A stretch of DNA of 64,000 nt from a virus. Positions within the stretch are counted from its first letter, which is position 1. Each line of letters begins with the position of its first letter. The notes under the pieces are model-generated. The model ran no database searches. It worked only from the letters and a program-made list of their open reading frames with translations, and had not been told where the DNA came from. Location: the IMG/VR virus record IMGVR_UViG_3300010430_000004, positions 1 to 64,000 of that record, one strand, 5' to 3'. Of this stretch, positions 1 to 64,000 are shown one piece after another. The position numbers were made by a program, and so were the translations under genes.

Positions 1-45
1 GATCCCAGTAACCTTATGAAATTTATTGATTTATTGTACCTGCCT

Positions 46-54
46 TAATCTATT
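46..54 (+). promoter_or_regulatory. late promoter motif variant (TAATCTATT)
   Basis: Variant of the TAATCTTTA motif, upstream of the head operon. Confidence 0.45.
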
Positions 55-124
55 TAAGTAATATTATATATTTACACGCCTATATTGTGTAAAGGTACCT
101 AACAATCATAATAAGGAGATAAAA

Positions 125-577
125 ATGATTAAATCGACTGCTAGTGCAGACGCTACTCTAAGAGATCTTAAAGAGCGTTTAGAAAGAAAGAATGCTGAAA
201 CAGCTACTCTTGACACAGTTCGTGAAGCTCGTGATGCTAATGGATGGCCTATGCTTTTCCTAAGCCTTGCTGGTGCTGAAGCTGCTGGTGACAACGTAAT
301 TGCTATTCGTATGCGTGGAATCGACATGGTTTCTAAAGACGTTTTTCAAAACGATGCTATTGCATATACGCCACATCGCATGGAAATTGCCCATGAAGAT
401 ACTGTAGCTGATGACGCTGATAAAGCTGTTGTTATTGCTGAGTGTGCTAAAACTGGTGTTGCTCTTGAGCTTAAAGCTATTGCTGCTGCGACTGCTGTAA
501 CTGAAGCATCTATGGACGCTAAAGAAGCTGACCGCGTAATTGAAAACCAAGACGAGTGGCCTACAAAAGGTAGATAA
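125..577 (+). CDS. hypothetical head-region protein
   Basis: 150 aa; AAGGAG RBS; high-expression codon style; upstream of scaffold and capsid genes. Confidence 0.7.
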   Translation: MIKSTASADATLRDLKERLERKNAETATLDTVREARDANGWPMLFLSLAGAEAAGDNVIAIRMRGIDMVSKDVFQNDAIAYTPHRMEIAHEDTVADDADKAVVIAECAKTGVALELKAIAAATAVTEASMDAKEADRVIENQDEWPTKGR

Positions 578-607
578 TTCTTAACCCAACCCAAAAAGGA
601 GTTGTTC

Positions 608-1369
608 ATGTATACAGAAGAACAAATGAATCAAATTTTGGCTCAGGTTGAGAGTGAGTTTTCTTCTCTTTTAAACAAAGCTGAAGAAGAAGCTAATGTA
701 GAAACCCCTGAAACTGAAGAAGTTGTTGAAACTGCTGAAGTTGTTGAAAACACTGAAGAAACACCTGTTTCTGAAGACGTTGAAACTGCTGAAGTTGAGA
801 CTGCTGAAGTTGAAGAGAATGTTGAATCCCACGAGTACACTGATGAAGATATCCAAGAAGTTCAAGGACTTTATGCTGATATGGACAAAAGTGAAGCTCA
901 GATCCACTACAAAGCTCTTAAAAAAGCCATTGGTGACTCGGTTTCTGAAGACGTTATTGAAACGCCTGAAGTACAAGAAGTTGCTAAGACTGAAGAGTCT
1001 GTTGAAACTGAAGTTGAAGATTTAAATAAAGCTGAAGTTCTTGCTAAAGACGAGAAAATTGCTGAACAGTCTACTAAAATCGAAAAGATGGAAAAGACTA
1101 TTGGCGACCTTGTTAACGCACTTAACTCAAGCCTTACTAAGAAAACTGCTAAAAGACGAGCAATTAATGGTTTAAACTACCAGACTATTGCTAAGACTGA
1201 AGCTGATTCTAAAGAAAATGATTTTAAATCTATGACCAAATCTGAAATCACTACTAAGCTAACTAAAGTAGCTGGTGATTCTAGTACAACCAGTCAAGAT
1301 AGACAATTAATTAACGAATTTTATTGCAATAACGGTAGTGTCGAATCAATCGGCCACTTGCTTAAATAA
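608..1369 (+). CDS. putative prohead scaffolding protein
   Basis: Very acidic, coiled-coil, directly before MCP; many [LMVI]-x-K-[AST] motifs; ATG 608 follows AAAGGAG. Confidence 0.65.
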   Translation: MYTEEQMNQILAQVESEFSSLLNKAEEEANVETPETEEVVETAEVVENTEETPVSEDVETAEVETAEVEENVESHEYTDEDIQEVQGLYADMDKSEAQIHYKALKKAIGDSVSEDVIETPEVQEVAKTEESVETEVEDLNKAEVLAKDEKIAEQSTKIEKMEKTIGDLVNALNSSLTKKTAKRRAINGLNYQTIAKTEADSKENDFKSMTKSEITTKLTKVAGDSSTTSQDRQLINEFYCNNGSVESIGHLLK

Positions 1370-1386
1370 CATAAAGGAGAAATATA

Positions 1387-2760
1387 ATGTTAGAAGAACT
1401 GCAAACCCTAGTGAAGGCCCTTGAAGCCGGAGCGTATAATGCAGCGCCTGGAACTTTAACGCAAGGTGCCGCACTACAAACTGAAGAATTGTCCCCAGTA
1501 ATGCAAAACGTTACTTTCGAAGACAAGCACATTAAGCTTCAAAAAGCTTTAAGTGTAAAAGAGTGTAAATCTCAACTAGTTCAATTTAACCGTCAGCTAG
1601 ACTACGGCATTTTCGGTGGGTCAGCCCAGTATGAAGGTGGAATTGGTGAAGAAGATACATCCAACTTTTCTCGAATCACAGTACCTATGAGTTTCTACTC
1701 TACTGTTCGTCGAGTTACTGTTGCTGCTAACTACATCGGAGCTTTCGATGGAGTAAAAGCTGAAGACAGAGCTGCCCATGATGCTGCTTTGAAACTTGCT
1801 GGAGATATCGAATTTGATTCATTCCGTGGACAAGACGATTACTCTAATGCTGGTGTTTTCGATGGAAACCCTCTTGCTGCTGCTAAAATGCCAAACATGA
1901 TTGGTCTTGGTGCTCAGGTTCGTCAATCTGATGCTATTAGCAACACTCAAGATCTTATGTTCAACGAGTATGGTTCAGACCAAACTGTTGTACTTGCTGC
2001 TAACGGTTCACTTACCCAATCAATCATTGAAGACTCTGCTGTTCGTTCATCTATGAACCACGGTAGTGCCGATAAAATGTACCTAGACCCAATTTCGTTA
2101 TCTCAGTATAACAAAATTGCTCACGCTAAAGAGCGTATCTTTCTTGCTGGTTCAAGCCAGGAAGCTACAGGTGCCGAGCTTCGTAAGCAATGGGTTAGTT
2201 CTGGTATGGTTGAATTAGAAGCGTCTCGTTTCCTTTCTGGTAAAACGCGTCCTGCTAGAAGCCGTGTTGGTGCTCCTGTAGCTCCTGCTGCTCCTGGTAC
2301 TGCTGCTGCTGCCAATGGTAACCTTGCTGCTGCTACTTACGTTTATTACGTAACTGCTGCCAATGAGCGTGGAGAGTCTGTTGCTTCTGCATCTGCTTCT
2401 CAAGCCGCTACTGCTGGTCAACGTATTACTTTGACTATCGCTAACGTTGGTCAAGCTAAGTATTACAACGTTTACCGTGGAGCCTCTGCTGCTACTGCCA
2501 AATTTGTTGGCCGTGTAAAAGGTGCTGCTGGTGCAAGTACTACTTTCGTAGATCTTGGAAACCGTCAGCCTGGTTCTGTAACTGGTTACTTAGTGCAATC
2601 AAACACTATGGGCCTTCATCAGTTAGCTGCTTACTCTCGTTTGAAGCTTGCTATCAGTGACTTGTCACTTCCTGAAGCTCATTTCCGTTTTCTTGCTCTT
2701 GCTGTTTACCAGCCTCGTAAGAACGTACTCATCGATAACATTACTGGTCAACTTAGCTAA
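1387..2760 (+). CDS. major capsid protein (SPO1/Twort-like) with Ig/FN3-like insertion
   Basis: N-term LVKALEAG..QGAALQTEELS and QFNRQLDYG..GG resemble Herelleviridae MCPs; strong RBS; followed by a terminator. Confidence 0.9.
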   Translation: MLEELQTLVKALEAGAYNAAPGTLTQGAALQTEELSPVMQNVTFEDKHIKLQKALSVKECKSQLVQFNRQLDYGIFGGSAQYEGGIGEEDTSNFSRITVPMSFYSTVRRVTVAANYIGAFDGVKAEDRAAHDAALKLAGDIEFDSFRGQDDYSNAGVFDGNPLAAAKMPNMIGLGAQVRQSDAISNTQDLMFNEYGSDQTVVLAANGSLTQSIIEDSAVRSSMNHGSADKMYLDPISLSQYNKIAHAKERIFLAGSSQEATGAELRKQWVSSGMVELEASRFLSGKTRPARSRVGAPVAPAAPGTAAAANGNLAAATYVYYVTAANERGESVASASASQAATAGQRITLTIANVGQAKYYNVYRGASAATAKFVGRVKGAAGASTTFVDLGNRQPGSVTGYLVQSNTMGLHQLAAYSRLKLAISDLSLPEAHFRFLALAVYQPRKNVLIDNITGQLS

Positions 2761-2784
2761 AACTAAGTTAATCATAGTGATTAT

Positions 2785-2814
2785 AAAAGGGAGCTCTAGT
2801 GGCTCCCTTTTTTT
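2785..2814. terminator. bidirectional intrinsic terminator
   Basis: AAAA-GGGAGC-TCTAGTG-GCTCCC-T7 between convergent genes. Confidence 0.9.
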
Positions 2815-2833
2815 ATGCAAAATTTATATTATT

Positions 2834-3109
2834 TTATTTGTTGCTTTTTAGAATACCCAAATAAAGGTATTTAAACTTTTCTAACTTAGATTTCATATAA
2901 TAGATAGGGTCATCCCAGTGCCCATAAGCCCAATAAGCAGTATTATATCCACATTTTTGACACTGTGCATGGCACTCTAAAATAGTGTGTCCATCTAAGG
3001 TATCATCTACTATTGTTTTTAATTTTCTGCTTAAACAATTATGACACCTTCTAGGGCTAAAGACCAAAACTGGAAATATAAATAAATAATTTATGATTGA
3101 TTTTATCAT
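2834..3109 (-). CDS. hypothetical Zn-ribbon protein
   Basis: CHNC and CQKC motifs; overlaps the upstream gene stop. Confidence 0.55.
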   Translation of the reverse strand: MIKSIINYLFIFPVLVFSPRRCHNCLSRKLKTIVDDTLDGHTILECHAQCQKCGYNTAYWAYGHWDDPIYYMKSKLEKFKYLYLGILKSNK

Positions 3110-3417
3110 TTTATATTTTCTGGATCTTGTTCAACCCACTCATAAGATTTACGATTTCTCATAATAATTTGGGAAGCCATATCCATAGATATTCCAGCTT
3201 TTTCTCTAGCCATGCCAAGGTTGTAACCTTTGGTATATAACCATTTTATGAAAGTTTCTTTCTGCTCTTTAGTAAGTTTAGCATATTCACTGTCTAATTC
3301 GTCTTTGCGTTTCTCTTCCCAAGACCTAGAGTCTTTGGTAGAGGCACCCATTTTTCTGAGATATGCTTCACGTTCTTTTTTGTCCAATTTAGCTCCTAAA
3401 TAACGAAGTTCCATCAT
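3106..3417 (-). CDS. hypothetical protein, possible HTH
   Basis: NLGMAREKAGISMDMASQII resembles an HTH. Confidence 0.55.
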   Translation of the reverse strand: MMELRYLGAKLDKKEREAYLRKMGASTKDSRSWEEKRKDELDSEYAKLTKEQKETFIKWLYTKGYNLGMAREKAGISMDMASQIIMRNRKSYEWVEQDPENIK

Positions 3418-3540
3418 GCTTGGTATATTTTACACTAGTTAACAAATTGAATTGTTCAATTTTATCAGGATTTTCATCTAATACTTCGCAAAATCTTTCA
3501 TAAGAAATTTCAACTTCTTCTTTAACAGACATAATTCTCC

Positions 3541-3759
3541 TTATTGATAGATATCTCTGGAATAACATTTATATTCATATTCTTCAAGCGTACAACGCCT
3601 GATAACGGTCTTATCTTTTCTAGAATGTACACAGGTAATATTGGCTGTAGCGTCCATTTTGTAACAACCATTTAAATTTTTCTCAGGAGCTTTTACACTA
3701 ACGCATCCTGATAATAGAAACAAACAACTAAGAGCTAACTTTAACATATTTTTTCTCAT
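3541..3759 (-). CDS. small lipoprotein
   Basis: Signal peptide with lipobox LSGC; four further Cys. Confidence 0.6.
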   Translation of the reverse strand: MRKNMLKLALSCLFLLSGCVSVKAPEKNLNGCYKMDATANITCVHSRKDKTVIRRCTLEEYEYKCYSRDIYQ

Positions 3760-4168
3760 ATCCTGCCATTCGTAAAGCATTTTCAATTAAATCTGATAAT
3801 ACAAAGCTTTCAGGTTTTCCCTGAATTTCAGTTTCAATATCTAGAAGTGTAGAAACCAAAACATTGCTTATATACACTAAATTTTCTGTTTCGCTCTTTA
3901 AAGAATTAAGTTCACTTTTAGCTCTAAAAGCTTCTTTAAAAAGGATATCTTTTTCTTGGACCAAGGCTCTGATATATTTGTGAGGGTTGGCTTCAATATC
4001 TTTTTTTAATTTTTTAACGCCCTGATCTTTAGCAGTTAGCGCCTTTTTGTAATCTTCTCTACTAGCGTCTAGTCTATCAGGCAATTTTCCATTCTCATCA
4101 TTGGCAGCAGCTTCTACTGCCTTAAGTAAGGCATATTCAGCACGTTGGATCTCTTCTAACGTTGCCAT
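3728..4168 (-). CDS. hypothetical coiled-coil protein
   Basis: 146 aa; TAATG coupling to the AAA gene. Confidence 0.65.
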   Translation of the reverse strand: MATLEEIQRAEYALLKAVEAAANDENGKLPDRLDASREDYKKALTAKDQGVKKLKKDIEANPHKYIRALVQEKDILFKEAFRAKSELNSLKSETENLVYISNVLVSTLLDIETEIQGKPESFVLSDLIENALRMAGYEKKYVKVSS

Positions 4169-5193
4169 TATCTAACCCCTATTCCTACTCCACCTTTTTC
4201 AGAAAATCCATTATTAATTTTCTCTTTGTGGTTGAGCATTTCCTCTACTACTTCACTATAAGTTTTGCCAGTTAAACGGCTACGAATTACTATTTCTTTA
4301 ATATGGGCTATTGAGAATTTTCCATTTTCTACTTGACTACTTCTTAGAGAAGCTTTCTCATCTTCATCTAATTCACGCTTTCCAATAAATTCTGCTAATT
4401 TAATTCTTTCTTCAGCACTTGGAGGTGGAAGTTTAATCATCTCATCAAAACGTCCAGGTCTATCAGCTAAGGCGCTCAGCAGATTTGCTGGATAGTTAGT
4501 AGTAGCTATAGTAAAGGTTGGAACCTTGAAAGTAACAGAATTACCATCAAGAAGAGCAAGAAGACTAGAATCTACTGATCTGTTACCTGAAAATTCTTGT
4601 TCTCCACCGCCAATGTCTTCAATGATAAAAATTAAACGACTGCATTCTGGAGTAAACTCTGTACCAATGCTAAAGAAGGACTCAACACTACTTGACTTAA
4701 TTGCTGAAGTATTCCAATTAATTACAACAGTATTGGGGTCTTCTTTATAAAAATCTTCACAAAGAGAGTTAATTGCACTAGATTTGCCAAATCCAGGGTC
4801 AGAATATAGGAGAATGTTTCTGACCTTTGGCTGTCCCAATTCTTCATAGATTTCAAGACTATTAAAGAATTGAGTGGCTCTGCTTTTGATACTTTTTGTA
4901 TTATCTATAGATTCCAATAAGTTATGTTTTTTAAGAGTAAAGGGCTCAAGATCAACACCAGCCATTGTGGAGACCATTGTAAAAATTCCAGGCTTAATTT
5001 TGAGCTTTTTTCGCTCTTTCTTTTTCTTACCTTCTACATATTTAAATTGAGCAACATGAGTCTCTGTCTGAATAGACAAATCACTAGTGCTTAGTTCAGT
5101 CTTGGTACCGTTAATGATATCTTCGAGTAGAGTTACTTCTAAAACCTTAAAATGGTTGTCCTCTCTAGGGCCTTTTACTTCATCACTGCTCAT
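4168..5193 (-). CDS. AAA+ ATPase
   Basis: Walker A variant SDPGFGKS, Walker B IIEDI, TTNYP, ALADRPGRFD second region of homology. Confidence 0.9.
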   Translation of the reverse strand: MSSDEVKGPREDNHFKVLEVTLLEDIINGTKTELSTSDLSIQTETHVAQFKYVEGKKKKERKKLKIKPGIFTMVSTMAGVDLEPFTLKKHNLLESIDNTKSIKSRATQFFNSLEIYEELGQPKVRNILLYSDPGFGKSSAINSLCEDFYKEDPNTVVINWNTSAIKSSSVESFFSIGTEFTPECSRLIFIIEDIGGGEQEFSGNRSVDSSLLALLDGNSVTFKVPTFTIATTNYPANLLSALADRPGRFDEMIKLPPPSAEERIKLAEFIGKRELDEDEKASLRSSQVENGKFSIAHIKEIVIRSRLTGKTYSEVVEEMLNHKEKINNGFSEKGGVGIGVR

Positions 5194-5218
5194 TTATTGA
5201 TCTCCTTATTTAACTCAT

Positions 5219-5226
5219 AAATATCG
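5219..5226 (-). promoter_or_regulatory. putative middle promoter variant (CGATATTT)
   Basis: YGATAYTA variant heading the minus-strand AAA operon. Confidence 0.45.
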
Positions 5227-5235
5227 TAATCTTTA
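5227..5235 (+). promoter_or_regulatory. late promoter motif
   Basis: TAATCTTTA followed by GGAGG and ATG 5251. Confidence 0.7.
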
Positions 5236-5250
5236 TTTTTTGGAGGAATT

Positions 5251-5775
5251 ATGAAATTACAAGAAAAGCTTACTATAGCCTTTGGATCACCAGAACTGGC
5301 TAAAGAATTAATTGAACGTTTTGAGAAAAATGACCTAGTTGGTCTAGACGAAGCTGCTCTAGCTAGTGCTCTAGGAAATACCGATATGGCTAGAAAAATC
5401 ATGGAAAGTGCAGATATTGAAGCTGCTTAATTGGCCAACTGCCTATCCAGTCCTGAACTTGCTGAAGAGTTACTTAAGCTAAGAAAGCCTAAGAAAGCTG
5501 CCAAGAAAAAGAAAAAGAAGGAAACTGAAGAAGAAAAAGAAGCTAAAGCTGCTGCAAAGGCCGCTGCTAAAGCTGAAGCTGACGCTAAAAAAGCTGAAGC
5601 CGCTGCCAAGAAAAAGGCCGAAAAAGAAGCTAAAGCTGCTGAAAAGAAAGCTAAAGCTGCTGAAAAGGCTTTAAAGACTTTAGATGCTGATGGCGATGGT
5701 GACGTAGATGATAAAGATCTAAGTATGCTTGAAAAAGCCGCTAAAAAGATGAAAAAGATAGTCTCTAAAGACTAA
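5251..5775 (+). pseudogene. late gene with one in-frame TAA (5428-5430): helical repeats, Lys/Ala-rich tract, EF-hand-like DADGDGDVDDKDL
   Basis: The frame from ATG 5251 continues through the TAA into ORF 5431..5775; the repeat unit LxxxxGSPELAxEL lies on both sides of the stop. Confidence 0.6.
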
Positions 5776-6368
5776 TCGTGCCTAGTCTCTACTAATGTAG
5801 TTACGAAGTGCGTATAATTGCCTAACTTATATTCAAGCTGCAAGCTATTTTCTTGCAGCTTTTCTTTTATTTGATTCATAACAGACCATACAAAATAGAA
5901 ATTCTTAGGCATAATATCCACTGCTTGGGCTCTAAATATTCCAGTACAACTTAGTCTCATTCGTCCAGACATATCTTTGTCTAGGTAAAAATGCAATTCT
6001 CTACAGCATTTGGCACTGTCTGTATCTTCGTGGTAAAAAGGGCCACCAACAGATATGATTGCTCTTTTAGATTTGGGAAACTCAGATAAACATTCAGCGG
6101 TTATGCTAATTTTTTTATCCATCCAAGGCGAGTAGTTTCCTTGTTCTCCACCTTGATATTCACTAAATAGTTTCATTTCTTCTTTAGTTGGTTTAATATT
6201 AGTGTTTTTTTTAGCATAGGCTACTAAAGTAGCTTTATCAAAAAGCTCAGTTTCAACTGTCATTTTCTCTTCATTAACATCTACTATAGTAGATGTATAA
6301 TTTCTTATAGGAAAACTAGAGTCATTTAAATAACCAATAAGAGTTTTAGCACAATTATAAAACCTCAT
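5772..6368 (-). CDS. divergent thymidylate synthase / hydroxymethylase-fold protein
   Basis: PKSKRAIIS, KCCRELHF, LSCTGIFRAQ and PKN align with TS motifs (P.SRR.I.S, PC...QF, RS.D, P.N). Confidence 0.7.
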   Translation of the reverse strand: MRFYNCAKTLIGYLNDSSFPIRNYTSTIVDVNEEKMTVETELFDKATLVAYAKKNTNIKPTKEEMKLFSEYQGGEQGNYSPWMDKKISITAECLSEFPKSKRAIISVGGPFYHEDTDSAKCCRELHFYLDKDMSGRMRLSCTGIFRAQAVDIMPKNFYFVWSVMNQIKEKLQENSLQLEYKLGNYTHFVTTLVETRHD

Positions 6369-7243
6369 TAGAAAACAGCGCCCTCTTCAGCAATTTTAGC
6401 ATATTCTCTTGGCCATTCTTCTTTATAAAATTTAAGGAGCCTTTGTTTAGCCTGCTCTGTAGTAATTTCATTAACAAAACCTGGACTGTCTAAACTTATT
6501 AATTTTCTAGTTTTTTCACTAAACGGTTCTAGGCCAATGAAATGGCAAGGATCAACGTCAAAACTTCTAATGCCTACAAAAATACGTGGCTTATCAAGAG
6601 GACGTACAAAATGTTCCAGTCTAATATTGTCGAAAATAATAAGGCTGCCTTTTTCATGGGTTGGGTGAATTTCAGTATCTGTTTTAGTGTCATAAAAACT
6701 AGTACCTTGAACATCACCAGTATTGTTGTTTTCAACATTAAAGCCGAAAATATACTGATTATATAGGGCCTCTTTAACTTTAAAAGCTTTTTCATCAGTT
6801 AGTTCATAAGACATATAATTTCCATCTCTATGCCTACGAAGAAATTTGGAAGCCCCAATATTCTCTGATTGACTATACATTTGCCAGTTTACCATTTTTC
6901 TATTATTAGATGGCACTTCATAACCAAGTAGTTTGCTTAGTACAGCGTCATGGAAACGCATCATATCTTTTAAAACAATGCCTTTGATTTTTACATTAGG
7001 AAGCTCGTTTTCTTGTCCCTCTTCAATATACATATGAGCATGGCTTTCACGAGTGTCGCTTTTCATAGAGGGATATACAGCGTTTGTTTTTAAATTTTCA
7101 GGAGTATAGTTAGCTTCGTTGTTCATTGGAATTTCTACTTTAATGGCTATCATTTCTCCAGGAGTAAGGAAGTTTTCAACCTTATAATACCCTTTTTCTT
7201 CAAGTGATTTTTTCATTTCTTCAATATTAATTCTACTAAGCAT
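6368..7243 (-). CDS. 2OG-Fe(II) oxygenase superfamily protein
   Basis: HRD...GTSFY...GSLIIFDN..LEH.V...PR: HxD..H triad plus distal Arg. Confidence 0.8.
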   Translation of the reverse strand: MLSRINIEEMKKSLEEKGYYKVENFLTPGEMIAIKVEIPMNNEANYTPENLKTNAVYPSMKSDTRESHAHMYIEEGQENELPNVKIKGIVLKDMMRFHDAVLSKLLGYEVPSNNRKMVNWQMYSQSENIGASKFLRRHRDGNYMSYELTDEKAFKVKEALYNQYIFGFNVENNNTGDVQGTSFYDTKTDTEIHPTHEKGSLIIFDNIRLEHFVRPLDKPRIFVGIRSFDVDPCHFIGLEPFSEKTRKLISLDSPGFVNEITTEQAKQRLLKFYKEEWPREYAKIAEEGAVF

Positions 7244-7251
7244 TGTTTCTC

Positions 7252-7407
7252 CTAATATATTGCAAATATTCTCTTACTGTGCAGGTTTGTCCATTTTCCT
7301 AACCAACGAGCAGTGTAAAAGTGACAGGCCAATTTTGGAAAGTCACAATGTCCTAATTGATCTTTTTGATGAAAATGCAGGATACCAAAAATAATTGGTA
7401 TTTTCAT
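7252..7407 (-). CDS. small hypothetical protein (51 aa; not in ORF track)
   Basis: ATG overlaps the kinase stop (TAATG) and fills the gap to the oxygenase RBS. Confidence 0.5.
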   Translation of the reverse strand: MKIPIIFGILHFHQKDQLGHCDFPKLACHFYTARWLGKWTNLHSKRIFAIY

Positions 7408-8123
7408 TATGCTTCCTTTGCTACTGAGTCCGAAATAGAAATATCATATTTTTCTAGAACTTTAGCCACTTTTTCTTGGACCTCAAGAATAGAGTCATCT
7501 TCAGAAACTTCAACAACTTCCATTGTAAGATTTCTAAGAACATCATAGTCTTTTAATTGCTTTAAAAAGCTAATAACACGTTCTTGATTATCTAAGTTTT
7601 CAAGACGCTCAACAATAGGTTCACCAGTAGTTTCTGCACGTTTTCTAATACGCTCAAGTGGCCACTTAACGTCATCTGGAACCATTACAATATTTAATAC
7701 TCCAAAATCTTGATTGAGAATTTCTTCAGCATGGATAACTTTGGCATGGCACTCTGTAATTTGTTCAAGAGTCATACCTTTAGCAAGAGCATAAACTAGG
7801 TGACTAGCAATGGCTCTATCTTTCAATACCACTCCGTTTGGATTGTCTTCTAGAAATTTGCGAGCAATTTTAATACCTTCAAGATCAGTAAGAGCAAAGA
7901 GTTGTTCCTCTAATTCCACAGAATCCACTGGAAACTTGTCATGTAAAAGTACAGTTCTTAATGCCAGTTGATAGTCATCGGTTTTATCTCCACCGAGAAG
8001 TCTAGTTGAATGGATGTTTGCACCTTTAGCTTGAAGAGCCATTTTTAGTTGATTTAATTGTGTGCTTTTGCCCAAACCATCAGATCCATCAAAGCTGACA
8101 AACTTAATACTTTTCTTGCTCAT
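7407..8123 (-). CDS. tmk: thymidylate (dNMP) kinase
   Basis: FVSFDGSDGLGKSTQ P-loop, DR..S..VY motif, ERLE lid. Confidence 0.85.
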   Translation of the reverse strand: MSKKSIKFVSFDGSDGLGKSTQLNQLKMALQAKGANIHSTRLLGGDKTDDYQLALRTVLLHDKFPVDSVELEEQLFALTDLEGIKIARKFLEDNPNGVVLKDRAIASHLVYALAKGMTLEQITECHAKVIHAEEILNQDFGVLNIVMVPDDVKWPLERIRKRAETTGEPIVERLENLDNQERVISFLKQLKDYDVLRNLTMEVVEVSEDDSILEVQEKVAKVLEKYDISISDSVAKEA

Positions 8124-8151
8124 ATAAATTCTCCTTTATTGAATTCTCACC

Positions 8152-8160
8152 TAATCTTTA
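8152..8160 (+). promoter_or_regulatory. late promoter motif
   Basis: TAATCTTTA upstream of the neck operon. Confidence 0.7.
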
Positions 8161-8163
8161 ATA

Positions 8164-8171
8164 TAGTATCG
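8164..8171 (-). promoter_or_regulatory. putative middle promoter (CGATACTA)
   Basis: Motif heads the kinase/oxygenase/TS cassette. Confidence 0.6.
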
Positions 8172-8193
8172 TTAATTTTGGAGAAGATGAATT

Positions 8194-8580
8194 ATGAGAT
8201 TATGGGCACAGACACTTAAAAACTATATGAATATCAACTGCTTTGAAAAAACCAGTGAATGGACTGTTAGAGAAAATGAAGAAAATCTTCTATATTTTCA
8301 ATTAGTTGATGCTGATAAGGATAATTTGCGATACATTTCTAAAGCCACTGTTCTAACTGTTGACGTTACTTTTCCAAGCATTGACGATGATTCTGAATTT
8401 ACAGTGACTGCCTCTAACCCTGATGTTGATGACAAATCTGTATTTTGCATTACCATACCTGACGATGCTACCCCTGCTTCTGGAAACTTTACAGTTTCAG
8501 TAACTGAAGATGGGAAGACTAGAAAATTTGTAGTTCTTGCTGGAATAAGCGTAGAACTTCTTAACCCTGGAAGCTGCTAA
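8194..8580 (+). CDS. hypothetical virion protein (beta-sandwich-like)
   Basis: 128 aa, beta-rich; late promoter. Confidence 0.6.
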   Translation: MRLWAQTLKNYMNINCFEKTSEWTVRENEENLLYFQLVDADKDNLRYISKATVLTVDVTFPSIDDDSEFTVTASNPDVDDKSVFCITIPDDATPASGNFTVSVTEDGKTRKFVVLAGISVELLNPGSC

Positions 8581-9410
8581 TGGCCGATTTTTCTGATAGC
8601 AAAGACTATGGAACAGCTATATACCCTGTTCATGCTAAAGAGGCAAGTGATCTATTTTCTAGAATAGAACCTATTCTTGTACCAAAAAAATTGATATCTA
8701 GGTATTTGAAAGGCATAAACCTAAACTTTAAAGATGGTTCCACCCTTGATAGTGAAGATCTAAAAGATAGAATTAATATGGCTATGAATGAATTCGAAGA
8801 GCTCACTGGTATTTTAGTAAGCCCTACAGTCATTAAACAAAAAGTGCCCTACGATAGAGCATTATATAGACAATATATGCACGTTAAATCTGAAAAAGCC
8901 CCTATAATGAGTCTATTCAGCTTTAGAATTGTGTCAGCTGGTGGAGATGAAATTTTTGAAATTCCCATAGAATGGATCGAAGCTGCTGGTTTTTCATACG
9001 GGCAAATTAACGTCATTCCACTTCTTCAAAGCTATACAAGCATGGGTGTTGCTGCTCAAGGTAGTGGTGGAATAGCACTACTTTCAATTTTAGAAAACTC
9101 TTTTCATTTTGTTCCAAGGTTTTGGGAAATAGAGTACACTACTGGGCTTTGCAACAAAGACGGTAGATTGCCAAGTATAGTGAATCAAGTAGTTGGCATG
9201 ATTGCTGCTATTGAAATTCTTAGCGAAAAAGCTGCCGATGATGCTGATACTTCAGTAAGCATTAGCAGAGATGGAGTGTCTCAATCACGTTCAGGTCCTG
9301 GAGCTGCTAAATACCAAGCAAGAATAGATAAGCTTGAGGAAAAGAAAGATAAATTGATTGAAAAACTTAAAGGTAGATTTTCTAGAAAGTATTTTGTCGG
9401 GAATTTCTAA
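8580..9410 (+). CDS. putative head-tail connector/adaptor
   Basis: Position; C-terminal SVSISRDGVSQS followed by a helix, as in myophage adaptors. Confidence 0.6.
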   Translation: MADFSDSKDYGTAIYPVHAKEASDLFSRIEPILVPKKLISRYLKGINLNFKDGSTLDSEDLKDRINMAMNEFEELTGILVSPTVIKQKVPYDRALYRQYMHVKSEKAPIMSLFSFRIVSAGGDEIFEIPIEWIEAAGFSYGQINVIPLLQSYTSMGVAAQGSGGIALLSILENSFHFVPRFWEIEYTTGLCNKDGRLPSIVNQVVGMIAAIEILSEKAADDADTSVSISRDGVSQSRSGPGAAKYQARIDKLEEKKDKLIEKLKGRFSRKYFVGNF

Positions 9411-10021
9411 TGTCTCTATTTAAAAAGATGCAAAAACAAGAAATTGTCATACTTGAGAAGGGTTTTGTTAAAAACACTATAATGTCTAGTATGTTAGGTG
9501 CAGCTGCCGCCTTAAGCACTCCAGCTAACGCTGGTGATAGAGACATAGCAAGCGTACAAAAACCTAGAGCTGAAGCTCCAGCTAGTCAATTTAATAAAGA
9601 TCAGATATTAGATGCTATAAAAACTGTGGAATCCTCTGGTGGAAAAGACACGAATCACAAAGTAGTCAACTCTGGCCTCAACGCTGGAACTAGGTCTTCA
9701 TCTGCTTATGGAGTAATGCCGATTACAGCTAAGGATATTATCAGTAAGAATAAAAATCTAAAAGCCAAATATGGTCACTTGCTTGATATGAAAGGCGATG
9801 AATTTCACCAAGAATATCATAAGGATCCTGATCTGGATAGAACTATAGCTAGTCATTATTATGACAAATCTGCTAAACTTTTCGGCAATGACCCTCACAA
9901 AATAGGGTATTCTTGGCTAAATGGCAGATCAGGTGCTATGAAAGCTGTAAAGTCTGGAAAAGACATCAAAAATCATTGGCACGTTAAAAAAATAATAGAT
10001 GCTTTAAAATCTTCTAAATAA
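9410..10021 (+). CDS. lytic transglycosylase (SLT/lysozyme-like)
   Basis: AIKTVESSGG catalytic Glu motif, AYGVMPITA, SWLNG. Confidence 0.75.
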   Translation: MSLFKKMQKQEIVILEKGFVKNTIMSSMLGAAAALSTPANAGDRDIASVQKPRAEAPASQFNKDQILDAIKTVESSGGKDTNHKVVNSGLNAGTRSSSAYGVMPITAKDIISKNKNLKAKYGHLLDMKGDEFHQEYHKDPDLDRTIASHYYDKSAKLFGNDPHKIGYSWLNGRSGAMKAVKSGKDIKNHWHVKKIIDALKSSK

Positions 10022-10033
10022 CCCTTTTGGCAT

Positions 10034-10042
10034 TAATCTTTA
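10034..10042 (+). promoter_or_regulatory. late promoter motif
   Basis: TAATCTTTA. Confidence 0.7.
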
Positions 10043-10063
10043 ATATAACCCATAGGAGTTTAT

Positions 10064-10561
10064 ATGTTGATTGACCCAAAAGAAATTGCTGACGTTTCAG
10101 ACGTTGGAACCCTTGACAGAAAAGACAAAGTCAAGATGGTTAAAACTATTGGTGGATTAAATCTAGCAGTCGGCAAAGATGGCTCTAGTAATGAAAGAAT
10201 TCTAGCCTATGCTTCCCATCCAGCTATTGTAAAGCACCAACTTAGAAAACGCTACAGTTCTCGTTTCGCTGAAACTATGCAAAAAAATGAAAGTGGAGTT
10301 TCTGAACAAGCCATTTCTTATGAAAAGAATCTTAGTCCTTTGCTTAAAAATAACGGATATGATATTTACTGCCTTAAAAAAGGCACAGAAGCAAAGTTTG
10401 TAGTTACTTGTGATAACATGGAAATTATGAGCAGCGAGATTAGTGACACTAAAGTAGAAAATGCCAATATCAAAAATAACGATAAATATAAAGAGTTTAG
10501 TCAAAATGAGGGCAAAGAAGCCTTAGTTAATTCTATTAAACAGTATATTTCAGGAGAATAA
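10064..10561 (+). CDS. hypothetical virion/internal protein
   Basis: RBS AGGAG; late promoter. Confidence 0.65.
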   Translation: MLIDPKEIADVSDVGTLDRKDKVKMVKTIGGLNLAVGKDGSSNERILAYASHPAIVKHQLRKRYSSRFAETMQKNESGVSEQAISYEKNLSPLLKNNGYDIYCLKKGTEAKFVVTCDNMEIMSSEISDTKVENANIKNNDKYKEFSQNEGKEALVNSIKQYISGE

Positions 10562-10562
10562 A

Positions 10563-10844
10563 ATGAAACTCAAATATCCAAGTGATTTGGAAAAAGCCCA
10601 AAAACAAACTCCAACAGCAGAGTCGGTTCACCAAGATCATATGAAAACCTCTGACAGTATGAAAGAGCATTCTTATAAGGGACACAAGATTCATACTTTT
10701 GATAAAAATGGCGATCACACATTTTCAGTAAATGGAAAAGCTGGACACTATTCTGGTGCTCAATATGAAGATGCTTGGAGCAACGATCATAAGGGAGCTT
10801 TAAAAAACGCAAAAAAACATATTAATAAAAAATTAGGAAAGTAA
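10563..10844 (+). CDS. putative internal head protein (MKLKY..DLEK leader)
   Basis: N-terminus shared with the 17447, 52321 and 54852-55151 genes. Confidence 0.6.
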   Translation: MKLKYPSDLEKAQKQTPTAESVHQDHMKTSDSMKEHSYKGHKIHTFDKNGDHTFSVNGKAGHYSGAQYEDAWSNDHKGALKNAKKHINKKLGK

Positions 10845-11743
10845 TGGCAGATAAAAAACCAAAAGGCAACCAATTACTTGCTAATCCTGATAGTGAATGG
10901 GAAGTAACTATAAACCTAGATGCAGATGAAAGGTTTGTTAACGGACAAGGTACGGACTTTGTTCATTATAAAGCTATACCTTCTTCTATTGGTGTTAAAG
11001 AACGTGGTGATTACAGAAAGGTTGACGCTGCTGATATATCTGCTACTAATGGTTTTAAATATAAAGAAGCTGGTTGTTTTACTGCTATGCTTGTTTCAAA
11101 TAGAAAAAGCAAAAATGCTATGGACGGTGGATTGTTCGATGAATCTACTGCCAGACTTATAATGCCTCGATTTTATAATAAAAATGGCGATTCTGGTGGC
11201 AAAAGAATACACCTAGCTCCAGGTGATCGCATCTATATTAAAGATGCTGACGTAGAGGTTCCTAATTGGCAGAAAATGACATATACTCCTGACAATGGTG
11301 AAGATGTTGCACAATTTCCAATAACTTGCGTAGAATATCTAGAAGATTCCCAAGGAGTAGAATATGTTGCTGGAAGGCACTTTACACTTAATAAAGATGG
11401 AAATATCAAATGGTTGGCTGGACAGAAAAATCCTGGAATAGATCCTGATACTGGAAAAGGCCGAGTATATTCATTAAGATACCTATACAATGCTCACTAT
11501 TATGTCCTTTCTATACCTAACGAACTTAGAGTAGGCAGGGTAACTGAAGGTGGAGTTAGAAAAACTGCAAGAATGCCTTACCATGCTGTTATTCAGAGAG
11601 AATACGTTTATCACCAAAAAGTTAAGTCTAAAAAACCAGAAAATATTGGAAAAGACACTAAAAGAACTAAAGAAGAGCCTGACCAAAAGCCTACTAATTA
11701 CACACCAATAAAGGTGAATATGAACATTGTGGACGATGAATAG
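10844..11743 (+). CDS. putative neck/head-closure protein
   Basis: Position in head-tail cluster; beta-rich; TAATG coupling. Confidence 0.55.
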   Translation: MADKKPKGNQLLANPDSEWEVTINLDADERFVNGQGTDFVHYKAIPSSIGVKERGDYRKVDAADISATNGFKYKEAGCFTAMLVSNRKSKNAMDGGLFDESTARLIMPRFYNKNGDSGGKRIHLAPGDRIYIKDADVEVPNWQKMTYTPDNGEDVAQFPITCVEYLEDSQGVEYVAGRHFTLNKDGNIKWLAGQKNPGIDPDTGKGRVYSLRYLYNAHYYVLSIPNELRVGRVTEGGVRKTARMPYHAVIQREYVYHQKVKSKKPENIGKDTKRTKEEPDQKPTNYTPIKVNMNIVDDE

Positions 11744-11750
11744 GAAAACC

Positions 11751-11759
11751 TAATCTTTA
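11751..11759 (+). promoter_or_regulatory. late promoter motif
   Basis: TAATCTTTA. Confidence 0.7.
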
Positions 11760-11776
11760 ATTAAAGAGGAAAAATT

Positions 11777-12169
11777 ATGAATAAACCAAAAAGACGGATT
11801 AAAGACATTACAGACCCTAGTTCGGTCACTATGATTCATCATAACGCTGCTACTGGTGCCCAAAAGGGTATGAGCTCTGTTCTTCCAGTACCTCAAGCCA
11901 TTAAAACTACTGATGCTCAAGCCTATGCTCTTCCTGCTGGTCTTCAAAAAATTGGAGCTGGTAAATTAGTATGGCTAACTGCTGCTGGTTATACTCTCAC
12001 AGATAGCACTGGAGAATACAAGCCTGTAACAGTTTCTGCTGCATTAGCGCCTATTGGAAGCGTAGTTTCTACTGGCTTGCATTGGGATACTATCACAGCT
12101 CCTGGTGCTTTTATTGTAGAAGATGATAGTGATGTAACTAGAGACGTTTACCCAAGTTCACAAGGGTAA
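11777..12169 (+). CDS. hypothetical virion protein
   Basis: RBS GAGG; late promoter. Confidence 0.65.
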   Translation: MNKPKRRIKDITDPSSVTMIHHNAATGAQKGMSSVLPVPQAIKTTDAQAYALPAGLQKIGAGKLVWLTAAGYTLTDSTGEYKPVTVSAALAPIGSVVSTGLHWDTITAPGAFIVEDDSDVTRDVYPSSQG

Positions 12170-12171
12170 CG

Positions 12172-13050
12172 ATGAAAGACTACCGTTCTATTTGCAAAAC
12201 TATTTTAGGTGACGATATATTTGAAACTCTTCAAAAGTTTGAAATATATAAGCCTAATACAAATACTGCACTAGATCCTAGAGAACTAGAAATAGCAATG
12301 CAAGTAGTACCTAGAACTATTCTTTCTTATGTTAGCAACTGCGTAGCTGGCATGAAAGCTGGAGAAGTAAGAGAATGTTCTATACCTTTTGGCGAAAATG
12401 CTAATTGGACAATAAATAAACACGGCCCAGATGATTATAACGGAGAAATTAGAGAAAATAATAAAGTAAAATATGACTTTAAATATAGAAGTATTCCAGG
12501 AATGGCAATGCTTCTTATGACTAGTTTTGAGCTTTATGATTTTAATGATTTAGAAGAGAAAAAGGAAACCGCTCCACAACCAGACACTTGCAAAATGCAA
12601 GAACTTATTGATGAGAGATTAAAGATTTATGACCTTATTAATAGTGTAGTTTCTAATAAGATGGAAGTTAGGGAAGCTAGAGAGCAATTTATCAATGAAA
12701 AACTTAACAGAATCATTGCTCAATTAGAGGTACAAAAGACTATGGAAGATAATGCCAATCAAAAGAAAGACCTTAAACTTAAACGATTCCTTGAAGCCAA
12801 GGCTAAACCAGAGCAAAAGGAATTTGAAATTTCTTTTGAAAAATCTGAAAAAGCTATATGTGGTGATTGTGGATCTTCTTTATTTGATTCTGCTGGGTGG
12901 AAGTCTGGTTGTATCTGTTCAGGAGATGACCGGAATAAAAAGGTTTGGTTGAAGAAAACAGAAGGTGGAGTAAAGCTTAAGTTTTCTAAGGGTTGGGATG
13001 AAGAGAATGTTCAGATGTTGCTTCAAAGTTTGAAAAAGGTGAGAAAATAA
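12172..13050 (+). CDS. hypothetical protein with C-terminal Zn ribbon
   Basis: CGDC...CIC after an FEKS motif. Confidence 0.65.
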   Translation: MKDYRSICKTILGDDIFETLQKFEIYKPNTNTALDPRELEIAMQVVPRTILSYVSNCVAGMKAGEVRECSIPFGENANWTINKHGPDDYNGEIRENNKVKYDFKYRSIPGMAMLLMTSFELYDFNDLEEKKETAPQPDTCKMQELIDERLKIYDLINSVVSNKMEVREAREQFINEKLNRIIAQLEVQKTMEDNANQKKDLKLKRFLEAKAKPEQKEFEISFEKSEKAICGDCGSSLFDSAGWKSGCICSGDDRNKKVWLKKTEGGVKLKFSKGWDEENVQMLLQSLKKVRK

Positions 13051-14657
13051 TGTCAAAAAAAGATTATAGTTATATAAAAAATGCCAATATTCACCACACA
13101 GTTGATGATGTTGATCACAAGGGACATAAAATAACAACAAAAGTAATGTCTCACAAAAATGGTGGAACATACGCTCATGCCTTTATCAATGGAAAACCCC
13201 ATGGCAATGCTGAAATGAACACCGAAACTGCTCATGGCAAAGCTAGAGATCATATAGATAAGAAAACAAGTGTTAATAAATCTGAAGGTATTGACGCTCA
13301 GAATGAACAAAACCACAAAGAAATGTACAATGAAAATCCTAAACCTAGAAGCGTTACTAAGTTCGTGGCCTTTAATGCTAATAATGTTTCTTCTAAATTA
13401 GTAGACCACATCAATGCTAACGACCATGTTGGTCTTTCGCAAGCTTCTCAAAACTTACATGATGCTGCTGATGTTATTTCTAGTTGGGTAGAAAATGCTA
13501 GAGGTACAGTGGTATCACGAGCAGCTGACGAAATCATAGCTATGGTTCCAGAAGAGGCTCTTGGCTCTATTGAAGAAGTTAAAGCAAACTATAAACAACT
13601 CTCTGGACATGACCTTACTTGTGGTATTGGTGACTCTCTTGCCGATGCTGCAAACTCTCTTATTGGAAACAAAAATGGAGATGAAGCTCTTGAAGAAAAT
13701 GACGAAAATGACCAAATTGATGAAATAGATCAAGAAATGGACGAAGTAGCTGAAGATATTGCCAGTGATGGCTCTGAAGATGTTGATCAAGACGGCGTTG
13801 CTGATTCTGATGAAGAACATGGTGAGATTGATCCTGAAATGGACGATGCTAATGCTGATGGTGAAGTGGACCATGAAGAAGCTATGCAAGATGAGCAAGC
13901 TCCACCTGAAGGTGATGTTGCTGAAGAAGATTTTGTTGAAGGTGAAGCTGCTGCTTCTGAAGTAGAAGATCAAGCCGGAGAAGAAGCCGCTGAAGAATAT
14001 TCTGAAGAAGTACCCGAAATGGATGATACTCAAGAAGTTCCTGAGCATGAAGAAGGATTAAATCCTGAAGAAAAACAAATACACGATGCTACTGAGTCTG
14101 AAACTGACGAGCAAGAAATTGCTGAAGAACAAGGCTCTGAAATTGCTCAAAGAGATGAACAGGATTCTGATATGATTGAAGAGAATATGGAACAAGAGCA
14201 AGAAATGGTAGATCCAGCTCAAGAAGAAATGCCACCTGAAGGTGAAGAAATGGCAGAGGGCAACCTAGAGCCAGAAGAGCAAGAGCTTTTTGACCTATTG
14301 TCTCAAGATCTTAACGATGAACCTGAAAGCGCCACTTTACATGACGCTAAGGCTAGAATTGTTGAAACCTTAAATAACCTTAAAGCAAATAAAGATAGTA
14401 TTGAAGCTATGAAGAGTCACGACCCTGAAGCTTATGGTACTCTTATTGAATTTATTAGAAGTATGATTGATATGGCCAAACAAGTAAGATCTGAGGAGGG
14501 TGCTGAAGATATGGAAGCTGCTCCTGAAGACGATACTGAAGGGGCCTCTAGTGAAATGCCACCTGAAGGTGAAGAAATGGCAATGCCTGAAGAAACTGAA
14601 TCTGATGACGATGAGTCTGAAGAGGAGGAAGAAGAGGTAAAAAAGCCGCAGGGGTAG
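13050..14657 (+). CDS. large acidic protein with degenerate mCpol-like domain; -1 frameshift at its 3' end
   Basis: aa ~104-208 follow the mCpol pattern with DGD->NAN and GGD->AAD; E/D-rich linker; A_AAA_AAG four codons before the stop. Confidence 0.75.
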   Translation: MSKKDYSYIKNANIHHTVDDVDHKGHKITTKVMSHKNGGTYAHAFINGKPHGNAEMNTETAHGKARDHIDKKTSVNKSEGIDAQNEQNHKEMYNENPKPRSVTKFVAFNANNVSSKLVDHINANDHVGLSQASQNLHDAADVISSWVENARGTVVSRAADEIIAMVPEEALGSIEEVKANYKQLSGHDLTCGIGDSLADAANSLIGNKNGDEALEENDENDQIDEIDQEMDEVAEDIASDGSEDVDQDGVADSDEEHGEIDPEMDDANADGEVDHEEAMQDEQAPPEGDVAEEDFVEGEAAASEVEDQAGEEAAEEYSEEVPEMDDTQEVPEHEEGLNPEEKQIHDATESETDEQEIAEEQGSEIAQRDEQDSDMIEENMEQEQEMVDPAQEEMPPEGEEMAEGNLEPEEQELFDLLSQDLNDEPESATLHDAKARIVETLNNLKANKDSIEAMKSHDPEAYGTLIEFIRSMIDMAKQVRSEEGAEDMEAAPEDDTEGASSEMPPEGEEMAMPEETESDDDESEEEEEEVKKPQG

Positions 14658-14678
14658 GTAGCAAGTCTCTCCCTACCC
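14623..14678 (+). other. programmed -1 ribosomal frameshift signal
   Basis: AGGAGG (14623-28), 10 nt, A AAA AAG (14639-45, in frame), hairpin GGGTAGG/CCTACCC (14652-78). Confidence 0.85.
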
Positions 14679-14878
14679 AGGCTACCAAACACGTTAGACG
14701 TAAACAAATGCCATACGGTGCAACCAATGCTAAGGGTAAACTTAAGTATAAAGGTTCGCAAGGAAAACGTAGAAGCATAGATGCTAAACTTGGTATGCAC
14801 ATTGATGGGGCAACTGGAGATCTTGACCACGGAAAAGCTAGACCGAGGGGCAAAAAGAAACCGTCAGAAGGCGTATAA
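14645..14878 (+). CDS. -1 transframe extension, 77 aa basic peptide (not in ORF track)
   Basis: Open -1 frame AAGVGSKSLPTQ...KKKPSEGV ending in a TAA that overlaps the next ATG (TAATG at 14876-80). Confidence 0.8.
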   Translation, partial: AAGVGSKSLPTQATKHVRRKQMPYGATNAKGKLKYKGSQGKRRSIDAKLGMHIDGATGDLDHGKARPRGKKKPSEGV

Positions 14879-15636
14879 TGTCTGGAAAATATTTAGACCT
14901 AAATATAGATATTGCCGAATTAACTAAAGAGTTTGAAGGTATAAAATCAGAAGTAGCTGAAGCTGTTAGAAATTCAGCTGAAACTTTAGCTACCATGACT
15001 CACGCCAAGGTAAATGAGCTTGCTACTGATAAACTAAACACTCGTGCTAAACAATATAAAGAAAACGTTACTTTCGAAGAAATCCAAAAAGGAGTATGGG
15101 TGATTACCCTTTTAGAGCCTGCTATGTGGATAGAAGAAGGCCAATCCTCTTACGATATGAAAGAGACCCATCTTAGAAAAAATGCTAAAGTTGGTAAAGA
15201 TGGCAAACGCTACAAACAAATACCTTTTGATAAAGCCAAAGCACCTAGTCAACAATCAGAAAGTGCAAATAAGCTAACTGGACAAATCAAACAACATCTT
15301 AGAGCTAACAAAATACCTTTCAGAAAAATAGAAACTAATGAACATGGTTCACCACGGTTAGGTCTTTTGCATAAATTTACAGTAGATTCTGACAAACCTA
15401 GTGCTAGGTCTAAATCACCTAGCCTTCAAAACGTATCTATTTATCAAAGCAAAGATAGCACTGGCAATGTTCGTAGAGATATAATGACTTTTAGAACTAT
15501 TAGTGACAATTCAGAAAATTGGCAACATCCAGGAAATGATGCTGTGAATATATTCGATGAAGCTTATAAATGGGCTGAAAGAGAATGGGAAACCAAAATA
15601 TTGCCTGATATTCTGGACTCTTTTGATAAAAAATAA
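14878..15636 (+). CDS. putative neck/tail-completion protein
   Basis: Position; WIEEG..YDMK and FRTIS..WQHPG pattern typical of myophage neck genes. Confidence 0.55.
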   Translation: MSGKYLDLNIDIAELTKEFEGIKSEVAEAVRNSAETLATMTHAKVNELATDKLNTRAKQYKENVTFEEIQKGVWVITLLEPAMWIEEGQSSYDMKETHLRKNAKVGKDGKRYKQIPFDKAKAPSQQSESANKLTGQIKQHLRANKIPFRKIETNEHGSPRLGLLHKFTVDSDKPSARSKSPSLQNVSIYQSKDSTGNVRRDIMTFRTISDNSENWQHPGNDAVNIFDEAYKWAEREWETKILPDILDSFDKK

Positions 15637-15642
15637 TCTTTA
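15634..15642 (+). promoter_or_regulatory. late promoter motif
   Basis: TAATCTTTA. Confidence 0.7.
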
Positions 15643-15655
15643 ATTAGAGGTAAGA

Positions 15656-16651
15656 ATGACTGGAATTTTTCAAGGCGATGCATTATTCAAAAGAGTAATT
15701 GAACTTATGTTAGAAGACATACGCCATAATCCTTGGTTAATTGACCACATATTCTCTCAACTTAAAGAAAATAGCTATCTAGCTGATAAACATGGACAAA
15801 AAGAAATAGAAAACATCAAAGACTGGTTTGCTTCTAATAAGGTAAGTATCTTTATGAAAAATAGACTAGATGGTATAGAATATCCTTGTGTAATTATAAA
15901 GCTAGGCTCATCTATAGATAGAGAAGATTTAAGAACTTTAGGCGACCAAGATTTAGATATTCTTGAATTTAACCCTGAAGATATTGATCAACCAATTCCC
16001 TATATAGTTTCTCCTTTTGATATAGCATCTTATGATGATTCTACAAAAATAGTAACATTTCCTACTGGAACAACCACAGAAGATGTTGGTACTGGTATGC
16101 TTCTAGTAGATCCATCTAATGGAAATGCGTATACTATAGAATCAATAGTTGATCAAGATAAAGTTAAAATATTAGATACACTAGACATGACTGGAGTAAC
16201 TAGGGTTGGGGTATTTCCTCAATATCCTATATATAGAGCCAGAGTAGAGTCTAGAACCTTTGAACAACAATACGTTTTTGAATGTAAGGCCCATGGTGAG
16301 CCAGCATACGCTATTTGGTTGCATGATGTTGTTTTATATGGACTTATGAGATACAATGAAGCCCTTATGGAGGGAAATGGATTCCAACTAGCTGGTTTTC
16401 AAAGCATGGATATATTAAAAGATGCCACTGGTGGAGACAATGTATACATGAGAAATATTAAAATTAATGGGTTGGCCAAAATGGAGTGGGTAAAATCTCC
16501 TACTAGAATTATAGAAGTGGCTAAACTTAAAGACTCTGACTCCGAAACAGCTTCCCCTGCTGGTATAAAGATATTAGCTAATTTGCCCGACGAAATTGCC
16601 GATGAGTGCTCTTCTTGGCAGACCGTAGAAGATGAGGAAATTAGTGACTAA
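15656..16651 (+). CDS. putative tail terminator
   Basis: YPCVII.LG...E motif; position upstream of the sheath. Confidence 0.5.
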   Translation: MTGIFQGDALFKRVIELMLEDIRHNPWLIDHIFSQLKENSYLADKHGQKEIENIKDWFASNKVSIFMKNRLDGIEYPCVIIKLGSSIDREDLRTLGDQDLDILEFNPEDIDQPIPYIVSPFDIASYDDSTKIVTFPTGTTTEDVGTGMLLVDPSNGNAYTIESIVDQDKVKILDTLDMTGVTRVGVFPQYPIYRARVESRTFEQQYVFECKAHGEPAYAIWLHDVVLYGLMRYNEALMEGNGFQLAGFQSMDILKDATGGDNVYMRNIKINGLAKMEWVKSPTRIIEVAKLKDSDSETASPAGIKILANLPDEIADECSSWQTVEDEEISD

Positions 16652-16658
16652 ATCTTTA
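16651..16658 (+). promoter_or_regulatory. late promoter motif
   Basis: AATCTTTA. Confidence 0.65.
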
Positions 16659-16674
16659 ATATTAGAGGAATTAT

Positions 16675-17376
16675 ATGTCTAAGATTTATACCCCACAAGA
16701 AGTGGTTCAAGAGATTACAAAAAGCTTAAAATCTAAGCTTAAAGAATATGCTAGACTTAAAGGCAAGAAAGCTGTTGAAGACCTTGAAGATAATGATCAT
16801 TTGCCAGAATTAGAAACAACTCCTAGCCCTGATAAAGAGATTCTTACAAAAGCCAAAATAGACACTGTTAAATATGGAAAAGAAAAAGGTGGAGATTCTT
16901 CTATCGCTGCTAGAGCAATGAAACACAATGATAGACAAGATAGAGCCCATGATCTTGGACAAGCTGATAAGAAAAGATTTGAAACATCTGCTGAAAGACT
17001 CAAATCTAAAAAAATAAGCAATGCTGCTAAACCTCTAGACAAATCTAACTATGGTCCCAAAGGTGGAGGCCAATATTCTCAAGCAGATAATGAACGTAGA
17101 AAAAATAGCATTCATGGTAATGTAGGTGATATAAGTAGTGAATATTCTTCAGTAAAAATGAAAACTGGAGCCAATGCTTCTGGTGGACAAGGTAAAACTA
17201 AGTTCAATGAAGATATGAAAAAACTTAAAGCTAAAAATAAAAAGCAACCAGTTACCTCTATGAAAGACATGAGTCCTGAAAAGAAGGCAAAACTAAAAGA
17301 ACTATATGAAACTAAAGTAAAAAAGAGCGAAAAACTCAAAAACTTGTTGACTAAAATTAAAGAAAAAGGTAATTAA
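16675..17376 (+). CDS. Lys-rich putative internal head protein
   Basis: Low complexity; ITKS, LTKA, LDKS, VKKS motifs. Confidence 0.6.
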   Translation: MSKIYTPQEVVQEITKSLKSKLKEYARLKGKKAVEDLEDNDHLPELETTPSPDKEILTKAKIDTVKYGKEKGGDSSIAARAMKHNDRQDRAHDLGQADKKRFETSAERLKSKKISNAAKPLDKSNYGPKGGGQYSQADNERRKNSIHGNVGDISSEYSSVKMKTGANASGGQGKTKFNEDMKKLKAKNKKQPVTSMKDMSPEKKAKLKELYETKVKKSEKLKNLLTKIKEKGN

Positions 17377-17417
17377 TTGAAATTATTAGAGATTTTTATT
17401 TGCGAAGTTTGTAGTAA

Positions 17418-17426
17418 TAATCTTTA
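17418..17426 (+). promoter_or_regulatory. late promoter motif
   Basis: TAATCTTTA. Confidence 0.7.
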
Positions 17427-17446
17427 TTTAAATATCGGAGTTTAAT

Positions 17447-18274
17447 ATGAAACTTAAATACGGAAGTGACCTTGAAAAGAAGGCACCAAATTCAAGCTTT
17501 GAATACGACCATCCGCAACACGGAAAGTTGGAAGTAAATGCTCGCGTTGCTCCTAATAGTGGCAAAGTAAAGCTAAAAAGCGTAGGTGTTAAGGACGATA
17601 TCCATATTGGGGTAAAAGAGGCTGGTATTTCTAAAGAGCACAAGAAAGCTATGAGAGAAAAAGCTTCAAAAACTGGTATAACAAAGTGTGGTGATATGAG
17701 TACTAAAAAGACAGAAAAATCTGAAAAAATGGAAAAATCTGAAAGAGATGTAGCTGTTGCTATTCTTGATAAAGTTAGAGAACTTGCTAAGGGCCATAAC
17801 AGCTCCCATGTTGTTGAAGAAGGTAAAAAAATTACTCCTTCTGATTCAGAGCGTGTATCTGAATCCAAAGTTGACGGTTCTGAGTCTGATGATGTTGAAA
17901 CTACTCATGCAGATGACAAAAAGAACAGCGAAGATTCTAATAGAACTGAGCGTTTTGAAGACCAACGTCATCCTGAAGTACGTGGATTAGATAAAGATAA
18001 GACTAAAAAGAAAAAAGATTCTGAAGACGATGATGAAGATGAAGACAGCAAAGATAAGTCTAAGAATATGGAAAAGAATGAAAAAGTAGCTCAAGCTATG
18101 GTTGATAAATCTAAAGAAATTTCTGCTAAGAAACAAAAAGACCAAAAAGCTAAAGAAGCTAAAAATATGAAGATTGTTGACAAGGTTATTAAAGAACACC
18201 CTGTAACAAAATCTGAAAAACCTCTTGTCGCTTTTCTTAAAAAAAGAGAAGCTAAAATAAAAGGTGATCAGTAA
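17447..18274 (+). CDS. charged putative internal head protein (MKLKY..DLEK leader)
   Basis: Shared leader; MEKS, LAKG, MEKN, VTKS motifs. Confidence 0.6.
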   Translation: MKLKYGSDLEKKAPNSSFEYDHPQHGKLEVNARVAPNSGKVKLKSVGVKDDIHIGVKEAGISKEHKKAMREKASKTGITKCGDMSTKKTEKSEKMEKSERDVAVAILDKVRELAKGHNSSHVVEEGKKITPSDSERVSESKVDGSESDDVETTHADDKKNSEDSNRTERFEDQRHPEVRGLDKDKTKKKKDSEDDDEDEDSKDKSKNMEKNEKVAQAMVDKSKEISAKKQKDQKAKEAKNMKIVDKVIKEHPVTKSEKPLVAFLKKREAKIKGDQ

Positions 18275-18561
18275 TGGCCACTAAAAAAGATAAGAAAACC
18301 TCAGATATCCAGAAAAAACTGGAAGAGGCTAAACAAATGAGACTAGAACAGGCTGAAAAGCTTGGCAAGGCTAGTCCAAAAAAAGAAGAAGATGCTAAGG
18401 AAGCTTGGGATCTTTTTTGGATACAGAATAGAAAAGCCTATGGAGAATCAAAAGAGATCGGTAAGATCCTCTGGTTACACCTCAAGGCGATTGGGTGTAA
18501 TAAACCAGAAAAGTTTGAAGAAGGTATCAAGAACTTTGGTATAAATAAAGGAGATAAATAA
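18274..18561 (+). CDS. hypothetical protein upstream of sheath
   Basis: TAATG coupling on both sides. Confidence 0.65.
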   Translation: MATKKDKKTSDIQKKLEEAKQMRLEQAEKLGKASPKKEEDAKEAWDLFWIQNRKAYGESKEIGKILWLHLKAIGCNKPEKFEEGIKNFGINKGDK

Positions 18562-20699
18562 TGGCTCAAAGATTAGTAACAGACAGTCTGAATACTGTAA
18601 CGCCTGGTGCTTATCCTGATGTACAAGTTAGAAGCCAACCTGTAGGAATTGCCTCTGGTGGAGCTATCGTGATCATTGGTGAAGGTAACAGCGGTGAAAG
18701 ATATGATGAACAAGATGTTAAAAACGAATTTTACACACCGGATCAGTTCGATCGTGTAGAAGCTAAATATGGTGCTGGAAGTAATATTACAGACTCTATG
18801 GATGCTTTAACAGCGCCTGCTAATGACACTGAAATTCAGGGTTCAATCAGCAGAGTTTACATTCTTAAGACCAACAAGTCTGAGAAAGCAACAGCTGCTT
18901 TGGCTACTGCTTATGGTAACTTTAATGCCATTCGATCAGGTACTCCTGGAAATGAAATTAACTCTAAAATTACTCAAAGCCAAGCAGAAATTGCTCCTGT
19001 ATCTACTGGAACAGTTATTCCTGCTTTTGGTGCTGCCCTTGATGGTGCTGAGTTTGTTTTGAGACTTAACGGTGGATCTGAAACTACTATTACTCTTGGA
19101 GTTGGTGGACACGCAGATATGACTACTTTGCTTGCTGAAATTAATCCTCAACTTCCTGCTGGAATCACAGCTACTGAAGGTGCTACTTCTAACACTATGG
19201 TTCTTACCATGGATGCTGATGCTACTGCCCATCAAAAAGGTTGGGGCAAAAGCTTTGAAACTTCTGGTCTCAACGCTGATCTAGTTGCTCTTGGCTTAAC
19301 TGCTGGAACTACTAAGTCTTCTGCTGAAGCTGAAATTGAAGTTTCTATTGTTCGTCAAAGTACAAATACTAATGAAACTATCGAAGTCGAAAGCCCAATA
19401 GCTCTTGAGCTTGGTTATGAAGGTACTACTGGTTCTGCCACTACTACTGCTACCCAAATCTCTACTACCGTTACTGGTGGAGCTGGTGCTAACTTAGTTG
19501 CTACTTTTGCTGATTTTAAAACTCTTGGTGAGCTTGTTGATTATATCAACTCTCAAACAGGGTACACAGCTTCAACTCCAGCTGCTCAACGCCAAAGACC
19601 TAGTTCTGAACTAGACGCTACCACTACTGGTATTGCTTCTACTAACTCTGCTGCTAAAACTGGTAGATTTAAAAGAAACGTTGCTGATTTTACAGCTGCT
19701 ATAAGCACTTCTGCTGTTATCGCTCCTGAAGTAACTGCTGCTGAAGGTCTTCCAGATGCTACCGCTAATAGGTTCTACCTTACTGGTGGAGCTAAAGGTG
19801 CCACTACTGGTGCAGATATCAACAAAGCTATCGCTAAAGCTGAAAGCATTAAAGTTAACTTTGTTGTACCTCTATTTTCTAGAGATGCTTCTGACGATAT
19901 CACTGATAGCTTAACAGACTCAGCGTCTACTTATACTATTGATGCTATCCATGCTGATGTTAAAAGCCACGTACTTAAAATGAGTACTATTAAACTTAAA
20001 AGAAACCGTATTGCTTGCTTAAGCTTTAAAGGTGAATTCTTAGACAGTATTGAAAAAGCTGGTGCCCTTGGGACTTTCAGAGCAATCATCACTGTTCAGG
20101 ATATTGACCGAACTAGCCAAGGTGCAGTTAAAACTTTCCATCCTTGGATGGGAGCTACTGTAGCTGCTGGAATGCAATCTGCTGGATTTTACAAAGCCAT
20201 TTTTGGTAAATTTGCCAATGTTATCGCTTTCAGAGATCCTTCTGGATTTGATTCTGGTAATCCTGGTGATGTTGAAAGAGCCCTTGAGTCTGGATTATTC
20301 GTAATGCAAGATTCTGGTGACGGTCCTGAGTGGATCTCTGACCAAACTACTTACGGTCTTGACACTAACTTTGTTTACAACAGCTTACAAGCCGTTTACA
20401 TCTCTGATAGATTGGCCATTGACCTTTCTGACAGTGTTGAAAGACGCTTCAAAGGTAAGTCGCTTGCTGATATTGACGGTGGAACTGTTATTTCTTTTGT
20501 TCAACAAAAGATGGAAGAGTATAAGCGTATTAAGATGATTGCTGCTTCTGACGATGCACCTTTAGGTTTCAAAAACCTTAAGATCAAAGTCCGTGGGCCA
20601 ATCCTTGAGATTAGCATTGAAGTTAAACTAGCCACTGCTATTTACTTCATCCCACTTAACATTAACATTAGCCAAGTAGAGCTAAACGCTGCTGCGTAA
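18561..20699 (+). CDS. tail sheath protein
   Basis: 712 aa; N-term TPGAY...IIGEGNSG; C-term DQTTY...SLQAVY..D...RFKGK sheath signature. Confidence 0.92.
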   Translation: MAQRLVTDSLNTVTPGAYPDVQVRSQPVGIASGGAIVIIGEGNSGERYDEQDVKNEFYTPDQFDRVEAKYGAGSNITDSMDALTAPANDTEIQGSISRVYILKTNKSEKATAALATAYGNFNAIRSGTPGNEINSKITQSQAEIAPVSTGTVIPAFGAALDGAEFVLRLNGGSETTITLGVGGHADMTTLLAEINPQLPAGITATEGATSNTMVLTMDADATAHQKGWGKSFETSGLNADLVALGLTAGTTKSSAEAEIEVSIVRQSTNTNETIEVESPIALELGYEGTTGSATTTATQISTTVTGGAGANLVATFADFKTLGELVDYINSQTGYTASTPAAQRQRPSSELDATTTGIASTNSAAKTGRFKRNVADFTAAISTSAVIAPEVTAAEGLPDATANRFYLTGGAKGATTGADINKAIAKAESIKVNFVVPLFSRDASDDITDSLTDSASTYTIDAIHADVKSHVLKMSTIKLKRNRIACLSFKGEFLDSIEKAGALGTFRAIITVQDIDRTSQGAVKTFHPWMGATVAAGMQSAGFYKAIFGKFANVIAFRDPSGFDSGNPGDVERALESGLFVMQDSGDGPEWISDQTTYGLDTNFVYNSLQAVYISDRLAIDLSDSVERRFKGKSLADIDGGTVISFVQQKMEEYKRIKMIAASDDAPLGFKNLKIKVRGPILEISIEVKLATAIYFIPLNINISQVELNAAA

Positions 20700-20720
20700 T
20701 TGAATTAAAGGAGATTAGAT

Positions 20721-21170
20721 ATGGCACAAACTATGACAGGCGCAAGAGCAAAGGTTTTCGTAGATGACGTTTTAGTCGCTATCTACGAATCTTGTAGCTA
20801 CGGCGCTAATATTGGAGTAGAACCTATTCACACACTAGGTCGCTTCAGCGCACACGAAATTGCTCCTACTAGCTATGAAGCAGTAGTAGTAAACTGTGCT
20901 GGATTTAGAATTGTAGGAAATGGTGTTCACACTTTACCAAAAGTTCCAAAGGTACAAGATTTACTTAACCTTGAGAACGTTAAACTTTCTGTTTCTGACA
21001 GACAGACAGGTGAGAACATTATGACTGTAACTGGTTGTGTAGGCAATGCTTACAACACCAATCTACAAGCTAGAGCCACTACTCGTGTTCAAGTTACTTA
21101 TACTGGCACTATCCTTAGTGATGAGGACGGTGGACAGTCTGAAGGTAATGAAGCTGTAGAATTACCGTAA
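20721..21170 (+). CDS. tail tube protein
   Basis: 149 aa directly after the sheath; TGAR.KV...EPIHTLG.F...E pattern. Confidence 0.88.
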   Translation: MAQTMTGARAKVFVDDVLVAIYESCSYGANIGVEPIHTLGRFSAHEIAPTSYEAVVVNCAGFRIVGNGVHTLPKVPKVQDLLNLENVKLSVSDRQTGENIMTVTGCVGNAYNTNLQARATTRVQVTYTGTILSDEDGGQSEGNEAVELP

Positions 21171-21195
21171 TAGTAATAATATCATTAAAACTATT

Positions 21196-21225
21196 AAAAA
21201 GGGACGGCTTGCTGTCCCTTTTTTT
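21196..21225 (+). terminator. intrinsic terminator
   Basis: GGGACGG-CTTG-CTGTCCC-T7, preceded by A5. Confidence 0.9.
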
Positions 21226-21235
21226 ATTTAAAAGG

Positions 21236-21248
21236 TAATCTTTAATAT
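21236..21248 (+). promoter_or_regulatory. late promoter, leaderless transcript
   Basis: TAATCTTTAATAT directly followed by ATG, no RBS. Confidence 0.75.
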
Positions 21249-21884
21249 ATGGCGCTAGAAGATAGATGGTTAGAAGTAACCCCTCAAAATTTTATACAAA
21301 ATGGTATGTCTAATGGCTATATCTTCTTGAAAACTGTGAAAGGTTTCAAGATTAGACAAGTAGTTACCATTAAAGCCTCTGGATTACCTGATTTGGATCT
21401 AGACGTTATAAATGTATATCCTGATCACCTTATAGTTGGCAGATTTGCTAATAAAGATAGAGTGGATATAAGTGACTATACCATAGCCTTAAGTGCTACA
21501 GTTGAAGCCAAAGAGCAAGTTAAGAAATATATAACAGATAAAGACTTACTTAGTCATGTATATGAGGTAGAGCCTATCAATGCTATTAGAACTGCTGGAG
21601 TTGACGAAAATGGAGCTTATGGAACTTCTCTTAAAGTTGAAGTAGATGGAAAGCCTACTAAAGTCACTGGTTTTAGTTGTCCCGATGGCTCAACTGCTGC
21701 TGATGTTAGAGTTGTCCATGATGGTTTTACTAAAGCTTGGGATGATATTGAAGTAACCGCTAGGCGTGGTGATGGCCAGCCAGCAGAAATAACTACTAGA
21801 AAAGGTGGAATAGATGTTCAAGTTGGAACCCTTGACTACTTTGCTGACGGTGAATTTCAAAGACTGAGAGTTGTAGATGCCTAA
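21249..21884 (+). CDS. hypothetical virion protein
   Basis: 211 aa, first gene of the fibre operon. Confidence 0.65.
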   Translation: MALEDRWLEVTPQNFIQNGMSNGYIFLKTVKGFKIRQVVTIKASGLPDLDLDVINVYPDHLIVGRFANKDRVDISDYTIALSATVEAKEQVKKYITDKDLLSHVYEVEPINAIRTAGVDENGAYGTSLKVEVDGKPTKVTGFSCPDGSTAADVRVVHDGFTKAWDDIEVTARRGDGQPAEITTRKGGIDVQVGTLDYFADGEFQRLRVVDA

Positions 21885-22101
21885 GACTAAACTAAAAATT
21901 AATCCATTACCAAAAATATTCGATCTTGTTCAAGAAGACAACAGACCTTTTCCACCTTTTACTGAGTACTATTGTGGAACATTGGAAGAGCTGGCTGCTC
22001 ATCCTGATAGAAACAACAAACTAAATGCCTGTACTTTGCCAGCTACTAAGACTAAGCAAGTTATGGATTTTGGTACTTTAGATGATTTGTGTGAGGACTA
22101 A
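21877..22101 (+). CDS. hypothetical protein
   Basis: Overlap-coupled; C-term DFGTL. Confidence 0.55.
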   Translation: MPKTKLKINPLPKIFDLVQEDNRPFPPFTEYYCGTLEELAAHPDRNNKLNACTLPATKTKQVMDFGTLDDLCED

Positions 22102-23370
22102 ATGAGTTGCGTAACTAGAATACAATTTTTAAGAGGAACATCTGCTCAAAGACTAGCATTTACACCTTTAGATGGAGAGCTTGTTTGGGATACAGATTCC
22201 AAAGAAATGTACGTTGGAGATGGCACCACTCTTGGTGGATTGCCTCTATCAAATTTAACAAATGAACAAATCCAAGATATTGTTGGTGCCCTTATAGGTG
22301 ATTCGTCCACTATTGACGTTACTTATAACGATGCTGGTGACGTTTTAACTATGGATGTTATCACTACTGCTTTAGATCACGATGATTTAATGAACTCTGG
22401 TACAAATACTCATGCTCAAATTGATGCCCACTTAGCTAGCACAGCTAATCCACACACAGTTACTATTACTCAGGCAATAAATGCTGATGGTGGAACTGAC
22501 ATTACTGTTACTGAATTAGAAACTCTTACGGATGGATCTGAAGCTAGTTCTCTGCATCACCACGATAGCAGATACTATACTGAAAGTGAGATTGATGGCC
22601 AACAACTTATTCAAGATAATGCTATTGCTCAAAATGCTTCTGATATCTCTACCGAGATAACTAATAGAACCAATGCAGATATAGTCCTGCAAAACCAAAT
22701 AACAAGCAATGACAACGACATTCTTACTAACGCTAACGCTATTGCTCAAAATGCTTCTGATTTAACTGATCACGAAAATGATACAGGAAATCCTCATTCA
22801 GTCACATTTACCCAAGCAGTAACTGCTGATGCTGGCACTGATATTACTGCTGCTGAAGCTGAGACTCTTACAGATACTTCTGATGCCAGCTCCTTACATA
22901 ACCATGACACTCAATATAAAAAAGCCTATTGGCAAGGTGGACAAGCAGCTGACCAAACAGCGATTGCTGCTGCTGGTGCCAACATGACTATTGTTCAGAG
23001 AAAAAATAGTGATGCTACTATTTTTGTTCTAGCCACTAATGAACTTACCATTAGTAAAACAGCAGATTTTAAATTTGAAATAGAAGTTTCTGGAGATACA
23101 GAAACTGGTGCTCGTGAAACCCTAGTAGCTAAACTTCAAAGAGATACTGGTGGAGGCTTTGTAGATTTACCATTAACTGAAGGTAAAAGCTATGGCTATT
23201 CTTATCATAGAAACAATGCTTCTGGAGAAGACACTAATTGCATTACAGTAATAGTTTCAGTAACCTCTGGTGATAAATTTAGAGTTGTTTTGGCTTGTCC
23301 AACCAGTGCCACTGCGCCTGGTGTTAAAACCATTGCCCTTGGTACTGGTATTATTGTGGAGGAAAAGTAA
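22102..23370 (+). CDS. fibre protein (Mtd/hyaluronidase-type N-terminus, C1q/BclA-like tip)
   Basis: IQFLRGT...GELVWDTD...YVGDG.T.GG; NPH.VT repeats; beta-rich C-terminus. Confidence 0.75.
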   Translation: MSCVTRIQFLRGTSAQRLAFTPLDGELVWDTDSKEMYVGDGTTLGGLPLSNLTNEQIQDIVGALIGDSSTIDVTYNDAGDVLTMDVITTALDHDDLMNSGTNTHAQIDAHLASTANPHTVTITQAINADGGTDITVTELETLTDGSEASSLHHHDSRYYTESEIDGQQLIQDNAIAQNASDISTEITNRTNADIVLQNQITSNDNDILTNANAIAQNASDLTDHENDTGNPHSVTFTQAVTADAGTDITAAEAETLTDTSDASSLHNHDTQYKKAYWQGGQAADQTAIAAAGANMTIVQRKNSDATIFVLATNELTISKTADFKFEIEVSGDTETGARETLVAKLQRDTGGGFVDLPLTEGKSYGYSYHRNNASGEDTNCITVIVSVTSGDKFRVVLACPTSATAPGVKTIALGTGIIVEEK

Positions 23371-25772
23371 TGTCTGTTACTTTAAAAGCCTATAGAGATG
23401 CTGATGGCGTAATAATTAAATATGTTGAGGGTGGAGAAGAAGAGTTAAGAGCAGCTTCAGATGTTTCTTTAACTAGAATTCCTGCTGAAGATAAAATAGT
23501 CTCTAATGATGAATTAACTAACGAAACCCCTGTAACCGTAAGCCAAGTAACTGGTTTTAATGCAGCTGCTTCAGCAGCGGCTCCTGTCCAACAAGTTGCT
23601 GGAAAAACTGGCAACGTTACCTTGGTAAAAGGAGACGTTGGTTTAGGTAACGTAGATAATACTTCTGACACCGATAAGCCAGTTTCTGATGATCAGCAAA
23701 CAGCACTTGATTTAAAATATGATGCTTCAAATCCATCAAATTATGTCAATGCTGCCCAAGCAGGCTCTTCAGCTCCTGTTCAAGATGTAGCTGGAAAAAC
23801 TGGCAATGTAGTTTTAAACAAAAATGATGTTGGTTTAAACAACGTAGATAATACTAGTGACGTTAATAAACCTGTAAGCACCGCTACTCAGAATGCTCTT
23901 AACTTAAAATATGATGCTTCAAACCCCAATGGATATCAAACGTCTGCTCAAGTACAAGCCATTGTTGATACTGTTATTGATGCTGCTCCTGGAACTTTAG
24001 ATACCCTTAACGAGCTTGCTGCTGCATTGGGTGATGATCCAAACTTTGCCACTACAATAACTAATCAAATAAACGATGTTCAAAGTAATTTAGATGACCA
24101 TGAAAATGATGCAGCCAACCCTCATTCAGTAACTAAAGCTCAAGTAGGTCTAGGTAATGCTGATAACACTAGTGACGCTAATAAGCCTGTAAGTACAGCC
24201 CAACAAACAGCTCTTAACTTAAAGTATGATGCAAGTAATCCAGCCAATTACGTCAACGCTGCTGGTGCATCAGCTGCTGCACCTGTGCAAAGTGTAGCTG
24301 GAAAAACTGGAGCTGTTGCTTTAGTAAAAGCAGATGTTGGCTTAGGAAATGTAGACAATACTAGTGATTTAAATAAACCAGTTTCAACTGCTACTCAGAA
24401 TGCTTTAAATCTTAAATATGACGCAAGTAATCCTAATGGCTATGAAACGCCTGCTCAATTAAACACCAGAGATTCTAACAATAGAAATAGATCAAATCAC
24501 ACAGGCACTCAATTAGCCTCTACTATTTCTAATTTTGCCGCTACTGTTAGAAGTACAGTTCTTACTGGTTTAGTAACAAGCACTAATGCAATTATAACAG
24601 CAACAGATACTTTACTCGTTGCTCTTGGTAAACTTCAAGCACAAATTACAGCAAACTTAACTACTGCAAACAATCACATAGGCAGTACAAGCAACCCTCA
24701 CTCGGTTACTAAGGCTCAAGTTGGGTTAGGAAATGCTGATAATACCAGTGACGTTAATAAGCCAATTTCAACTGCTACCCAAAATGCTCTTAACTTGAAA
24801 GCTAATTCTGCTGACGTATATACTCAGGCCCAATTAAATGCTGGCCAATTAGATACTAGGTACTATACTGAAACTGAAATTGACGCTGCTCAACTTATTC
24901 AAGATAATGCTATTGCCTTAAATACTGCTAAAGTAAGCGCCGATGGTTCTGTAGGCACTCATAATGATTTTGATCTTACAGGGGTTGCTACTGGAGATCA
25001 ATTTGCTTGGGATGGAACTAAAATAGCACCAGTGTCTATTTTAAACGGCTTTACATTATTTCCTATATGGGCCGAAGAAAGTGGTGGAGCTACTAATGGA
25101 AGTCAGCAATATTCTTTTGGTAATGGTGCTACAGGTAATATTGGTATTCCATTAGCCACAGATTGTGAATTGTTTGCTGTATCAATGCAAGCAGAGGCTT
25201 TTGGTACAAGTATCTCAATAGATTATGAAAAAAATGGCGTAGCAGTTCATACAGAAACTTTCAATGGAGGCCAAGGAACTGTGGCAATCACTGCTATCCC
25301 TTTTGTTTTTGGAGATTTAATTACATTTAGAACAAACACAGAAGTCGGCACATATTCCGATATCAGAGTAATTGCTTGGTTTAGAGTAAAAGCTAACGCA
25401 GTATTCCCTACCCCAGATAGAAGTCGAGTAACTAACACTGCGGTTGCCTTTTCAGCTACTTCTTGGCAAAATATTCCAGGAATGAGTACCACTGTTACTG
25501 TAACAGATACTGGGACAGTGGATGGAACAGTTAACTATTCTGCTGCTAGATCTGGTGGAACAAATGCTGAAGCAGAATTTAGAGTGGTTATTGATGGAAA
25601 TAACGGATTTTCATTCCCCGATACGCTTTCAACTTTTAACGATAACGGCTCATCAGCGCATAGTGTCAGCAGCTTGCCAGCAGGGACCTACACTGTAACA
25701 GCTCAATGCCAAACAACACAACCAATAACCATAGCTGCCATAGTACTAACCGCTGTAGGAGTAGAGGATTAA
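23370..25772 (+). CDS. long tail fibre protein
   Basis: Five VGL.N.DNTSD..KP.S repeats; APGTLDTLNELAAALGDDPNFATT fibre motif. Confidence 0.85.
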   Translation: MSVTLKAYRDADGVIIKYVEGGEEELRAASDVSLTRIPAEDKIVSNDELTNETPVTVSQVTGFNAAASAAAPVQQVAGKTGNVTLVKGDVGLGNVDNTSDTDKPVSDDQQTALDLKYDASNPSNYVNAAQAGSSAPVQDVAGKTGNVVLNKNDVGLNNVDNTSDVNKPVSTATQNALNLKYDASNPNGYQTSAQVQAIVDTVIDAAPGTLDTLNELAAALGDDPNFATTITNQINDVQSNLDDHENDAANPHSVTKAQVGLGNADNTSDANKPVSTAQQTALNLKYDASNPANYVNAAGASAAAPVQSVAGKTGAVALVKADVGLGNVDNTSDLNKPVSTATQNALNLKYDASNPNGYETPAQLNTRDSNNRNRSNHTGTQLASTISNFAATVRSTVLTGLVTSTNAIITATDTLLVALGKLQAQITANLTTANNHIGSTSNPHSVTKAQVGLGNADNTSDVNKPISTATQNALNLKANSADVYTQAQLNAGQLDTRYYTETEIDAAQLIQDNAIALNTAKVSADGSVGTHNDFDLTGVATGDQFAWDGTKIAPVSILNGFTLFPIWAEESGGATNGSQQYSFGNGATGNIGIPLATDCELFAVSMQAEAFGTSISIDYEKNGVAVHTETFNGGQGTVAITAIPFVFGDLITFRTNTEVGTYSDIRVIAWFRVKANAVFPTPDRSRVTNTAVAFSATSWQNIPGMSTTVTVTDTGTVDGTVNYSAARSGGTNAEAEFRVVIDGNNGFSFPDTLSTFNDNGSSAHSVSSLPAGTYTVTAQCQTTQPITIAAIVLTAVGVED

Positions 25773-25773
25773 C

Positions 25774-26619
25774 ATGGACAAAAAATATACCATACCCAAA
25801 TTTAACCAAAACACTTTTCTTAAAGACGCTTCAGATAGCCTAAAAACTAAAGTTTATGCTATGACGTATAAAGGTGGAGAGCTAAGGGTTTATTATTCTC
25901 CAGCTTTAAACGCTCAAGAACAAGCAGAGTTAGACGTTGTTGTAGCTAATCACGATGGAACCCCTACCTCTAAGTTGAGAATATACAGGGTTTTACCAGA
26001 AATCCTTGAGCCTTTAATTTCCGATTTTACTATTCTTGGTTTTAGAAAAATTTCACCAAGTTATGAGCGTGGTAGAAAAACTAGAGCAGTTTATATGTGT
26101 GTGGAAAAGGATGAAATTATTGTTGAAAAGATTTTTAGTGACGTTTTTGATGAAAACAATAACTTAACTGGAACAGAGATAACTTTTAATTGGTATGATG
26201 AAGATGGCAATATAGGTTTAAGTAAAAAAGAACTTGCTAGATCATACAATAAGTATGAAGCTGAAACTGAAATGAGAAAAAGAAGAGAAAGACAAATAGA
26301 TTATTTAGTTGCTGGTGCTAAGGGTACTCCGATTGAGCCTAGTCTAAATGCTGTATTTTCTAAATTTTACAACGAAGTTATGCTTTATAAAGATCAAGGC
26401 GATGCTGCTCCATTAGGAAAAGCTTTGGATTCTGTTAAATACACTCCAAACGTTATTCCAGGAAGTGTTGAAGAGACCAACAACAATTTGTGGGCCATTC
26501 TTAACCAAGTGCCTTTGCCTAGAGTAGATGATCCTGAAAAATTTATTTATGTTATTCAATCAATAAAATACCAAATAGGGCTGTTAACTTTAGAGGAAAT
26601 AGATAGTGCCAACTCCTGA
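25774..26619 (+). CDS. putative fibre-associated/assembly protein
   Basis: Immediately after the fibre; ELDVVVANH motif. Confidence 0.5.
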   Translation: MDKKYTIPKFNQNTFLKDASDSLKTKVYAMTYKGGELRVYYSPALNAQEQAELDVVVANHDGTPTSKLRIYRVLPEILEPLISDFTILGFRKISPSYERGRKTRAVYMCVEKDEIIVEKIFSDVFDENNNLTGTEITFNWYDEDGNIGLSKKELARSYNKYEAETEMRKRRERQIDYLVAGAKGTPIEPSLNAVFSKFYNEVMLYKDQGDAAPLGKALDSVKYTPNVIPGSVEETNNNLWAILNQVPLPRVDDPEKFIYVIQSIKYQIGLLTLEEIDSANS

Positions 26620-26899
26620 ACGTAAAGACTATTGTGGCCCATACTGGATGCCTTCTTTTATGAGAAAGTGGTTAAGCTCAAAATTTAACGCTTCTTGTAA
26701 AATACACGATAGAGATTACGAAAAAGGAATACCCCAAGAAAAGGCCGATTTTAGATTTATACAACATCTATATAGACAATCTAAGGGTAGATTTTTCTGG
26801 GAAGTTGTAGCTTGTATATTCTTTTTAATGGTTAGGGCTGGTGGAAAAATTTCCTGGAAAAAAGCCCAAGAAGAATCTAAAGACTCAAATTCAAATTAA
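26606..26899 (+). CDS. phospholipase A2-like / DUF1353-like small protein
   Basis: YCGP...F..SCKIHDRDY...KAD..F...VR..G. Confidence 0.6.
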   Translation: MPTPERKDYCGPYWMPSFMRKWLSSKFNASCKIHDRDYEKGIPQEKADFRFIQHLYRQSKGRFFWEVVACIFFLMVRAGGKISWKKAQEESKDSNSN

Positions 26900-27851
26900 T
26901 AAAGTAATTAGTGCCATCTTTGTTCCAACCAATGCCAGGACCAATATAAGTGTTGGTCAATAGCTTTGGATAAAATCTATAACTAAACGGTATAAAGTTA
27001 ACCCCTACATCACTAAAGTCTGTGTTAGCATCTACTCCAAATTGTAAAAACTTATAATCTAGATCATTTCTGGAGTTTCCATAACCAGAGGTACTAAAGT
27101 TGAGGGTTGGCCTAACAAAACTTTTACCAGAACCCAGACCAGCATTAATACCCATATTAGTATGTGGTGCCCACCATAAAATTTTCTTATCTTCTATCTT
27201 TTCAGTAGGGTCAATAATGGCTGTTCCACCAATAATTTTCAGTGGATATTTTTTATCTTGCCAACTAGAATATCCGTCTATTCTTTTAGCTAATGGGCTT
27301 CTTTCTTTCTTTATTAAAAAAGCCTTGGAAAAAACCCTAACGTGTCCTGTCTTCTCATCTACTGTTTGTAAGGTATTGACCTCTATCTCAAAGGCATAGT
27401 TTCTTTTGTAGGTCCTGCCATCGTTTTTAATCATTATGTAGCCTACTGCTGGAGAGTCTGGCCCTGCTAGGCGTAGCTCGTTTAAGACATAGTTTCTTGT
27501 TCTTTTCTTAGTCTCAAAATAATAGTCTGGTCCATTTTGCTTTTCTACATGGCGACCAATAAGGTACGTGGCATCACTAAGCAGCTTAATTTTCTCATCT
27601 TTTTCTTTATTTACTTCTGCAAATCTCTTCTTTGCCTCTATTGCTAAGTCTTTCTGGGTGCGATAGTCGCTTTCTAATTTTGCAGTATATTTAGTAAGTT
27701 GCTCATATTTTGTCTTAGTTCCTATAAGTTCAGCATATTTAACTTTCTCTTGACTATCTCTCCAAAGCGAATAGCCAAATAGTACTATGCCTACAACTGT
27801 AACCAATATCAGTAAATTACTGAAATACTTAGAAAAAATGTCCTTAATCAT
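26877..27851 (-). CDS. membrane-anchored protein: N-terminal TM, coiled coil, C-terminal beta strands
   Basis: TM LLILVTVVGIVLFGYSLW; ends YFINLNLSL. Confidence 0.7.
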   Translation of the reverse strand: MIKDIFSKYFSNLLILVTVVGIVLFGYSLWRDSQEKVKYAELIGTKTKYEQLTKYTAKLESDYRTQKDLAIEAKKRFAEVNKEKDEKIKLLSDATYLIGRHVEKQNGPDYYFETKKRTRNYVLNELRLAGPDSPAVGYIMIKNDGRTYKRNYAFEIEVNTLQTVDEKTGHVRVFSKAFLIKKERSPLAKRIDGYSSWQDKKYPLKIIGGTAIIDPTEKIEDKKILWWAPHTNMGINAGLGSGKSFVRPTLNFSTSGYGNSRNDLDYKFLQFGVDANTDFSDVGVNFIPFSYRFYPKLLTNTYIGPGIGWNKDGTNYFINLNLSL

Positions 27852-27883
27852 CAGAGTCTCCTAACCTATTGGCATTACTATAA

Positions 27884-27891
27884 TAATATCG
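27884..27891 (-). promoter_or_regulatory. putative middle promoter (CGATATTA)
   Basis: Motif upstream of the 27851 start. Confidence 0.6.
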
Positions 27892-27902
27892 CCAAACTGT
27901 GG

Positions 27903-27911
27903 TAATCTTTA
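27903..27911 (+). promoter_or_regulatory. late promoter motif
   Basis: TAATCTTTA. Confidence 0.7.
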
Positions 27912-27936
27912 TTAAAAGGACTTTTGTGGGATCATT

Positions 27937-28251
27937 ATGAGTATAGAAGACGTTAAAGCTGATGTAAAAACTATAGGTACAAAATTAGACGATTTTCATG
28001 TGAGAATCGCCAATATTGAAGCATTGCTAGAAGTCTATAACAGCCTCTTAGAAGTTCACATAGAAGGGGTAAAAGAGAACAAAAGAAGAAATGACCTTCT
28101 TGAACAAAAGCACAACATGGAAGTTCTCAAATTCGAAAAAACCATGGCCCCTATTGAATCTCATGTAAAAATTGTAAACTTTACATTTAGATATATGTTC
28201 TTACCAATCACAATAGCTGTTGCTATTTTTTGGATAAAAACAAACTTTTAA
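27937..28251 (+). CDS. putative holin-like protein (coiled coil + C-terminal TM)
   Basis: XhlA-like architecture; own late promoter. Confidence 0.45.
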   Translation: MSIEDVKADVKTIGTKLDDFHVRIANIEALLEVYNSLLEVHIEGVKENKRRNDLLEQKHNMEVLKFEKTMAPIESHVKIVNFTFRYMFLPITIAVAIFWIKTNF

Positions 28252-28691
28252 TCATCGCTTTCATCTAAATCAGAATAGTCTTTAACGACAACATTATCTT
28301 TGGCCTTTTTCTCAGGCTCATCCTTTTTAATCTTAACTTTCTTACCATCCACAATAGTATAACCCTTTTTAGCGAGTTCTCTAAGGTTTTCAGCAACAGC
28401 TTCTTCATCTGCTTTGCGTATTCTTTCAGCGTGTTCTTTAGAGCCTTCAGGATTAATAGTATTATCTATGATATCTGGGATTGTATCAAAATCAATATTG
28501 TCCACATCATCTTCATAGTAATGCTGAAGAAGCCACATTACTGGCATCTTTTCAACTTTAGCCAAATCCATGCTAAAATTCTTTGATATTTGACGACACA
28601 TTCTTCTATACATAAATGGTGCATTTTCTTCAATAGCATCAGAAAGTGCTTTTAATTTGGCTAGTCTGTATATAGAAAAATTATCGCTCAT
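28248..28691 (-). CDS. hypothetical, possible tail assembly chaperone (second)
   Basis: Follows the 28694 gene; helical. Confidence 0.4.
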   Translation of the reverse strand: MSDNFSIYRLAKLKALSDAIEENAPFMYRRMCRQISKNFSMDLAKVEKMPVMWLLQHYYEDDVDNIDFDTIPDIIDNTINPEGSKEHAERIRKADEEAVAENLRELAKKGYTIVDGKKVKIKKDEPEKKAKDNVVVKDYSDLDESDD

Positions 28692-28693
28692 AG

Positions 28694-29209
28694 TTACTCA
28701 GGTAAATTTACGTCAGAGTCTTGATCAGCTTCAGCTTCTTTAATTTCTTTATCTTTAGCTGCTTCTTCCATTTGTCTCTTAATAAACTCTTCTCGTTGTT
28801 TGGCTATTTTATCTTTGGTTTTTTCATATTCAGCTTTCATCATTTTTTCATATTCAATTTCAGCTTTTTCGCACATCTTGTTTATATGAAGAATAACATT
28901 GTAGTCTCGTAAATGACTGCCATTTAAAGCAGCACCATCAGTAGACCAAAATGGACCCCATTTGTTTAATCTATATTTAAGTTGAATAAGAGCATAAGCC
29001 ACTTCATCAGGATCAGTCAATACTCTATTGGCTATGCCAATGGTGCTGACGAAATCTTTGTGAGCATTAACATAATCAATGGCACTTAGCACACAACTAC
29101 ACTCAAAGTCGCCTATATAAGTTTGCATAGTTTTATTGCCAACCATATTAACGCTAAACTTAGCTGTTCCATCACTATTTACTGTTAAACTTGTTCCTTC
29201 AAGACTCAT
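28694..29209 (-). CDS. putative tail assembly chaperone
   Basis: G.F....S..D ... A.L..RL...P.W ... D.N.I pattern resembling myophage tail chaperones. Confidence 0.45.
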   Translation of the reverse strand: MSLEGTSLTVNSDGTAKFSVNMVGNKTMQTYIGDFECSCVLSAIDYVNAHKDFVSTIGIANRVLTDPDEVAYALIQLKYRLNKWGPFWSTDGAALNGSHLRDYNVILHINKMCEKAEIEYEKMMKAEYEKTKDKIAKQREEFIKRQMEEAAKDKEIKEAEADQDSDVNLPE

Positions 29210-29436
29210 TTTTTACCTCTGTGATATTCCTCATAGCTTTTACCTTCAAGTATCCAAGGTTTATTCTTGGCTTCTTGCTTCCATTCTTTTTCATCTAGTT
29301 TGGATATAGCATCATAGTTACACTTCTCACAAACAATGCCTCTATATCTAGGTGTTTTATATTCACCATGCCAACCACAATTTACGCACCAATAATACTT
29401 AGTAGCATCATTGTCGGTTTTAGACATTGAATCCAT
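29206..29436 (-). CDS. small Zn-ribbon protein
   Basis: CVNC...CEKC. Confidence 0.6.
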   Translation of the reverse strand: MDSMSKTDNDATKYYWCVNCGWHGEYKTPRYRGIVCEKCNYDAISKLDEKEWKQEAKNKPWILEGKSYEEYHRGKK

Positions 29437-29710
29437 TTTCTTTGGCTTCTTTCTTGCCTAAGAAGGTTCCACCACTAGATGGATCTCCTTCTTTGCCTCT
29501 AGTTCTTTTATAACCTATTTGTGGATAGCTGATAAAAGAACCTTTAGGTACTTCTATTTGATAGACCACTCCACCAGCATCTTGGAACATAGAGCCAACC
29601 CCAATATCTTGCATAAGCTGATCAAACTCTTCTTGAGTATCTTTTAACACTTGCTTGGCAGCTTCACGCTTTTCAGCTAACTCTAAGAACTTGTTTTCTA
29701 AATCTGACAT
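29420..29710 (-). CDS. hypothetical protein
   Basis: RBS AGGAG; 96 aa. Confidence 0.65.
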   Translation of the reverse strand: MSDLENKFLELAEKREAAKQVLKDTQEEFDQLMQDIGVGSMFQDAGGVVYQIEVPKGSFISYPQIGYKRTRGKEGDPSSGGTFLGKKEAKENGFNV

Positions 29711-29718
29711 ATACTCTC

Positions 29719-30732
29719 CTATGCTACATAGTTTTTAAGTGTTTTAAGGCTCATTAATCCAATAATATCGTGCAGCAGTTTAACGTCCTTATTCCATTTG
29801 TCATTGGTGGATACTCTAATAAAGAATTTTCCAAGACCTTCTGGGTGGATTCTGAGAAGTCTAGAAAAATATTGATTAACAGTATCAAGATTGTTTGACC
29901 CTTTAAGGTCAATAAGAGCAGTGATTCTGCCTTCGTTAAAACCTAGAATACCACGATTAACCACTATTAAACATCTATAATCGTTTTTGGTTTTAAACAG
30001 TTTAATCTGTTCGCCAGACTCATCATTGTCACTGGTAGAAAGTGCTGTTTTAAAACCTTTCTTCTCCATATAGCCTTTAGTAATTTTAGCTTGCATAATA
30101 GATTTGCAAACTATCATAACCTTATCAAGCACAGCGCCTTTGGCTTGAAGCTTTTGAAAAGAATAATCTAAACCAAGAGCAGTGGATTTGTTTGGTACTC
30201 TAACCATATCAAGGTCTACTGGAGCATATACGTTTCTTTTAAGCATTTGCTCACCAGATACATAGACGCATTTAATATTTCTGTCTTTGTTGAATTTTCC
30301 AGGAGAACCAGTAAGCAACAGGATTTGAGGATTGTGCTTCTTGATAATTTCTTGCTCCATATCAGCTAGAAAATATTCATGGGCCTCATCTATGATAAGA
30401 TAATCAATTCTGTCTACATTTTTGCTGTTAAAATAGTGAGGAAGACCTACAGAAACTTGTTTGCCTTCTCCAAGCTCACCGTATTGAAACTGATTAACAA
30501 TAGTTTCATCAAGAAGCTCCATGAACTGATCCTTAAGAACGTTTTGTCCATGAGCAAGAAATACTATTTTTTTGGATCTATCTTGGGCAAGGTCAACAAT
30601 TACATCTTTAGCCATGAATGACTTTCCACTACCAGTGGCAGCGCCTAAGAGTACAGTCTTGTTTCCTTTTCTTAAAAGTTCAAGGATCTGATCGACTGCT
30701 ATTTTTTGGTAACTATAATCTGCTAAGTTCAT
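29719..30732 (-). CDS. superfamily 2 (DEAH) helicase
   Basis: YQ Q-motif, AATGSGKS, IIDEAH, LTGSP, Q..SR.LR. Confidence 0.9.
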   Translation of the reverse strand: MNLADYSYQKIAVDQILELLRKGNKTVLLGAATGSGKSFMAKDVIVDLAQDRSKKIVFLAHGQNVLKDQFMELLDETIVNQFQYGELGEGKQVSVGLPHYFNSKNVDRIDYLIIDEAHEYFLADMEQEIIKKHNPQILLLTGSPGKFNKDRNIKCVYVSGEQMLKRNVYAPVDLDMVRVPNKSTALGLDYSFQKLQAKGAVLDKVMIVCKSIMQAKITKGYMEKKGFKTALSTSDNDESGEQIKLFKTKNDYRCLIVVNRGILGFNEGRITALIDLKGSNNLDTVNQYFSRLLRIHPEGLGKFFIRVSTNDKWNKDVKLLHDIIGLMSLKTLKNYVA

Positions 30733-30738
30733 ATATCT

Positions 30739-30797
30739 AATATAACATGGATTGTTAAAAAATGCAAATTTATTTACATAAATGACTCAAAATGAGA
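30739..30797 (-). promoter_or_regulatory. sigma70-type early promoter + palindromic operator (leaderless helicase mRNA)
   Basis: TTGCAT-17-TATATT with extended TG; operator TGACTCAAAATGAGA at 30783-97. Confidence 0.8.
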
Positions 30798-31376
30798 TTA
30801 TTTTTTTACAATATCCCAAGATTTATGAGGAACTATGCTAATTGAACACACTTCGTCAATGATGTTAAGTTCTTTTGCCTTTTTAGAGGACATCCATAAA
30901 TCATGGCCTTTAGTGTTATCACTAATCATTTGCCTTACTTCATTGGCGTTTTTCTTACCAACAGATTTGGCGAATTGTTTCATTAAGTTTTTGTTAAGCA
31001 TTTTAAAGTTCTTTACTCGATCTTCAACATCTTTAATGTCACCAACAGCTCCACCAATGGCTTCGTGTATGTGAATGTTAGCATTCGGAGAGGCGTACCT
31101 CATTCCTGGACTTCCTGCTATGGCTAATAGAAAAGCTCCAGCTGAACAAGCCTTACTTGAAGTGTATGTAACTATAGGGTTAGGCATAGAGTAGAGCCTA
31201 TCAAGCAACATATTTAATCCAGTAACTGGTCCACCAGGACTATCGATTTGTATTAGAACTGGCTGGGTCTCTGGATAAGCATATTGGATATCATCAAGAT
31301 CATTGAGATATTTTTCAATAGCTTCTTCTGAAAATTTCCTAACAATTAATTTTGGTCTGGTTTTATCTGCTGCCAT
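30798..31376 (-). CDS. clpP: ClpP-family protease
   Basis: IDSPGG, ACSAG (Ser), IHIHE (His), HDLW (Asp), IIDEV. Confidence 0.9.
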   Translation of the reverse strand: MAADKTRPKLIVRKFSEEAIEKYLNDLDDIQYAYPETQPVLIQIDSPGGPVTGLNMLLDRLYSMPNPIVTYTSSKACSAGAFLLAIAGSPGMRYASPNANIHIHEAIGGAVGDIKDVEDRVKNFKMLNKNLMKQFAKSVGKKNANEVRQMISDNTKGHDLWMSSKKAKELNIIDEVCSISIVPHKSWDIVKK

Positions 31377-32411
31377 CTATTCCTCATCCTTCATTAAGTT
31401 CTCTATATATTGATCAGTATCAATACTATCTAGCTTTCCTTTGTTAAATTTAAAAATATGCTCATCTTTTCCAGAATACCAACGAGAAGCGTAAATATCT
31501 ACTACAGTAGTGCCCATTTTTTTGTCTTTAGTCAACTCAAAAATACCAGTACCAAAGTTTGTTGCTAGTTTTCTACCCTCCATTCTTTCTTTAAGCGGAG
31601 CAGGGTTCTTTTTGCTCTTAAACATACACTGTGCAAACAGCGTTATACAAGGCATACCTTTCATTTTCTTAGCACTATCTAAGAAATACCATAAAGGCTC
31701 TTGAGCTTGCCAATCAGAAGTATAATTTGCTTTGGTAGCCCTATGTACTTTTGTAATATAATCAAAAATAATCATTTCAAAGCCTTGCCCAGCAGCTCCT
31801 CTTATAATTTTCTCAACAATGTCAGCATCTTTAGTGTCTGCTTCTTCTTCTGAAATAACAGTAACATATTCAGCTACTATTTTCCTTTGATTGTGAATCT
31901 TTTCAGTTTCTTCTATAGTAGTCTTACCAAGAATATGGGAGTTATAATTAATGCCTAAGTCAATACAAGCTATGCGGCCCAATACATCTTTTTTCAGTTC
32001 CTCATTAGTTATAAACAAAACCTTTCTTTGTTCACGATAAAGTCCCCATGCAATATTTGCAGCAAAAGTAGATTTACCTTGTTTTTGAGCAGCTAGAAAA
32101 CAATAAAGTTGGTTACGAGCAACTTTACAGTGCTCTTGAAATAATTTGTCAATGAATGGTCTGTTTAGTAGCGCGTCTTCTCTCGCCTCGTTGTCCAAAA
32201 TAAAATCATCGTCACCATCATAGGCTTGATTAAAGAGTTTCACAGGGTCCAAACTCTCAAGACTCTCAAGGCCTCTGTTCATTGTCTTATTTCGTTCATT
32301 CTCTCTTTTAATTCTATTAATTCTATTTTGCTCATCAAGATTTTGGATAGCTGTTTCTTCTTCTACAAGCGTTTCCAATTCTTTGCCAAATTTTTCCTTA
32401 GCATCACTCAC
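31377..32411 (-). CDS. DnaB-like replicative helicase
   Basis: AAQKQGKSTF, VLFITNE, IIFDYI, LFAQ. Confidence 0.8.
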   Translation of the reverse strand: MSDAKEKFGKELETLVEEETAIQNLDEQNRINRIKRENERNKTMNRGLESLESLDPVKLFNQAYDGDDDFILDNEAREDALLNRPFIDKLFQEHCKVARNQLYCFLAAQKQGKSTFAANIAWGLYREQRKVLFITNEELKKDVLGRIACIDLGINYNSHILGKTTIEETEKIHNQRKIVAEYVTVISEEEADTKDADIVEKIIRGAAGQGFEMIIFDYITKVHRATKANYTSDWQAQEPLWYFLDSAKKMKGMPCITLFAQCMFKSKKNPAPLKERMEGRKLATNFGTGIFELTKDKKMGTTVVDIYASRWYSGKDEHIFKFNKGKLDSIDTDQYIENLMKDEE

Positions 32412-33360
32412 TGATGGCCTCTTCTTTAGCTTTCCGTTTCTTGTATCTTGCTATCATTTCTTTTCTCATAAGGTCAGTATGTTCATTCTCAAAGTCATCT
32501 TCATCTTTAGGCTCAGGCTCTTGTATGTCAAGATCTTTAGCAAACCATTCACCTAGCAATGATTCAAATTTTTCTTCAATATTTTCTTTGTATTCTTTTT
32601 GAGCTTTAGTTTTTTGTTTCTTGCCAAAGTAATGAGTGACTAGTGTACTGACTGTAAATATGTCATTGTCAAAGTCGTCGCAATTTAAAGCGGCAGTTTC
32701 TATAATAGCTGATAGCAATCCAAAATTAACGCTTTCGCTTGCTGGAAATCTACCATTTAGCATTTCTTTAAAACTTATTTTGTTGGTTTTTGTCTCGACT
32801 TCTTGCTTGACTGGATTTGCTTTGATAGCAGTGTCTTTAGCTTTAGTGTCTTCAAACTTATTATTATCGTTATTCTTGTTATTAAGGAATTGTTCTAATT
32901 GTTTTGTTTGTTCGTTTATATCAACCTTCATATATTCTAGAATTTCAGGCAATGCTATTTTAAGGCCCAAGGGCTTTCTGCTAGTTTTGTCATTGTCAAA
33001 AATTATCTCAAAGATACCAGAATCAGTGGCCTTTTTGATAACATCTTTATATTGATTGCTACTAAAAGCCTTGCCTTGTTCAAAGGTATAATTTTGATCA
33101 CTTCTTATCAGATTTTGCAATGAAGTTCTAGTAACTGCAAAACACACCTTATTTTGGTGAATGGCACTATTTAGCATTGTAGCTAGTGCCCTGCTTATAG
33201 GATCGTAGCCAAAACTCTCGTTGTTTAGGTCGTCATATAAGTCCTGAGACATCTGCCAGTGAGGATGTATCAAGTCTTCTGGCTGAATAACCTTGGTTGT
33301 TTTCAATATAATTAATTCGTTTTTGGTTGCCAATATCTTTTTCATTAGCAGACTTGCCAT
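32404..33360 (-). CDS. hypothetical, possible replication initiator/helicase loader
   Basis: Lies between tandem repeats and the DnaB-like helicase; wHTH-like N-half; function inferred from context. Confidence 0.45.
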   Translation of the reverse strand: MASLLMKKILATKNELIILKTTKVIQPEDLIHPHWQMSQDLYDDLNNESFGYDPISRALATMLNSAIHQNKVCFAVTRTSLQNLIRSDQNYTFEQGKAFSSNQYKDVIKKATDSGIFEIIFDNDKTSRKPLGLKIALPEILEYMKVDINEQTKQLEQFLNNKNNDNNKFEDTKAKDTAIKANPVKQEVETKTNKISFKEMLNGRFPASESVNFGLLSAIIETAALNCDDFDNDIFTVSTLVTHYFGKKQKTKAQKEYKENIEEKFESLLGEWFAKDLDIQEPEPKDEDDFENEHTDLMRKEMIARYKKRKAKEEAISE

Positions 33361-33428
33361 TATTTTCTCCTAAATACTTAAAACCAGTAAAGAAACCAGG
33401 AATATACTAAAATTTCTGTACGCTTTAA

Positions 33429-33436
33429 TAATATCG
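33429..33436 (-). promoter_or_regulatory. putative middle promoter (CGATATTA)
   Basis: Heads the replication operon. Confidence 0.6.
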
Positions 33437-33443
33437 CAAAACC

Positions 33444-33516
33444 CTATACCGAATACTATACCGAATACTATACCGAATACTATACACAGAATAAGAATAA
33501 GAATAAGAATAAGAAT
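33444..33516. repeat. tandem repeats (CTATACCGAATA x3.5; AGAATA x~5)
   Basis: Read directly; intergenic. Confidence 0.95.
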
Positions 33517-34019
33517 TATTCAAAATACCCATTCTCTTCTAAATACTCCCTTTCAGGGGTTATGAAATTTTCTCTATAAGCCTTTTTAACACGATCATCA
33601 GAATAATCATTGTCACTATCCCACTTCATTTGAGGTCTGTATTTCTTCATAAGCTTTTTACCAGAGCTATCGGCGCATTGTTCAGCCTTGAGTCCATATC
33701 TAATAGTAGCAAAGGCCCTGTCAACTTCATCTATATAAGATTGACTCTTAGATGCTGAACTCTCGTATTTATAGTACTTTCCATCTACATAATTTCTATG
33801 ATGACCAAGCTCATGGAAGAAATCTTGCCAAACGTGCATGGCCAGCTGACTAAGATTGATTTGAACAAGCCTATCACAATTATAGATACCACTGCAAAGC
33901 TTTTTAACTGGTTGTATATTTAACCTATAGCCAAACTCAATCAGTGCTATGTGTCTCATTTGTCTGATAATTGAGATGTTCTTTTCTTTGCTTCTCCAGT
34001 AATTGTCATATAATCCCAT
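33516..34019 (-). CDS. HExxH (ImmA/IrrE-like) metallopeptidase
   Basis: FFHELGH ... EQCAD. Confidence 0.7.
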   Translation of the reverse strand: MGLYDNYWRSKEKNISIIRQMRHIALIEFGYRLNIQPVKKLCSGIYNCDRLVQINLSQLAMHVWQDFFHELGHHRNYVDGKYYKYESSASKSQSYIDEVDRAFATIRYGLKAEQCADSSGKKLMKKYRPQMKWDSDNDYSDDRVKKAYRENFITPEREYLEENGYFE

Positions 34020-34181
34020 TATTGTCCTTTGTTGTATTTGTATAATTCTAATCCACAGCTAATGTAACAAAACAAAGCAAGATAAATGAATTTAGGCTCC
34101 ATAGGTATTAGAACAAATACGTTTAAATTGCCACATAAAAACATGACTATAGCTAAATGTATTCTCATGCTTTTCATAACA

Positions 34182-34394
34182 CTATCCTGTTTGCTTTATA
34201 AATATTGTAATTAGACCAAACAAAATATAAATCCTGTTACCATAGCCTGCCTTTCCAATAACATTACTATAATATTGTTGGTAGCCTATTAAACCGTAAA
34301 GTATTTGCCAGTCTTCGTCACACCTATCTGTATAAATAGAGGTTACGTTTTCTTTAAAAATTCTAGCTTTAGTTTGTAATTTTGTTTCAGTCAT
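34182..34394 (-). CDS. hypothetical protein
   Basis: RBS GAGG; in operon. Confidence 0.5.
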   Translation of the reverse strand: MTETKLQTKARIFKENVTSIYTDRCDEDWQILYGLIGYQQYYSNVIGKAGYGNRIYILFGLITIFIKQTG

Positions 34395-34570
34395 AGTTCT
34401 CTTAACCTCTTTCTTAGTTCTTCAAGTATTTTCTCAAATCTCTTAAACTTATCTTCTACTTCAACTCGTTTAGCACTGGTTCCACATCTACCTTTATTGT
34501 CGGTAATTTCTGTGTGTAGTAAAATAAACATTTCAAGGCTATTGATTTCTCTCTCAAGCCTTTCAATGTC

Positions 34571-34861
34571 TTAGTCTTTACTAGTTTTCTTCCCAACACC
34601 AATAACCTCACTTATTTCGTTTAATATAAATTTGTTCTTGCTTAAGAGATTTTCTAGTTTTTTAATATTCTCTTTTAACTCATAAAGCTCTTTATCTTTC
34701 TTATAGTCATTGTATATCTTATACATAGAAGTTTTGCCCATTTTTTTAGGAAAGCAAATCAGCCTAGTTTTAGGTTTGCTTTCAAAGGCTTCAATCATTA
34801 ATAACTGATAGTCATGTAGTTTATATCCCAGATGCTTTTCAGAAAATTCTTTAAAACTCAT
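34571..34861 (-). CDS. small protein resembling a terminase/ATPase N-terminal fragment
   Basis: L..YQ...I ... PKKMGKT followed by a coiled coil. Confidence 0.55.
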   Translation of the reverse strand: MSFKEFSEKHLGYKLHDYQLLMIEAFESKPKTRLICFPKKMGKTSMYKIYNDYKKDKELYELKENIKKLENLLSKNKFILNEISEVIGVGKKTSKD

Positions 34862-35003
34862 ACAATAACAACCTTAAATCCAGCTTTATTTAGTTCAGTT
34901 AGCTGTTTGTTAGAGATTTTAGTAACCCTAACAGTTTTGGTTTTCAATGCTTCTTTAATTTTTCTAGGTAAATCCATATAGATAACGTTCATTGTTTTAT
35001 CTC

Positions 35004-35555
35004 CTACTGTTTTACTTCTTTAAATCTAGATGGACAGTTATCAGCGTGTAAAGCGTCTTTAATTGTTTTCTGTCCACAAGTACACTTTGGATGATGTTCT
35101 TTAAAAAAGAACTTTTTAAGTTTATCAGCCTCAGTTTCCTCTGTTTCTTCTTCTGCTTCTTTGATCATTTCCTTAATTTCTTGCTTCTTAACCTCATTTT
35201 CAAGATCTGTTAATGATGATCCTGTAGGCAATGTTACAGTGTTCCAACGATTGGTGTTTGTTTTACTTTCAAGGTGTTTGTCAAGATCTTTCACTTTGCT
35301 GGTCACTATACTGTTTAGGTCTTGACTAAACTCAATAACAACTTCTGGTATATTTATTTGTCCACCAACGTCTTTAAAGTCATCATGTTCAAGATAGAAA
35401 TAATAAGTCCCTATCCTAGTAGGGTCATGCTCAATCATTACCAATTTAATGTCCTTTGGTAATTGAGAGAGAATATTCCTATAGGCATAGTGATTTAAAG
35501 GCCATTTATTTGCGTTAAGCCCTACATTATTAATTGCTATCTTGATTTGCCTCAT
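35004..35555 (-). CDS. hypothetical protein with C-terminal CTCG..H..NCP Zn motif
   Basis: ATGA coupling. Confidence 0.65.
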   Translation of the reverse strand: MRQIKIAINNVGLNANKWPLNHYAYRNILSQLPKDIKLVMIEHDPTRIGTYYFYLEHDDFKDVGGQINIPEVVIEFSQDLNSIVTSKVKDLDKHLESKTNTNRWNTVTLPTGSSLTDLENEVKKQEIKEMIKEAEEETEETEADKLKKFFFKEHHPKCTCGQKTIKDALHADNCPSRFKEVKQ

Positions 35556-36091
35556 CCTACTTGCTCTTCTTTTTGAATAGTAGGGTTTGATGGATAAATT
35601 CTACCCATAGGGTTTAGCCTTGGCACTCTAAATTGTTTAGCTTCATTATTAAGCAAGAAACCAGTTTTAATTTTTTCAGTTACTGCTAATTCAGTGCCAT
35701 CTAAAAGATAAACTGTTCTGCCTATTTCAAAAGGCTCATTAATCCACTCTACATTATATGGAGCATAACTTCTAATGCTTGTCTTGTCCACTACAGAATC
35801 TTTAAGTTCAATATCCCAACCAATAATTTTGGCAGCGTCCATGAATAATTTAAGGTCTCCATCTTCTTCTAAGAAGACGCGAGTAGAGTTTATAAAGCTA
35901 AATGGGCTTATTAAATCTTTGATGCCAGTGGCTACGATGTCTTCGTGAGGCACACTCACCCAGCCATGTCCAGGGTCTTGAGTATAAGTATATTTCTTTT
36001 TAATTTTAGTTTTGATTTTTAATTCTGTGACATTTTGTCCGAATTCTTGTCCAGCTAATGGTTTATTTTGAGTTCCGATTGGTAAGTTCAT
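35552..36091 (-). CDS. conserved phage hypothetical (DPGHGW...LEED family)
   Basis: Start at 36091 after AGGAG and promoter; DPGHGWVSVP and VFLEEDGD motifs. Confidence 0.7.
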   Translation of the reverse strand: MNLPIGTQNKPLAGQEFGQNVTELKIKTKIKKKYTYTQDPGHGWVSVPHEDIVATGIKDLISPFSFINSTRVFLEEDGDLKLFMDAAKIIGWDIELKDSVVDKTSIRSYAPYNVEWINEPFEIGRTVYLLDGTELAVTEKIKTGFLLNNEAKQFRVPRLNPMGRIYPSNPTIQKEEQVG

Positions 36092-36112
36092 CTTGGCTCC
36101 TTGGTTAATTTT

Positions 36113-36170
36113 AATATAACATAGATTGTTAAAAAATGCTAGTAAAATTTTAAAACGTCTCAAAATGAGA
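36113..36170 (-). promoter_or_regulatory. sigma70-type early promoter + operator
   Basis: TAGCAT-17-TATATT; operator CGTCTCAAAATGAGA at 36156-70. Confidence 0.8.
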
Positions 36171-36485
36171 TTAGGCAGCAATTTCAATTATTTGTGTGTC
36201 TTCTAGTTGTTCTTCTTTTTGTTTTAAATTGTTTTTGAATAATCTTAAAAGTATGTCTACATCCATGCCACAAGTTTCTAGTGTAATATCCCAAACGCAT
36301 TTATCTAAATGTATCATACACTTATTATTTCTAAAACCACGGTATTTAAAAGCAAAGGTCATTTTATCAAAGCCAATAATTTCCATCATTAGCTCTAAGG
36401 CCTTGCCTTCGTTGTGGTAAAACCTTTTTTCTCTTCCTTCAATTATTATTAAAACTTCTTTAGTATTTATCCACAAAACGTTCAT
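36171..36485 (-). CDS. hypothetical protein
   Basis: GGAGG RBS before ATG 36485. Confidence 0.6.
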   Translation of the reverse strand: MNVLWINTKEVLIIIEGREKRFYHNEGKALELMMEIIGFDKMTFAFKYRGFRNNKCMIHLDKCVWDITLETCGMDVDILLRLFKNNLKQKEEQLEDTQIIEIAA

Positions 36486-36495
36486 ATTGGCCTCC

Positions 36496-36519
36496 AAAAT
36501 AAAAGGGCACTATGTGCCC
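36496..36519 (-). terminator. intrinsic terminator
   Basis: GGGCAC-ATA-GTGCCC-TTTTATTTT on the minus strand. Confidence 0.7.
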
Positions 36520-36527
36520 CATACTGT

Positions 36528-37169
36528 TTAGAAATTAAGTCCACCATTAAGGTAAGCAGATCCTTGCATATGAATTTGTCCACCAATGCTATAACGTTGT
36601 TTTTTACCAAAACGTCTTTGATACATAAGACCCATATCAAATTCTTCATCAGTTTCAGCACGATAACTGCCAGTAGCTTCTTTGACTTTTAATTTAGTAG
36701 GTGTAATGCCAACAACTAAACTAATAGTGTTTTTCTTAGAAATGTCACGGTCAACATATTCTGTACGAATGACTACAGGTTTAATTTTCTTTTTGCTCTT
36801 AACCACTTTAATTCTGTTTTGGTTTCTTGGTACAATTTTAAATTTGTCACCATCAAGCTCAACAGTTTTTCCATCCTTAGTAGTGCGAACAATTTTGGAG
36901 TCTTTAAACACTTCAGGTGTTTCTTCTTTTACATAATGCTTTTCTACATCACTTGTATCTACATTACATACTCCAGTTTTATCTAAAATACACTCAGTAA
37001 ACTCTCTGCTATCTTCATCCATGATCTGATCTAATTCAAAAAGAAGCTCAGTATCAGCCTTGGCATTGACAGCAAAGGCCATAGTTAGTAGAATAATAAC
37101 TGCTAGTGTGTTTAGTACTTTTAGTGTTTTGTTAAAGTTCATCATTTTATTTCTCCTATTTAAGTTCAT
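36528..37169 (-). CDS. secreted protein with C-terminal outer-membrane beta signal
   Basis: Signal peptide ending AKA; four amphipathic strands ending YLNGGLNF; true start probably ~37145. Confidence 0.7.
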   Translation of the reverse strand: MNLNRRNKMMNFNKTLKVLNTLAVIILLTMAFAVNAKADTELLFELDQIMDEDSREFTECILDKTGVCNVDTSDVEKHYVKEETPEVFKDSKIVRTTKDGKTVELDGDKFKIVPRNQNRIKVVKSKKKIKPVVIRTEYVDRDISKKNTISLVVGITPTKLKVKEATGSYRAETDEEFDMGLMYQRRFGKKQRYSIGGQIHMQGSAYLNGGLNF

Positions 37170-37171
37170 TA

Positions 37172-38332
37172 TTAGTTAAAGTCCAAAACTTTTATAATCA
37201 TAGATGAGTATTCGCCTTCTATAGTAACTTGCAAGTCATCTACCCAACAAATCTCACCTTGCTCATCATTGCTGTTCTCACCAGAAGCAATGTTGTTACA
37301 ATAAGCAAATCGTCCACCACCACTATGATGACAGTCATCATTATTGTAAACATCTGCATGGTCACCTTCATTTTCAACATAAAGACCTGGAGCAATATTA
37401 TAGCATTGGCCAGTAACAGGGGTCAAAACAGTAGACAAGATAACAGCATCAGTACCGTTAGTACCATTAGTTCCATTAGTTCCATTAGTTCCATCAGTAC
37501 CGTTAGTTCCATTTGTTCCATCTTTGCCGTCTTTACCGTCTTTGCCGTTTTCAATAACAAGCTCAGATCCGTCATCACAAACAAGTTTATTGCCTTTTAA
37601 AGTACAGGATTTGCCATCAGTGCCGTTAGTTCCATTTGTACCGTTAGTGCCATCAGTGCCGTTAGTTCCATTTGTACCGTTAGTGCCATCCACACCGTCT
37701 TTACCATCTTTACCGTTAACACCGTTAGTACCGTTAGTGCCATCAGTACCATTTGTGCCGTTGTTTCCTGTATCACCTTTAATATTTGTTTGAAGAACCC
37801 AAACTCCAGCGATTCTTTTAAATACGTCATTGGTATTGGTATTGATAAAGGTATCTCCATCTTTGCCGTCAACACCGTCAACAGGATCTACTGGACCATA
37901 AAGAACTTCAGAACCATCAGCACCATTTAAACCATTAGTACCGTCAACACCATTAGTACCGTTAGTACCGTTTGTTCCAGCAATTCCTTGAATGCCCTGA
38001 GTACCTTGAATGCCCTGAACACCTTGCTTGCCTTGAGCACCAGTAGCGCCTTTAGGTCCGGTTGCTCCTGTAGCACCTGTTGCTCCTGTAGCTCCAGTGT
38101 TTCCTTTGTCGCCTTTTGCTCCATCCACACCGTTAGTACCATTTAAACCGTTAGCTCCATCAACACCATTGTTAATGTCGGCTGTTGTTCCATCTTGACA
38201 TTCAATAGTTCCACCATTAGCGGTGTCTACTACAGTACAAGAGTCTCCTTTAGCTGTTCTAAACTCAACTGATTCATTGGCTCCACAAGCAGTTAATGCC
38301 AGCATCCCCAAAACAATTAATAAATTTTTCAT
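37172..38332 (-). CDS. collagen-like lipoprotein
   Basis: Lipobox LTAC; long G-X-Y (GTN, GKD, GAT) tracts separated by Cys-bounded knobs. Confidence 0.85.
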   Translation of the reverse strand: MKNLLIVLGMLALTACGANESVEFRTAKGDSCTVVDTANGGTIECQDGTTADINNGVDGANGLNGTNGVDGAKGDKGNTGATGATGATGATGPKGATGAQGKQGVQGIQGTQGIQGIAGTNGTNGTNGVDGTNGLNGADGSEVLYGPVDPVDGVDGKDGDTFINTNTNDVFKRIAGVWVLQTNIKGDTGNNGTNGTDGTNGTNGVNGKDGKDGVDGTNGTNGTNGTDGTNGTNGTNGTDGKSCTLKGNKLVCDDGSELVIENGKDGKDGKDGTNGTNGTDGTNGTNGTNGTNGTDAVILSTVLTPVTGQCYNIAPGLYVENEGDHADVYNNDDCHHSGGGRFAYCNNIASGENSNDEQGEICWVDDLQVTIEGEYSSMIIKVLDFN

Positions 38333-38354
38333 AATATTCTCCTTTGTTTATTTT

Positions 38355-38413
38355 AATATAACTTATTTTTTTAAAAAATGCAATTAAATTTTTACAAATG
38401 TATCAAAACGAGT
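38355..38413 (-). promoter_or_regulatory. sigma70-type early promoter + operator
   Basis: TTGCAT-17-TATATT; operator TGTATCAAAACGAGT at 38399-413. Confidence 0.8.
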
Positions 38414-38416
38414 CGA

Positions 38417-38632
38417 TTAATGATAACTTTCGAAATCGTCTTCAACATCGTCTTCAATTAAACTTTCTTCGAATCTATTATATATTTCCCTTTCTTGCAT
38501 AATACGAACAAGGTCTTCAACTGTACTTAGCCAAGTCTCATCGTATTCTAACATTGGATCGTCTATTAACATATCTTCATGCTTTTTTAAAGCATCTAGC
38601 AGTTCATTATTTGTTAGGGCTTCTAAGCGCAT
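38417..38632 (-). CDS. small acidic hypothetical protein
   Basis: RBS AGGAG; D/E-rich. Confidence 0.6.
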   Translation of the reverse strand: MRLEALTNNELLDALKKHEDMLIDDPMLEYDETWLSTVEDLVRIMQEREIYNRFEESLIEDDVEDDFESYH

Positions 38633-39084
38633 TGTGATTTCTCCTTTTTACGTTCATTATATTGTTTAAGTTCTTCAGCATTTGCTTCAATAAGCATAGC
38701 ACAATCTGCTTGGTCTTTGCCTATATAGTTGATTACCCTTGTTTGTGTATTTTTCCATTTTCCTTCTCCATTACACCAATCTCTCATTTGAAGAAAATAA
38801 AGCATAGAGTTGTAGTTCATGTTTAGTTCCACAGCCAAAGCAACATGATCAGGAGTGTTTCCTTTTTGACTAAGACCACTATCAAGAACAGCAAATACTT
38901 CTTGGTCTTCATACTTTCTCTTTTTATAGCTCTTAAGCTGCTCAATAAGACTCAATACATCTCCAAGGTCTTTGTTGGCTCTTTGTATTCTATCTTGCAT
39001 TGTTGGAATGTTAGCCAATGGCTTTAAACTGTCAACAAGGTCTTCAGCTTTCTCTAATTTCTTTTTCAAATAATTTGGTGTCAT
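38623..39084 (-). CDS. hypothetical protein
   Basis: RBS AAGGAG; follows an early promoter. Confidence 0.65.
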   Translation of the reverse strand: MTPNYLKKKLEKAEDLVDSLKPLANIPTMQDRIQRANKDLGDVLSLIEQLKSYKKRKYEDQEVFAVLDSGLSQKGNTPDHVALAVELNMNYNSMLYFLQMRDWCNGEGKWKNTQTRVINYIGKDQADCAMLIEANAEELKQYNERKKEKSQCA

Positions 39085-39105
39085 CAGTGCTCCTTAGTTA
39101 ACTCC

Positions 39106-39164
39106 AATATACCACGTTTTTGTAAAAAAAGCTACTATTTTTTTACAAACGTTTCATTTTGAGA
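39106..39164 (-). promoter_or_regulatory. sigma70-type early promoter + operator
   Basis: TAGCTT-17-TATATT; operator CGTTTCATTTTGAGA at 39150-64, inside the upstream CDS. Confidence 0.75.
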
Positions 39165-39455
39165 ATCTATAATTGTTTCAAGATCTTTACGATTAAGAGG
39201 GCCAATTCCAATTCTGTTTGGTCTACCAAGATCTACCCACAATTTAAAGTCTTCTATGCTTGGAGTGCTGTAAGGGCTCCAGTCCATTGACTCTTCTTTA
39301 AACACTGTACGCATATCAAGCCTATGACTAGTCTCAGTATCCCATTGAAGCATTTGCACCTTAACTATGTGAAATATTTTGATGTTATCGTCTTCATAGT
39401 CTTTTTCAGGCAAATACTGAACGCCTTTATAAGTAAATTGATCAAATAGTTTCAT
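39135..39455 (-). CDS. hypothetical protein
   Basis: GGAG RBS before ATG 39455. Confidence 0.6.
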   Translation of the reverse strand: MKLFDQFTYKGVQYLPEKDYEDDNIKIFHIVKVQMLQWDTETSHRLDMRTVFKEESMDWSPYSTPSIEDFKLWVDLGRPNRIGIGPLNRKDLETIIDSQNETFVKK

Positions 39456-39942
39456 GTTCAACTCCGCAACCAATTACTTGGTTTTCTTGGTTAAGATAAA
39501 CAGCTCTATTATCTATTAGACTATCCATATAATAATCAAGGTTTAATTCATAATAGGGATCGTAGCCAAAGGCATAACTATTCATTATACTAACTGGCTT
39601 TGTATTCTCTTTATTATTATTGTGTGCAAGGCCAAAGTGACAATGACCAAGCTCATGGAAAATTAATTGATGAATAGCATAATAGTTGTGTTTATTGTTT
39701 TCAAAAAATTCAATGTCTATTACCACTCTGTAGTCTTTGCCATAATAGCATCTGCCAATGACATTGCCATCGTTTATTTCTGCAAATTCAACGCTTACTC
39801 CTATAGAAGTGTTATAAACACTTTCAAATTCTTCAACATAGTCTTGAAGTTCATACTCAATGAACGGCTTTCCCATGGCTTTAAAAGATGCGTTGTCACA
39901 CCCCATGAAGCAAAAAGAAAGCAAGATAAGTAACAATTTCAT
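39442..39942 (-). CDS. lipoprotein zinc metallopeptidase
   Basis: Lipobox FMGC; LIFHELGHC.FGL.H ... P.SIM Met-turn. Confidence 0.8.
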   Translation of the reverse strand: MKLLLILLSFCFMGCDNASFKAMGKPFIEYELQDYVEEFESVYNTSIGVSVEFAEINDGNVIGRCYYGKDYRVVIDIEFFENNKHNYYAIHQLIFHELGHCHFGLAHNNNKENTKPVSIMNSYAFGYDPYYELNLDYYMDSLIDNRAVYLNQENQVIGCGVEHETI

Positions 39943-40295
39943 TAAACTGCCTTAAGAACGTTAAGGTGAGCTTCAGCAACAATAACACAATCTACTGGAC
40001 CAAGGCCAACTATAAACTTGATACCATTGTGCTCATAGCCATGCAAAGTGCCTTCACCATTATCATAGACAAGAGTCATTTCAGCTGTGTCAATATGGTC
40101 TCTAATAATCTCATATTCACTAAGGTCTTCACTAGTAACCATAGCTAACTTAGTTAGAGAGTCGCCTAAATAACCAATAGACTTGCTCCATTCCTGAAAT
40201 TGTTCATCTTCAAGTAAACAGCCATCTTCTTTTTCAAAAAGATAAGGTTCAACTTTTTCTGCTCTGATTCCCTCTAAAACTTTTTCGAAATTCAT
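39942..40295 (-). CDS. acidic hypothetical protein
   Basis: RBS AAGGAG; first gene after promoter. Confidence 0.65.
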   Translation of the reverse strand: MNFEKVLEGIRAEKVEPYLFEKEDGCLLEDEQFQEWSKSIGYLGDSLTKLAMVTSEDLSEYEIIRDHIDTAEMTLVYDNGEGTLHGYEHNGIKFIVGLGPVDCVIVAEAHLNVLKAV

Positions 40296-40316
40296 ACAAT
40301 CTCCTTGGTTAATTTT

Positions 40317-40377
40317 AGTATAACACGTTTTTGTAAAAAAAGCAAACTTTTTTGTAAAACTGTCTCATTTCGAGACG
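40317..40377 (-). promoter_or_regulatory. sigma70-type early promoter + operator
   Basis: TTGCTT-17-TATACT; operator TGTCTCATTTCGAGACG at 40361-77. Confidence 0.85.
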
Positions 40378-41412
40378 TTAGGCCGCATTTATCCAGCTTG
40401 GAGAGAAATCAATCAATTTATAAGTGCCATCAAGGTAAACAACATTTCTCTCGTGAACATCTTGATGATAAATACCTGTTGACTCTTCAAGTGTTTCTTT
40501 AAGCTCTTCCATTACGCTTTCTACTTCATATTCACATAAGTCAGCCTCTTCAACGGTAATGCCACAATGCTCCATAAAAATAACAGCCACCCAGCCATGT
40601 GAAGTTTTGATTGCATGAGCACCATAGCCATAAGGTGTAACACCGCTTGATTCAGCTTGTTTGATGATCTCAAACTCTCTCTTAGCGTCATTAAAAGCCT
40701 CAGTATCTCTAAGAGCTGTTGAGCTACTCTTGATGTTGGCTAGGTTGTGGTGACGAGTGCCATTGATAATTAACTTAGCTCCTACACCCATGTAATGGGT
40801 ATAAAGGCTATATGAACCAACACTGCAATCGTTGTCTTCATCAATACCATTTTCAATATAGTCGCCAAGCTTTTTGTCAAGAGCATCAATTAGTTGACGC
40901 TTTACGAAAGTTTTCAGTGCCTTTTTCTTTGGTGGAATTCCAGGCTTAGTAACTCCACTGCAATAAGAGATAGGTGCTCCATTGAACGGTACGTTTGGTA
41001 CATAGATAAAGTAAGAACCATCTTTGCTGACTACTTTATACATAGGTCTATAGTGTCCATAGTTTCCTGTATGATTGATGTCTTTGAGACCACACCAAAC
41101 AAAGTGGCTAAAGTTGGAGATAATAGCCCTGTGATCGTCAGTAAATGGGTTGTCTTTTTGTTTTCTAGGTTTACCGTTTAGTCTGAAAGCGTATTTGTTT
41201 AACCACTCAATGCCAAGCTTTGTTTGCTCAGGAGTGATGTCGATACCTTTCTTAAGCTGGTGCTTTATGAGCGTAATAAGTTCAAATCTATCAGAGTCGT
41301 GATTTCTCTCTTCTTCTCTTTTCATGCGACAAACCTGATCTATTTGAGTCTTTATGAAAAGGTTAGCTTTAAGGGCATCTCTGTATCTCTTGATAGTTTG
41401 CTTAGTCATCAT
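40378..41412 (-). CDS. protein with C-terminal Ser/Thr kinase-like domain (RIO/Bud32-like)
   Basis: VGAKLI (Lys), KREF (Glu), IFMEH, IYHQDVHERNV, KLIDFS. Confidence 0.8.
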   Translation of the reverse strand: MMTKQTIKRYRDALKANLFIKTQIDQVCRMKREEERNHDSDRFELITLIKHQLKKGIDITPEQTKLGIEWLNKYAFRLNGKPRKQKDNPFTDDHRAIISNFSHFVWCGLKDINHTGNYGHYRPMYKVVSKDGSYFIYVPNVPFNGAPISYCSGVTKPGIPPKKKALKTFVKRQLIDALDKKLGDYIENGIDEDNDCSVGSYSLYTHYMGVGAKLIINGTRHHNLANIKSSSTALRDTEAFNDAKREFEIIKQAESSGVTPYGYGAHAIKTSHGWVAVIFMEHCGITVEEADLCEYEVESVMEELKETLEESTGIYHQDVHERNVVYLDGTYKLIDFSPSWINAA

Positions 41413-41442
41413 TTCTCCTTGCTAGTTTAACTTACAAATTAC

Positions 41443-41524
41443 CTATCGGTGGCTTGTAAAAAAACTTATGCCTCAATTCGAGAAAAATGCAAATTTTTTG
41501 AAAAAACTTTCTCAAAATGAGACA
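41443..41524 (-). promoter_or_regulatory. sigma28/FliA-type promoter + two operators
   Basis: ATAAGTTT-N11-ACCGATAG; operators start at 41469 and 41508. Confidence 0.8.
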
Positions 41525-41530
41525 GGCTAT

Positions 41531-41719
41531 TCAATTAATAAGCTTTTCAAGCAAATCCTTGTTTTTGGCTATAGCACTACACATTACAGTGTTGCAAATG
41601 TTTGTATTTTCTACATTTCTGTCTATACGCTTGTTGGTTCGGTAAAGCCATAACAGGCAACTGATTATAAGTATACCATGTACAGCAACAAAAGCTATAA
41701 ATAAGTCTGTATGGTTCAT
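41531..41719 (-). CDS. small membrane protein
   Basis: N-terminal TM; RBS AAGGAG. Confidence 0.55.
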   Translation of the reverse strand: MNHTDLFIAFVAVHGILIISCLLWLYRTNKRIDRNVENTNICNTVMCSAIAKNKDLLEKLIN

Positions 41720-41922
41720 GTGTTCTCCTTTAGAAAATAAATCTCAATGTTACTTAAACAGTCTTGGTCTGCTAAATTCTTAACAGTTTCCAATACTTGC
41801 GTCTGTTCTTCAGTCAGTGTGTTGTTAACCCACAGTTTTCCAACAGCCTCAATAAAACCTTGGTTGCTAGAATTGTCTTCATAGATCTTCAATAAACGTT
41901 TGTTAAATATAGAGTTTTTCAT
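41716..41922 (-). CDS. hypothetical protein
   Basis: ATGA coupling in the early operon. Confidence 0.55.
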   Translation of the reverse strand: MKNSIFNKRLLKIYEDNSSNQGFIEAVGKLWVNNTLTEEQTQVLETVKNLADQDCLSNIEIYFLKENT

Positions 41923-42106
41923 CAGTGAGCCTTTACTGGTTCATAAACTTCATAGCTATCATAGCCACTTAGCGCGTTAAAAAAGTCAATTAGATCATCA
42001 CACGTCTCGAAATGATACGTGTTAACTTTTCCATTAGTCACGGTTGCTAGTGTCCAATAGATTGACGCTTCTTTTTCCATCTCTAGTAAGCTCTTCATAT
42101 ACTCTC

Positions 42107-42334
42107 CTATGCTACTTTCTTGTTAGTGTTCAATTTCTCGACAAAAATGTCAGCAACTGCTTGTTCACCATAAGTTGCTATCATATTGCTTAATTGTAGT
42201 CTAATAGCCTCTTTTGGATGAGCCATGAAATACTCAATGTTCAGGGCATGAGGTCTGGTAACAGTGTCATCAAACAGTTCTGCTTCAGCTTTCTTATCTA
42301 ATGCTTTGGTTTTATTCATCTTAATCGGTTTCAT
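42107..42334 (-). CDS. hypothetical protein
   Basis: RBS AAGGAG. Confidence 0.6.
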   Translation of the reverse strand: MKPIKMNKTKALDKKAEAELFDDTVTRPHALNIEYFMAHPKEAIRLQLSNMIATYGEQAVADIFVEKLNTNKKVA

Positions 42335-42343
42335 AAATTCTCC

Positions 42344-42661
42344 TTAGAAAATAAGCACATAGCCGTGCTGTGATAAGTTAGTGATATCTGTTAAGTTTTC
42401 CATGTGACTTTCAGCAATCGTTTTGAGTTCACATAAACCCAATCGTCCACAAGAAAGCTGATACTCGTTGTAATTGTCGTCTTCATCGTAAAAGCAGAAA
42501 GCGATAGTGCTCTCGTCTCCATTGTCTTTGTTATAAAGAGTGATACCTACCGAGAATTCTATACCACTCATGTCTGCTCCATCACAGGCCAAGTTGCAAT
42601 CAAGGGCATGGGTATTAAAAGGTTGGCTGCTCCATTCACTGTCCATTGTAGTTGCTGTCAT
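42344..42661 (-). CDS. acidic early protein
   Basis: RBS AAGGAG; first gene after a FliA-type promoter. Confidence 0.65.
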   Translation of the reverse strand: MTATTMDSEWSSQPFNTHALDCNLACDGADMSGIEFSVGITLYNKDNGDESTIAFCFYDEDDNYNEYQLSCGRLGLCELKTIAESHMENLTDITNLSQHGYVLIF

Positions 42662-42693
42662 TTTTCTCTCCTTTAGTTTTCCTTACAAATTAC

Positions 42694-42774
42694 TCATCGG
42701 TCAACTTTCAAAAAACTTATGCCTCAATTCGAGATTTTTCAAAAAAAGTTAAAAAACTTTCTCGTTTTGATACG
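42694..42774 (-). promoter_or_regulatory. sigma28/FliA-type promoter + two operators
   Basis: ATAAGTTT-N11-ACCGATGA; operators start at 42720 and 42758. Confidence 0.8.
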
Positions 42775-42776
42775 CT

Positions 42777-43304
42777 TTAGCTTGCTTCTTGCTCACTAGC
42801 TATCTGTTGGAGTTCGTCTAAGAGGCTATCCACGTCTAGGATGCTGACCCATCTGTCATAGCTCATGTTTAGGTAAAGCCAACCATCGTCACTGATATAG
42901 CCATCATCGACTTCTCGTTGTACCGTCTTCTTTTCGTCTTCAGTTAAGGCTTTAAAAGCGTCATGCAATTCGTCTTCTGGTTGGATTTCTACTTCACCCA
43001 AAGTCATGCCATAAACCTCATTGCTTTGATAGAAAACACCCTCACTAAAGCGCACAGTGCAATGCTTGTGAATGAGAGTAAGGGCTTCATCGTTTTCAAT
43101 ACCACACTTTTCTAAAAGCTTAGCGATATCATGGCTTTCCTCAGAATCAACGTTTTGTAGCGCCTCAATAACAGTGTCAATAGCCTCACCATAGCCATGG
43201 CTTTCTACAAAGTCAGCTGTACCGTTGTCTGGATTGTTTGTGTAGTACTCTGTACCCCATTCACACTCATTCATGTACTTTTCGATAATTTGCTTAACAG
43301 TCAT
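42777..43304 (-). CDS. very acidic early protein
   Basis: RBS AAGGAG before ATG 43304. Confidence 0.65.
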   Translation of the reverse strand: MTVKQIIEKYMNECEWGTEYYTNNPDNGTADFVESHGYGEAIDTVIEALQNVDSEESHDIAKLLEKCGIENDEALTLIHKHCTVRFSEGVFYQSNEVYGMTLGEVEIQPEDELHDAFKALTEDEKKTVQREVDDGYISDDGWLYLNMSYDRWVSILDVDSLLDELQQIASEQEAS

Positions 43305-43328
43305 ATACTCTCCTTTGGTCATATTTTC

Positions 43329-43408
43329 TTATCGGTGGGTCTACAAAAAACTTATGTCTCAATATGAGAATTTTGAAAAAAGTTAAAAAACTTTCTCAAA
43401 ATGAGTCA
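43329..43408 (-). promoter_or_regulatory. sigma28/FliA-type promoter + two operators
   Basis: ATAAGTTT-N11-ACCGATAA; operators start at 43355 and 43392. Confidence 0.82.
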
Positions 43409-43693
43409 GTCAATGTCAAGGTTGCGTTGTTCAATGTCATCATGGTAATCTCCAGCCATCAGCCACAACACCTTGATCTGTAAGTCAGCCTCATCCATGT
43501 CAGTTAGCTCATCCAGCGTCCACGCTCCAGTGTCTCTCAAATACTCTACCATCAACGGTCTCTCGGGAAAGTCCACCTTTTCAGAGTAGTCAACACAGTC
43601 TTGGTAACAATCACCTGCATGGTAACAAGCCTCTAATGCTTCAATGCTGATCTCCATTTCAAAGTAACTAGTCGTCATTATTATAGTTTCCAC
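43406..43693 (-). CDS. very acidic early protein
   Basis: RBS AGGAG; GAW..DEL motif. Confidence 0.65.
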   Translation of the reverse strand: METIIMTTSYFEMEISIEALEACYHAGDCYQDCVDYSEKVDFPERPLMVEYLRDTGAWTLDELTDMDEADLQIKVLWLMAGDYHDDIEQRNLDID

Positions 43694-43745
43694 AAATCTC
43701 TCCTATCTATTTAGTATTGCTCAAGAATCGCACGTTCTCTTGGTC

Positions 43746-43934
43746 TCACAGATGATTCTCAAAATCGCTAGTCACTAGGTTCAACATTTCTATCAAGGTT
43801 TCTGTGTCATAGATCACTCCACGATCAATGGCACGAATAATAGCAGCATTATCAGCTACCACTTTTTCTTCAGTGCTATGGCACACAATCAAATTGGCTA
43901 GTTGTCTGATTGCTTTTCTTAAAACGTTGTTCAT
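43746..43934 (-). CDS. hypothetical early protein
   Basis: TAATG coupling. Confidence 0.6.
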   Translation of the reverse strand: MNNVLRKAIRQLANLIVCHSTEEKVVADNAAIIRAIDRGVIYDTETLIEMLNLVTSDFENHL

Positions 43935-44215
43935 TATCCTTCTCCTAGCAGTTCAGCTACAGTGCTCATAAAGTCTACTGGAACTGTGATTTCGATACTG
44001 TCTATTTCACAAAAATCTAACTCAAGAAAGTCACCATTGTCACTCTCAACGTCACTAACCTCTACTACGTGTCCACCTATAGAGGTCATTGGGTATTTCA
44101 TGCCTTTAGACAAAGCAGTGGCATCTGGACAAAGATCTTCACTCCATAGATAGTCGATAACGTTTTCTATTCTATTCATTCCAATCTCTTCTAGTGTCAT
44201 TCTTAGTGTAATCAT
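43934..44215 (-). CDS. very acidic early protein
   Basis: First gene of the leftward block; RBS AAGGAG. Confidence 0.65.
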   Translation of the reverse strand: MITLRMTLEEIGMNRIENVIDYLWSEDLCPDATALSKGMKYPMTSIGGHVVEVSDVESDNGDFLELDFCEIDSIEITVPVDFMSTVAELLGEG

Positions 44216-44236
44216 CAGTGCTCCTTAGTTAATTTC

Positions 44237-44317
44237 TTATCGGTCAACTACTAAAAAACTTATGACTCATTTTGAGAAAGTTGCAAAAAATATAAAAAAC
44301 TTTCTCGAAATGAGTCG
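44237..44317 (-). promoter_or_regulatory. sigma28/FliA-type promoter + two operators
   Basis: ATAAGTTT-N11-ACCGATAA; operators start at 44263 and 44301. Confidence 0.82.
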
Positions 44318-44319
44318 TG

Positions 44320-45206
44320 ACTGATCGGGACAAGAATAGCGTCCTGATACGTCCTGATTAGGTCTATAGGGTATTACATAGCCACCTATATGCCTCTTAG
44401 AGGCAGACCTACGTGGCTAGAATAGGGGCATGAAACTATATGATTTTGCAACAGATTCGGGTATATACGCGCAGTTGCTGAGAGCTGTTAAGAGTGTGCT
44501 ACTATGGGGTTTGGAGCGCCCCATTGCGAACAGCCCCAACTGCCCAGAAAAACTGACAGTGGCCCATACAGGCAGACAGACAGCCAATCAAACAATGACC
44601 CTATCATACAGCCACCTAACAGACAGCCACCCAGTTAGCTATGGCAAAATGCTAGAAATTTGTATAATTTCGCGTATTTATAAAAATTTTGTGTGTGTTT
44701 TTTCCAGAAAAAGTTGCAGAGCTTGAGAAGCGTGAAAAATGTCGCCTAACTTATCGAAATCATTACAGATCTATTTTGTTTTGCCTATTTACGCGTAGGT
44801 TTTGCCCTAGAGGGAGCATGAGTTTTGTACGTGGCTCTGATAAAGTGGCTGATTGGAGTCGGCTAGTTGTGTCGCCTTTGTTGCCTGTCTGTTGTGGTCG
44901 TCTCTTTGTTGTGGCCTATAAGAAAAGCCTAGAGTCAAAGGCCCCTTGCTAGCTGTGGTAAGGGTTCAACCTTCTTTTCCATGCAGAGAAAAGGCCCCTG
45001 GGGGGTTGTCTGAGCTTTCCACCACTGACGAGGGACCCGTTGGATCCTTCTGACACAGTGGTTCGCCTCATGCAGTGTAACCATGAAAGTCCAGAAAAAT
45101 AGGTACCCCCTTACCATAGAAAACGGAAAAGGGTACCTCAAGGAATCCTGCAAAAAAGGAATCCTATACTGGAGTCCCGATACTAAAGTAGTGGACCATG
45201 GAGTCC
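44320..45206. other. non-coding divergence region (candidate genome terminus/packaging site or origin)
   Basis: GC-richer, no RBS-supported ORF, transcription diverges, hairpins and repeated short motifs. Confidence 0.55.
45178..45185 (+). promoter_or_regulatory. putative middle promoter (CGATACTA)
   Basis: Heads the rightward block; the motif recurs at 45587, 47091, 47600, 48121, 48746, 50695, 51426, 52526, 61041 (+) and 63203 (-). Confidence 0.65.
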
Positions 45207-45230
45207 CCAACCCTCTTAAAAGGAGAACAC

Positions 45231-45581
45231 ATGAAAGCCAGTATCGAAGGTACTATCAGAAATAATGGTAAAACTACCAGCCTAATATTCAAACTCTTAT
45301 CAATGGCAATGGCCAACCCTGGAACCCCTCAAAACATATTTACTGAAAGTGACGTTTATGCGAGAAATAAGGGAATGTTGAATCATGCTAAAAGAATCAT
45401 AAATACCCTAAACCTAGACATAGAAGTAGATCTAGTCAAAACCAACGATCCTGACGGTCGCCTAGCACTAGTCATGACTTCACGGTACTATGGCAAGTTC
45501 CAAGCAGAAAGTGGAATGTTCGATATCAAAGGTTACATGGAAGATGGCAAGCCTATTCTTGGCAAGTTTACCAAGTTCTAA
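45231..45581 (+). CDS. small protein with P-loop-like N-terminus
   Basis: RBS AAGGAG; GTIRNNGKTT. Confidence 0.6.
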   Translation: MKASIEGTIRNNGKTTSLIFKLLSMAMANPGTPQNIFTESDVYARNKGMLNHAKRIINTLNLDIEVDLVKTNDPDGRLALVMTSRYYGKFQAESGMFDIKGYMEDGKPILGKFTKF

Positions 45582-45600
45582 ATTCACGATACTAGTAAAC

Positions 45601-45767
45601 GCTGGGCAAACCATTTGTGCTCGACAGAGTATTGCTTTCGGCTAAATAGCGATAGATACGGAAAGCTCATAGAGGATAAGACCCTTGATTATTGAATAGT
45701 GTACTCTAATGGTCCCTTACGCATTATCTGTCTGTTCTGGATAGTGGTAATTACTGAGTAACCCAGC
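45601..45767 (+). ncRNA. unknown structured RNA / 5' leader
   Basis: Closing stem GCTGGG/CCCAGC; inner ACCATT/AATGGT, GAGTA/TACTC, CATTATC/GATAGTG; starts just after CGATACTA. Confidence 0.55.
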
Positions 45768-45785
45768 ACTTTTTTTGGAGAATAT

Positions 45786-45995
45786 ATGAGAACAAAAATA
45801 AAACATAAATTATTGTTAGAAGTTGAAATAGAGTGCCCTCTTGATAGTGATCACCCTGAACTTCATATAACAAAAGAAGAAGTTGCCGAATCATTGCTTG
45901 GTTCGGGTACTTATGCGGTTTGTGGAGACAATCCTAAAAAATATACAGCATTTATGTCTATCAAAAAAGTAACAGAAATAGATAAAGAATCATAA
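45786..45995 (+). CDS. hypothetical protein
   Basis: GGAG RBS. Confidence 0.6.
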   Translation: MRTKIKHKLLLEVEIECPLDSDHPELHITKEEVAESLLGSGTYAVCGDNPKKYTAFMSIKKVTEIDKES

Positions 45996-46207
45996 TGGCT
46001 ATTAGAAAGCTGTTTAATTGGATGAATCAATACTACGTTCCAGGCTGTAGTGGAAAATGGAGCCATGATTGTCCTGTATGTAAAAAGCCAGATATGATGG
46101 GCACTGCTAGTTGGGACTATGATAAAAAGGATTATTACATAACTGAACATTGCAAATGTGGATATGTTTACCGAGGCATGAGAAAAGACAAGGATGATAA
46201 TGAGTAA
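45995..46207 (+). CDS. small Zn-ribbon protein
   Basis: CPVC...CKCG; TAATG coupling. Confidence 0.6.
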   Translation: MAIRKLFNWMNQYYVPGCSGKWSHDCPVCKKPDMMGTASWDYDKKDYYITEHCKCGYVYRGMRKDKDDNE

Positions 46208-46433
46208 GCTTTCAGATATGATTAGAAAAGGTGAAAGATATGGCATTCAAGCCTGTAATCGTTGCGATTACCCTTCTCTGGTCAGAGCTAATACTTGTGC
46301 TGCTTGTGGATCATGGGATATTGAAGCCAACTTCTATGGAACTACTCAATACAAAAAGCATTTAGATGAAGATCCAATAGTGAGACAAAAAGCCAATGCC
46401 ATTAAATGGCTAAGAACTAGAACACTGAAATGA
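46194..46433 (+). CDS. small Zn-ribbon protein
   Basis: CNRC...CAAC. Confidence 0.6.
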   Translation: MIMSKLSDMIRKGERYGIQACNRCDYPSLVRANTCAACGSWDIEANFYGTTQYKKHLDEDPIVRQKANAIKWLRTRTLK

Positions 46434-46485
46434 ATATTCATGGGCGTGGAGTCCATGAAACAATTAAACAACCGTGGAGGTTAAT

Positions 46486-46911
46486 ATGCAAGCAGATGAC
46501 GCTATCAAGTTATCAAACAAAGCCAAAGAATTATACGATAAAATACTAGATCTATCACTTGTAGATTTTTTGAAAAGAATAGATAAAGATGTTTCGTCCA
46601 ATGCAAATAGGGGTTTTACTAGTTGTATGGTTGATTTGTCTTTTTTGATAAATAATACTAGTATTCTTTTTGAAGCTCTCCAGCCGCTAAACAACCCTAG
46701 CGAGCGAGATGCTATTATGAATAAACTCAAAAAGAGAGTAAAAGACAAATTACCTGTAGGGTGGAGTAGCGATTTTCTAATGACTCCTGGATTTAGGAAA
46801 TTAAAGAAAAACCTGGAACAACACTACAAAGAGTCTGGATTTCAAGTATCTAATGATTATAACAATCCACATACCAAATTTTTAATTAAGTGGCAGAAAC
46901 AGGAACCTTGA
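46486..46911 (+). CDS. hypothetical protein
   Basis: GGAGG RBS. Confidence 0.6.
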   Translation: MQADDAIKLSNKAKELYDKILDLSLVDFLKRIDKDVSSNANRGFTSCMVDLSFLINNTSILFEALQPLNNPSERDAIMNKLKKRVKDKLPVGWSSDFLMTPGFRKLKKNLEQHYKESGFQVSNDYNNPHTKFLIKWQKQEP

Positions 46912-46921
46912 TATTTATCTT

Positions 46922-47075
46922 TGTAGTTGGGAGCTAAGTATCAACGCACTCCAAACCATACATTTTGAATATGTAGCTACTGTGTGTTGGTCGTTGAGAA
47001 GACCAGTGACCCATCTAAACAAAAGTCTCTCATGTACGGTTTGGTCCGTTTAATGATCCGTTTCAACGCACAGGA
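46922..47075 (+). ncRNA. unknown structured RNA
   Basis: Intergenic; CTGTGTGTTG/CAACGCACAG, TACAT/ATGTA and GGAG/CTCC stems; follows TGATATTT. Confidence 0.45.
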
Positions 47076-47101
47076 CGCATGGTTATTTTATGATATTAAA
47101 G

Positions 47102-47272
47102 AATTGAACATTGAAAGCGTGGGTCACTCAGGGTAGCTGACATAGTGACATCTGGCTGTCCACCTTTTTACGCCTGATGAGGATTACCGAAACATAGAAA
47201 TATGTCGCGTGGAGTCTCCCCAGGACAGGAATAACTGGAGACCTAGGCTACCCACTCTTTGAATGTTCAATT
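47102..47272 (+). ncRNA. closed multibranch RNA leader containing the hammerhead
   Basis: AATTGAACATT/AATGTTCAATT and GGGTAGC/GCTACCC stems enclose the ribozyme. Confidence 0.7.
47166..47214 (+). ncRNA. type I hammerhead ribozyme (2-bp stem II)
   Basis: Stem I TTTTACGC/GCGTGGAG, CTGATGA, GG-ATTA-CC, GAAA, stem III CATA-GAAA-TATG, GTC; predicted cleavage after 47206. Confidence 0.88.
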
Positions 47273-47281
47273 AGAGGAATT

Positions 47282-47596
47282 ATGGATAAAGACTTTCTTG
47301 AACAGCTACAATTAATCATTTTTAATAAGGTTCGTCTAGAACCAGTAGGTTATACAGTCAAAATTTTGATGCCCTCTTCAATGTACGACCAGTGTATTGA
47401 CCATTTCACTGCACTGGGTATAAAACCGTATATAGGAAAATTGGAACTGTCTGGACAAAGCGGCCCCCATTATAGTTATGTAGTTTTGATAAATCCAGAC
47501 GCTGATGAAGTGGACCAACACGCAGTATCTGAAGCTGTAATGATTCCAGCTAAACTGGACGGTTTGGGTCCTATACTAGAATACGTCCATATCTAA
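47282..47596 (+). CDS. hypothetical protein
   Basis: GAGG RBS right after the hammerhead leader. Confidence 0.65.
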   Translation: MDKDFLEQLQLIIFNKVRLEPVGYTVKILMPSSMYDQCIDHFTALGIKPYIGKLELSGQSGPHYSYVVLINPDADEVDQHAVSEAVMIPAKLDGLGPILEYVHI

Positions 47597-47614
47597 TTTC
47601 GATATTAATATTTA

Positions 47615-47683
47615 TTCAAGGCATCCTAGAGTCGCGATAGGATGGTGGGAGTAAACCGCACGAAAGGCCCACTTCACCTTGGA
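47615..47683 (+). ncRNA. three-way-junction structured leader
   Basis: TTCAAGG/CCTTGGA encloses CATCCTA/TAGGATG and GTGGG/CCCAC hairpins. Confidence 0.6.
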
Positions 47684-47697
47684 TGTTTGGAGAATAT

Positions 47698-47901
47698 ATG
47701 ACAAAATATAAAAACATTTCTATTAGAATTCCAGCACATACAACCAACAATGGCAAAATCATAGGTTTATATTTTAATTTTCCTACCAAGTTTCATATAG
47801 AAAAAACAAAACTGCCATCTTCTACCAGATATATACTAGACCTAGCTATTCTTGGTTTTGGAATTTATATAAATATTGTCAGAGGTCTTGATGCCACATA
47901 A
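47698..47901 (+). CDS. hypothetical protein
   Basis: GGAG RBS. Confidence 0.55.
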   Translation: MTKYKNISIRIPAHTTNNGKIIGLYFNFPTKFHIEKTKLPSSTRYILDLAILGFGIYINIVRGLDAT

Positions 47902-48136
47902 AAATTATACTTGTTGTGACAGGAATATTTGTGAATGTGGAGAAAAAGAACACCGTACTCATGGCAGTCAAAAAGTAAAAATTGACATTAGAGAAGCGAC
48001 TAAAAAAATTGAATTAGCTTTCCATATAGAACAAAAATACCCCCAATTATCTCTTATAGAAATTAACAGAATAGTGGCAGGAATCCTAAAAGGCAATGTT
48101 CAGCTTTTAGATAAAAAGTCTGATATTAAAAAATAA
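47891..48136 (+). CDS. hypothetical Cys-rich protein
   Basis: GAGG RBS before ATG 47891. Confidence 0.55.
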   Translation: MPHKNYTCCDRNICECGEKEHRTHGSQKVKIDIREATKKIELAFHIEQKYPQLSLIEINRIVAGILKGNVQLLDKKSDIKK

Positions 48137-48209
48137 GTAGTAACTCAAGAGTAGAGTGCCATACCGAAAGAAGTATGAGGTGTGTCAGGTGCGAGTCCGG
48201 CCTACTTAG
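48134..48209 (+). tRNA. aberrant tRNA-like element (8-nt anticodon loop, bulged T stem)
   Basis: TAAGTAG/CTACTTA acceptor, ACTC/GAGT D stem, CATAC/GTATG stem, TGCGAGT T loop; no CCA. Confidence 0.6.
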
Positions 48210-48302
48210 ATGTTATCGTCGGGTGATTCAGAAATGAATCAAGGGAAGCAAGATAATCAGCTCAGTCTCTGTAGACACTAAACTCAGGGTTCTTGTAACA
48301 TC
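48209..48302 (+). ncRNA. structured RNA 3' of the tRNA-like element
   Basis: GATGTTA/TAACATC closing stem; TGATTCA-GAAA-TGAATCA hairpin. Confidence 0.45.
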
Positions 48303-48314
48303 GTTTTAAATTTA

Positions 48315-48345
48315 ACACCGAAACTAGTCCGGTGTAATTGACTAG
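48315..48345 (+). ncRNA. H-type pseudoknot upstream of an RBS
   Basis: ACACCG-AAA-CTAGTC-CGGTGT-AATT-GACTAG: two perfect 6-bp stems. Confidence 0.7.
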
Positions 48346-48364
48346 CCCAGATAAGGAGAAAATT

Positions 48365-48745
48365 ATGGCAGCGCCATTTATAATCAAATATGGTATAGAT
48401 GATTCCAATGGAACTCTTGGAGTTATAGAAACTAAAAAATCCAGAAAAGGAAATTATTACGAAAGAATCAATATTGGTTCTGGATGGGAATATAATCACC
48501 ACTACGAAAAAGATAAGGTATTTATTAACGATGGTTATCAATATGCTTATGCTGCCATAGTTGATTGGCTTTTAGGCAGAGATGATGAAATAGTTTATGA
48601 TCTTGATCTTAACACTGCTCCACCATTTCTTAAGGTTGAAAAAAGTAGTTGTTTTGTATATATCTCAGTAATAGACTTTGATGGTTTTGATATTGATGAA
48701 TTTCACAAATGGACAGAAAACAAAGTAATGGTAAGAGTTTGGTAA
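48365..48745 (+). CDS. hypothetical protein
   Basis: TAAGGAG RBS before ATG 48365. Confidence 0.65.
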   Translation: MAAPFIIKYGIDDSNGTLGVIETKKSRKGNYYERINIGSGWEYNHHYEKDKVFINDGYQYAYAAIVDWLLGRDDEIVYDLDLNTAPPFLKVEKSSCFVYISVIDFDGFDIDEFHKWTENKVMVRVW

Positions 48746-48842
48746 CGATATTAATAAACGGATATGCAGTCCACCGCGTATGATGCGTAGCTGGTCTTCT
48801 TTAAAGAATCATACTCTTGCCAGCGATTTTTTAGGAGAATTT

Positions 48843-49097
48843 ATGGAATTTTGGGTAACTCTTATTGGAGTACATAATTTACACGTAGATGGAGTAAAAG
48901 AAGCATTAGAAGCTAACTGTACTCATGTATTGAATGATTATTATATTTTTGAAGGTTCTCTTGAATATCTTGAAAATCATTACGGAGTAGAATTTTCTAG
49001 TCTTGGCGAAGGTGCGGTTCCATCTCTAGGAGATATGGATCAAGGTGCTCTTATTCATCTTTGCTTTGAAGTTTTTGGAATAGATGTGACTATATGA
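48843..49097 (+). CDS. hypothetical protein
   Basis: AGGAG RBS before ATG 48843. Confidence 0.6.
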   Translation: MEFWVTLIGVHNLHVDGVKEALEANCTHVLNDYYIFEGSLEYLENHYGVEFSSLGEGAVPSLGDMDQGALIHLCFEVFGIDVTI

Positions 49098-49209
49098 GTG
49101 CTTCCCTTTTTATTTTTATACTAGCAGTGATTGTACCACACGAAGCAGACACTATTGTTTGGTTTGCTTGGTTCATTTCACTTTTTATTGATTTTGAGTA
49201 GGAGAATTT

Positions 49210-49917
49210 ATGAACAGAAGAGATCTTTTAAAAACCGGAGCAGCACTTTCTGCCGTTGCATTTTTGCCTTTTTATAAAAGCAAAACAAAACCAAAGTGGG
49301 CAAAGGCTGATCATATTAAAACTTTAGATAGTTGTCTTTATCAGTATAATAAAAGAATAACCAAAGATCTTCCACCTGTTTATTACAAATGGGGAAAGAA
49401 ACTAAACGCATCAATAGATGCCAACACTACTACTTATATCAGGCAAATTTCTATAGAAATGGCAGCGCCCAATGTTACCAAACAAAATATCATAAATGAA
49501 ATTAAAGAAAAATGGAACGATGACTCTGCAATCTTAACTACTATTGGTGCAGAAGGGGCTTTTATCGATTTGGATACTGAAACCTTTAGAGCTCATAGAG
49601 ATATAGCTTCCCTTAAAAGATCCTTAAAACAAAACAGAGAATACGAAGATTCGAAAAGCATGACAGAATATAAGGAATGTATTATTGATAAAAATCCTCA
49701 GTATTCTAGAAAGTGGAGAGAATGGTACACTGAAAATAAAAGGCACATCCATGTATTGCCTGTGGGAGAAAAATCTATAATCAAAGAGTCTTATAAAACA
49801 AGCAATAGATTTTGTATAGACTCTTTTGCTAATCAAAACATTGCCGCCAGAGACAAGACTATTCAGGATATAAAAAATAAAGAAATTAACCCACTTTATT
49901 ATAGGTCCCTTATATGA
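49210..49917 (+). CDS. protein with twin-arginine (Tat) signal
   Basis: MNRRDLLKTGAALSAVAFLP. Confidence 0.7.
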   Translation: MNRRDLLKTGAALSAVAFLPFYKSKTKPKWAKADHIKTLDSCLYQYNKRITKDLPPVYYKWGKKLNASIDANTTTYIRQISIEMAAPNVTKQNIINEIKEKWNDDSAILTTIGAEGAFIDLDTETFRAHRDIASLKRSLKQNREYEDSKSMTEYKECIIDKNPQYSRKWREWYTENKRHIHVLPVGEKSIIKESYKTSNRFCIDSFANQNIAARDKTIQDIKNKEINPLYYRSLI

Positions 49918-50240
49918 AGAAAAGAAAAGCACCTAAAGTTATAGCTGGGGCTCGTGGGTTGTTTGTTAAAGACGGAGTGACTCATGGGTATGCTGTTGGT
50001 GTATCTGTGGTAGCTAACTATGCCAACATCTCTTTTGGTACCGTCAGGGTAGTAAAAGGTCTGGTAGAAAAGTTTACCGAACTCCAAGAATGCGAATTAC
50101 AAATCTTGGACCCTGCCACTAATGAAATAATACACAAATTAGACCTTAAAGATTATAAACCCTATATTACAGCTAATGATGGTTTATTTACTTGCCAAAT
50201 ACCGCTGAAGGTTGATAAGGAAAAAGATGAAGATAATTAA
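49914..50240 (+). CDS. hypothetical protein
   Basis: ATGA coupling. Confidence 0.6.
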   Translation: MKKRKAPKVIAGARGLFVKDGVTHGYAVGVSVVANYANISFGTVRVVKGLVEKFTELQECELQILDPATNEIIHKLDLKDYKPYITANDGLFTCQIPLKVDKEKDEDN

Positions 50241-50703
50241 AGCGCCAGCAACATTAAAAATTGAAGGACCTTCTGTATTCCTTGCAGGAAGCATAGAAAT
50301 GGGCAACGCTGTTGATTGGCAAAGTTCCATTACAGACTCTATAGAAGAATCTGGATTGTTCTGCACAGTATTGAATCCTAGAAGGGAAGACTGGGATTCT
50401 TCATGGTTGCAGAGTATAGAAGATCCACAATTCAAACAACAAGTAAGTTGGGAATTAAATGCTTTGGAAAAAGCAAAAGTAGTAGCTATGTATTTCGCGC
50501 CAGGGACAAAGAGCCCTATATCTTTGCTTGAGTTGGGCCTATACGCTGAAAGTGGCAAAATGATAGTGTGCTGCCCTCACGGTTTTTGGAGAAAAGGAAA
50601 TGTAGACGTAGTGTGCGAAAGGTATGGAATTCCAGTTGTCGAAACGCTCGAAGAACTGGCCGATGATATAATTGCTGAATTAGAACATTACGCCCGATAT
50701 TAA
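50227..50703 (+). CDS. nucleoside 2-deoxyribosyltransferase-like protein
   Basis: VFLAGSI..DWQ, LNPRR..W, QV.WEL, SPISLLELG, F.RKGNV. Confidence 0.88.
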   Translation: MKIIKAPATLKIEGPSVFLAGSIEMGNAVDWQSSITDSIEESGLFCTVLNPRREDWDSSWLQSIEDPQFKQQVSWELNALEKAKVVAMYFAPGTKSPISLLELGLYAESGKMIVCCPHGFWRKGNVDVVCERYGIPVVETLEELADDIIAELEHYARY

Positions 50704-50796
50704 TATTTAATATACCCTAAAGCCTGAGCTCAAGTGGCCAAATGCTGATGGAAAATCCCACAATCATTCAAATGCCCAATTAGGGTGGAGGTTGCC

Positions 50797-51438
50797 ATGA
50801 GCAAAAAAATAGAAGAATTCAAATACAGTTTTATAGTAGATATCATTACTCTTAAAGAATTCATTGAGAGAGTAGAAATTAAAGAGTTTGATGATTTATT
50901 TTATGCGTATAATGCGCAAGTATCAACGCCAGATTTTTCTGCTTTTTTAGAAGATGTAAATGATTATCCAGAAGAAGAAACTCACTATAAAAAGAAAGTG
51001 ACCTCAATGGTTAAAGCTAATGAAGAAAAGCTTTTTCTTAATTATGTTCTTAACAATGGCGAACATAGCTTTAAATGGAAAGTACCTATACAAGATTTTT
51101 ATGAAGACTTGGGCATAGATCACATGATGAACTTTGGCATGGCAAAATGTATAGTAAAGCTTGGCGCTAGAAGATATATGGTTGCTGACCCCTGCGATTT
51201 TGCCAGACTTCATGGAAAAAGAGGAAAAGGAGTCGTTGCTTATCATCACAATAGGCTTCTTATTAGAGAAATGATGCCTATAACTGAAAAGGAAGCTATT
51301 CGTAGGGCTAAAAAAATTATAGGAAGAAAACCCACAAAAGAAATGATCAAAAATTTAGAAGCAGCAGGTGAGGTCATTGAAAAAGCAAATGAACTTGTCA
51401 AAAAAATAAAAATTTCCAAAAATGACGATACTAAATAA
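50797..51438 (+). CDS. hypothetical protein
   Basis: GGAGG RBS; preceded by a leader closed by ACCCTAA/TTAGGGT. Confidence 0.65.
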   Translation: MSKKIEEFKYSFIVDIITLKEFIERVEIKEFDDLFYAYNAQVSTPDFSAFLEDVNDYPEEETHYKKKVTSMVKANEEKLFLNYVLNNGEHSFKWKVPIQDFYEDLGIDHMMNFGMAKCIVKLGARRYMVADPCDFARLHGKRGKGVVAYHHNRLLIREMMPITEKEAIRRAKKIIGRKPTKEMIKNLEAAGEVIEKANELVKKIKISKNDDTK

Positions 51439-51442
51439 GTAC

Positions 51443-51530
51443 ATCTATGCTATCTTACCCTGGAAAGGCGTATTGAATCATTCTGCGGATTCTGTAGGAA
51501 AGTAAGTCATAGATAGGGAGTAATTGCCCT
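51443..51530 (+). ncRNA. structured RNA 5' of the tRNA-like element
   Basis: ATCTATG/CATAGAT, CTTAC/GTAAG, CCT-GGAA-AGG, GAATC/GATTC. Confidence 0.5.
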
Positions 51531-51599
51531 GGAAAAGTAGTTTAATTGGTTAAAACCCCCTCGTTGAGGGGAATGTCGGTTCGAGTCCGGCCTTTTCCG
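51531..51599 (+). tRNA. tRNA-like element (Asn GTT-like) with anticodon arm 4 nt too short
   Basis: GGAAAAG/CTTTTCC, GTTT/AAAC, CCCTC-GTT-GAGGG, GTCGG-TTCGAGT-CCGGC; no CCA. Confidence 0.75.
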
Positions 51600-51617
51600 A
51601 TTTTTTTAGGAGAATTT

Positions 51618-51806
51618 ATGGAAAACATAGACAAATTATTTATATATTTCCTTATACAAACGTTCGTAGCGGCTGGAATTATGACTATATTTAAAGTTAT
51701 AGGCGTAGCACCAGAAAATTTAGATATGAATATGATATTTGCCATTGCTGTTGGAACAGGCGTGTTCTGGAGCGTTAAGTACCATCTTGGGCAAAATGGA
51801 AAATAA
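51618..51806 (+). CDS. small two-TM membrane protein
   Basis: AGGAG RBS; two hydrophobic helices. Confidence 0.6.
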   Translation: MENIDKLFIYFLIQTFVAAGIMTIFKVIGVAPENLDMNMIFAIAVGTGVFWSVKYHLGQNGK

Positions 51807-51977
51807 AGAAAAGAAAAATAAAAGATCCAAATATATTGGAAGGTTTGATGCTCTATCTGACGAGTATTCAAAAGTAAACAGAAGAAGAAGCCGAACATTA
51901 ACAGCAGACAATACAAGTACCCAGGGTCAACACTATAATGGGCACACATCAACTTCTGGTGGAAAAATGAGCACAAA

Positions 51978-52310
51978 ATGAATATTAGGTTTAACCCAAA
52001 AGGTTTGACAGAATCTTTTTCGGTAATATCTGTAGATTTTAGAAAAGATTCACCTAGAAGTTTTTGTCCTCACATGGGAAAGGTAAACTGGTTCAATTTA
52101 TATATAACCAATATATTATCTATACAAGACATGGGAAAATATAGAGAAATAAAAACAGATACGAGTGCTTCTGGAAATAGCCCCTATAGGCATCTTGTAA
52201 CTATAGGAGTTGGAAAAATGGATTCTAATGGAAGGCTTATATTCTTTGCACAAAACTCCCTACAAGACCTGATAGAGCAGTTAAAAAATTCAGGAGCAGA
52301 ACTGTATTAA
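51978..52310 (+). CDS. hypothetical protein
   Basis: ATGA coupling. Confidence 0.55.
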   Translation: MNIRFNPKGLTESFSVISVDFRKDSPRSFCPHMGKVNWFNLYITNILSIQDMGKYREIKTDTSASGNSPYRHLVTIGVGKMDSNGRLIFFAQNSLQDLIEQLKNSGAELY

Positions 52311-52320
52311 TCTTAAATAT
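52308..52320 (+). promoter_or_regulatory. late promoter, leaderless transcript
   Basis: TAATCTTAAATAT directly before ATG. Confidence 0.7.
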
Positions 52321-52521
52321 ATGAAATTAAAGTATTTGTCTGATTTGAAAAAAAATCAAAAAATTACACAAGGCTTAGAGAATCCTCACCAGCCTAAAAA
52401 GAACAGCATGGGACACAAATCTGGTGGACAGATCCTTCGCTACGGTTCAGATATATTTGCTAAACCTAAATCTAAGGTACCAAATAGCAAAATCGCCAGC
52501 AGATCTAAAAAAGACTACTAA
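52321..52521 (+). CDS. small basic putative internal head protein (MKLKY..DLKK leader)
   Basis: Shared leader; own late promoter. Confidence 0.65.
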   Translation: MKLKYLSDLKKNQKITQGLENPHQPKKNSMGHKSGGQILRYGSDIFAKPKSKVPNSKIASRSKKDY

Positions 52522-52643
52522 CACCTGATATTAAATTTTGAAGGAAAAAAGACTGTGAGCTAGTATCCTTTAGGGTGTGGCCCGTACCGACTTTTTCTTA
52601 TAGTTTTCTCACAGCTATAGGAAGGGCGCTTTTAGGAGATCTT

Positions 52644-52787
52644 ATGAAAACTTTTCTTAATGTTTTAGGTATAATAGGGGCTTTAGTTGCTCTTGTTCTT
52701 TTTATGAGCTGGATGGTAAGCTGTACCTGTGAAAGTGCTGGAACTTCAACTGTAGTTGTCGGTGGGCAAACTCACAGATGTCATTAG
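52644..52787 (+). CDS. small membrane peptide
   Basis: AGGAG RBS; one TM. Confidence 0.5.
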   Translation: MKTFLNVLGIIGALVALVLFMSWMVSCTCESAGTSTVVVGGQTHRCH

Positions 52788-53725
52788 AACAAATAAACCT
52801 TGGCTGGGGCAATCCGTATTTTCTTTTACAAATATTGAATGGAAGTATACTTCCAAAATTTATGAATTTTGAAGCCAGCGAATTAAGTTATCCTCCGAAA
52901 GATGGGTTAGAGGAGTTGAGAAACCTAACCAAACAGGTAATCAAAGAAACTACTGGCCTTGATTATGATCATATTATAATTACCAATGGCGCTACATCTG
53001 CTATTAATACTATTCTTAGATACGAAAAACCAAAATATGTATACACCCATGAATATGGTTATCCTCTTTATGATAAAATTATAAAAGGCAATAAAATGGT
53101 TAGAGTAAATGATCTTACTAGACCTAGACAACAAGATTGCATTGATTTAATAGATAGCCCAAGCAACCCTACTGGTAAACAAGTATTGTTTGCTCACGGT
53201 AATAATTCTATATGGGATGCTGTATATCATAGTTCAATATACACTTATAATTTAAACCTTTTCCCAAAAAATCACAAATATTATGTAGGCTCTTATAGTA
53301 AGTTATTGGGTCTAGCAGGATGCAGAGTAGGATTTATTGCTATAAACGACCCTTTCCTTCGAGATGAATTGTATTTTGAAAATTGGAAAGACTTAGCTGG
53401 AGTTTCTGCTCTTAGCCAAAAATTTTTAATAAACGTTTTAAAAGAAATAGACCTTCCAATGTTCTTAAAAAGTGGAGAAAAAAGCCTAAATTACAACAGA
53501 GAAGAATTCCAAAAAATAGAGCATTTATTCGGCAATCAATTAGTCAATGAAATTGGTATGTTTTATTGTGCTAAATGCGATGATAGGCTTTTCAAATTCT
53601 TAGATAAATGCAATATTCAATACGTTAAATTAGATAGTGAGACTATACGATTATCTATGGGTCACGAAAATGAAATAACAAAATCTGCCATTAGCAGAAT
53701 CAACCAAATGGACAAAATAAAATGA
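52778..53725 (+). CDS. PLP-dependent aminotransferase class I/II-like enzyme
   Basis: TNGAT, DSPSNPTG, WDAVY, SYSKLLGLAGCRVG. Confidence 0.9.
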   Translation: MSLEQINLGWGNPYFLLQILNGSILPKFMNFEASELSYPPKDGLEELRNLTKQVIKETTGLDYDHIIITNGATSAINTILRYEKPKYVYTHEYGYPLYDKIIKGNKMVRVNDLTRPRQQDCIDLIDSPSNPTGKQVLFAHGNNSIWDAVYHSSIYTYNLNLFPKNHKYYVGSYSKLLGLAGCRVGFIAINDPFLRDELYFENWKDLAGVSALSQKFLINVLKEIDLPMFLKSGEKSLNYNREEFQKIEHLFGNQLVNEIGMFYCAKCDDRLFKFLDKCNIQYVKLDSETIRLSMGHENEITKSAISRINQMDKIK

Positions 53726-54048
53726 TAGCTGTTTGTTTTATAGTTGGACTTTTAGTATATAGTGGCTTAGCTTACATTTCCTATGAAGATTCTATCAAAA
53801 ATTCTTGGTATTTTTATTATCTAGGAATAGGTATAGCAATAGTGGCAAACTTTGCATGGTTAACCATTGCCAAAACTGTTCCTGAAAATTCAAAAATATT
53901 GATATATGGATCTATATGGGATGCTATGATTTTGTTTACTTTTATAACTATACCTTTTATATTTTTTGAAATGAAATTAACCACAAAAGACTGGATTGGC
54001 CTTTCTTTGATAATATTAGGTATACTAATTGTGAAGGTTTTAAAATAA
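53722..54048 (+). CDS. four-TM membrane protein (SMR/DMT-like)
   Basis: Four hydrophobic helices; F.E.KLT...WIG..LI..G. Confidence 0.7.
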   Translation: MIAVCFIVGLLVYSGLAYISYEDSIKNSWYFYYLGIGIAIVANFAWLTIAKTVPENSKILIYGSIWDAMILFTFITIPFIFFEMKLTTKDWIGLSLIILGILIVKVLK

Positions 54049-54275
54049 TGAAAGATAAATTAAAAGAAGTAGAAAAAAATATCAAAGAATTAGTAGATAA
54101 AGCTGATTTGGAAATAGAAGAACAAATAGACAAATATTACAATGGTGCCGGATACTCTCACAATGTTATCAGCCTGATACTTAGCAATTTAGCCAAAAAG
54201 GTAGGAACTCATTACGCTAATGATTTGGTTCGTAAGCATGAGCTAGAAGAGATCTTTGGAATACCGGAGGCATGA
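54048..54275 (+). CDS. hypothetical protein
   Basis: TAATG coupling. Confidence 0.6.
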   Translation: MKDKLKEVEKNIKELVDKADLEIEEQIDKYYNGAGYSHNVISLILSNLAKKVGTHYANDLVRKHELEEIFGIPEA

Positions 54276-54850
54276 TGAATAAAATAATTAAATTTGTATG
54301 CGATCAGTTGGTAAAATGGTGCATTAAAAATAATAGAGTTTATAAAATTACAGGTGGGCCAGCAGGAGAAACTGTTTATCTTGTAAGGTATATTGTCCAC
54401 AAAAGTAAATTTGGTTGCATATATATACATAGATTTATGAGAAGTGACGCTGATGACCCACATGATCATCCTTGGAATTTTTGGACATACGTAGTCTCAG
54501 GTGGATATACTGAAATTTTTTACGATAAAACAAAACAAGTTACTGAAGCAGGCACTAGATCTGATGGTATAAGGTATTCTATTTTCCATGCTCTGTGGGT
54601 GGAAAAGTTCAATAAAAGAAAACCAGGTTCTATTGCTTATCGCAAAGCTACTGATATTCATCAGGTTGTTGTTGATAAATCCAGAAATATGGATGAAATC
54701 GAAGAAGCCCCCTATACAATATGTTTAATGGGGCCTAGACGAAGAGATTGGGGTTTTTGGCTGAAACCTTTGAAAGGTACTGGTTTTTTAGATTGGAGAG
54801 AATATTTATCAATAACTCCAGAAGATGAGAGAATTGAAGGGTCTGAGTAA
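54272..54850 (+). CDS. phage cupin-fold protein
   Basis: IH.F..SD.D.PHDHPW.F...V.SGGY.E ... H.V ... WGF. Confidence 0.8.
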   Translation: MMNKIIKFVCDQLVKWCIKNNRVYKITGGPAGETVYLVRYIVHKSKFGCIYIHRFMRSDADDPHDHPWNFWTYVVSGGYTEIFYDKTKQVTEAGTRSDGIRYSIFHALWVEKFNKRKPGSIAYRKATDIHQVVVDKSRNMDEIEEAPYTICLMGPRRRDWGFWLKPLKGTGFLDWREYLSITPEDERIEGSE

Positions 54851-54851
54851 A

Positions 54852-55151
54852 TTACTTTTTTTCGTATAATCCACTAAAGAAAGCGCCAAGATCATCACCG
54901 TATGTTCTGTTTTCTTCAGCATCTTGGGGTACACAAATAGCAGGGTCCATATCAGGTGTTTCAGGAACCCACTCGGTTTTTCTTATAATATTACAGTCAT
55001 TATTTTCTTGTTTTTTCCAGATTTTCCTATGAATTATACCATTTATAGACATTCTTTGAGGTACAAACTTAGGCGCAACTGCTTCTTCATAAGCTTTTTG
55101 CTCATTTTTCTTTATTTGTTCCATTAATTCGCCAGGATATAACAATTTCAT
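54852..55151 (-). CDS. late protein with MKLLYPGEL leader (99 aa)
   Basis: True start 55151, directly after TAATCTTAAATAT (55152-64, minus strand). Confidence 0.7.
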   Translation of the reverse strand: MKLLYPGELMEQIKKNEQKAYEEAVAPKFVPQRMSINGIIHRKIWKKQENNDCNIIRKTEWVPETPDMDPAICVPQDAEENRTYGDDLGAFFSGLYEKK

Positions 55152-55186
55152 ATATTTAAGATTATTACAAATATGGCAATTATCAA

Positions 55187-55194
55187 AATCTTTA
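55187..55194 (+). promoter_or_regulatory. late promoter motif
   Basis: AATCTTTA before the tape measure gene. Confidence 0.7.
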
Positions 55195-55209
55195 ATATTT
55201 GAGGTATTG

Positions 55210-57618
55210 ATGGAAAAGAAGATTAAAGTTAGCGCAAAATTTGACATGGCAGAGTTTGACCGTGATCTGGATAGGATGAAGGACAAACTCAAAGAAATGT
55301 ACGCGCCTAGCAACCAGGCTAGACAAACAGCTCAAACAGCTCAAAGAGCCCAGTCGCAAGGCTTGGCACCGTCAGGATTTGCCCAACAAGCTCAGGGTCT
55401 ATATAAAGCTACAGCCAATCAAGATATGCAACAGCTTGATAATTATATAAAAAAACAAGCAACTTCAAACTCAGGTATCAATAAGGCCCTCGAAAACAGA
55501 ACCAAGCAACTAAAAGAACTTAAAAAAGAATATTCAGACATTATAAAGCTTGGTGAAGAGGATCTTAAACTTAAACAACAGATAGCAAAGACTGAAGCTT
55601 CAGTTAGCAGACTTAGAGAAGTAAATAATCAGAAAAATGTAAATATAAACGCTGCAATGGATGCTAGACAAGAAATTGCCAGTGGATTGCCTCAAAAAAG
55701 AGAACAAGAACGTTTATCTGGAATGAGAAGGCTAGGTACTGCTTACCAACACGGTGGAATCGGTGGAATGGGCAAGTCTGCTTTCAGGATGATGAAACAA
55801 AATCCATTCGGAGTGGCTTCAGGGGCAGCAGCACTAGTTGGCGCTGGAATTAACTTAGCTGTTCCAATAATGAGACAAGAAGACTCTGCTGAGAGAAGAA
55901 CATTAGGCGCTCAAGGTAGAGCCGTGTCAAATGCTGGTTTTATGCAAGAAAACGTTATGCAGGGCAATGGTCAAACCAATATGTTTTGGATGGGCGAGAA
56001 CAATAAGGCAATGCAAAGTGCCATAAAAGAGATGAAAGAGCAACGCAAAACAGACAACTGGAAAGTTGGAGGTGCCGCCGCCGCCGTTACTGGTGGATTA
56101 GGTATGGCAGCTACAGGTGTCGGTGCCCTTCCAGGTCTAGCATTATCAGCTGGTGGAGCCGCTTATGCTGGTTATAATTTTGTATCTGATGAAAACATGA
56201 GAAACAAAATGCTTGGTGGAATGGGCTTTAGTGGTCGTAGACAAAGATATGAATCTGGTCTTGTTGAAGGTGCCATGAGCAACTACAAAGAAAACCTTGA
56301 AAATGAAAAAAGACTGAACCCATTTAAAAGAATGGGCGAACAATACTATGATAGAAATGGTATGAGAAATTTAAAAGCTCAAAGACAGACAGGGCTCGAT
56401 GATGAAGGTATGTACGGAGAAGGTGGATTCTTAAAAAATATCCTTGGAAGTGGTTTTACTCAAGAACAAGGTATGAGCATGATGAATCAAATATCTGCTA
56501 GTGGCGGCTCAACTAGAATGTCTCAGGATCCAACCCAAGCATTAAAATATGTAAGACAAATGAACCTAACAAATGCTGGATCAGTAATGGGCAAACTCTC
56601 AGGCACTATGGGAGGCGCTGGAGAAACAGATCAAGCTACTATTAAAATATTAGCTGAAGGTATGAAACAAGGCTTAAACTCATCTGATTTTGCTGAAGAA
56701 CAACGCAAATTTGCTTCTACCGTTTCTCAGATGGTTTTTAGATCAGGGACTCAAGATGTTGAAGGTGCTCAAGGTATTGCTAAAAACTTTGCTTCTTATC
56801 TAAACGATAAAACTAGCCGTGGAATCCAAGGGGCTGAAGGTGCATACGGAATCCAACAAGGTATAAGCTCAACTAGTGGTGGAATACGAGGGGCTATTCA
56901 AGCTTCATCTATTATGAACAGTTCTTCATTGGGCAAAATGAGCCATGATCAACGCTTATCTTTTATGGATCTTAGCGAAGAAGACATTGCTGCTGGTGGA
57001 GCTGAAATAGAATCAATGGCAAAAGCAGCTGGAGTTTCAGTTGAAGAGTTTAAAAAAGAAGCAATGAAAGTCAAACGAAATGCTGTTGGCCTAAGATCTA
57101 GCACTGATGGCTATAAAGCCAAATATCAAGAAGCGATGGCTTCTGGAGATGAAGAAGGCGCTAGAGATATTATGGGTAATTATATATCTGCCTTAGCTGC
57201 TGAAGATAAAACCTTCAAAGGAAAAGGAAGATCAGAAAGAGAAGCTTTTGCCAAATCAAATTTATCAGCTACAGGTGCAGCAGCAGACGATACTGGAGTT
57301 TTAAAAGAATTAACTAAAGACTCTACTGGTAGAATAGGCGATGATACAGAAAAGTCTAGAGCAAGATCACAAGAAATTGCCCTCGATGAATTTACTAAAG
57401 TAAAAGATGAGTTACAACAAGCAGCTGAAAATGCTAGTAACATGAGTGCAGCAATGATGGAAGCACTTCAAGGTTTGGCAAATGCTGTTAAACAAGAAGG
57501 TACACAATCAGTCGAAGAGTTTGGCAAAAATCTAAAACTACTAAATGAAGAACTTAGAAAATCAAACCAATCTTCTGGATACCAACAACAGCCTACTGGT
57601 GGGAAAAGGGGTAATTAA
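55210..57618 (+). CDS. tape measure protein
   Basis: ~802 aa, helical, A/G/Q/M-rich, hydrophobic G/A stretches, upstream of hub and spike. Confidence 0.8.
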   Translation: MEKKIKVSAKFDMAEFDRDLDRMKDKLKEMYAPSNQARQTAQTAQRAQSQGLAPSGFAQQAQGLYKATANQDMQQLDNYIKKQATSNSGINKALENRTKQLKELKKEYSDIIKLGEEDLKLKQQIAKTEASVSRLREVNNQKNVNINAAMDARQEIASGLPQKREQERLSGMRRLGTAYQHGGIGGMGKSAFRMMKQNPFGVASGAAALVGAGINLAVPIMRQEDSAERRTLGAQGRAVSNAGFMQENVMQGNGQTNMFWMGENNKAMQSAIKEMKEQRKTDNWKVGGAAAAVTGGLGMAATGVGALPGLALSAGGAAYAGYNFVSDENMRNKMLGGMGFSGRRQRYESGLVEGAMSNYKENLENEKRLNPFKRMGEQYYDRNGMRNLKAQRQTGLDDEGMYGEGGFLKNILGSGFTQEQGMSMMNQISASGGSTRMSQDPTQALKYVRQMNLTNAGSVMGKLSGTMGGAGETDQATIKILAEGMKQGLNSSDFAEEQRKFASTVSQMVFRSGTQDVEGAQGIAKNFASYLNDKTSRGIQGAEGAYGIQQGISSTSGGIRGAIQASSIMNSSSLGKMSHDQRLSFMDLSEEDIAAGGAEIESMAKAAGVSVEEFKKEAMKVKRNAVGLRSSTDGYKAKYQEAMASGDEEGARDIMGNYISALAAEDKTFKGKGRSEREAFAKSNLSATGAAADDTGVLKELTKDSTGRIGDDTEKSRARSQEIALDEFTKVKDELQQAAENASNMSAAMMEALQGLANAVKQEGTQSVEEFGKNLKLLNEELRKSNQSSGYQQQPTGGKRGN

Positions 57619-59447
57619 TGAGTAAGGCTTATACTTACAACATTACTCAAAACTCAAAGACTCCAGATGGACAATTTGATAGTCATCAAGTTAGTGCAGG
57701 GTGTGTCCTTACTTTTCTTAGATGGGAAAATAGAGACCCATTAAGATACCCTCAACTAGACCCTAAAAAAACCAGAGAGCCCCTTGTAGTAGAAAATGAC
57801 TGTGTTCAATTATCAGTTTCTGAAACTAAAGACGGATTAACTGGTTCAGTTCAGGCTACTTTACTTTCAGGCGATATAAACTATAGAACAGCCATAGCTC
57901 CTGGAGATTTTCTATTCGTAAATATCCTAAATTGGACAGAATCTACTGATAGAAAAATTACAACAGCAAAAACAGTTGCTGCTCGTGCTAGAAATTTACA
58001 GCCAATAAATAGATTCGGAGATGGATTTAAGGGTTTATACAAAGTACAAAATGTTAGAAAAGGCTTAAGAACGAACCCAGATGGAACCAAACAACTTGTT
58101 TATTTTATAAATGCTTTTTCTTTTACTGAATTTAATAATAAAATGTATTTTAATCCTTTCCTTCTAACTGCTGGTGATGCTTCAAATGATTTGCTATTTG
58201 TTTCTAGAATATCTGATCAATGGCAAAAAATAGTAAGCAACAAATCTGAAAAAAATATTCAAAACATTATAAAGTTATTCATCACAGCCTTTCTCGGAGA
58301 GGGCCTTTCAGATGAGGGCAAAAAAGTTAAAGGTATACTTAAATCACCCAATGATCTTTTCTTTATGCCACAAGAAGTTGGGAAACTTTTAGGTCTTCCA
58401 TCTGTTAAAAAAGCAGCAGACATATATAATTATTTAATGGGTATTCAAAAATACTCAAACACTTCTGGCAAGGCTACTCCACAGAATGGTTTAAATCCAA
58501 CAATAGGAAAAGTTTCTGGAAGATTTTTCGAAACCGCTGCAGGACAAATTGATGGCATATCCATTGTAAAGCCAGAGTATTGGAATCAAAAACAAGTATT
58601 TTCTATTATAAGGGAATATCTGAATAGCGTACTAAATGAATGTTACACTACTCACAGAGTAGATCCAAATGGTAGAGTAATGCCAACTATGGTATTCAGA
58701 CAAAAACCCTTTACTACTGAACATTATAATGGCCCACTATCTTCTAAGGCCACTAGATTCTTTAATTTACCTAGATGGAAGGTAGACCCCTCAATGATTC
58801 TTGGTGATTTAAATCTTGGAGCTGAAGAGGCCGCTAGGATTAATTTTGTACAAGTATTTGGGCGATCTATCGTTATTAATGTAGAAGGAAATATTTCTGA
58901 TCAAATAGCAAAGGGCAACTATGTTTTTGATCAAGCAGATATACAAAGAAATGGTTTGAAGCCGTATATAGCTACAAGTAATTTTGATTTTCCAGAAAAC
59001 AGAGATCCTAAAGGTACCAAAGCTCCACAGTGGACAAAATTAATAGCAGATATGCTTATAGGTGGACACCTTAAAGAAAACGGATCGATACCTTTAGTTG
59101 GCATTACAGAGCCTATTCCAGTAGGTGACAATATGGAACTTGATGGCATTGTATATCACATGGAAGCTGTAACTCATACTTATTTTATTGACCCTGAAGG
59201 TTTTAAAACTTTTAGAACAAATGTTCAAGTTTCTAATGGGGTAGATCTTAGAAGCAATGCTACTGCTCCTTTTTATCCCGAAATGGAACATACAGACGCA
59301 TTTACCCAAAAACTAGAAGATGCTGTTAGAAATAAATTATTGCCAGGATTTTCTGATACACAAAATATTCCAGGAAGAACTGAAGGCGAAGAAATCAAAG
59401 AAACTGGTCAAAAAAGCTTTGACCCTTTAAATAGGAAAAAACGATGA
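57618..59447 (+). CDS. baseplate hub-like protein
   Basis: After the TMP; LNE.Y ... P.MVFRQKPF ... RNGL ... G.I.L.G..EPI.VG...E.V.H. Confidence 0.7.
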   Translation: MSKAYTYNITQNSKTPDGQFDSHQVSAGCVLTFLRWENRDPLRYPQLDPKKTREPLVVENDCVQLSVSETKDGLTGSVQATLLSGDINYRTAIAPGDFLFVNILNWTESTDRKITTAKTVAARARNLQPINRFGDGFKGLYKVQNVRKGLRTNPDGTKQLVYFINAFSFTEFNNKMYFNPFLLTAGDASNDLLFVSRISDQWQKIVSNKSEKNIQNIIKLFITAFLGEGLSDEGKKVKGILKSPNDLFFMPQEVGKLLGLPSVKKAADIYNYLMGIQKYSNTSGKATPQNGLNPTIGKVSGRFFETAAGQIDGISIVKPEYWNQKQVFSIIREYLNSVLNECYTTHRVDPNGRVMPTMVFRQKPFTTEHYNGPLSSKATRFFNLPRWKVDPSMILGDLNLGAEEAARINFVQVFGRSIVINVEGNISDQIAKGNYVFDQADIQRNGLKPYIATSNFDFPENRDPKGTKAPQWTKLIADMLIGGHLKENGSIPLVGITEPIPVGDNMELDGIVYHMEAVTHTYFIDPEGFKTFRTNVQVSNGVDLRSNATAPFYPEMEHTDAFTQKLEDAVRNKLLPGFSDTQNIPGRTEGEEIKETGQKSFDPLNRKKR

Positions 59448-60499
59448 ATTTACCAGGCGGTTCAGTATTAAATTCGGCACTTCTTAGCCAAGAAGATGCT
59501 GAAATGGTTTCGGCTCACAATGCCACCTACAAAAACTTTGGTTTAAAGGCTGGCATTGTCACTAAGGTCTATGAATCTGATGATGAGTCCAATCTTTCAA
59601 AACTAGGCCCAGAATATGATGTTCTAGTTATTGAACAAGATGCCGATAGGAGTATTTCTGCTATCCAATATAAAAATTGTATAATGGCAGATACCTTTGG
59701 TTCTATTGCTGATTTTTTTGAATATAAATTAAGAGCCCAAACAAAAGAAGAGGGTGATTCTGGAAGAAACCCTGAAAAACAAAACGGTGCTATTGTTCTA
59801 ATGCTTTGCCTTGATGGGGCTTCAGAAAAAGGGATTATTCTTAAAGCACTAAAACATCCATCTAGAAAAGAAACTCTTGATAAAGATAAAGATATTCATA
59901 TGCAAGGGGAGTTTAATGGTTTAAATGTTACCGTGGATAAAGATGGCGCATTTAAATTAACATTTAAAGGCCCTAGAGACAATGATGGCGAGTATTCTAA
60001 AAAGGACAAAGAAGCTGGAACTTTTCTAGAAATAGATAAGGCTGGTAATGTAGCCCTAGATATGAATAACGACAAAGAGACTTCTGTAAAAGTTAGCAAA
60101 GAAGACGAAAAAATAACAACTACTTCTGAAAAAGAAACAGAAATAAATGCTGGAAAAGATATTACAGCAAAATCCAAAGAAAGTATAAATCTGGAAGCTG
60201 GAAAAGATTTCGCGTTTGCTGCTGGTGGAAAGGCCAACTTTAAAGCCGATAGCAAGTTCGATATAGAGTCTGGTGGAGATCTTAGTATGAAAGCGGCAAG
60301 TCTTAAAGCTACTATAGATGGACAGATTCAATTTCAAGGGTCACAAATAACCCTGCAAGGAATGACTTTTTTAGGAAGCGCAGGGGGCACACCAGCTTTA
60401 ATTGGAACGACTCAATTCTTAGGGACAGGAAACGTTGGGGCACCAGTAATCTCTTTGGCTATCGGTCCTTTTAGTAGCCAAGTCTTTGTTGCACCATAG
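59444..60499 (+). CDS. baseplate spike (gp5/gpV-like)
   Basis: N-terminal OB-like part, C-terminal short beta-repeat region. Confidence 0.75.
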   Translation: MNLPGGSVLNSALLSQEDAEMVSAHNATYKNFGLKAGIVTKVYESDDESNLSKLGPEYDVLVIEQDADRSISAIQYKNCIMADTFGSIADFFEYKLRAQTKEEGDSGRNPEKQNGAIVLMLCLDGASEKGIILKALKHPSRKETLDKDKDIHMQGEFNGLNVTVDKDGAFKLTFKGPRDNDGEYSKKDKEAGTFLEIDKAGNVALDMNNDKETSVKVSKEDEKITTTSEKETEINAGKDITAKSKESINLEAGKDFAFAAGGKANFKADSKFDIESGGDLSMKAASLKATIDGQIQFQGSQITLQGMTFLGSAGGTPALIGTTQFLGTGNVGAPVISLAIGPFSSQVFVAP

Positions 60500-60539
60500 G
60501 ATGCCTGTGAAACAGTTGTATATCAGATATATAGTTTTA

Positions 60540-60725
60540 ATGGAAGGCAGCATGGTCAAGGTAGGCCAAGAATACCATTGGAGCGTTGACGAAGTTAAAC
60601 ATATTAAACAAGGACTAGAAAACAAAATAGAAGCTAAAATAGAAAGAGAAACCAATGAAATCCGACAAGCCATGTACGAATTGCAACTTGGGTCATTAGA
60701 AATACAAGAGGTAACTTTCCATTGA
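60540..60725 (+). CDS. hypothetical protein
   Basis: Short + strand ORF, start uncertain. Confidence 0.4.
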   Translation: MEGSMVKVGQEYHWSVDEVKHIKQGLENKIEAKIERETNEIRQAMYELQLGSLEIQEVTFH

Positions 60726-61039
60726 GTAGAGGCAATATAAGAGCATTATGTGAATTTTTTGAAATGAACCCCAAAGATTTTGGGCTTGAGGACGAAGAGT
60801 ATTCTACAAAAGATGTGTTAAAATATGGTTCCGTAAATTGTAACGTAGACATTTCTAAAAAAGTAACTATACCTATAGCACTTAGTAGAAAATATAAATT
60901 TTACAATAAGATGGAAAGTCAAAGATATATGCGTGATATGGGCACTCAATCTAACGCTATATATGCAGATGAAGCTTATGAATACAATGAGAAGGCAAAT
61001 GAATACAATATAGTCCCAGAAGACTATGGATCTGATTGA
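60722..61039 (+). CDS. hypothetical protein
   Basis: GAGG RBS, TTG start overlapping the upstream stop. Confidence 0.5.
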   Translation: MSRGNIRALCEFFEMNPKDFGLEDEEYSTKDVLKYGSVNCNVDISKKVTIPIALSRKYKFYNKMESQRYMRDMGTQSNAIYADEAYEYNEKANEYNIVPEDYGSD

Positions 61040-61065
61040 TCGATATTATATTTATTGGAGAATAG

Positions 61066-62388
61066 ATGGCACTTAGTAAAGATGAAAGAATAGCAATATC
61101 AAAAAAAATAGTTAGTATTCCTATAGAGAATAAGAACTCTGATAATACTACTAAACAACTTGAAGCTGTTCTTGTTGACGCTCAAACTAAGGATACTTCT
61201 AATAAGGGCCTAATTGAAAGGCTTGACCCAAAAATAAATAGTTATCAAAATGAAAAAGAAATTTTAGACGGTGCCACTCTTTTAGAGTTGTCTGAGCAAA
61301 ACATTGTAGACGCTGCTAATAAAAAATTACAAAACTTTTTCTTTCCAAATGATTCTACAGTTCCACTTCCAAGTGTACCAGATGGGATTTGGAAAAACTT
61401 TCAATCATTTTCAGGCACTGTTGCTATTGGTAGAAAATACACAGAAGACAATGATACCCAAGACAATGAACAACAGGCAATAGTTGATATATTAGCTTTA
61501 ATAGCTACAGCTGAATCTAATACAGATGTAACCAGGGTTACAGGAGAATCCTGTACTACCGAGCCTATTCCACCTCCACCAACAGATACAGTAGATGATG
61601 ATCCTGTCATACAACAGCTACTAGTAGATTTAAAAGCTAGAGTAGACAATTTGCAAAGCTTTCATGTTTTACAAAAAGCGGCAATTAGTGGAAATCCAGA
61701 CACTGACTCTGGCAATCAAGTAGAGAATCAAACAGCTGATGATGATATAGACAATAATATAACACCAGCATTAACTACTTGGGAAGCATATCAAGACTTT
61801 GACCCTCAAGGTGGAACAAGTTGTACATCTTTTAATTCTATAGATATAAATACTTTAGCAGACACTAAATTAAAACCAGCAATGCTTTCTGCTCTAAAAA
61901 CAGCAATTCAAACAAGGCAGACTTTTGTAGCTACTAGGGTATCGCAAATAGCAGGCAATCTAGGTGGAGTCACCCAAGCAGCAAACGGAGATATAAACGC
62001 CACTACTGGTTTTTATGGTGAACGTTTTAGACTTATAGAGCTTAGGTTGAATTTAATGAATGGCTCTTTAAATACGGTTACAGGGCTTACTAAAGCCATT
62101 GATGCCCAAGGGCAAGCAAAGAAAAGCAATGAAAATGCTGCAATAGCCTATTCTAGTGTTATCTCTGTTTCCTCTATAACGTCCAAAACAAACGGTTCAC
62201 GATATGTCAATGTCAAAGATGCTTCAATATTTTCTATAAAAGACGTTGTATATATTAAAGCGGTAGGAAAGCCGGAAATACAAACCAGCATAGTTGGTAA
62301 GGTTGGGAATAGACTAGAAGTAGCTAAGAATATCACCCAAGGTTATAATCTGGAAAATTTAGGAAGAGTATATAAAGATCTTACTTAG
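61066..62388 (+). CDS. hypothetical baseplate-region protein
   Basis: 440 aa, coiled coil plus C-terminal small beta domain. Confidence 0.65.
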   Translation: MALSKDERIAISKKIVSIPIENKNSDNTTKQLEAVLVDAQTKDTSNKGLIERLDPKINSYQNEKEILDGATLLELSEQNIVDAANKKLQNFFFPNDSTVPLPSVPDGIWKNFQSFSGTVAIGRKYTEDNDTQDNEQQAIVDILALIATAESNTDVTRVTGESCTTEPIPPPPTDTVDDDPVIQQLLVDLKARVDNLQSFHVLQKAAISGNPDTDSGNQVENQTADDDIDNNITPALTTWEAYQDFDPQGGTSCTSFNSIDINTLADTKLKPAMLSALKTAIQTRQTFVATRVSQIAGNLGGVTQAANGDINATTGFYGERFRLIELRLNLMNGSLNTVTGLTKAIDAQGQAKKSNENAAIAYSSVISVSSITSKTNGSRYVNVKDASIFSIKDVVYIKAVGKPEIQTSIVGKVGNRLEVAKNITQGYNLENLGRVYKDLT

Positions 62389-63202
62389 TAGGACCACAAA
62401 GCACTCTGTGCATTCTGTGTCCACTTTTAATAAATTGCCTAACACACTTTAAACCAGTCTGCTCTTCACATCTATCGTTATCTTTTACCCATTTAAGTTG
62501 ATCATTGTCGTGCTTTGTCCATGGCAATTCAGTAAGGTTCTTTTTCTTAGTTTCTGGACAATCACTGTCTTCTTCATTTTCTATTTTGGATGCCATAGAT
62601 TTTAGAATATTTCTAGCATTTGTATTTTTTATATTATACTTACTAGGGTTAAAAAGCTCTTCCATATAATATTTTCTGTGTTTCTTTAAACATTTATCAC
62701 TAAACATATAAGGGTGCATAATACTTGCTGGGCATCCATCTTTTAAATAGCCCTTTTTTTCAAAAACACCTAAGCTAAATAGAAAATTTTCAATTTTGTA
62801 TTCAATAGTTCCATCATCTTCTTTTATATCTGTATGGCCCCTAAATAAAGTACAATGACCAAGCTCATGGAAAATTAAAGCTTCCCTACCAGTCTCGCTC
62901 AACCACTTCCAATAGTAATCATCAATGGTTACTCTTTTAAAAAAATATTCACACAAGCCAACTGTGCTAGAATCATCTTCAGGATCAGAATATCCCAAGG
63001 TGCCGAAAACTGTATGATTTCTTATTTTAAGCCAAGGTCTTTTGCTTAATTTTAAAAATTTATCAATATGGGGAATAAACTCTTGATCTGCATAAAAGAT
63101 AGGTGTTACCTTTTTCATGCTAGGGGTAACTGTTACTGTAGAGCAACAAGGGCCAACTGCGAATACTAAAAAAATATAAAGTAAGACTCTTCTCATAACC
63201 AT
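62381..63202 (-). CDS. secreted/lipoprotein zinc metallopeptidase
   Basis: Signal peptide; LIFHELGHC.L.R.H ... CPASIM; start may be 63196. Confidence 0.8.
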   Translation of the reverse strand: MVMRRVLLYIFLVFAVGPCCSTVTVTPSMKKVTPIFYADQEFIPHIDKFLKLSKRPWLKIRNHTVFGTLGYSDPEDDSSTVGLCEYFFKRVTIDDYYWKWLSETGREALIFHELGHCTLFRGHTDIKEDDGTIEYKIENFLFSLGVFEKKGYLKDGCPASIMHPYMFSDKCLKKHRKYYMEELFNPSKYNIKNTNARNILKSMASKIENEEDSDCPETKKKNLTELPWTKHDNDQLKWVKDNDRCEEQTGLKCVRQFIKSGHRMHRVLCGPTK

Positions 63203-63207
63203 TAATA

Positions 63208-63567
63208 TCAGGCCATTGTGTAAGTTACTTTAATAGTTTCAGCTCCTGGATTGATTATTTCAAAACTAGTGATTGTTAATTTAGACAAAAAACTAGCCTT
63301 TAATTTGCTAGATCCTGCAAGTAGACGTTTAACACTAACAGCACCAAGGCCGTTAATGTCAATATCAAAGTCAGAATCACTTTCTATATAAATGAGTTTA
63401 TCTTCAGCAGTTCCTGTAAAAATAACAGAACTTGTAGCTGTAGCTAATTCTAATGTCTCTTTCTTAATGTCGCCTGCATCAGCGCCGCTCACTCCTTGGC
63501 ATATTTGGACTTTATCACAGTCAGTGTTGGTGAGTTCGATGTTCAGACTAATTTTGGCTTTTGACAT
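63208..63567 (-). CDS. hypothetical late (virion) protein
   Basis: Late motif TAATCTTTA at 63594-602 (minus); beta-rich. Confidence 0.6.
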   Translation of the reverse strand: MSKAKISLNIELTNTDCDKVQICQGVSGADAGDIKKETLELATATSSVIFTGTAEDKLIYIESDSDFDIDINGLGAVSVKRLLAGSSKLKASFLSKLTITSFEIINPGAETIKVTYTMA

Positions 63568-63620
63568 TTATTTACCCCATTTAGCATAAAAATTAAAGAT
63601 TAATATTTGCTCCACGTCAA

Positions 63621-63628
63621 AATCTTTA
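63621..63628 (+). promoter_or_regulatory. late promoter motif
   Basis: AATCTTTA, then GAGG, ATG 63644. Confidence 0.7.
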
Positions 63629-63643
63629 TATAGAGGTAACTAA

Positions 63644-64000
63644 ATGAGCTTTTTTGATGACGTACTAGCTGAAGGTAGAAAGGCACTATCTTCTCTAAAA
63701 GATAGGCAAGCAGACACTCCTGGAAGTGGTGGCAAGCCAACTGTGCCTTGGGGCTCTACAAATCCTGGAGAAGTTTTCTTCAAAGCTCCTGAAATTAAAG
63801 GAGAAAACTGGAATAAGTTTTTCCCATATAGATTAATGGTTATCGACATTAGAAACAATACACCTATTAGTTCAGGCTCTGCTGTAAGAAAGAGCATAGA
63901 ATCTCAAGAAGTTGACGGTAGAACCACCATAACTGTACAACCTATGGGAAATACTTGGGTTTATACCTTTCCTATATCTCCTCAAAGACTTAATATTTCT
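63644..64000 (+). CDS. partial ORF, probable tail/baseplate protein
   Basis: MSFFDDVLAEG...YTFPISPQRLNIS open to the window end. Confidence 0.6.
   Translation, partial: MSFFDDVLAEGRKALSSLKDRQADTPGSGGKPTVPWGSTNPGEVFFKAPEIKGENWNKFFPYRLMVIDIRNNTPISSGSAVRKSIESQEVDGRTTITVQPMGNTWVYTFPISPQRLNIS

Follow-up and report, generated by a model that had tools for sequence, protein, structure and literature searches.

The DNA analysed here, which we call the window, is a stretch of 64,000 nucleotides at the start of a phage record of 168.5 kb. The phage is a relative of Myxococcus phage Mx1, with 52% identity in the capsid protein, 39% in the sheath protein and 32% in the product of the gene at 14878-15636. 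A scaffold-like gene and the major capsid protein gene occupy 602-2760 (capsid gene, 1387-2760). The subject of this analysis, which we call the carrier gene (13050-14657), sits between genes matching virion structural families and the sheath gene; these features, like the signals and the next gene described below, are on the plus strand. The zero-frame carrier product is 535 aa long, has a pI of 4.05 and begins with a variable N-terminal segment, which is followed by an mCpol-like domain and an acidic linker, and then by a conserved helical domain (residues 425-482; 14322-14495) and an acidic tail. The gene that follows (14878-15636) encodes 252 aa and belongs to PHROG 16819, with function unassigned. 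The N-terminal segment of the carrier (13050-13280) weakly resembles a small His/Lys-rich protein encoded at 10563-10844 (14 of 28 residues identical, E 0.13). Elsewhere in the genome, at 163545-165317 (6046-7818 of locus L171, minus strand), a phage-encoded GroEL-like chaperonin adjoins the portal gene.

The 3′ end of the carrier gene, GTA AAA AAG CCG CAG GGG TAG, contains the elements of a -1 frameshift signal, all of them at the positions given in the original prediction: an internal Shine-Dalgarno (SD) sequence, AGGAGG (14623-14628); a gap of 10 nt; a slippery heptamer, A_AAA_AAG (14639-14645), which is in frame with the gene and encodes Lys-Lys; a gap of 6 nt; and a hairpin with a 7-bp stem (14652-14658 paired with 14672-14678), the candidate stimulator. 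The zero-frame stop codon (TAG, 14655-14657) lies within the hairpin, whose pairing involves the Leu-Pro codons of the domain encoded in the -1 frame. That frame (14645-14878) stays open for 77 codons, as had been noted, and its TAA overlaps the ATG of the next gene by one base. The 77-aa extension has a pI of 10.7 and 19 Lys and Arg residues, and would bring the transframe product to 609 aa, with a conserved module at approximately 14666-14839. Gene callers list a 56-aa protein beginning at an internal ATG (14708-14710) that lies inside this module; the observation that this ATG lacks a ribosome binding site is correct, there being no SD before it.

Taken singly, these elements are not exceptional in this phage: in-frame A_AAA_AAG occurs 19 times in its 235 called genes, and the window hairpin by itself is marginal (z -1.67 against dinucleotide shuffles and -1.9 against synonymous recoding). 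The combination of a heptamer, an SD, a strong stem and a long -1 frame is found at one site among the 172 gene ends of the 168.5-kb phage, and conservation in relatives places the combined signal far above chance. A pseudoknot was considered, in which loop bases would pair with 14681-14686 to give a second stem, and was rejected: this pairing is not kept in L002, L006 or L012. Within the frameshift site we detected no promoter or terminator beyond chance, and a search of this phage for a phage-encoded tRNA-Lys returned none.

We used the next gene as bait to fetch approximately 165 loci, and a profile of the extension matched 149 of them, representing 105 distinct sequences. The domain is in the -1 frame in 75 of these homologues (68 with a long upstream frame and 7 on short contigs), fused to the upstream frame in 15, probably fused in 4 and in the +1/-2 frame in 6; a further 5 are of insufficient length for classification. 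The loci are related, so these and the following homologue counts are not independent and overstate the support. The Mx1 protein WNM70340 is also fused in frame and is additional to the 15. The helical domain is found in every confirmed upstream partner of the extension, and both upstream domains are present in 54 of 73 long library hits.

The reading first proposed for the site, a dnaX-type -1 frameshift that adds a hidden extension, is strongly supported by conservation in these relatives, and the slippery site, singled out then as the place to look, is present as a perfect heptamer in 74 of the 75 -1 homologues, mostly as C_CCA_AAR or A_AAA_AAG. When only the 68 with a long upstream frame are counted, a perfect heptamer falls within the last 20 codons in 67, compared to 19.2 expected under synonymous recoding and a rate of 11% at other gene ends. 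These 67 heptamers are C_CCA_AAG (27), which is also the shift site of CsoS2, A_AAA_AAG (26), C_CCA_AAA (10) and others (4). Across the tree the heptamer switches among C_CCA_AAR, A_AAA_AAG and G_GGA_AAG, and the layout around it stays constant. One homologue, L146 (874-930), has the -1 layout with a hairpin and only C_CCC_CAG in place of a perfect heptamer, possibly a slip in the P site only.

The flanking elements show the same constancy of position. With a folding window started at +5, the stem begins 5-7 nt past the heptamer in 64 of 67 homologues, at a median z of -2.6. Hairpin sequences vary among relatives, yet the stem often involves the Leu-Pro codons at the start of the domain, and there is covariation: the wobble base of the Leu codon is paired in 25 of 29 cases through three pair types, and L013 differs from the window by two double changes in the stem. 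Upstream, SD-like pairing is stronger than in a synonymous recoding null (-6.3 vs -4.3 kcal/mol), and 48 of 60 SD-like cores lie 9-14 nt before the heptamer with a peak at 10-13 nt, with the caveat that in-frame Glu and Gly codons of the acidic tail supply SD-like words. A spacing of 9-14 nt is that of -1 shifts and a spacing of 3 nt that of +1 shifts (PMC5009743). Substitutions among close relatives fall mostly at third positions of the -1 frame, including in the stretch before the ATG. Comparison of the sequences thus establishes the signal and its conservation, selection on coding in the -1 frame and naturally occurring in-frame fusions.

The annotation at this site suggests a different arrangement, in which the extension would be a separate small gene read from ATG 14708 or by reinitiation after the TAG, with a heptamer that arose from a Lys-rich tail; gene callers do place their 56-aa protein there, and A_AAA_AAG is common in the genome. 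The original prediction had named independent initiation at 14708 as what would overturn it, and the homologues speak against such a start. The near-invariant residues L9 (90/91), T14 (85/91) and H16 (86/91) precede the ATG, which corresponds to residue 22, and Met is found at that position in only 16 of 91. L006, which is 78% identical, has Ala there, in 40 of 67 homologues none of the start codons ATG, GTG and TTG occurs ahead of the Leu-Pro codons, and in-frame fusions exist. With conserved residues ahead of the ATG and its Met rarely kept, independent initiation is very unlikely.

We give a similarly minimal probability to the offset between the two frames being a broken gene, an assembly error in the A run or transcriptional slippage. 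There are six A in a row at the window site, fused relatives exist, and one of them, L140, differs from a frameshifting relative by one extra A. Against this, the same offset recurs in 75 distinct homologues, 37 of 67 use C_CCA_AAR, which lacks a long run, slippage has been described for runs of about nine (PMC5009743), and the spacing of the SD and stem fits a ribosome.

The carrier message thus very probably yields two proteins by programmed -1 ribosomal frameshifting, a conclusion drawn from comparative evidence, and we consider it likely that the shift is of the dnaX/IS type and gives a long form with a basic module beside a short form. In such a mechanism the hairpin would stall the ribosome on A_AAA_AAG as the anti-SD pairs with AGGAGG, the two Lys-tRNAs would each slip back one base, and the TAG four codons further would be bypassed to give the 609-aa protein ending in the conserved basic module, alongside the 535-aa form. 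The -1 shift of E. coli dnaX and of the IS3 family uses A_AAA_AAG with an SD 9-14 nt upstream and a stem-loop downstream (PMC5009743), and the window has the same heptamer with the SD at 10 nt and the stem at 6 nt. It differs in that the shift gives the longer product, a reversal noted for some dnaX genes (PMC5009743), and in that it is in a phage morphogenesis gene. Most relatives of the carrier also depart from dnaX and IS3 in using C_CCA_AAR, and six in having a likely -2 site.

In these six relatives (L061, L062, L066, L089, L107 and L108) the domain is in the +1/-2 frame, and all of them have CC_CCA_CAG at a place homologous to the -1 site (e.g. approximately 5771-5830 of L108), flanked by an SD-like core at a distance of 9-12 nt on the 5′ side and by a stem 6 nt away on the 3′ side. 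CC_CCA_CAG allows both tRNAs to re-pair two bases back (CCA to CCC and CAG to CAC). Because this re-pairing is possible and the SD lies at the distance expected for a backward shift, we favour, with reasonable confidence, reading CC_CCA_CAG in these genes as a putative -2 tandem-slip site. Phage Mu and a few RNA viruses provide known examples of -2 shifts (PMC5009743), and we found no description of CC_CCA_CAG as a -2 site in the literature searched.

The tail chaperones gpG/gpGT of phage lambda and the -2 shift of Mu are examples of a family-wide shift near a gene end whose direction varies (PMC5009743, PMC10885494), and the carrier family is similar in having the shift near the gene end, in different directions among relatives, and in the ratio of two forms. 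It differs in location: the carrier lies among head and neck genes, approximately 40 kb from the presumed tape-measure gene and upstream of the sheath gene (18561) and a tube-like gene (20721), rather than between the tube and tape-measure genes. The carrier locus also has strong stimulators on both sides of the heptamer and many in-frame fusions, and the carrier matches no tail chaperone family in PHROG or Pfam. The gene that does precede the presumed tape measure (54272-55207) has no clear G/GT shift; a U_UUU_UUA at 54784 opens only 12 codons.

Frameshifts also extend the capsid or tube proteins of T7, T3, Lactobacillus phage A2 and the Listeria phages PSA and A118 (PMC5009743). As in those phages, a C-terminal domain is placed on a share of a structural protein, and fused and shifted forms coexist; the carrier, however, is not a capsid or tube protein, and its module, which is confined to one family, has neither an Ig-like fold nor any other known one. 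The Mx1 protein WNM70340.1 (OR576727.2), annotated as hypothetical, occupies the same gene position and ends in the same C-terminal module, but is fused in frame with no frameshift and has an extra insert bounded by K-sites. We found no paper describing a frameshift in the carrier gene in a search that reached a minority of subscription papers. To our knowledge, almost all annotated phage frameshifts are in tail chaperones or in capsid and tube extensions. The type of the predicted signal described here is known, whereas the gene family, mostly of uncultured phages, is new: a family-wide frameshift in another kind of gene, whose product gene callers miss or shorten. The approximately 75 natural versions of the cassette differ in heptamer and have unrelated hairpins at constant spacing; with the recurrent fusions and the probable -2 form, they make a ready test set for the rules of bacterial frameshifting.

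The original prediction had described the added sequence as a Lys/Arg-rich peptide. It is more than a generic basic peptide: the extension is a conserved module with near-invariant Leu, Thr, His and Gly residues, and relatives have it fused in frame. The AlphaFold model of the module has a confident core (mean pLDDT 82.5) with a beta-hairpin, long loops and little secondary structure, and this scarcity of secondary structure suggests that the module may fold on a partner. Searches with the model returned no structural match and no Ig-like fold, a PDB sequence search with the module profile gave nothing below E 0.02, family searches gave no match suggesting a function (the Atlas returned unnamed clusters at 0.86), and the phage genome was found to have no second copy. 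The PBCV basic adaptor domain was considered and set aside, having matched 1 of 91 members, at E 0.047, and nothing in the phage genome; it is a lead only. Our best guess, at clearly less than an even chance, is that the module may be a docking or nucleic-acid-binding tag.

In a quick, midpoint-rooted tree, the fused clade that contains Mx1 is sister to 95 mostly frameshifting rows, and the fused state requires at least four changes. The long form is produced in every arrangement, and it is the short form that can disappear. Since the module is conserved and many relatives, Mx1 among them, have it as an in-frame fusion, the shift is more likely to produce a shortened protein without this ancestral domain than to append new cargo. 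The extension is probably the ancestral C-terminus, with the long form the ancestral and necessary one and the shift setting the share of molecules that have the module; an ancestral fusion is tentative because the tree is quick and midpoint-rooted. Some individual fusions seem to have arisen from small indels or stop loss: L140 (approximately 5770-5810) resembles a frameshifting relative plus one extra A, L041 (approximately 4745-4790) resembles the -2 type with the stop lost, and L034 (approximately 2120-2170, minus-strand count) is a further case, although some of these may be assembly errors.

The extension's stop overlaps or abuts the start of the next gene in most relatives, the one-base overlap being the commonest spacing (29 loci). 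The shift could on this basis serve mainly for translational coupling, with shifted ribosomes ending on the start of gene 14878 and setting its low level. We judge this quite improbable: the module is conserved as a protein, and fused forms abut the same next gene. In addition, an inversion at 5256-7454 of L002 (seen also in L003-L005, L090 and L091), bounded by homing-endonuclease-like genes, flips the next gene away from the extension, yet the signal and domain are retained.

SPO1-like phage capsids mature by cleavage after Lys; we found no papers on Lys-specific capsid maturation in these phages. The original prediction had also placed a maturation-like site at the transframe junction (14637-14647), where the zero frame reads V-K-K-P and the -1 shift gives V-K-K-A. 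Of this proposal the motif itself, [LMIV]-x-K-[AS], is real in this phage family. It is defined by L-V-K-A at residues 8-11 of the capsid protein and by five copies in the scaffold-like gene; L8 and K10 of the capsid are invariant in 45 proteins, L-x-K-A is at residues 8-11 in all 40 distinct N-termini, and scaffolds have 259 copies compared to 43 expected. The preference at P3 in scaffolds is for Leu (4.9x), Met, Ile and then Val (1.6x), so that V-K-K/A, with the weakest P3 residue, is a weak but allowed match, and Pro is at P2 in none of the 259 scaffold sites. V-K-K-A is retained in all five closest forms, whereas a usable site at the junction is found in only 8 of 67 homologues, and Pro is at P2 in 8 of the 14 strict junction matches.

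Sites near the junction are more frequent: 19 homologues have one a few residues downstream, compared to 5.9 expected, and 26 of 67 have one in either place. A site precedes the module in 25 of 43 deep fused forms (6.7 expected) and, at shifting positions, in several -1 clades; across 35 fused forms the Lys immediately preceding the module shows conservation of at least 90%, and one large near subclade has no excess of the motif (3/20 vs 2.2 expected). A site tends to precede the module where it can be placed, and the shift is not a device for creating one. A second site, V-N-K-S (residues 75-78, 13272-13283), closes the variable N-terminal segment of the carrier, and L002, L007 and L014 have a K-site in a like place. 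That a K-site closes this segment in all four clade members that have it suggests that the carrier protein may be a protease substrate.

Because such sites bound variable segments and often precede the module, we infer a head-assembly or inner-head protein whose [LMIV]-x-K-[ASG] sites would be cleaved by the prohead protease. That the carrier is a virion or procapsid protein is fairly probable; release by the prohead protease at this particular junction is plausible, at slightly less than an even chance. The module would then act as its docking or nucleic-acid-binding tag until maturation and be cut off, here at VKK/A. Mx1 is a cultured member of the family, and the location and cleavage of its protein are therefore directly testable; we found no paper on the Mx1 proteome, with most subscription papers beyond the reach of the search.

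Cleavage is the point on which a further reading departs: it accepts the shift but has the long form escape cutting, K-A being a by-product of the AAG codon, and takes the module as an anchor (to the procapsid, neck or DNA) such that the ratio of anchored to free protein matters. Its precedent is the carboxysome protein CsoS2A/B, for which a -1 shift gives two products that differ in whether they have the C-terminal part (PMC5009743). CsoS2 is like the carrier in being a disordered, scaffold-like protein of two lengths, and is unlike it in that the shift truncates and uses no SD, and in sharing no homology. The scarcity of the junction motif (8/67), the subclade without a site and the fact that the heptamer forces a Lys followed by a codon starting with G agree with an uncut anchor; the recurrence of sites just before the module in deep fused forms and several -1 clades, and V-K-K-A in all five closest forms, argue for cutting. 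We hold the uncut anchor to be a serious possibility, somewhat short of an even chance.

Two minor observations also concern processing. A 585-aa protein (genome 166758-168515; 9259-11016 of L171, minus strand) has a prohead-protease-like N-terminus as an Atlas lead, with no Pfam or PHROG hit. Low-complexity proteins encoded at 16675-18274 of the window and at 158749-159330 of the genome have three or four maturation motifs each and are likely further processed head proteins.

The mCpol-like palm domain of the carrier (residues 106-203; 13365-13658) matches Pfam PF18182 at E 5.5e-7, over the cut-off, and the fused relative P0245 matches Panoptes mCpol (PDB 9mnr) by Foldseek. The domain thus links the carrier to Panoptes OptS/mCpol (PMC12657230), by Pfam for its own N-terminal domain and by fold for a relative. 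The differences are that the domain here is phage-encoded, is fused to a long carrier, has no effector found beside it (no membrane effector by Pfam among the flanking genes scanned) and belongs to a clade in which a catalytic motif is lost; in this phage the first motif reads N-A-N for D-G-D, and A-A-D-E stands for G-G-D-E. Both catalytic motifs are intact in 23 of 49 scored -1 forms, and together with the fold match this would be consistent with a shift that sets how much active cyclase is loaded in virions or delivered within the cell. This phage and its clade have lost the first motif yet keep the shift, so cyclase dose cannot explain the shift here, and fused forms exist both with and without the motifs. 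Overall this explanation is improbable, though it may apply in other lineages.

If the module is a packaging tag, it would explain the loading of enzymes such as the mCpol-like cyclase. As a doubtful but possible generalization to Mx1-like myoviruses, the locus would be a dial that sets the module-bearing share through fusion, a -1 shift on three heptamers or a -2 shift on CC_CCA_CAG, and docked, variable cargo (cyclase, acetyltransferase or small basic domains) would enter the procapsid and be freed by the prohead protease. Among the library hits, the fused member P0202 has a GNAT acetyltransferase domain after the helical domain and ahead of the module, an instance of variable cargo.

Follow-up and report, generated by a model that had tools for sequence, protein, structure and literature searches.

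Residues 104–212 of ORF 13050–14657, which encodes a 535-aa protein (P0001) in a large uncultured phage, are confirmed as an mCpol domain; the copy is well folded and, judged from its residues, almost certainly catalytically inactive. The literature we found describes mCpol only as the bacterial Panoptes synthase (PMC12657218, PMC12657230, PMC13577387), and a search made mostly without subscription papers returned no phage-encoded or dead mCpol. With confidence somewhat above even, we read the domain as an mCpol-derived pseudo-enzyme that would act as the folded dimerization module of a core late head-packaged protein of Mx1-like myoviruses. The fold, the losses of the catalytic aspartate and of phosphate-binding residues, the purifying selection, the protein architecture, and the gene position are established by computation. 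The features concerned are as follows.

13050–14657, + strand: ORF P0001 (535 aa), a core gene in Mx1-like phages, flanked by homologues of 12172 and 14878
13050–13271, + strand: variable His/Lys-rich N-terminal module (aa 1–74), not homologous in the closest relatives
13272–13286, + strand: V-N-K-S-E (aa 75–79), putative head-protease site of the form hydrophobic-x-Lys↓Ser-Glu, from motif statistics
13359–13685, + strand: mCpol palm domain, pseudo-enzyme (aa 104–212), from Pfam, profile, AlphaFold2, and Foldseek comparisons
13374–13391, + strand: degenerate metal and triphosphate loop, with N109 (OptS D6), A110 (G7), N111 (D8), and S114 (G11)
13446–13460, + strand: base-recognition helix, with S133 (OptS S30, kept) and H137 (N34, changed)
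13521–13532, + strand: hairpin AADE, in which D160 is OptS D57, kept
13686–14273, + strand: acidic, probably disordered linker, about 40% Asp+Glu, following the domain
14349–14483, + strand: conserved helical domain (core aa 434–478), from profile comparison
14639–14645, + strand: slippery heptamer A AAA AAG of a predicted −1 ribosomal frameshift
14652–14678, + strand: hairpin 6 nt downstream of the slippery site (z −1.7 when taken alone)
14639–14878, + strand: −1 frame basic beta-hairpin tail domain, 79 codons (P0155), from codon differences and AlphaFold2

Gene setting and fold of the domain

The window, the whole 64,000-nt stretch that was analyzed, opens a complete virus record of 168,536 bp. 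The capsid protein encoded in it shares 52% identity with the Myxococcus phage Mx1 capsid protein and ~25% with those of SPO1-type phages; the source virus is an Mx1-like myovirus. P0001, whose ATG overlaps the stop of the upstream gene, belongs to a co-oriented block that runs from 8194 to the sheath (18561) and tube (20721) genes, among neck-type genes. The order 12172 homologue–mCpol gene–14878 homologue recurs in nearly all fetched loci with flanking DNA (exceptions L029, L030, and L034), and the Mx1 ortholog (WNM70340.1 in OR576727, annotated hypothetical) occupies the equivalent position. The mCpol gene, found in 252 clusters, is a syntenic core gene of Mx1-like phages and behaves as one; the co-oriented block and its conserved order bear out the late-protein placement made by a first-pass annotation of this DNA. 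Both neighbors, 12172 and 14878, are conserved phage structural-block genes, and neither has a Pfam match to a Panoptes effector of the 2TM-beta or CARF-TM type. A genome-wide search with PF18153 gave no match, as did its controls, and PHROGs holds no family for the P0001 protein.

Several further features of these loci were recorded. In L029 (8458–10032) and L030 (7288–9813), a D6N-type mCpol domain, preceded by LKKAE, lies upstream of a 2175-aa ORF in a non-neck context. In the window, an opposite-strand block (2834–8123) with a thymidylate kinase gene (7407–8123) separates the capsid gene from the neck genes, a layout matched in L055. The close relative L002 carries several GIY-YIG homing endonuclease-like ORFs in the operon (1357–2211 and 7332–8081 on the + strand, 6516–7268 on the − strand), of which the window has none. 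A 203-aa ORF (9410–10021) looks by eye like a lytic transglycosylase (VESSGG motif) and has no Pfam or PHROGs match; its counterpart is part of 350–1650-aa polyproteins in relatives and, in Mx1, of a 1479-aa protein annotated as a NUDIX hydrolase. ARAGORN reported a single doubtful tRNA (51530–51600) in the whole genome vs. 22 in Mx1. A scan of bacterial genomes with intact-clade patterns gave at least one match, an 8-kb contig in a Deltaproteobacteria MAG among the matches listed; with ORF sizes like those of the phage block, this contig is probably binned phage.

All motifs quoted in the first-pass annotation lie in frame in ORF 13050–14657, with codon 13359 encoding K104 and codon 13671 encoding K208. 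Pfam mCpol (PF18182) matches at 33.9 bits (E 4.5e-8; model positions 2–97 of 114) against a gathering cut-off of 26.4 bits and is the sole Pfam match above cut-off in P0001. A GGDEF diguanylate cyclase identity was rejected: PF00990 scored 14.5 bits vs. its cut-off of 23.8, and the motif here is AADEI rather than GG(D/E)EF. The domain sequence alone, ~22% identical to OptS, matches KpOptS weakly (E 0.08), and a profile built from 142 relatives recovers KpOptS (9mnr) at E 2e-19 and mCpol 9nwn at E 4e-19. The AlphaFold2 model of the domain has a pLDDT of 92.8, and its best Foldseek match is KpOptS (9pd0; E 2.5e-7, TM 0.78, rmsd 2.4). KpOptS chains fill the top five places, ahead of GTP cyclohydrolase III, GGDEF, adenylyl cyclases, and Cas10. 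The fold is thus palm-type and closest to KpOptS, as the mCpol-like assignment of the first-pass annotation had it, and not an unrelated one.

Active-site decay across the phage family

In KpOptS, D6 and D57 bind metal and S30 and N34 bind the base (PMC12657218), the active site is shared between two protomers (PMC12657218, PMC12657230), and substitution of D6 or D57 by Asn, singly or together, abolishes product (PMC12657218). The DGD→NAN change proposed for the window is real (N109, A110, N111). First-motif changes are common to other samples (NAS in P0003, from L001 and L002; NAN in P0004), and a sequencing artifact was rejected because independent assemblies carry like substitutions. N109 is the D6N substitution that by itself inactivates KpOptS (PMC12657218), which upholds the proposed catalytic death. 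The companion claim, that AAD is a broken GGD, does not stand, because active KpOptS itself reads AAD at the equivalent place and D160 is the catalytic Asp57.

Beyond the aspartate, P0001 lacks the phosphate-loop Gly/Asp/Gly, two of three conserved lysines, and the hairpin glycine G159, which is present in 141 of 149 family members. The earlier suggestion of a nucleotide binder is thereby weakened for this copy; what stands is that retained S133, D160, E161, and K208 may still allow residual metal or nucleotide contact. Position 137 (OptS N34) is variable across the phage family, intact members included.

An exhaustive search gave 252 clusters at 50% identity; the analysis covered the best 150 of these, which biases the sample toward the window sequence. 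A word-index homologue search had given a single relative, tblastn of the window domain against GenBank phages gave no match, and the Mx1 ortholog was reached only with an intact relative as query. Among 149 family members from the best 150 of 252, position 109 carries Asp 76 times and Asn 71 times, so that about half of the sampled relatives look intact, the kind of homologue that the first-pass annotation proposed to seek. D111 is present in 146 of 149 and is near-fixed, as are G114, D160, E161, K202, K208, and the Lys of a closing G-K motif; D160 and E161 are invariant. The phage proteins probably descend from an active cyclic-oligonucleotide synthase. As a separate observation, P0045 and P0054 are ~300-aa proteins with two matched stretches, possibly tandem mCpol domains, and without the acidic tail.

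A quick IQ-TREE tree (143 domains, 121 columns, midpoint-rooted, with Mx1 placement unsure) puts all 67 Asn109 rows on one side of a single branch: one change, SH-aLRT 92, against a shuffled mean of 48. The topology suggests a single origin for D6N, in a clade that holds 67 of the 143 sampled domains. Within this clade Asn is fixed, while D8, G11, G-D-E, and the three lysines remain at 89–100%. The conserved nucleotide site hints at binding without catalysis, and clade members are candidate nucleotide-binding pseudo-enzymes.

This pattern of single origin, fixed Asn, and preserved site, which looks like selection for binding without turnover, favors a noncatalytic nucleotide binder: a sponge or sensor of NTPs or cyclic oligonucleotides, delivered with the genome. 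The window copy keeps S133 and K208 alongside the D160/E161 pair, and the composite pocket of its dimer model is geometrically intact. The window and P0003 have nevertheless lost most of the site residues and Mx1 all of them, and sponging up the Panoptes signal would trigger Panoptes, in which the OptS signal restrains an effector and loss of the signal sets the effector off (PMC12657230). We regard this explanation as unlikely overall; it suits the D6N clade as a whole better than the window copy.

Inside the D6N clade, a long branch of 0.97 changes per site leads to the window and P0003. At 33 positions that are each at least 85% fixed in the clade, the window has lost 16 and P0003 17, whereas most members have lost 0–3. 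Losses in the window include G110, D111, G114, G159, K202, and K211, and those of the pair fall mostly in the phosphate loop, the hairpin glycine, and two lysines; core residues W146, P167, Y181, G192, G194, and L129 are kept in the window. The distribution points to a second wave of decay in the window subclade, after D6N. The Mx1 copy lacks both aspartates, and catalysis appears to have been lost at least twice, in the D6N clade and in Mx1, by separate routes.

Against L002, dN/dS is 0.145 for the domain and 0.085–0.124 for three neighboring structural genes, a comparison of one pair only with near-saturated synonymous sites (dS about 1.2). The domain is under purifying selection: the fold is maintained, and the chemistry is not. 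These values bear on the alternative that the domain is a vestige without a role, folded only because a needed carrier (helical domain plus basic tail) is attached to it and misfolding would be harmful. Repeated, independent active-site decay, the long branch to the window subclade, and the near-universal helical domain fit such a vestige. A dN/dS near that of core structural genes speaks against it, as does the pairing of domain and gene position, which is missing from one short fragmentary ORF pattern only, among loci that were fetched for having the domain. We hold a vestige to be improbable.

An enzyme still active through a remodeled site, with one metal or another reaction, is very doubtful. 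Asn can ligate metal, and the window keeps the family-invariant D160/E161 pair; against this, KpOptS is inactive with D6N as its only change, and the window has also lost the triphosphate loop and lysines.

Dimer prediction, processing site, and frameshifted tail

Two-copy prediction of the window domain gave a homodimer score of 0.71 against 0.00 for the best control, with runs agreeing in at least 94% of contacts and partner pLDDT of at least 88; the mark used is cleared by 20 of the 30 solved homodimers and by 1 of the 23 single-chain proteins. In the model, helix 2 (L129, S133, H137) packs against the partner hairpin (V155–D160), as in the active OptS dimer. Mean family frequency is 0.43 of a possible 0.59 at the tightest interface residues and 0.34 of 0.79 on the triphosphate side, which places the interface nearer to family consensus. 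An OptS-like homodimer is thus predicted for the window domain, in support of the oligomeric scaffold listed among earlier options, although the score may mirror only likeness to solved OptS and an alignment dominated by less degenerate relatives.

The same option list held a dominant-negative decoy that would pair with host OptS or Cas10 and poison signal synthesis. The shared fold and the predicted OptS-like dimer surface speak for it, but identity to OptS is low, the Cas10 palm pair is intramolecular, and the gene behaves as a fixed structural-block gene, unlike a patchy anti-defense gene. We consider the decoy most improbable, because, with host OptS poisoned, the inhibitory signal would disappear and the killing effector of Panoptes would be activated, to the harm of the phage.

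The remainder of P0001 surrounds the domain with parts of very different conservation. Identity to the L002 ortholog is 79% in the mCpol domain and 19% in the N-terminal module, which is different again in P0004, P0005, and P0008; 135 of 151 family members lack an N-terminal extension. A small His/Lys-rich ORF at 10563–10844 is present, among the fetched loci, in the window genome only; its likeness to the P0001 N-terminal module was seen by eye and set aside as not significant (E 0.12). Across the family the acidic linker has a median length of 225 aa and 38% Asp+Glu. Of the 134 family members that reach 300 aa, 129 have the helical domain, as does Mx1; this domain has no Pfam match, and all its Atlas matches are under 0.9.

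VNKSE closes the N-terminal module, and its P0003 counterpart is VEKSE. The wider motif occurs 17 times in N-terminal extensions of the mCpol-protein family vs. 2.5 expected, six times in the presumed scaffold (602–1369), and once at capsid residue 10 (LVKAL). KSE, mostly with a hydrophobic residue two places earlier, is enriched in head-block proteins (8.5x, 4.9x, and 3.6x) and not in neck, sheath, or tube proteins; over whole mCpol proteins its enrichment is just 1.7x. Across the window, the hydrophobic-x-Lys-Ser/Ala-Glu motif marks 602–1369, 1387–2760, 10064–10561, 12172–13050, and 16675–18274. In these scaffold, capsid, and head-block proteins the motif likely denotes head-protease sites, and by its statistics VNKSE is a putative one, by analogy with T4 core proteins (PMC9958956). 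A literature search on Lys-specific capsid cleavage in Herelleviridae found no confirming paper, and one on Mx1 virion proteomics found none. A second analogy is the Lys-specific capsid trimming of SPO1/A511-type phages. From motif and gene position we infer that P0001 is cleaved and packaged in the virion, from which it would be ejected into the host.

At its 3′ end, P0001 is predicted to undergo a −1 frameshift at A AAA AAG that adds the basic tail. The −1 frame stop overlaps the ATG of the next gene, and the frame differs from L002 by 27 synonymous and 12 nonsynonymous codons. Slippery site and homologous basic tail recur in 24 distinct locus proteins, a count that includes the window's and some near-duplicates; in 8 loci and in Mx1 the tail is encoded in frame. 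At the equivalent place, relatives have hairpins of other sequence (mean z −2.0; 22 of 25 negative); the window hairpin may extend to a pseudoknot via GGTAGC/GCTACC. The tail model (pLDDT 84.6) is a small beta-hairpin domain with no Pfam, PHROGs, PDB-sequence, VIA, or structural match. In dnaX and IS3-type −1 frameshifting, A AAA AAG is likewise followed by a downstream hairpin, the spacing of 6 nt being shared; unlike in those cases, the P0001 shift appends a basic domain, which in some relatives is encoded in frame.

Under the pseudo-enzyme reading, P0001 would be made late and built into the prohead together with the scaffold. The head protease would trim after Lys77, freeing the variable N-terminal module, and what is left of the protein would pair via the old OptS-type interface: the mCpol fold, the acidic linker, and the helical domain, whether or not the frameshifted basic tail follows. 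An active ancestor would have lost catalysis on each of the routes above and retained the carrier role. Mx1 counts for this reading as an infectious cultured phage whose ortholog, at the equivalent place, lacks both aspartates.

Relation to known systems and implications

The P0001 domain is an mCpol family member, yet neither an active OptS nor a Panoptes system. With OptS (9mnr, 9pd0, 9nwn; PF18182; PMC12657218, PMC12657230, PMC13577387) it shares the palm fold, the AAD hairpin with Asp57, Ser30, one C-terminal Lys, and a predicted symmetric dimer. It differs in the change of Asp6 to Asn, the degraded phosphate loop, its fusion into a 535-aa acidic phage protein, and its place in a phage head/neck operon rather than a bacterial defense locus with an adjoining 2TM-beta or CARF-TM gene.

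The Mx1 protein resembles P0001 in gene position, an mCpol-like N-terminal domain, an acidic/proline linker, the helical domain, the tail domain, and one KSE site, and is unlike it in the separate route of its aspartate losses, its in-frame tail, and the absence of an N-terminal module. The proposed logic, nonshell proteins placed in the core and trimmed by the prohead protease, parallels that of T4 IPI–III and Alt, which are processed by gp21 (PMC9958956); no sequence or fold link connects them, the proposed cut follows Lys rather than Glu, and processing of P0001 is itself putative. Degenerate GGDEF domains and the inactive Cas10 palm also keep a palm cyclase fold without catalysis, as binding or pairing modules, but belong to other families and serve as cellular regulators or as part of a single chain, not as a phage late protein.

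New here, as alignment and tree suggest, are three points: D6N has a single origin, it coincides with a published inactivating mutant, and the window subclade went through a second wave of decay. A broader reading, which we offer as speculative and hold at low probability, is that Mx1-like phages carry a core, head-packaged, injected Panoptes-type synthase in three states: active (DGD/GGDE), D6N binder, and fold-only scaffold. The D6N clade would then bind nucleotide signals without turnover, a new type of sponge or sensor made from a synthase, and the window and Mx1 copies would be the fold-only scaffolds. If true, the three states would form a natural series in which an immune-signal enzyme becomes a structural component of a phage.

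Across hundreds of Mx1-like phages the gene holds a fixed head/neck place, whether its mCpol domain is intact, carries a single substitution, or has fully decayed. This raises the testable question of whether phages, from within the virion, make or bind nucleotides of the Panoptes/CBASS type. Dead copies matter as a control because they show that the protein has a job needing no catalysis. Mx1 escapes the M. xanthus CBASS/type III-B island that stops Mx4 (PMC11506125); since it is also cultured and its host genetically tractable, tests are feasible now.

Follow-up and report, generated by a model that had tools for sequence, protein, structure and literature searches.

Four intergenic cassettes in an uncultured, Mx1-like myophage with a genome of 168.5 kb (168,536 bp) have the anatomy of flagellar promoters. 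We judge, with a probability of roughly 70%, that they are promoters for the sigma-28 (FliA) RNA polymerase of a Bdellovibrionota host and that they carry a box for a dimeric host protein. Observed directly are the anatomy of the sequence, its conservation, the contrast with the relative Mx1, and the enrichment of the box in Bdellovibrionota genomes. To our knowledge, lytic phages are assumed to begin infection with the housekeeping sigma factor or with their own polymerase.

Four cassettes with sigma-28-type elements

A first-pass annotation of the window (the whole 64-kb stretch of DNA that was analyzed) had described four minus-strand sites of the form ATAAGTTT-N11-ACCGATRR, and all four are present where it had placed them (Table 1). 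The looser pattern TAAGTTT-N10..12-CCGAT has five matches in the window versus 0.04 expected by chance; the fifth, at positions 17434-17456, is of a different promoter class and its spacer is shorter. With the spacer fixed, the pattern matches exactly four times in the full genome, always in intergenic DNA. A ribosome-binding site accompanies each of the start codons, which lie 24 to 36 nt 3' of the cassettes and belong to genes in the same orientation. The conserved unit (family D1) spans about 77 to 80 nt, versus the 27 nt annotated originally.

The -35 element is ATAAGTTT in all four cassettes, one mismatch from TTAAG and two from TAAAG, which places it with sigma-28 -35 elements (TAAAGTTT or TTAAG). 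The -10 elements (ACCGATAA twice, ACCGATAG, and ACCGATGA) resemble GCCGATAA. An 11-nt gap between the octamers, equivalent to an Escherichia coli-like spacer of 15 nt, is found in 25 of 26 candidate sites, including every promoter-like one. The proposed sigma-28 type fits the E. coli class 3 consensus, TAAAGTTT-N11-GCCGATAA (PMC2859248), and is supported by consensus copies in five relatives. Across this phage, four close contigs, and five further phages of the clade, we counted 25 sigma-28-type sites, all with a 15-nt spacer and many with the full consensus. The copies in the five other clade phages precede small genes. Relatives have TAAAG or TTAAG at -35; the consensus -10 GCCGATAA was found in L114, L116, G010, and G029. 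The cultured relative, Myxococcus phage Mx1, has the same phage sigma gene and no sigma-28-type promoters; its small-gene region contains sigma-70 promoters only, about 30 of the TTGAC type.

Table 1. Features of the leftward module and its surroundings (genome positions). Starts are predictions inferred from the HD100 promoter map.
Feature	Positions	Strand	Details
Largely non-coding zone	44315-45230		Gene direction and GC skew switch here
Cassette 1	44237-44314	-	Boxes 44304-44314, 44266-44276; -35 44256-44263; -10 44237-44244; predicted start ~44229
Genes under cassette 1	43406-44215	-	Acidic ORFs (pI 4.1-5.1) of 93, 62, and ~95 aa, without Pfam family
Cassette 2	43329-43405	-	Boxes 43395-43405, 43358-43368; -35 43348-43355; -10 43329-43336; predicted start ~43321
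Gene under cassette 2	42777-43304	-	175-aa acidic orphan, pI 4.1
Cassette 3	42694-42771	-	Boxes 42761-42771 (1 mismatch), 42723-42733; -35 42713-42720; -10 42694-42701; predicted start ~42686
Genes under cassette 3	41531-42661	-	Five ORFs of 105, 75, 58, 68, and 62 aa; no family
Cassette 4	41443-41521	-	Boxes 41511-41521, 41472-41482; -35 41462-41469; -10 41443-41450; predicted start ~41435
Gene under cassette 4	40378-41409	-	343-aa protein, 38% identity to ORF of L113
Sigma-70-type promoter and box	40317-40374	-	Promoter 40317-40345; box 40364-40374, 18 nt upstream of -35
Sigma-70-type promoter and box	39106-39163	-	Promoter 39106-39134; box 39153-39163 (1 mismatch)
Sigma-70-type promoter and box	38355-38412	-	Promoter 38355-38383; box 38402-38412 (1 mismatch)
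Sigma-70-type promoter and box	36113-36169	-	Promoter 36113-36141; box 36159-36169, 17 nt upstream of -35
Sigma-70-type promoter and box	30739-30796	-	Promoter 30739-30767; box 30786-30796; upstream of helicase gene
Phage sigma factor	96788-97840		Found via Mx1 synteny

Genes and palindromic boxes of the module

Cassette 1 is the first promoter to the left of the largely non-coding zone, a candidate genome end or origin. The last ORF under it matches phrog_14450 (unknown function), the protein encoded under cassette 2 shares 47% identity with an ORF of metagenome contig L117, and the protein encoded under cassette 4 has a C-terminal domain that weakly resembles kinases (Bud32/RIO/APH type; every match below cut-off). 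A terminator scan gave matches at chance level only.

Each cassette contains two copies of the palindrome CTCRWWWYGAG, centered at about -42 and -80, of which the 15-bp form is GTCTCA-3 A/T-TGAGAC. These boxes, common to both promoter classes and amounting to half of the element, were left out of the first-pass annotation. The sigma-70-type promoters that it had expected further into the module do exist: the phage has about 16, plus two single-box classes, CGATAYT and AATCTTTA. Five of the sigma-70 promoters in the module are preceded by one palindrome at about -58, 17 to 18 nt 5' of the -35 element. Because sigma-70 promoters are active in attack-phase B. bacteriovorus too (PMC12622784), their presence further in does not establish a timed switch.

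In the four cassettes and in eight sites of close relatives, the inner box is centered at about -42, next to the -35 element, which is the position of a class II activator site. The -35 pentamers are off consensus in box-bearing phage and host promoters and match it in box-free relatives, a pattern that we counted for activation. At the E. coli aer sigma-28 promoter, CRP needs a site at -49.5 and fails from -41.5 (PMC2859248), which counts against activation from the phage box at about -42. On balance, we slightly favor a host factor that assists the promoters as the binder of the box; a host factor that represses them is a less probable candidate, and one that is simply titrated is doubtful.

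Indications of a Bdellovibrionota host

The host is probably a Bdellovibrionota bacterium, specifically a Bdellovibrio-like predator. A predatory host had been guessed from the promoters, and a check by protein homology gave this indirect support through the ancestry of a peptidase, together with the box enrichment. The named bacterial proteins most closely related to the phage M17 peptidase come from Bdellovibrionota in four of five cases, and the one that was checked is chromosomal, next to secA. Since the peptidase was acquired long ago (40 to 45% identity), it marks the lineage and not the present host. The 15-bp box gave 60 matches versus 6 for the control in 81 Bdellovibrionota genomes, a ten-fold enrichment, and 4 versus 3 in 81 Pseudomonadota genomes, where it is not enriched; 17 of 20 sampled Bdellovibrionota sites are non-coding. 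FliA scored over the cut-off in all five sampled Bdellovibrionota genomes.

In B. bacteriovorus HD100, 92 of the 140 mapped promoters are FliA attack-phase promoters, mostly with a spacer of 16 nt (PMC3627812). By hand count, four of these 92 (Bd0551, Bd2343, Bd2486, and Bd3181) have the box 2 nt before the -35 element, the position that it has in the phage, versus 0.17 expected. The majority HD100 form, TTAAG-N16-CCGATA, is not that of the phage sites, which are N15. This 15-nt spacing is in the minority in HD100, where the promoter of flagellin Bd0606 is an example, and it is present in two promoters of the box-rich genome G254. The one-base difference had not been mentioned in the first-pass annotation.

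Several wider searches bear on the host and on the element. Scanning metagenomes with the box-plus-promoter pattern yielded four related contigs; L115, a Flavobacterium-like chance match from the same scan, was dropped. Box-plus-promoter patterns had no match in viral contigs or GTDB, and we counted the absence of the exact box and consensus-promoter pattern from GTDB genomes against our reading. Also counted against it were a two-fold excess of the box-to-CCGA arrangement in Bdellovibrionota that recurs in Myxococcota, and the boxes of G015 and G030, which are scattered across the small-gene regions at no fixed spacing. A further point against it is that, in 201 Bdellovibrionota genomes, no peak in the box-to-CCGA distance coincides with the distance found in the phage. 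A capsid search in GTDB returned six unrelated MAG bins and no coherent host, neither the atlas nor the plasmid searches pointed to a host, and phi1402 and phi1422, two cultured phages of Bdellovibrio, have neither a clear sigma-28 promoter cluster nor an excess of boxes.

Alternative readers and functions

The phage's own sigma factor could be the reader of the cassettes, which would then be middle promoters, flagellar in looks only. The best NCBIfam match of this protein is a sigma-28 model, although weakly (25.7 bits; cut-off 378), its region 2.4 aligns with that of Bdellovibrio FliA, including the acidic residue, and the genome has a -10-only class, CGATAYT. What makes this explanation improbable is a missing region 4.2: the alignment to FliA covers regions 2, 3, and 4.1, where the protein stops, a truncation common to its family. 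The 25 sites nevertheless show no variation in the -35 element or its spacing. Further, Mx1 and G002 have the same sigma factor without such promoters, whereas promoters of a phage sigma (T4 late or SPO1 middle type) would be expected wherever its gene occurs, and two other -35-less classes are available to it, with its own operon starting from a CGATAYT site. Sigma-factor models from Pfam and TIGR had no match in the phage genome, no second sigma factor was found there, and Foldseek gave sigma-70-family matches only, at E above 0.001. An ORF at 35004-35438 that appeared FliA-like was rejected; its weak match falls on an E/K-rich stretch and was taken as composition bias. With region 4.2 missing from the phage sigma factor, host FliA is the likely reader of the four cassettes, in agreement with the original proposal of a host sigma factor. 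A sigma-70 reading, with TAAGTT as the -10 element, the box in the spacer, and CCGAT incidental, is highly improbable. Cassettes 1 and 4, like most close relatives, do have a TTGCA-like hexamer 17 to 18 nt 5' of TAAGTT, and its distance to the outer box equals that in the sigma-70 cassettes. However, the cassettes lack the -35 plus extended -10 of the phage's 16 sigma-70 promoters and score -10 to 4.5 bits as such promoters, with best scores of 0.6 to 4.5, versus 18.5 to 23 for the genuine ones, and the invariant CCGAT 12 nt downstream and the consensus sites of the relatives would be left unexplained. The cassettes may include a weak overlapping or vestigial sigma-70 promoter.

If the sites were of sigma-28 type in some other flagellated bacterium with an E. 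coli-like 15-nt spacer, the attack-phase logic would be void. The spacer length favors such a host, as does the Myxococcus host of the sole cultured relative. We nevertheless regard it as rather unlikely: peptidase ancestry and box enrichment both indicate Bdellovibrionota, CCGATAAG is the -10 extension seen most often in the HD100 map, and the box-rich genome G254 has two promoters with a 15-nt spacer. A different proposal concerns the box, which might be an operator at which a phage-encoded repressor switches off the early module. A candidate repressor is the Fis-family helix-turn-helix protein encoded at 130425-130772; its specificity would derive from the host motif, or the likeness to that motif would be coincidental. 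The gene for this protein has a sigma-70 promoter, and Fis-type genes occur in G000, G005, G013, G015, and the Bdellovibrio phage phi1422; G015 has many boxes, G005 has three near its Fis-type gene, and the inner box directly adjoins the -35 element. No close homologues of the Fis-like phage protein were found. We consider this proposal plausible but unlikely, as G013 has a Fis-type gene without an excess of boxes, the host genomes themselves bear the motif, and a box 17 to 18 nt 5' of the -35 element at sigma-70 promoters is poorly placed for blocking. It would leave the FliA reading untouched.

Proposed model and implications

In the reading that we prefer, the FliA polymerase of the host would read the four cassettes, which head a leftward module of small, mostly acidic genes. 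FliA drives most attack-phase transcription in B. bacteriovorus, and the phage could therefore start these genes in a swimming, non-growing cell, presumably the one that it is likeliest to meet. Each cassette would offer two predicted sites to a dimeric host DNA-binding protein, with the same site at five sigma-70 promoters. The remaining program would use the sigma-70 promoters and the CGATAYT and AATCTTTA classes, at least one of which may be read by the truncated phage sigma factor. The reader, the host, the timing, the binder, and the sign of its effect are all what we infer from the sequences. Because the cassettes combine a promoter type of the free-swimming stage with a palindrome that is also common in non-coding Bdellovibrionota DNA, the phage appears to be wired into the life-stage control of its host. 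More tentatively, a lytic phage of predatory Bdellovibrionota might launch infection by combining attack-phase FliA with an abundant host regulator of the GTCTCA-N3-TGAGAC site that has yet to be described; the phage would then read the life stage of its host, and the box might be a global attack-phase cis-element.

Reporter tools are available for B. bacteriovorus (PMC12622784), and the cassettes of about 80 bp are candidate parts for attack-phase expression there. The palindrome offers a concrete, testable candidate site for a Bdellovibrio regulator and may bear on control of the attack-to-growth switch. Several branches of the clade set a life-stage sigma factor before their small-gene modules, whereas the Myxococcus-infecting member does not; promoter type may therefore follow host physiology and could help to identify the hosts of uncultured phages.

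Comparison with known systems

The literature that we searched, which left out most subscription papers, describes neither a lytic phage with sigma-28 early promoters nor the box. The host-takeover module of Bacillus phage SPO1 and the small-gene region of Mx1 have a layout like that of the module described here: small orphan genes stand in arrays, the promoters before them are repeated and are for the host polymerase (predicted in our phage), and phage-sigma classes come next. The capsid protein shares 52% identity with that of Mx1 and about 25% with that of SPO1. SPO1 and Mx1 use the housekeeping sigma factor for these arrays, whereas the first four promoters here are of sigma-28 type.

The cassettes share both elements and the 11-nt gap with E. 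coli FliA class 3 promoters (PMC2859248), but the first bases of their elements are ATAAG and ACCGAT, where the E. coli consensus has TAAAG and GCCGAT, and they stand on a lytic phage before non-flagellar orphan genes. Like the CRP-activated aer promoter (PMC2859248), they combine sigma-28 elements with a site further upstream at which a dimeric regulator binds, predicted in the phage; the phage boxes, at about -42 and -80, have their own motif, and the CRP motif of aer is different and inactive at -41.5. HD100 FliA promoters (PMC3627812) resemble those of the phage in the CCGATAAG-type -10, the loose preceding base, non-flagellar targets, and, in at least four HD100 promoters, the palindrome 2 nt before the -35 element; their spacer is mostly one base longer, and the palindrome was not reported in that study. 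Finally, the prophage flagellin gene fliC-P is transcribed from a host FliA promoter (10.1101/2023.11.30.569447), and phage DNA would recruit host FliA in both cases. There it serves one lysogenic cargo gene with a flagellar function, whereas the cassettes head what is probably the early module of a lytic phage.

The cassettes and their module

The first-pass annotation had placed four sigma-28-type sites on the minus strand, and all four were confirmed at those places. The repeat unit that it described was too short; the true repeat spans about 77 to 80 nt and consists of a palindrome (CTCRWWWYGAG, here called the box), an A/T tract, a second box, 2 nt, the -35 element, 11 nt, and the -10 element. 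Flanking bases lengthen the palindrome towards 15 bp. A loose pattern matched five times in the window versus 0.04 times in shuffled sequences, and a fixed-spacer pattern matched four times in the genome, all four intergenic and 24 to 36 nt ahead of a start codon. The genome contains 12 exact boxes where about 1.4 would be expected, and the stretch from 30.7 to 44.3 kb holds 10 of the 12. We regard the four cassettes as real. One-mismatch boxes also occur within early-module coding sequence (see table). For cassette 2, the predicted start coincides with an in-frame ATG that lies six codons ahead of the SD-led start, so a leaderless version of the 175-aa protein behind it is possible.

The window spans the opening 64 kb of the virus record (168,536 bp, 36% GC), which carries major capsid, tail sheath, and baseplate genes. 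Among cultured phages, Myxococcus phage Mx1 is the closest (capsid 52%). At 44.3 to 45.2 kb lies a largely noncoding zone in which both gene direction and GC skew flip, and the leftward module beside it is headed by the cassettes. The ten genes behind them are all orphans; seven are acidic, and the last has a weak kinase-like domain. By its layout and by comparison with phage SPO1, the cassette module would be the first to enter and the earliest expressed.

Coordinates of features (window positions unless stated otherwise)
Feature	Position	Description
Class A, cassette 1	44237-44314	Sigma-28-type, minus strand
Class A, cassette 2	43329-43405	Sigma-28-type, minus strand
Class A, cassette 3	42694-42771	Sigma-28-type, minus strand
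Class A, cassette 4	41443-41521	Sigma-28-type, minus strand
Class B		16 sigma-70-type promoters, T[AT]GC[AT]T-17-TGnTAT[AG][TC]T, dispersed over genome
Class C	5219, 8164, 27884, 33429, 45185, 45594, 47607, 48753, 61048	Middle-type single-box, CGATAYT; 16 intergenic sites without a -35
Class D	5236, 8161, 10043, 11760, 15643, 16659, 17427, 21245, 27912, 55195, 63629	Late-type single-box, AATCTTTA; 18 intergenic sites genome-wide, ahead of structural genes
Cassette 2 predicted start	43321-43322	
One-mismatch boxes	42006-42016, 42417-42427	Early-module coding sequence
Secreted protein and lipoprotein genes	36528-39942	Candidate superinfection-exclusion or envelope functions
Tandem arrays	33445-33515	TTCTTA and a 12-bp unit; candidate replication origin
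tRNA-like gene	51530-51600	Degenerate, no assignable anticodon
Phage sigma	genome 96788-97840 (L061:14788-15840)	350 aa, sigma-70 family
Fis-family protein	genome 130425-130772 (L063:8425-8772)	115 aa, helix-turn-helix
M17 aminopeptidase	genome 145209-146693	
Dense box regions	G015 137.7-145.6 kb (L090); G030 L144:118-5676	Related phage records
Mx1 promoter region	86-121 kb (L107-L108)	
G029 palindrome-like element	160.1-162.6 kb (L099)	Related phage record

Four promoter classes, A to D, were distinguished in the genome. The annotation had also proposed a switch to sigma-70 promoters further in; class B promoters are indeed found there, but this is a change in location on the DNA, and attack-phase Bdellovibrio bacteriovorus has active sigma-70 promoters as well (PMC12622784). 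Five class B promoters lie inside the cassette module, each with one box 17 to 18 nt upstream of the -35. Class C sites precede replication genes, an RNA cluster, and the operon containing the phage sigma; AATCTTTA is also found near capsid genes in many relatives. Class C and D promoters often stand back to back in divergent gaps. The -10-only classes are two, and only one phage sigma was found.

Box-bearing sigma-70 promoters precede genes for a secreted protein and for two lipoproteins, one collagen-like and the other resembling an HExxH metallopeptidase. The two short tandem arrays lie upstream of a 318-aa gene that adjoins a DnaB-like helicase gene.

Evidence for sigma-28 identity and the likely reader

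In Escherichia coli, the sigma-28 consensus is TAAAGTTT-n11-GCCGATAA (PMC2859248). Four close metagenome contigs retain box and promoter, with a perfect -10 in two. In each of the related phage records G005, G010, G015, G021, and G029, between one and four copies at or near the consensus stand ahead of small genes, and those in G010 and G015 head the module beside a divergent gap. The spacer is identical in all 25 promoter-like sites. About 6 of 17 near-complete records bear such sites, and the partial record G030 is a seventh, with one copy; these phages are dispersed across the capsid tree, one branch at 53% identity. With TAAGTT taken as the -10 of a sigma-70 promoter, no cassette exceeds 4.5 bits, versus 18.5 to 23 for class B; the -35-like hexamer still in place is perhaps a relic. 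The consensus copies, single spacer, and poor sigma-70 scores support the sigma-28 (FliA) type originally assigned.

No class A sites were found in Mx1, whose small genes have about 30 TTGAC-type promoters instead. Myxococcus is not known to have flagella. The word GGATC/AGATC stands in the spacer of the roughly 30 Mx1 sigma-70 promoters and often recurs after the -10. In G029, the position of the box next to the sigma-28 -35 is taken by another palindrome-like element, TTGCAATTTTGCA.

The phage's one sigma-like protein has a sigma fold and 32% identity to the Mx1 sigma; a Pfam search missed it. Its at least 395 homologs were, among those seen, all from this phage group. Its profile match to Aquifex FliA covers regions 2 and 3 and extends no further than the start of region 4, and the family terminates on the same motif; therefore, the protein, with regions 1.2 to 4.1, lacks the -35-reading helix-turn-helix of region 4.2. 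This sigma is also present in Mx1 and the related record G002, where class A is absent. On both counts host FliA is the best candidate, and quite probably the reader, for class A. Class C or D is a more plausible target for the phage sigma, whose FliA-like region 2.4 would suit CGATA.

A probable Bdellovibrionota host and a proposed box-binding factor

Protein homology, a route to the host suggested in the first-pass annotation, points to a Bdellovibrionota bacterium: four of five named bacterial neighbors of the phage M17 aminopeptidase are Bdellovibrionota, one of which, when checked, was chromosomal and adjoined secA, and a quick tree nests the phage group among Bdellovibrionota. Attack-phase promoters have been mapped in B. 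bacteriovorus HD100 (PMC3627812 Table S2). By hand count (0.17 expected by computation at the two offsets), a box with at most one mismatch lies 2 nt ahead of the -35 pentamer, as in the phage, at Bd0551, Bd2343, Bd2486, and Bd3181, and one with two mismatches at Bd0848; boxes lie 3 nt further out at Bd3268, Bd2102, and Bd3772. Sister genomes retain the Bd2486-type box with a diverged spacer. The 15-bp box occurs 60 times versus 6 for the reversed control in 81 Bdellovibrionota genomes (maximum, 13 per genome), assigned from source names of seed genomes and from G326, a genome with coordinates equal to those of HD100, and 4 versus 3 times in 81 Pseudomonadota genomes. Of 20 sampled host sites, 17 were noncoding by a frame test. 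FliA scored above the cutoff in all five Bdellovibrionota genomes checked. Against such a host, most HD100 promoters use a spacer one base longer than the phage's; a minority, flagellin Bd0606 among them, have the shorter form, and both lengths occur in box-rich genomes. Metagenomic bins were also uninformative on the host. We consider a Bdellovibrionota host likely.

The simplest binder of the box would be a host protein, since the motif occurs natively in host genomes. Across Bdellovibrionota, box-to-CCGA spacing is flat, with no single preferred distance, and G015 and G030 have 14 to 16 boxes dispersed over small-gene regions, with 49 to 60 half-sites, some within genes; both would be expected of an abundant, Fis-like or nucleoid-type factor. 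These box-coated regions may serve as a protein sponge or in DNA entry. A second candidate binder is the phage's own Fis-family protein, with similar small genes in G005, G013 (another related record), G015, and Bdellovibrio phage phi1422 (gp46). As to the effect of binding, the box touches the -35, and CRP fails to activate sigma-28 from that position (PMC2859248), which argues for repression. In favor of a helping role, the box in this lineage overlaps a weakened -35 (ATAAG) where box-free relatives have the consensus, and host promoters with matching geometry reach 99 to 1198 start reads despite poor -35 pentamers. Given a FliA reader, a Bdellovibrionota host, and a host binder, we lean slightly toward activation.

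Proposed model and comparison with known systems

We put the probability that host FliA, a Bdellovibrionota host, and a host box binder hold jointly at about 0.6 to 0.7. Phage DNA would enter a swimming attack-phase cell, where FliA holoenzyme and the host box-binding factor would transcribe the ten orphan genes; sigma-70 promoters would then supply the remaining module and other nonstructural genes, followed by the phage-directed classes C and D.

Our literature search turned up neither a description of a lytic early module led by sigma-28 promoters nor one of the box palindrome in Bdellovibrio. The sigma-28 promoter class as such is already known, and a prophage flagellin gene uses host FliA (10.1101/2023.11.30.569447); new here are a cultured negative control (Mx1), two independent host signals, and a cis-element shared by host and phage.

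Follow-up and report, generated by a model that had tools for sequence, protein, structure and literature searches.

A phage island of octamer-linked non-coding RNA cassettes contains a widespread, uncatalogued RNA core with a predicted hammerhead

A 7-kb stretch of the genome of this uncultured phage holds about nine non-coding RNA cassettes, each linked to a promoter-like octamer. One of them, segment C, contains a type I hammerhead set into a double-pseudoknot core of about 95 nt that recurs in phages, prophages and MAGs across many phyla. The window analysed is a 64,000-nt stretch, positions 1 to 64,000 of IMG/VR record IMGVR_UViG_3300010430_000004. We give roughly even credence to a reading of the stretch as an accessory island whose small-RNA genes were acquired independently, most of them with an orphan ORF behind. 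Each gene would carry a separate copy of a general, non-early phage promoter, transcription probably starting a few bases 3' of the octamer, and the RNAs may build up as stable species. The island would be the counterpart of the tRNA/ncRNA clusters that other large phages have, yet without one intact tRNA.

The octamer and its cassettes

All nine YGATAYT(A) motifs that a sequence-only reading had placed on the plus strand were present at the positions it gave (Table 1). The site at 46909 is a weaker TGATATTT form, and a tenth promoter-like site at 45178, with a 53-nt leader, had been missed. Of the 17 CGATAYTA sites beyond the island, 12 have a start codon 10-80 nt on their 3' side (background 4.5%), and this position bias is the best among 1120 permutations of the octamer's letters. 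A relative of the phage (G001) keeps the octamers with the same spacings. Judged by its oriented enrichment 5' of genes and its retention in the relative, the octamer is promoter-like. The -10 boxes of sigma-28 (FliA/SigD) and SPO1 late promoters have a CGATA / GATATT core, which the octamer shares; unlike those promoters, it has no visible -35 element nearby, and no protein with sigma-70 region 2 or region 4 was found encoded in the genome.

No credible ORF lies in the 97-244 nt behind each of the nine motifs. The segments are indeed GC-richer, as had been proposed (GC 0.41-0.48 versus a median of 0.33 in the 46 other gaps of 60-300 nt in the genome, only three of which reach 0.40). The octamer's position bias and the GC-rich, non-coding nature of the cassettes are both established by sequence comparison. 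A helix pairing both ends is kept in most segments. Eight of the nine close just before an RBS and start codon, as claimed for the array; B (46909) does not, ending instead at the next promoter. As for the reported U-tracts, 4 of these eight segments have at least four U directly 5' of the RBS, an arrangement that 10 of the genome's 147 genes with an RBS show. Those ORFs of the island that were tested proved to be orphans. The sequence agrees at 100% identity with other assemblies of the phage.

Table 1. Octamers and RNA segments of the island, in window coordinates
Feature	Position	Strand	Evidence
Promoter-like octamer 5' of segment A	45587..45594	+	
A: candidate multibranch, 6-bp closing helix, then U7 + RBS	45601..45767	+	z +0.19; no homologue
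Weaker promoter-like site 5' of segment B	46909..46916	+	
B: candidate irregular rod, 11-bp helix (46980-46990/47063-47073), no ORF behind	46922..47088	+	chance matches only
Promoter-like octamer 5' of segment C	47091..47098	+	
Segment C, whole element	47102..47272	+	z -3.93
C core half X	47117..47161	+	covariation
Type I hammerhead: stem I 4 bp, II 2 bp, III 5 bp; predicted cut after C47206	47170..47210	+	sequence
C core half Y	47207..47253	+	covariation; covariance model match E 2e-9
Promoter-like octamer 5' of segment D	47600..47607	+	
D: three-way-junction candidate	47613..47685	+	z -1.74 (trimmed); no homologue
Promoter-like octamer 5' of E1-E3	48121..48128	+	
E1: tRNA-like cloverleaf, without encoded CCA	48134..48208	+	sequence, by eye
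E2: multibranch candidate, 8-bp closing helix	48209..48302	+	
E3: H-type pseudoknot, 6 + 6 bp, just 5' of RBS of ORF 48365	48315..48345	+	no homologue
Promoter-like octamer 5' of segment F	48746..48753	+	
F: candidate fold of three hairpins, then U6 + RBS	48760..48824	+	z -0.6 (trimmed)
Promoter-like octamer 5' of segment G	50695..50702	+	
G: candidate, 8-bp closing helix, interior ill-defined	50713..50787	+	z -0.09 (trimmed)
Promoter-like octamer 5' of H1-H2	51426..51433	+	
H1: three-way-junction candidate	51443..51514	+	z -1.21 (trimmed); no homologue
H2: tRNA, collapsed anticodon arm, without encoded CCA, then U7 + RBS	51531..51599	+	Rfam RF00005 48.1 bits
Promoter-like octamer 5' of segment I	52526..52533	+	
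I: candidate with several competing or crossing helices	52538..52628	+	z +0.23 (trimmed)

Behind octamers outside the island, leaders are short (25-70 nt), and long GC-richer leaders occur only at 45.6-52.6 kb. The proposal that nearly every middle transcript starts with its own folded leader is therefore false genome-wide. The segments are unrelated to one another in sequence and fold, and the closest relative (L058) has the promoter motif and lacks the island; together with the short leaders elsewhere, this leaves a single system of folded leaders unsupported, and what survives is a cluster of promoter-linked non-coding cassettes. None of the segments recurs within the genome.

That eight of the nine cassettes lead directly to an RBS counts against the island reading, since it equally fits 5' leaders that act in cis on the orphan genes downstream, through stabilisation or gating of translation. 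The C outer helix P0 closing 1 nt before its RBS, the position of E3 just 5' of another, and the frequent place of C homologues at the start of late operons (HNH, small terminase, holin) point the same way. We nevertheless consider leaders unlikely, because B has no ORF behind it, the median gap between a C homologue and the next ORF is about 200 nt, C homologues are often found among tRNAs, the folds are unrelated to one another, and elsewhere the octamer precedes leaders of 25-70 nt.

Segment C and its homologues

The outer helix P0 of segment C pairs 47102-47117 with 47257-47272, 5' of ORF 47282. Half X comprises the first half-site (47117-47122), helix Pa (47123-28/47144-49), a Pb strand (47131-37), a conserved stretch (47150-55) and a Pc strand (47156-61). 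Half Y comprises the second half-site (47207-47212), helix Pd (47214-19/47237-42), a Pc strand (47223-28), an invariant loop (47229-36) and a Pb strand (47247-53). The covarying helices thus form two hairpins cross-linked by two pseudoknots; competing alternative pairings were rejected for the inner helices because these covary together.

We identified 141 distinct copies of the C core, of which 99 carry a hammerhead inside, 24 have none and 18 are circularly permuted. The family's helices are about 99% paired with compensatory changes, and none of 500 shuffles reached the covariation score, which establishes the C fold. The family has no match in Rfam, and no description of the core was found in the literature searched, the 8,495 IMG/VR candidates of PMC10690425 standing outside the comparison. 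By these comparisons, the C core is a widespread conserved phage RNA that is uncatalogued. It occurs in Arthrobacter phage Constance, mycobacteriophage Gaia, Pectobacterium phage Pappous and lambdoid prophages of E. coli, with a hammerhead-free copy in, for example, Microcystis phage Mwe-JY26 (PP438418, near 99,017-99,115); its presence in cultured phages whose hosts are laboratory organisms makes a direct test possible. The sequence-only reading had recognised the hammerhead and missed the conserved RNA around it.

The hammerhead itself is well supported: its CUGANGA, GAAA and NUH core, joined by stems I-III with stem I open, follows the consensus and is kept in homologues. Among the 117 hammerhead-bearing copies, CUGA is kept in 111, UC or UA stands at the cut position in 112, and stem I is fully paired in 95. 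Rfam hammerhead models gave no match to it even at E 10, and none to its homologues at gathering score. Wherever copies carry a hammerhead, the predicted cut falls at the same base, which coincides exactly with the first base (N) of the second of two NCGYGG half-sites. Cleavage after 47206 would yield a two-piece C RNA joined by pseudoknots Pb and Pc, leave a 5'-OH on half Y and give the mRNA of ORF 47282 a knotted, decay-resistant 5' end. RNA processing, which had been suggested for the array, thus finds support at this one cassette.

The N bases of the two half-sites are identical within a copy in 140 of 141 copies, and the matched pairs include all four bases, also in hammerhead-free copies. 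Such covariation by identity is an unusual constraint for any structure to explain, and it counts against the island reading, which does not account for it. One explanation would be that the core is a ribozyme cutting or exchanging strands just 5' of both half-sites, with the hammerhead boosting one of them and a nicked, spliced or circular RNA as the product. The N identity, about 30 invariant bases within 95 nt, a predicted hammerhead cut that coincides with the second N, circular permutation in nature, and RtcB genes in 3 of 139 short loci would all suit such an activity. Against it, no common guide base complementary to N was found, the core is unlike any known catalytic core, no RtcB gene was found in this genome, and direct N-N contact would account for the identity without chemistry; we regard it as very unlikely. 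We think that the core most likely acts in trans and, being compact and pseudo-two-fold, may bind a protein or small ligand, and that the hammerhead may be an optional maturation device freeing the Y end.

The family's surroundings point to tRNA genes: a tRNA is found no more than 200 nt from 36 of the 141 copies (expected 6.7%), and all 43 copies within 1 kb of one share its strand. With 13 of 116 within 40 nt of the next ORF, the element mostly does not serve as a leader, and there is no fixed downstream gene. A riboswitch or other cis-regulatory leader was rejected for C on its variable distance and unrelated downstream genes.

tRNA-like and candidate segments

The two broken tRNAs that had been described are borne out unequally, H2 by an Rfam tRNA match and E1 by eye only. 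Acceptor, D and T arms are present in both, with a bulged T stem in E1, and both lack the 5-bp anticodon stem and 7-nt loop with U33; E1 has an 8-nt anticodon loop without U33. ARAGORN called H2 as tRNA-??? with no anticodon, and neither ARAGORN nor Rfam called E1, whose D-loop and T-loop words also occur in tRNA-like elements of L147. The tRNA ancestry of H2 is established by sequence comparison, and both segments are, on this evidence, tRNA-derived with defective anticodon arms. Y RNA was rejected for both, as they have normal, non-permuted tRNA order and no TROVE gene was found in this genome. The pseudoknot claimed at E3 is credible, with a stem score of 31, where shuffles gave 4.2 and none of 150 scored as high. 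E3 is single-copy, without tandem repeats of a short pseudoknot, so a type III antitoxin mimic was rejected; nothing was found to support antitoxin mimicry.

Folding in excess of shuffles, with untrimmed promoter-to-RBS bounds, held for segment C (z -3.9) and failed for the rest. Singly, A, B, D, E2, F, G, H1 and I gave z +1.15 to -1.65 with those bounds and +0.23 to -1.74 with trimmed ones, and the untrimmed mean is near 0 once C is left out, on a measure of such low power that the genuine tRNA-like H2 reaches just -1.2 to -1.8. At gathering score and E 10, Rfam matched only the H2 tRNA on the island and nothing in the remainder of the genome; the description of most folds as not recognisable as known families holds in these searches. 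For A, B, D, E1, E2, F, G, H1 and I, blastn against phages, pattern searches of viral and metagenome contigs, nhmmer on 1.9 Mb of loci, and searches of related genomes returned nothing or chance matches; such searches need near-exact words and do not demonstrate absence of homologues. Covariation, strong in the C family, thus had no homologues to draw on for A, B, D, E2, F, G, H1 and I, whose folds stay candidates. Overall, 8 of 12 sub-segments have neither homologues nor individual folding excess, which counts against the island reading.

Several likenesses were considered and rejected when core motifs failed: a c-di-GMP-I riboswitch for A, cobalamin or glycine riboswitches for E2, and pistol, twister, hatchet or HDV for D, G and I. 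B was rejected as 6S RNA (a one-sided bulge in the predicted fold, not a symmetric central bubble; no Rfam match), as was a B-C switch via a 9-nt complement, which is at about chance level and would break a conserved helix.

Most segments could instead be decaying relics (old tRNAs, terminators, gene remnants) in a dispensable region, with only C under selection. The near-zero mean z without C, the lack of homologues found for the other segments and the defects of both tRNAs would fit this. It is quite unlikely in our judgement, as GC lies 8-15 points above other gaps, each cassette keeps its promoter, most keep an end-pairing helix, and the MFE z has little power.

Relation to known RNAs

The T4 tRNA region includes the species 1 and 2 RNAs, and Mx1, a related phage, carries more than 20 clustered tRNAs together with RNA ligase and TROVE genes. 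Like these clusters, the island is a dispensable region with short RNA genes among small ORFs without assigned function; unlike them, it has its own promoter for nearly every RNA, and no intact tRNA was found in the whole genome. A large phage can, it appears, keep an RNA-gene cluster without a working tRNA. A distinctly unlikely extension is that the phage runs a whole further RNA panel instead of a tRNA cluster, the C core being either a new class of catalytic RNA that cuts or swaps its two identical half-sites or an aptamer with twin pockets, its ligand specificity set by the matched N bases.

GOLLD lies near tRNAs. The ornate RNAs GOLLD, ROOL and OLE (PMC12286853), several hundred nt long and in Rfam, are likewise phage- or prophage-associated structured RNAs without assigned function; the island RNAs differ in being shorter and have no Rfam match to those families. 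Theta ribozymes (Kienbeck et al. 2024, PMC10879173) are HDV-like, small, knotted, self-cleaving RNAs that cut next to tRNAs. The C core resembles them as a small knotted RNA enriched beside phage tRNA genes, with self-cleavage predicted, and differs in its helix order, its varying tRNA distance and a predicted cut made by a hammerhead. An HDV-like or theta ribozyme, defined by nested P1-P2-P3-P1.1-P4 order with a catalytic C in J4/2, was rejected for the core, which has two cross-linked hairpins and no Rfam match.

Short stems II are common in type I hammerheads of bacteria and phages (Perreault et al. 2011, PMC3088659). The C hammerhead is like those in its full catalytic consensus, open stem I, 2-bp stem II and phage or prophage setting; unlike them, its stem I is common to a separate double-pseudoknot domain that also occurs without a hammerhead. 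The invariant loop word of the C core is absent from the text supplements of that paper. The C family bears on the role of bacterial and phage hammerheads: here the motif is tied to a fixed position in a conserved RNA that exists with it, without it and in permuted order.

A double-pseudoknot RNA in diverse genomes

Segment C of the island consists of a type I hammerhead inserted in a core of ~95 nt with halves X and Y. A weak blastn match to Pectobacterium phage Pappous contains the hammerhead together with its flanking blocks, X and Y having swapped places. Pattern scans gathered at least 141 distinct copies, close relatives among them. Among the 141 matches listed, 99 are arranged X-hammerhead-Y, 18 hammerhead-Y-X, and 24 X-Y without a hammerhead, usually with a 12-14 nt linker. 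Complete elements made up 28 of the 32 GTDB matches, with carriers labelled Bacillota, Pseudomonadota, Actinomycetota, Bacteroidota, Chloroflexota, Planctomycetota, Gemmatimonadota, Acidobacteriota, Patescibacteria, and one archaeal MAG. Constance, Gaia, Mwe-JY26, and SDFMU_EhYP are among the cultured carriers. A close copy is present in 15 of 5426 E. coli genomes and, in the one inspected, lies unannotated between Q and holin. Rfam matched neither core nor hammerhead at 17 C loci, and no description of the core was found in the literature compared, one large candidate catalogue standing outside that comparison.

The fold comprises two hairpins, Pa (in X) and Pd (in Y), cross-linked by two pseudoknots: Pb joins the loop of X to the 3' tail of Y, and Pc joins the 3' tail of X to the loop of Y. 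Across 108 copies, the Pa, Pc, and Pd columns were 97-100% paired with several pair types, and Pb averaged 6.8 bp versus 3.4 for shuffled partners. Covariation, named as a check by the sequence-only reading, is present in C: in 20 hammerhead-free copies both sides change in 22 of 27 pairs, none of 500 shuffles attains the covariation score, and slid controls scored far lower. An extra pair joining the two domains is CG in 131 and AU in 8 of the 141 matches listed. About 30 core positions are invariant, in part because the search patterns imposed them. A model built exclusively from hammerhead-free copies detects the window's element (E 2e-9) and found no second copy in the phage genome.

Matched bases and genomic context of C

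X and Y each start N-CG-Y-GG, and the two halves agree in their N base in 140 of the 141 matches listed (G 79, C 51, U 6, A 4; one A/G), including all 24 hammerhead-free copies. The two N positions share as much mutual information as the Watson-Crick pairs do, and the alignment has no third column complementary to N. With the N columns left out, a poorly resolved tree from a short alignment shows ~41 changes of N, and in a tandem pair of hammerhead-free cores (L079) the matched position is U/U in one and C/C in the other. These sequence comparisons thus indicate that neither host nor common ancestry accounts for the match. The match may reflect N bases that touch each other directly at a pseudo-two-fold axis, a pair of twin binding pockets, or two ends that can be exchanged. 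Hammerhead stem I draws on the second half-site; the predicted cut falls directly before N.

A tRNA lies within 200 nt, always on the same strand, for 36 of the 141 copies listed (6.7% expected); other copies lie upstream of HNH, small terminase, holin, methylase, or portal genes, with a median of ~200 nt to the next ORF. Such a context fits a riboswitch less well than an RNA that stands alone and is highly transcribed. Hammerhead cleavage would yield a two-piece knotted RNA that, once matured, would act in trans; the predicted cut may also protect downstream mRNA. RtcB was found near C at 3 of 139 short loci, too few to carry weight. An RtcB-like ligase gene accompanies a C element in L080 and L108, as in the tabulated L161.

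Promoter-like motif and the remaining segments

All nine YGATAYT(A) sites reported in the island are present. Outside it, a called start follows 12 of 17 CGATAYTA sites at a distance of 10-80 nt (random positions, 4.5%), CGATATTA ranks first among 1120 letter permutations, and the motif is kept at the same spacings in relatives; for TGATAYTA the signal is weaker (6 of 21). The motif sites have no visible -35 box, and no sigma factor was found in the phage genome. Given the start-site bias, permutation rank, and conserved spacings, with no -35 box, the motif is most likely a -10-type promoter element, whose activity and timing we infer. Leaders following it outside the island span 25-70 nt, so the proposal that nearly every middle transcript begins with a folded leader does not hold genome-wide. 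The repeated promoter of the leftward genes before 44.3 kb is similar to the sigma-28 consensus, a hint of a flagellated predatory or deltaproteobacterial host.

The segments are, as described, non-coding and GC-richer (0.41-0.48 versus a median of 0.33 in other gaps). Within promoter-to-RBS boundaries, a folding excess over dinucleotide shuffles appeared in C (z -3.93) but not in the others (+1.15 to -1.65); trimming to apparent folds, with boundaries picked after looking, gave most segments mildly negative z. By a pseudoknot-aware stem score, C and the H-type pseudoknot E3 stand out, and the tRNA-like H2 and E1 do so marginally. H2, a tRNA match without a normal anticodon arm, is the sole Rfam or ARAGORN match in the genome, and E1 forms a similar cloverleaf. 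As predicted structures, neither can decode normally; they may be decoys or relics. No homologues of A, B, D, E2, F, G, H1, or I were found.

The phage genome (168.5 kb, 36% GC; the window is bases 1-64,000) encodes one large structural-region protein with a 28.5% match to Myxococcus phage Mx1. The island lies immediately right of the GC-skew minimum, and its ORFs are for the most part orphans. The closest relative (L058, ~70% identity) has just ~2 kb of different sequence at this position, by which comparison the island is accessory. Its organization most likely represents a set of separately promoted small-RNA genes.

Coordinates of features in the window and in loci of other genomes (L)
Sequence	Position	Strand	Feature
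Window	41432-44316	-	Four ~90-nt repeated promoter cassettes with sigma-28-like -35/-10 pair, before leftward genes
L058	1905-2003		Conserved copy of one such cassette
Window	44300-45230		Gene-poor, GC-richer, at skew minimum, separating divergent gene blocks; may be a genome end or an origin of replication
L058	3510-3640		~16-nt repeat array at the island's position; promoter octamer in some repeats
Window	45142-45167		Word similar to the L058 array repeat, twice
Window	45.6-52.6 kb		Island
Window	47102-47272		Segment C
Window	49210-49917		235-aa orphan protein, twin-arginine signal peptide (PF10518)
Window	52778-53725		PLP-dependent aminotransferase gene adjoining island; at matching place in L058; in the more distant relatives L061, L062, L174 its neighbours are DnaB, ClpP, and thymidylate synthase genes
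L079	231-448		Tandem hammerhead-free C cores
L161	618-1772		RtcB-like ligase gene directly after C element
L211	1990-2215		E. coli lambdoid prophages: long imperfect stem, possibly an RNase III site, enclosing permuted C element between Q and holin
L147	11400-11800		Tandem tRNA-like elements in circularly permuted order (T arm, closed acceptor, D arm), resembling Y RNA; phage also carries tmRNA, many tRNAs, and hammerhead-free C core
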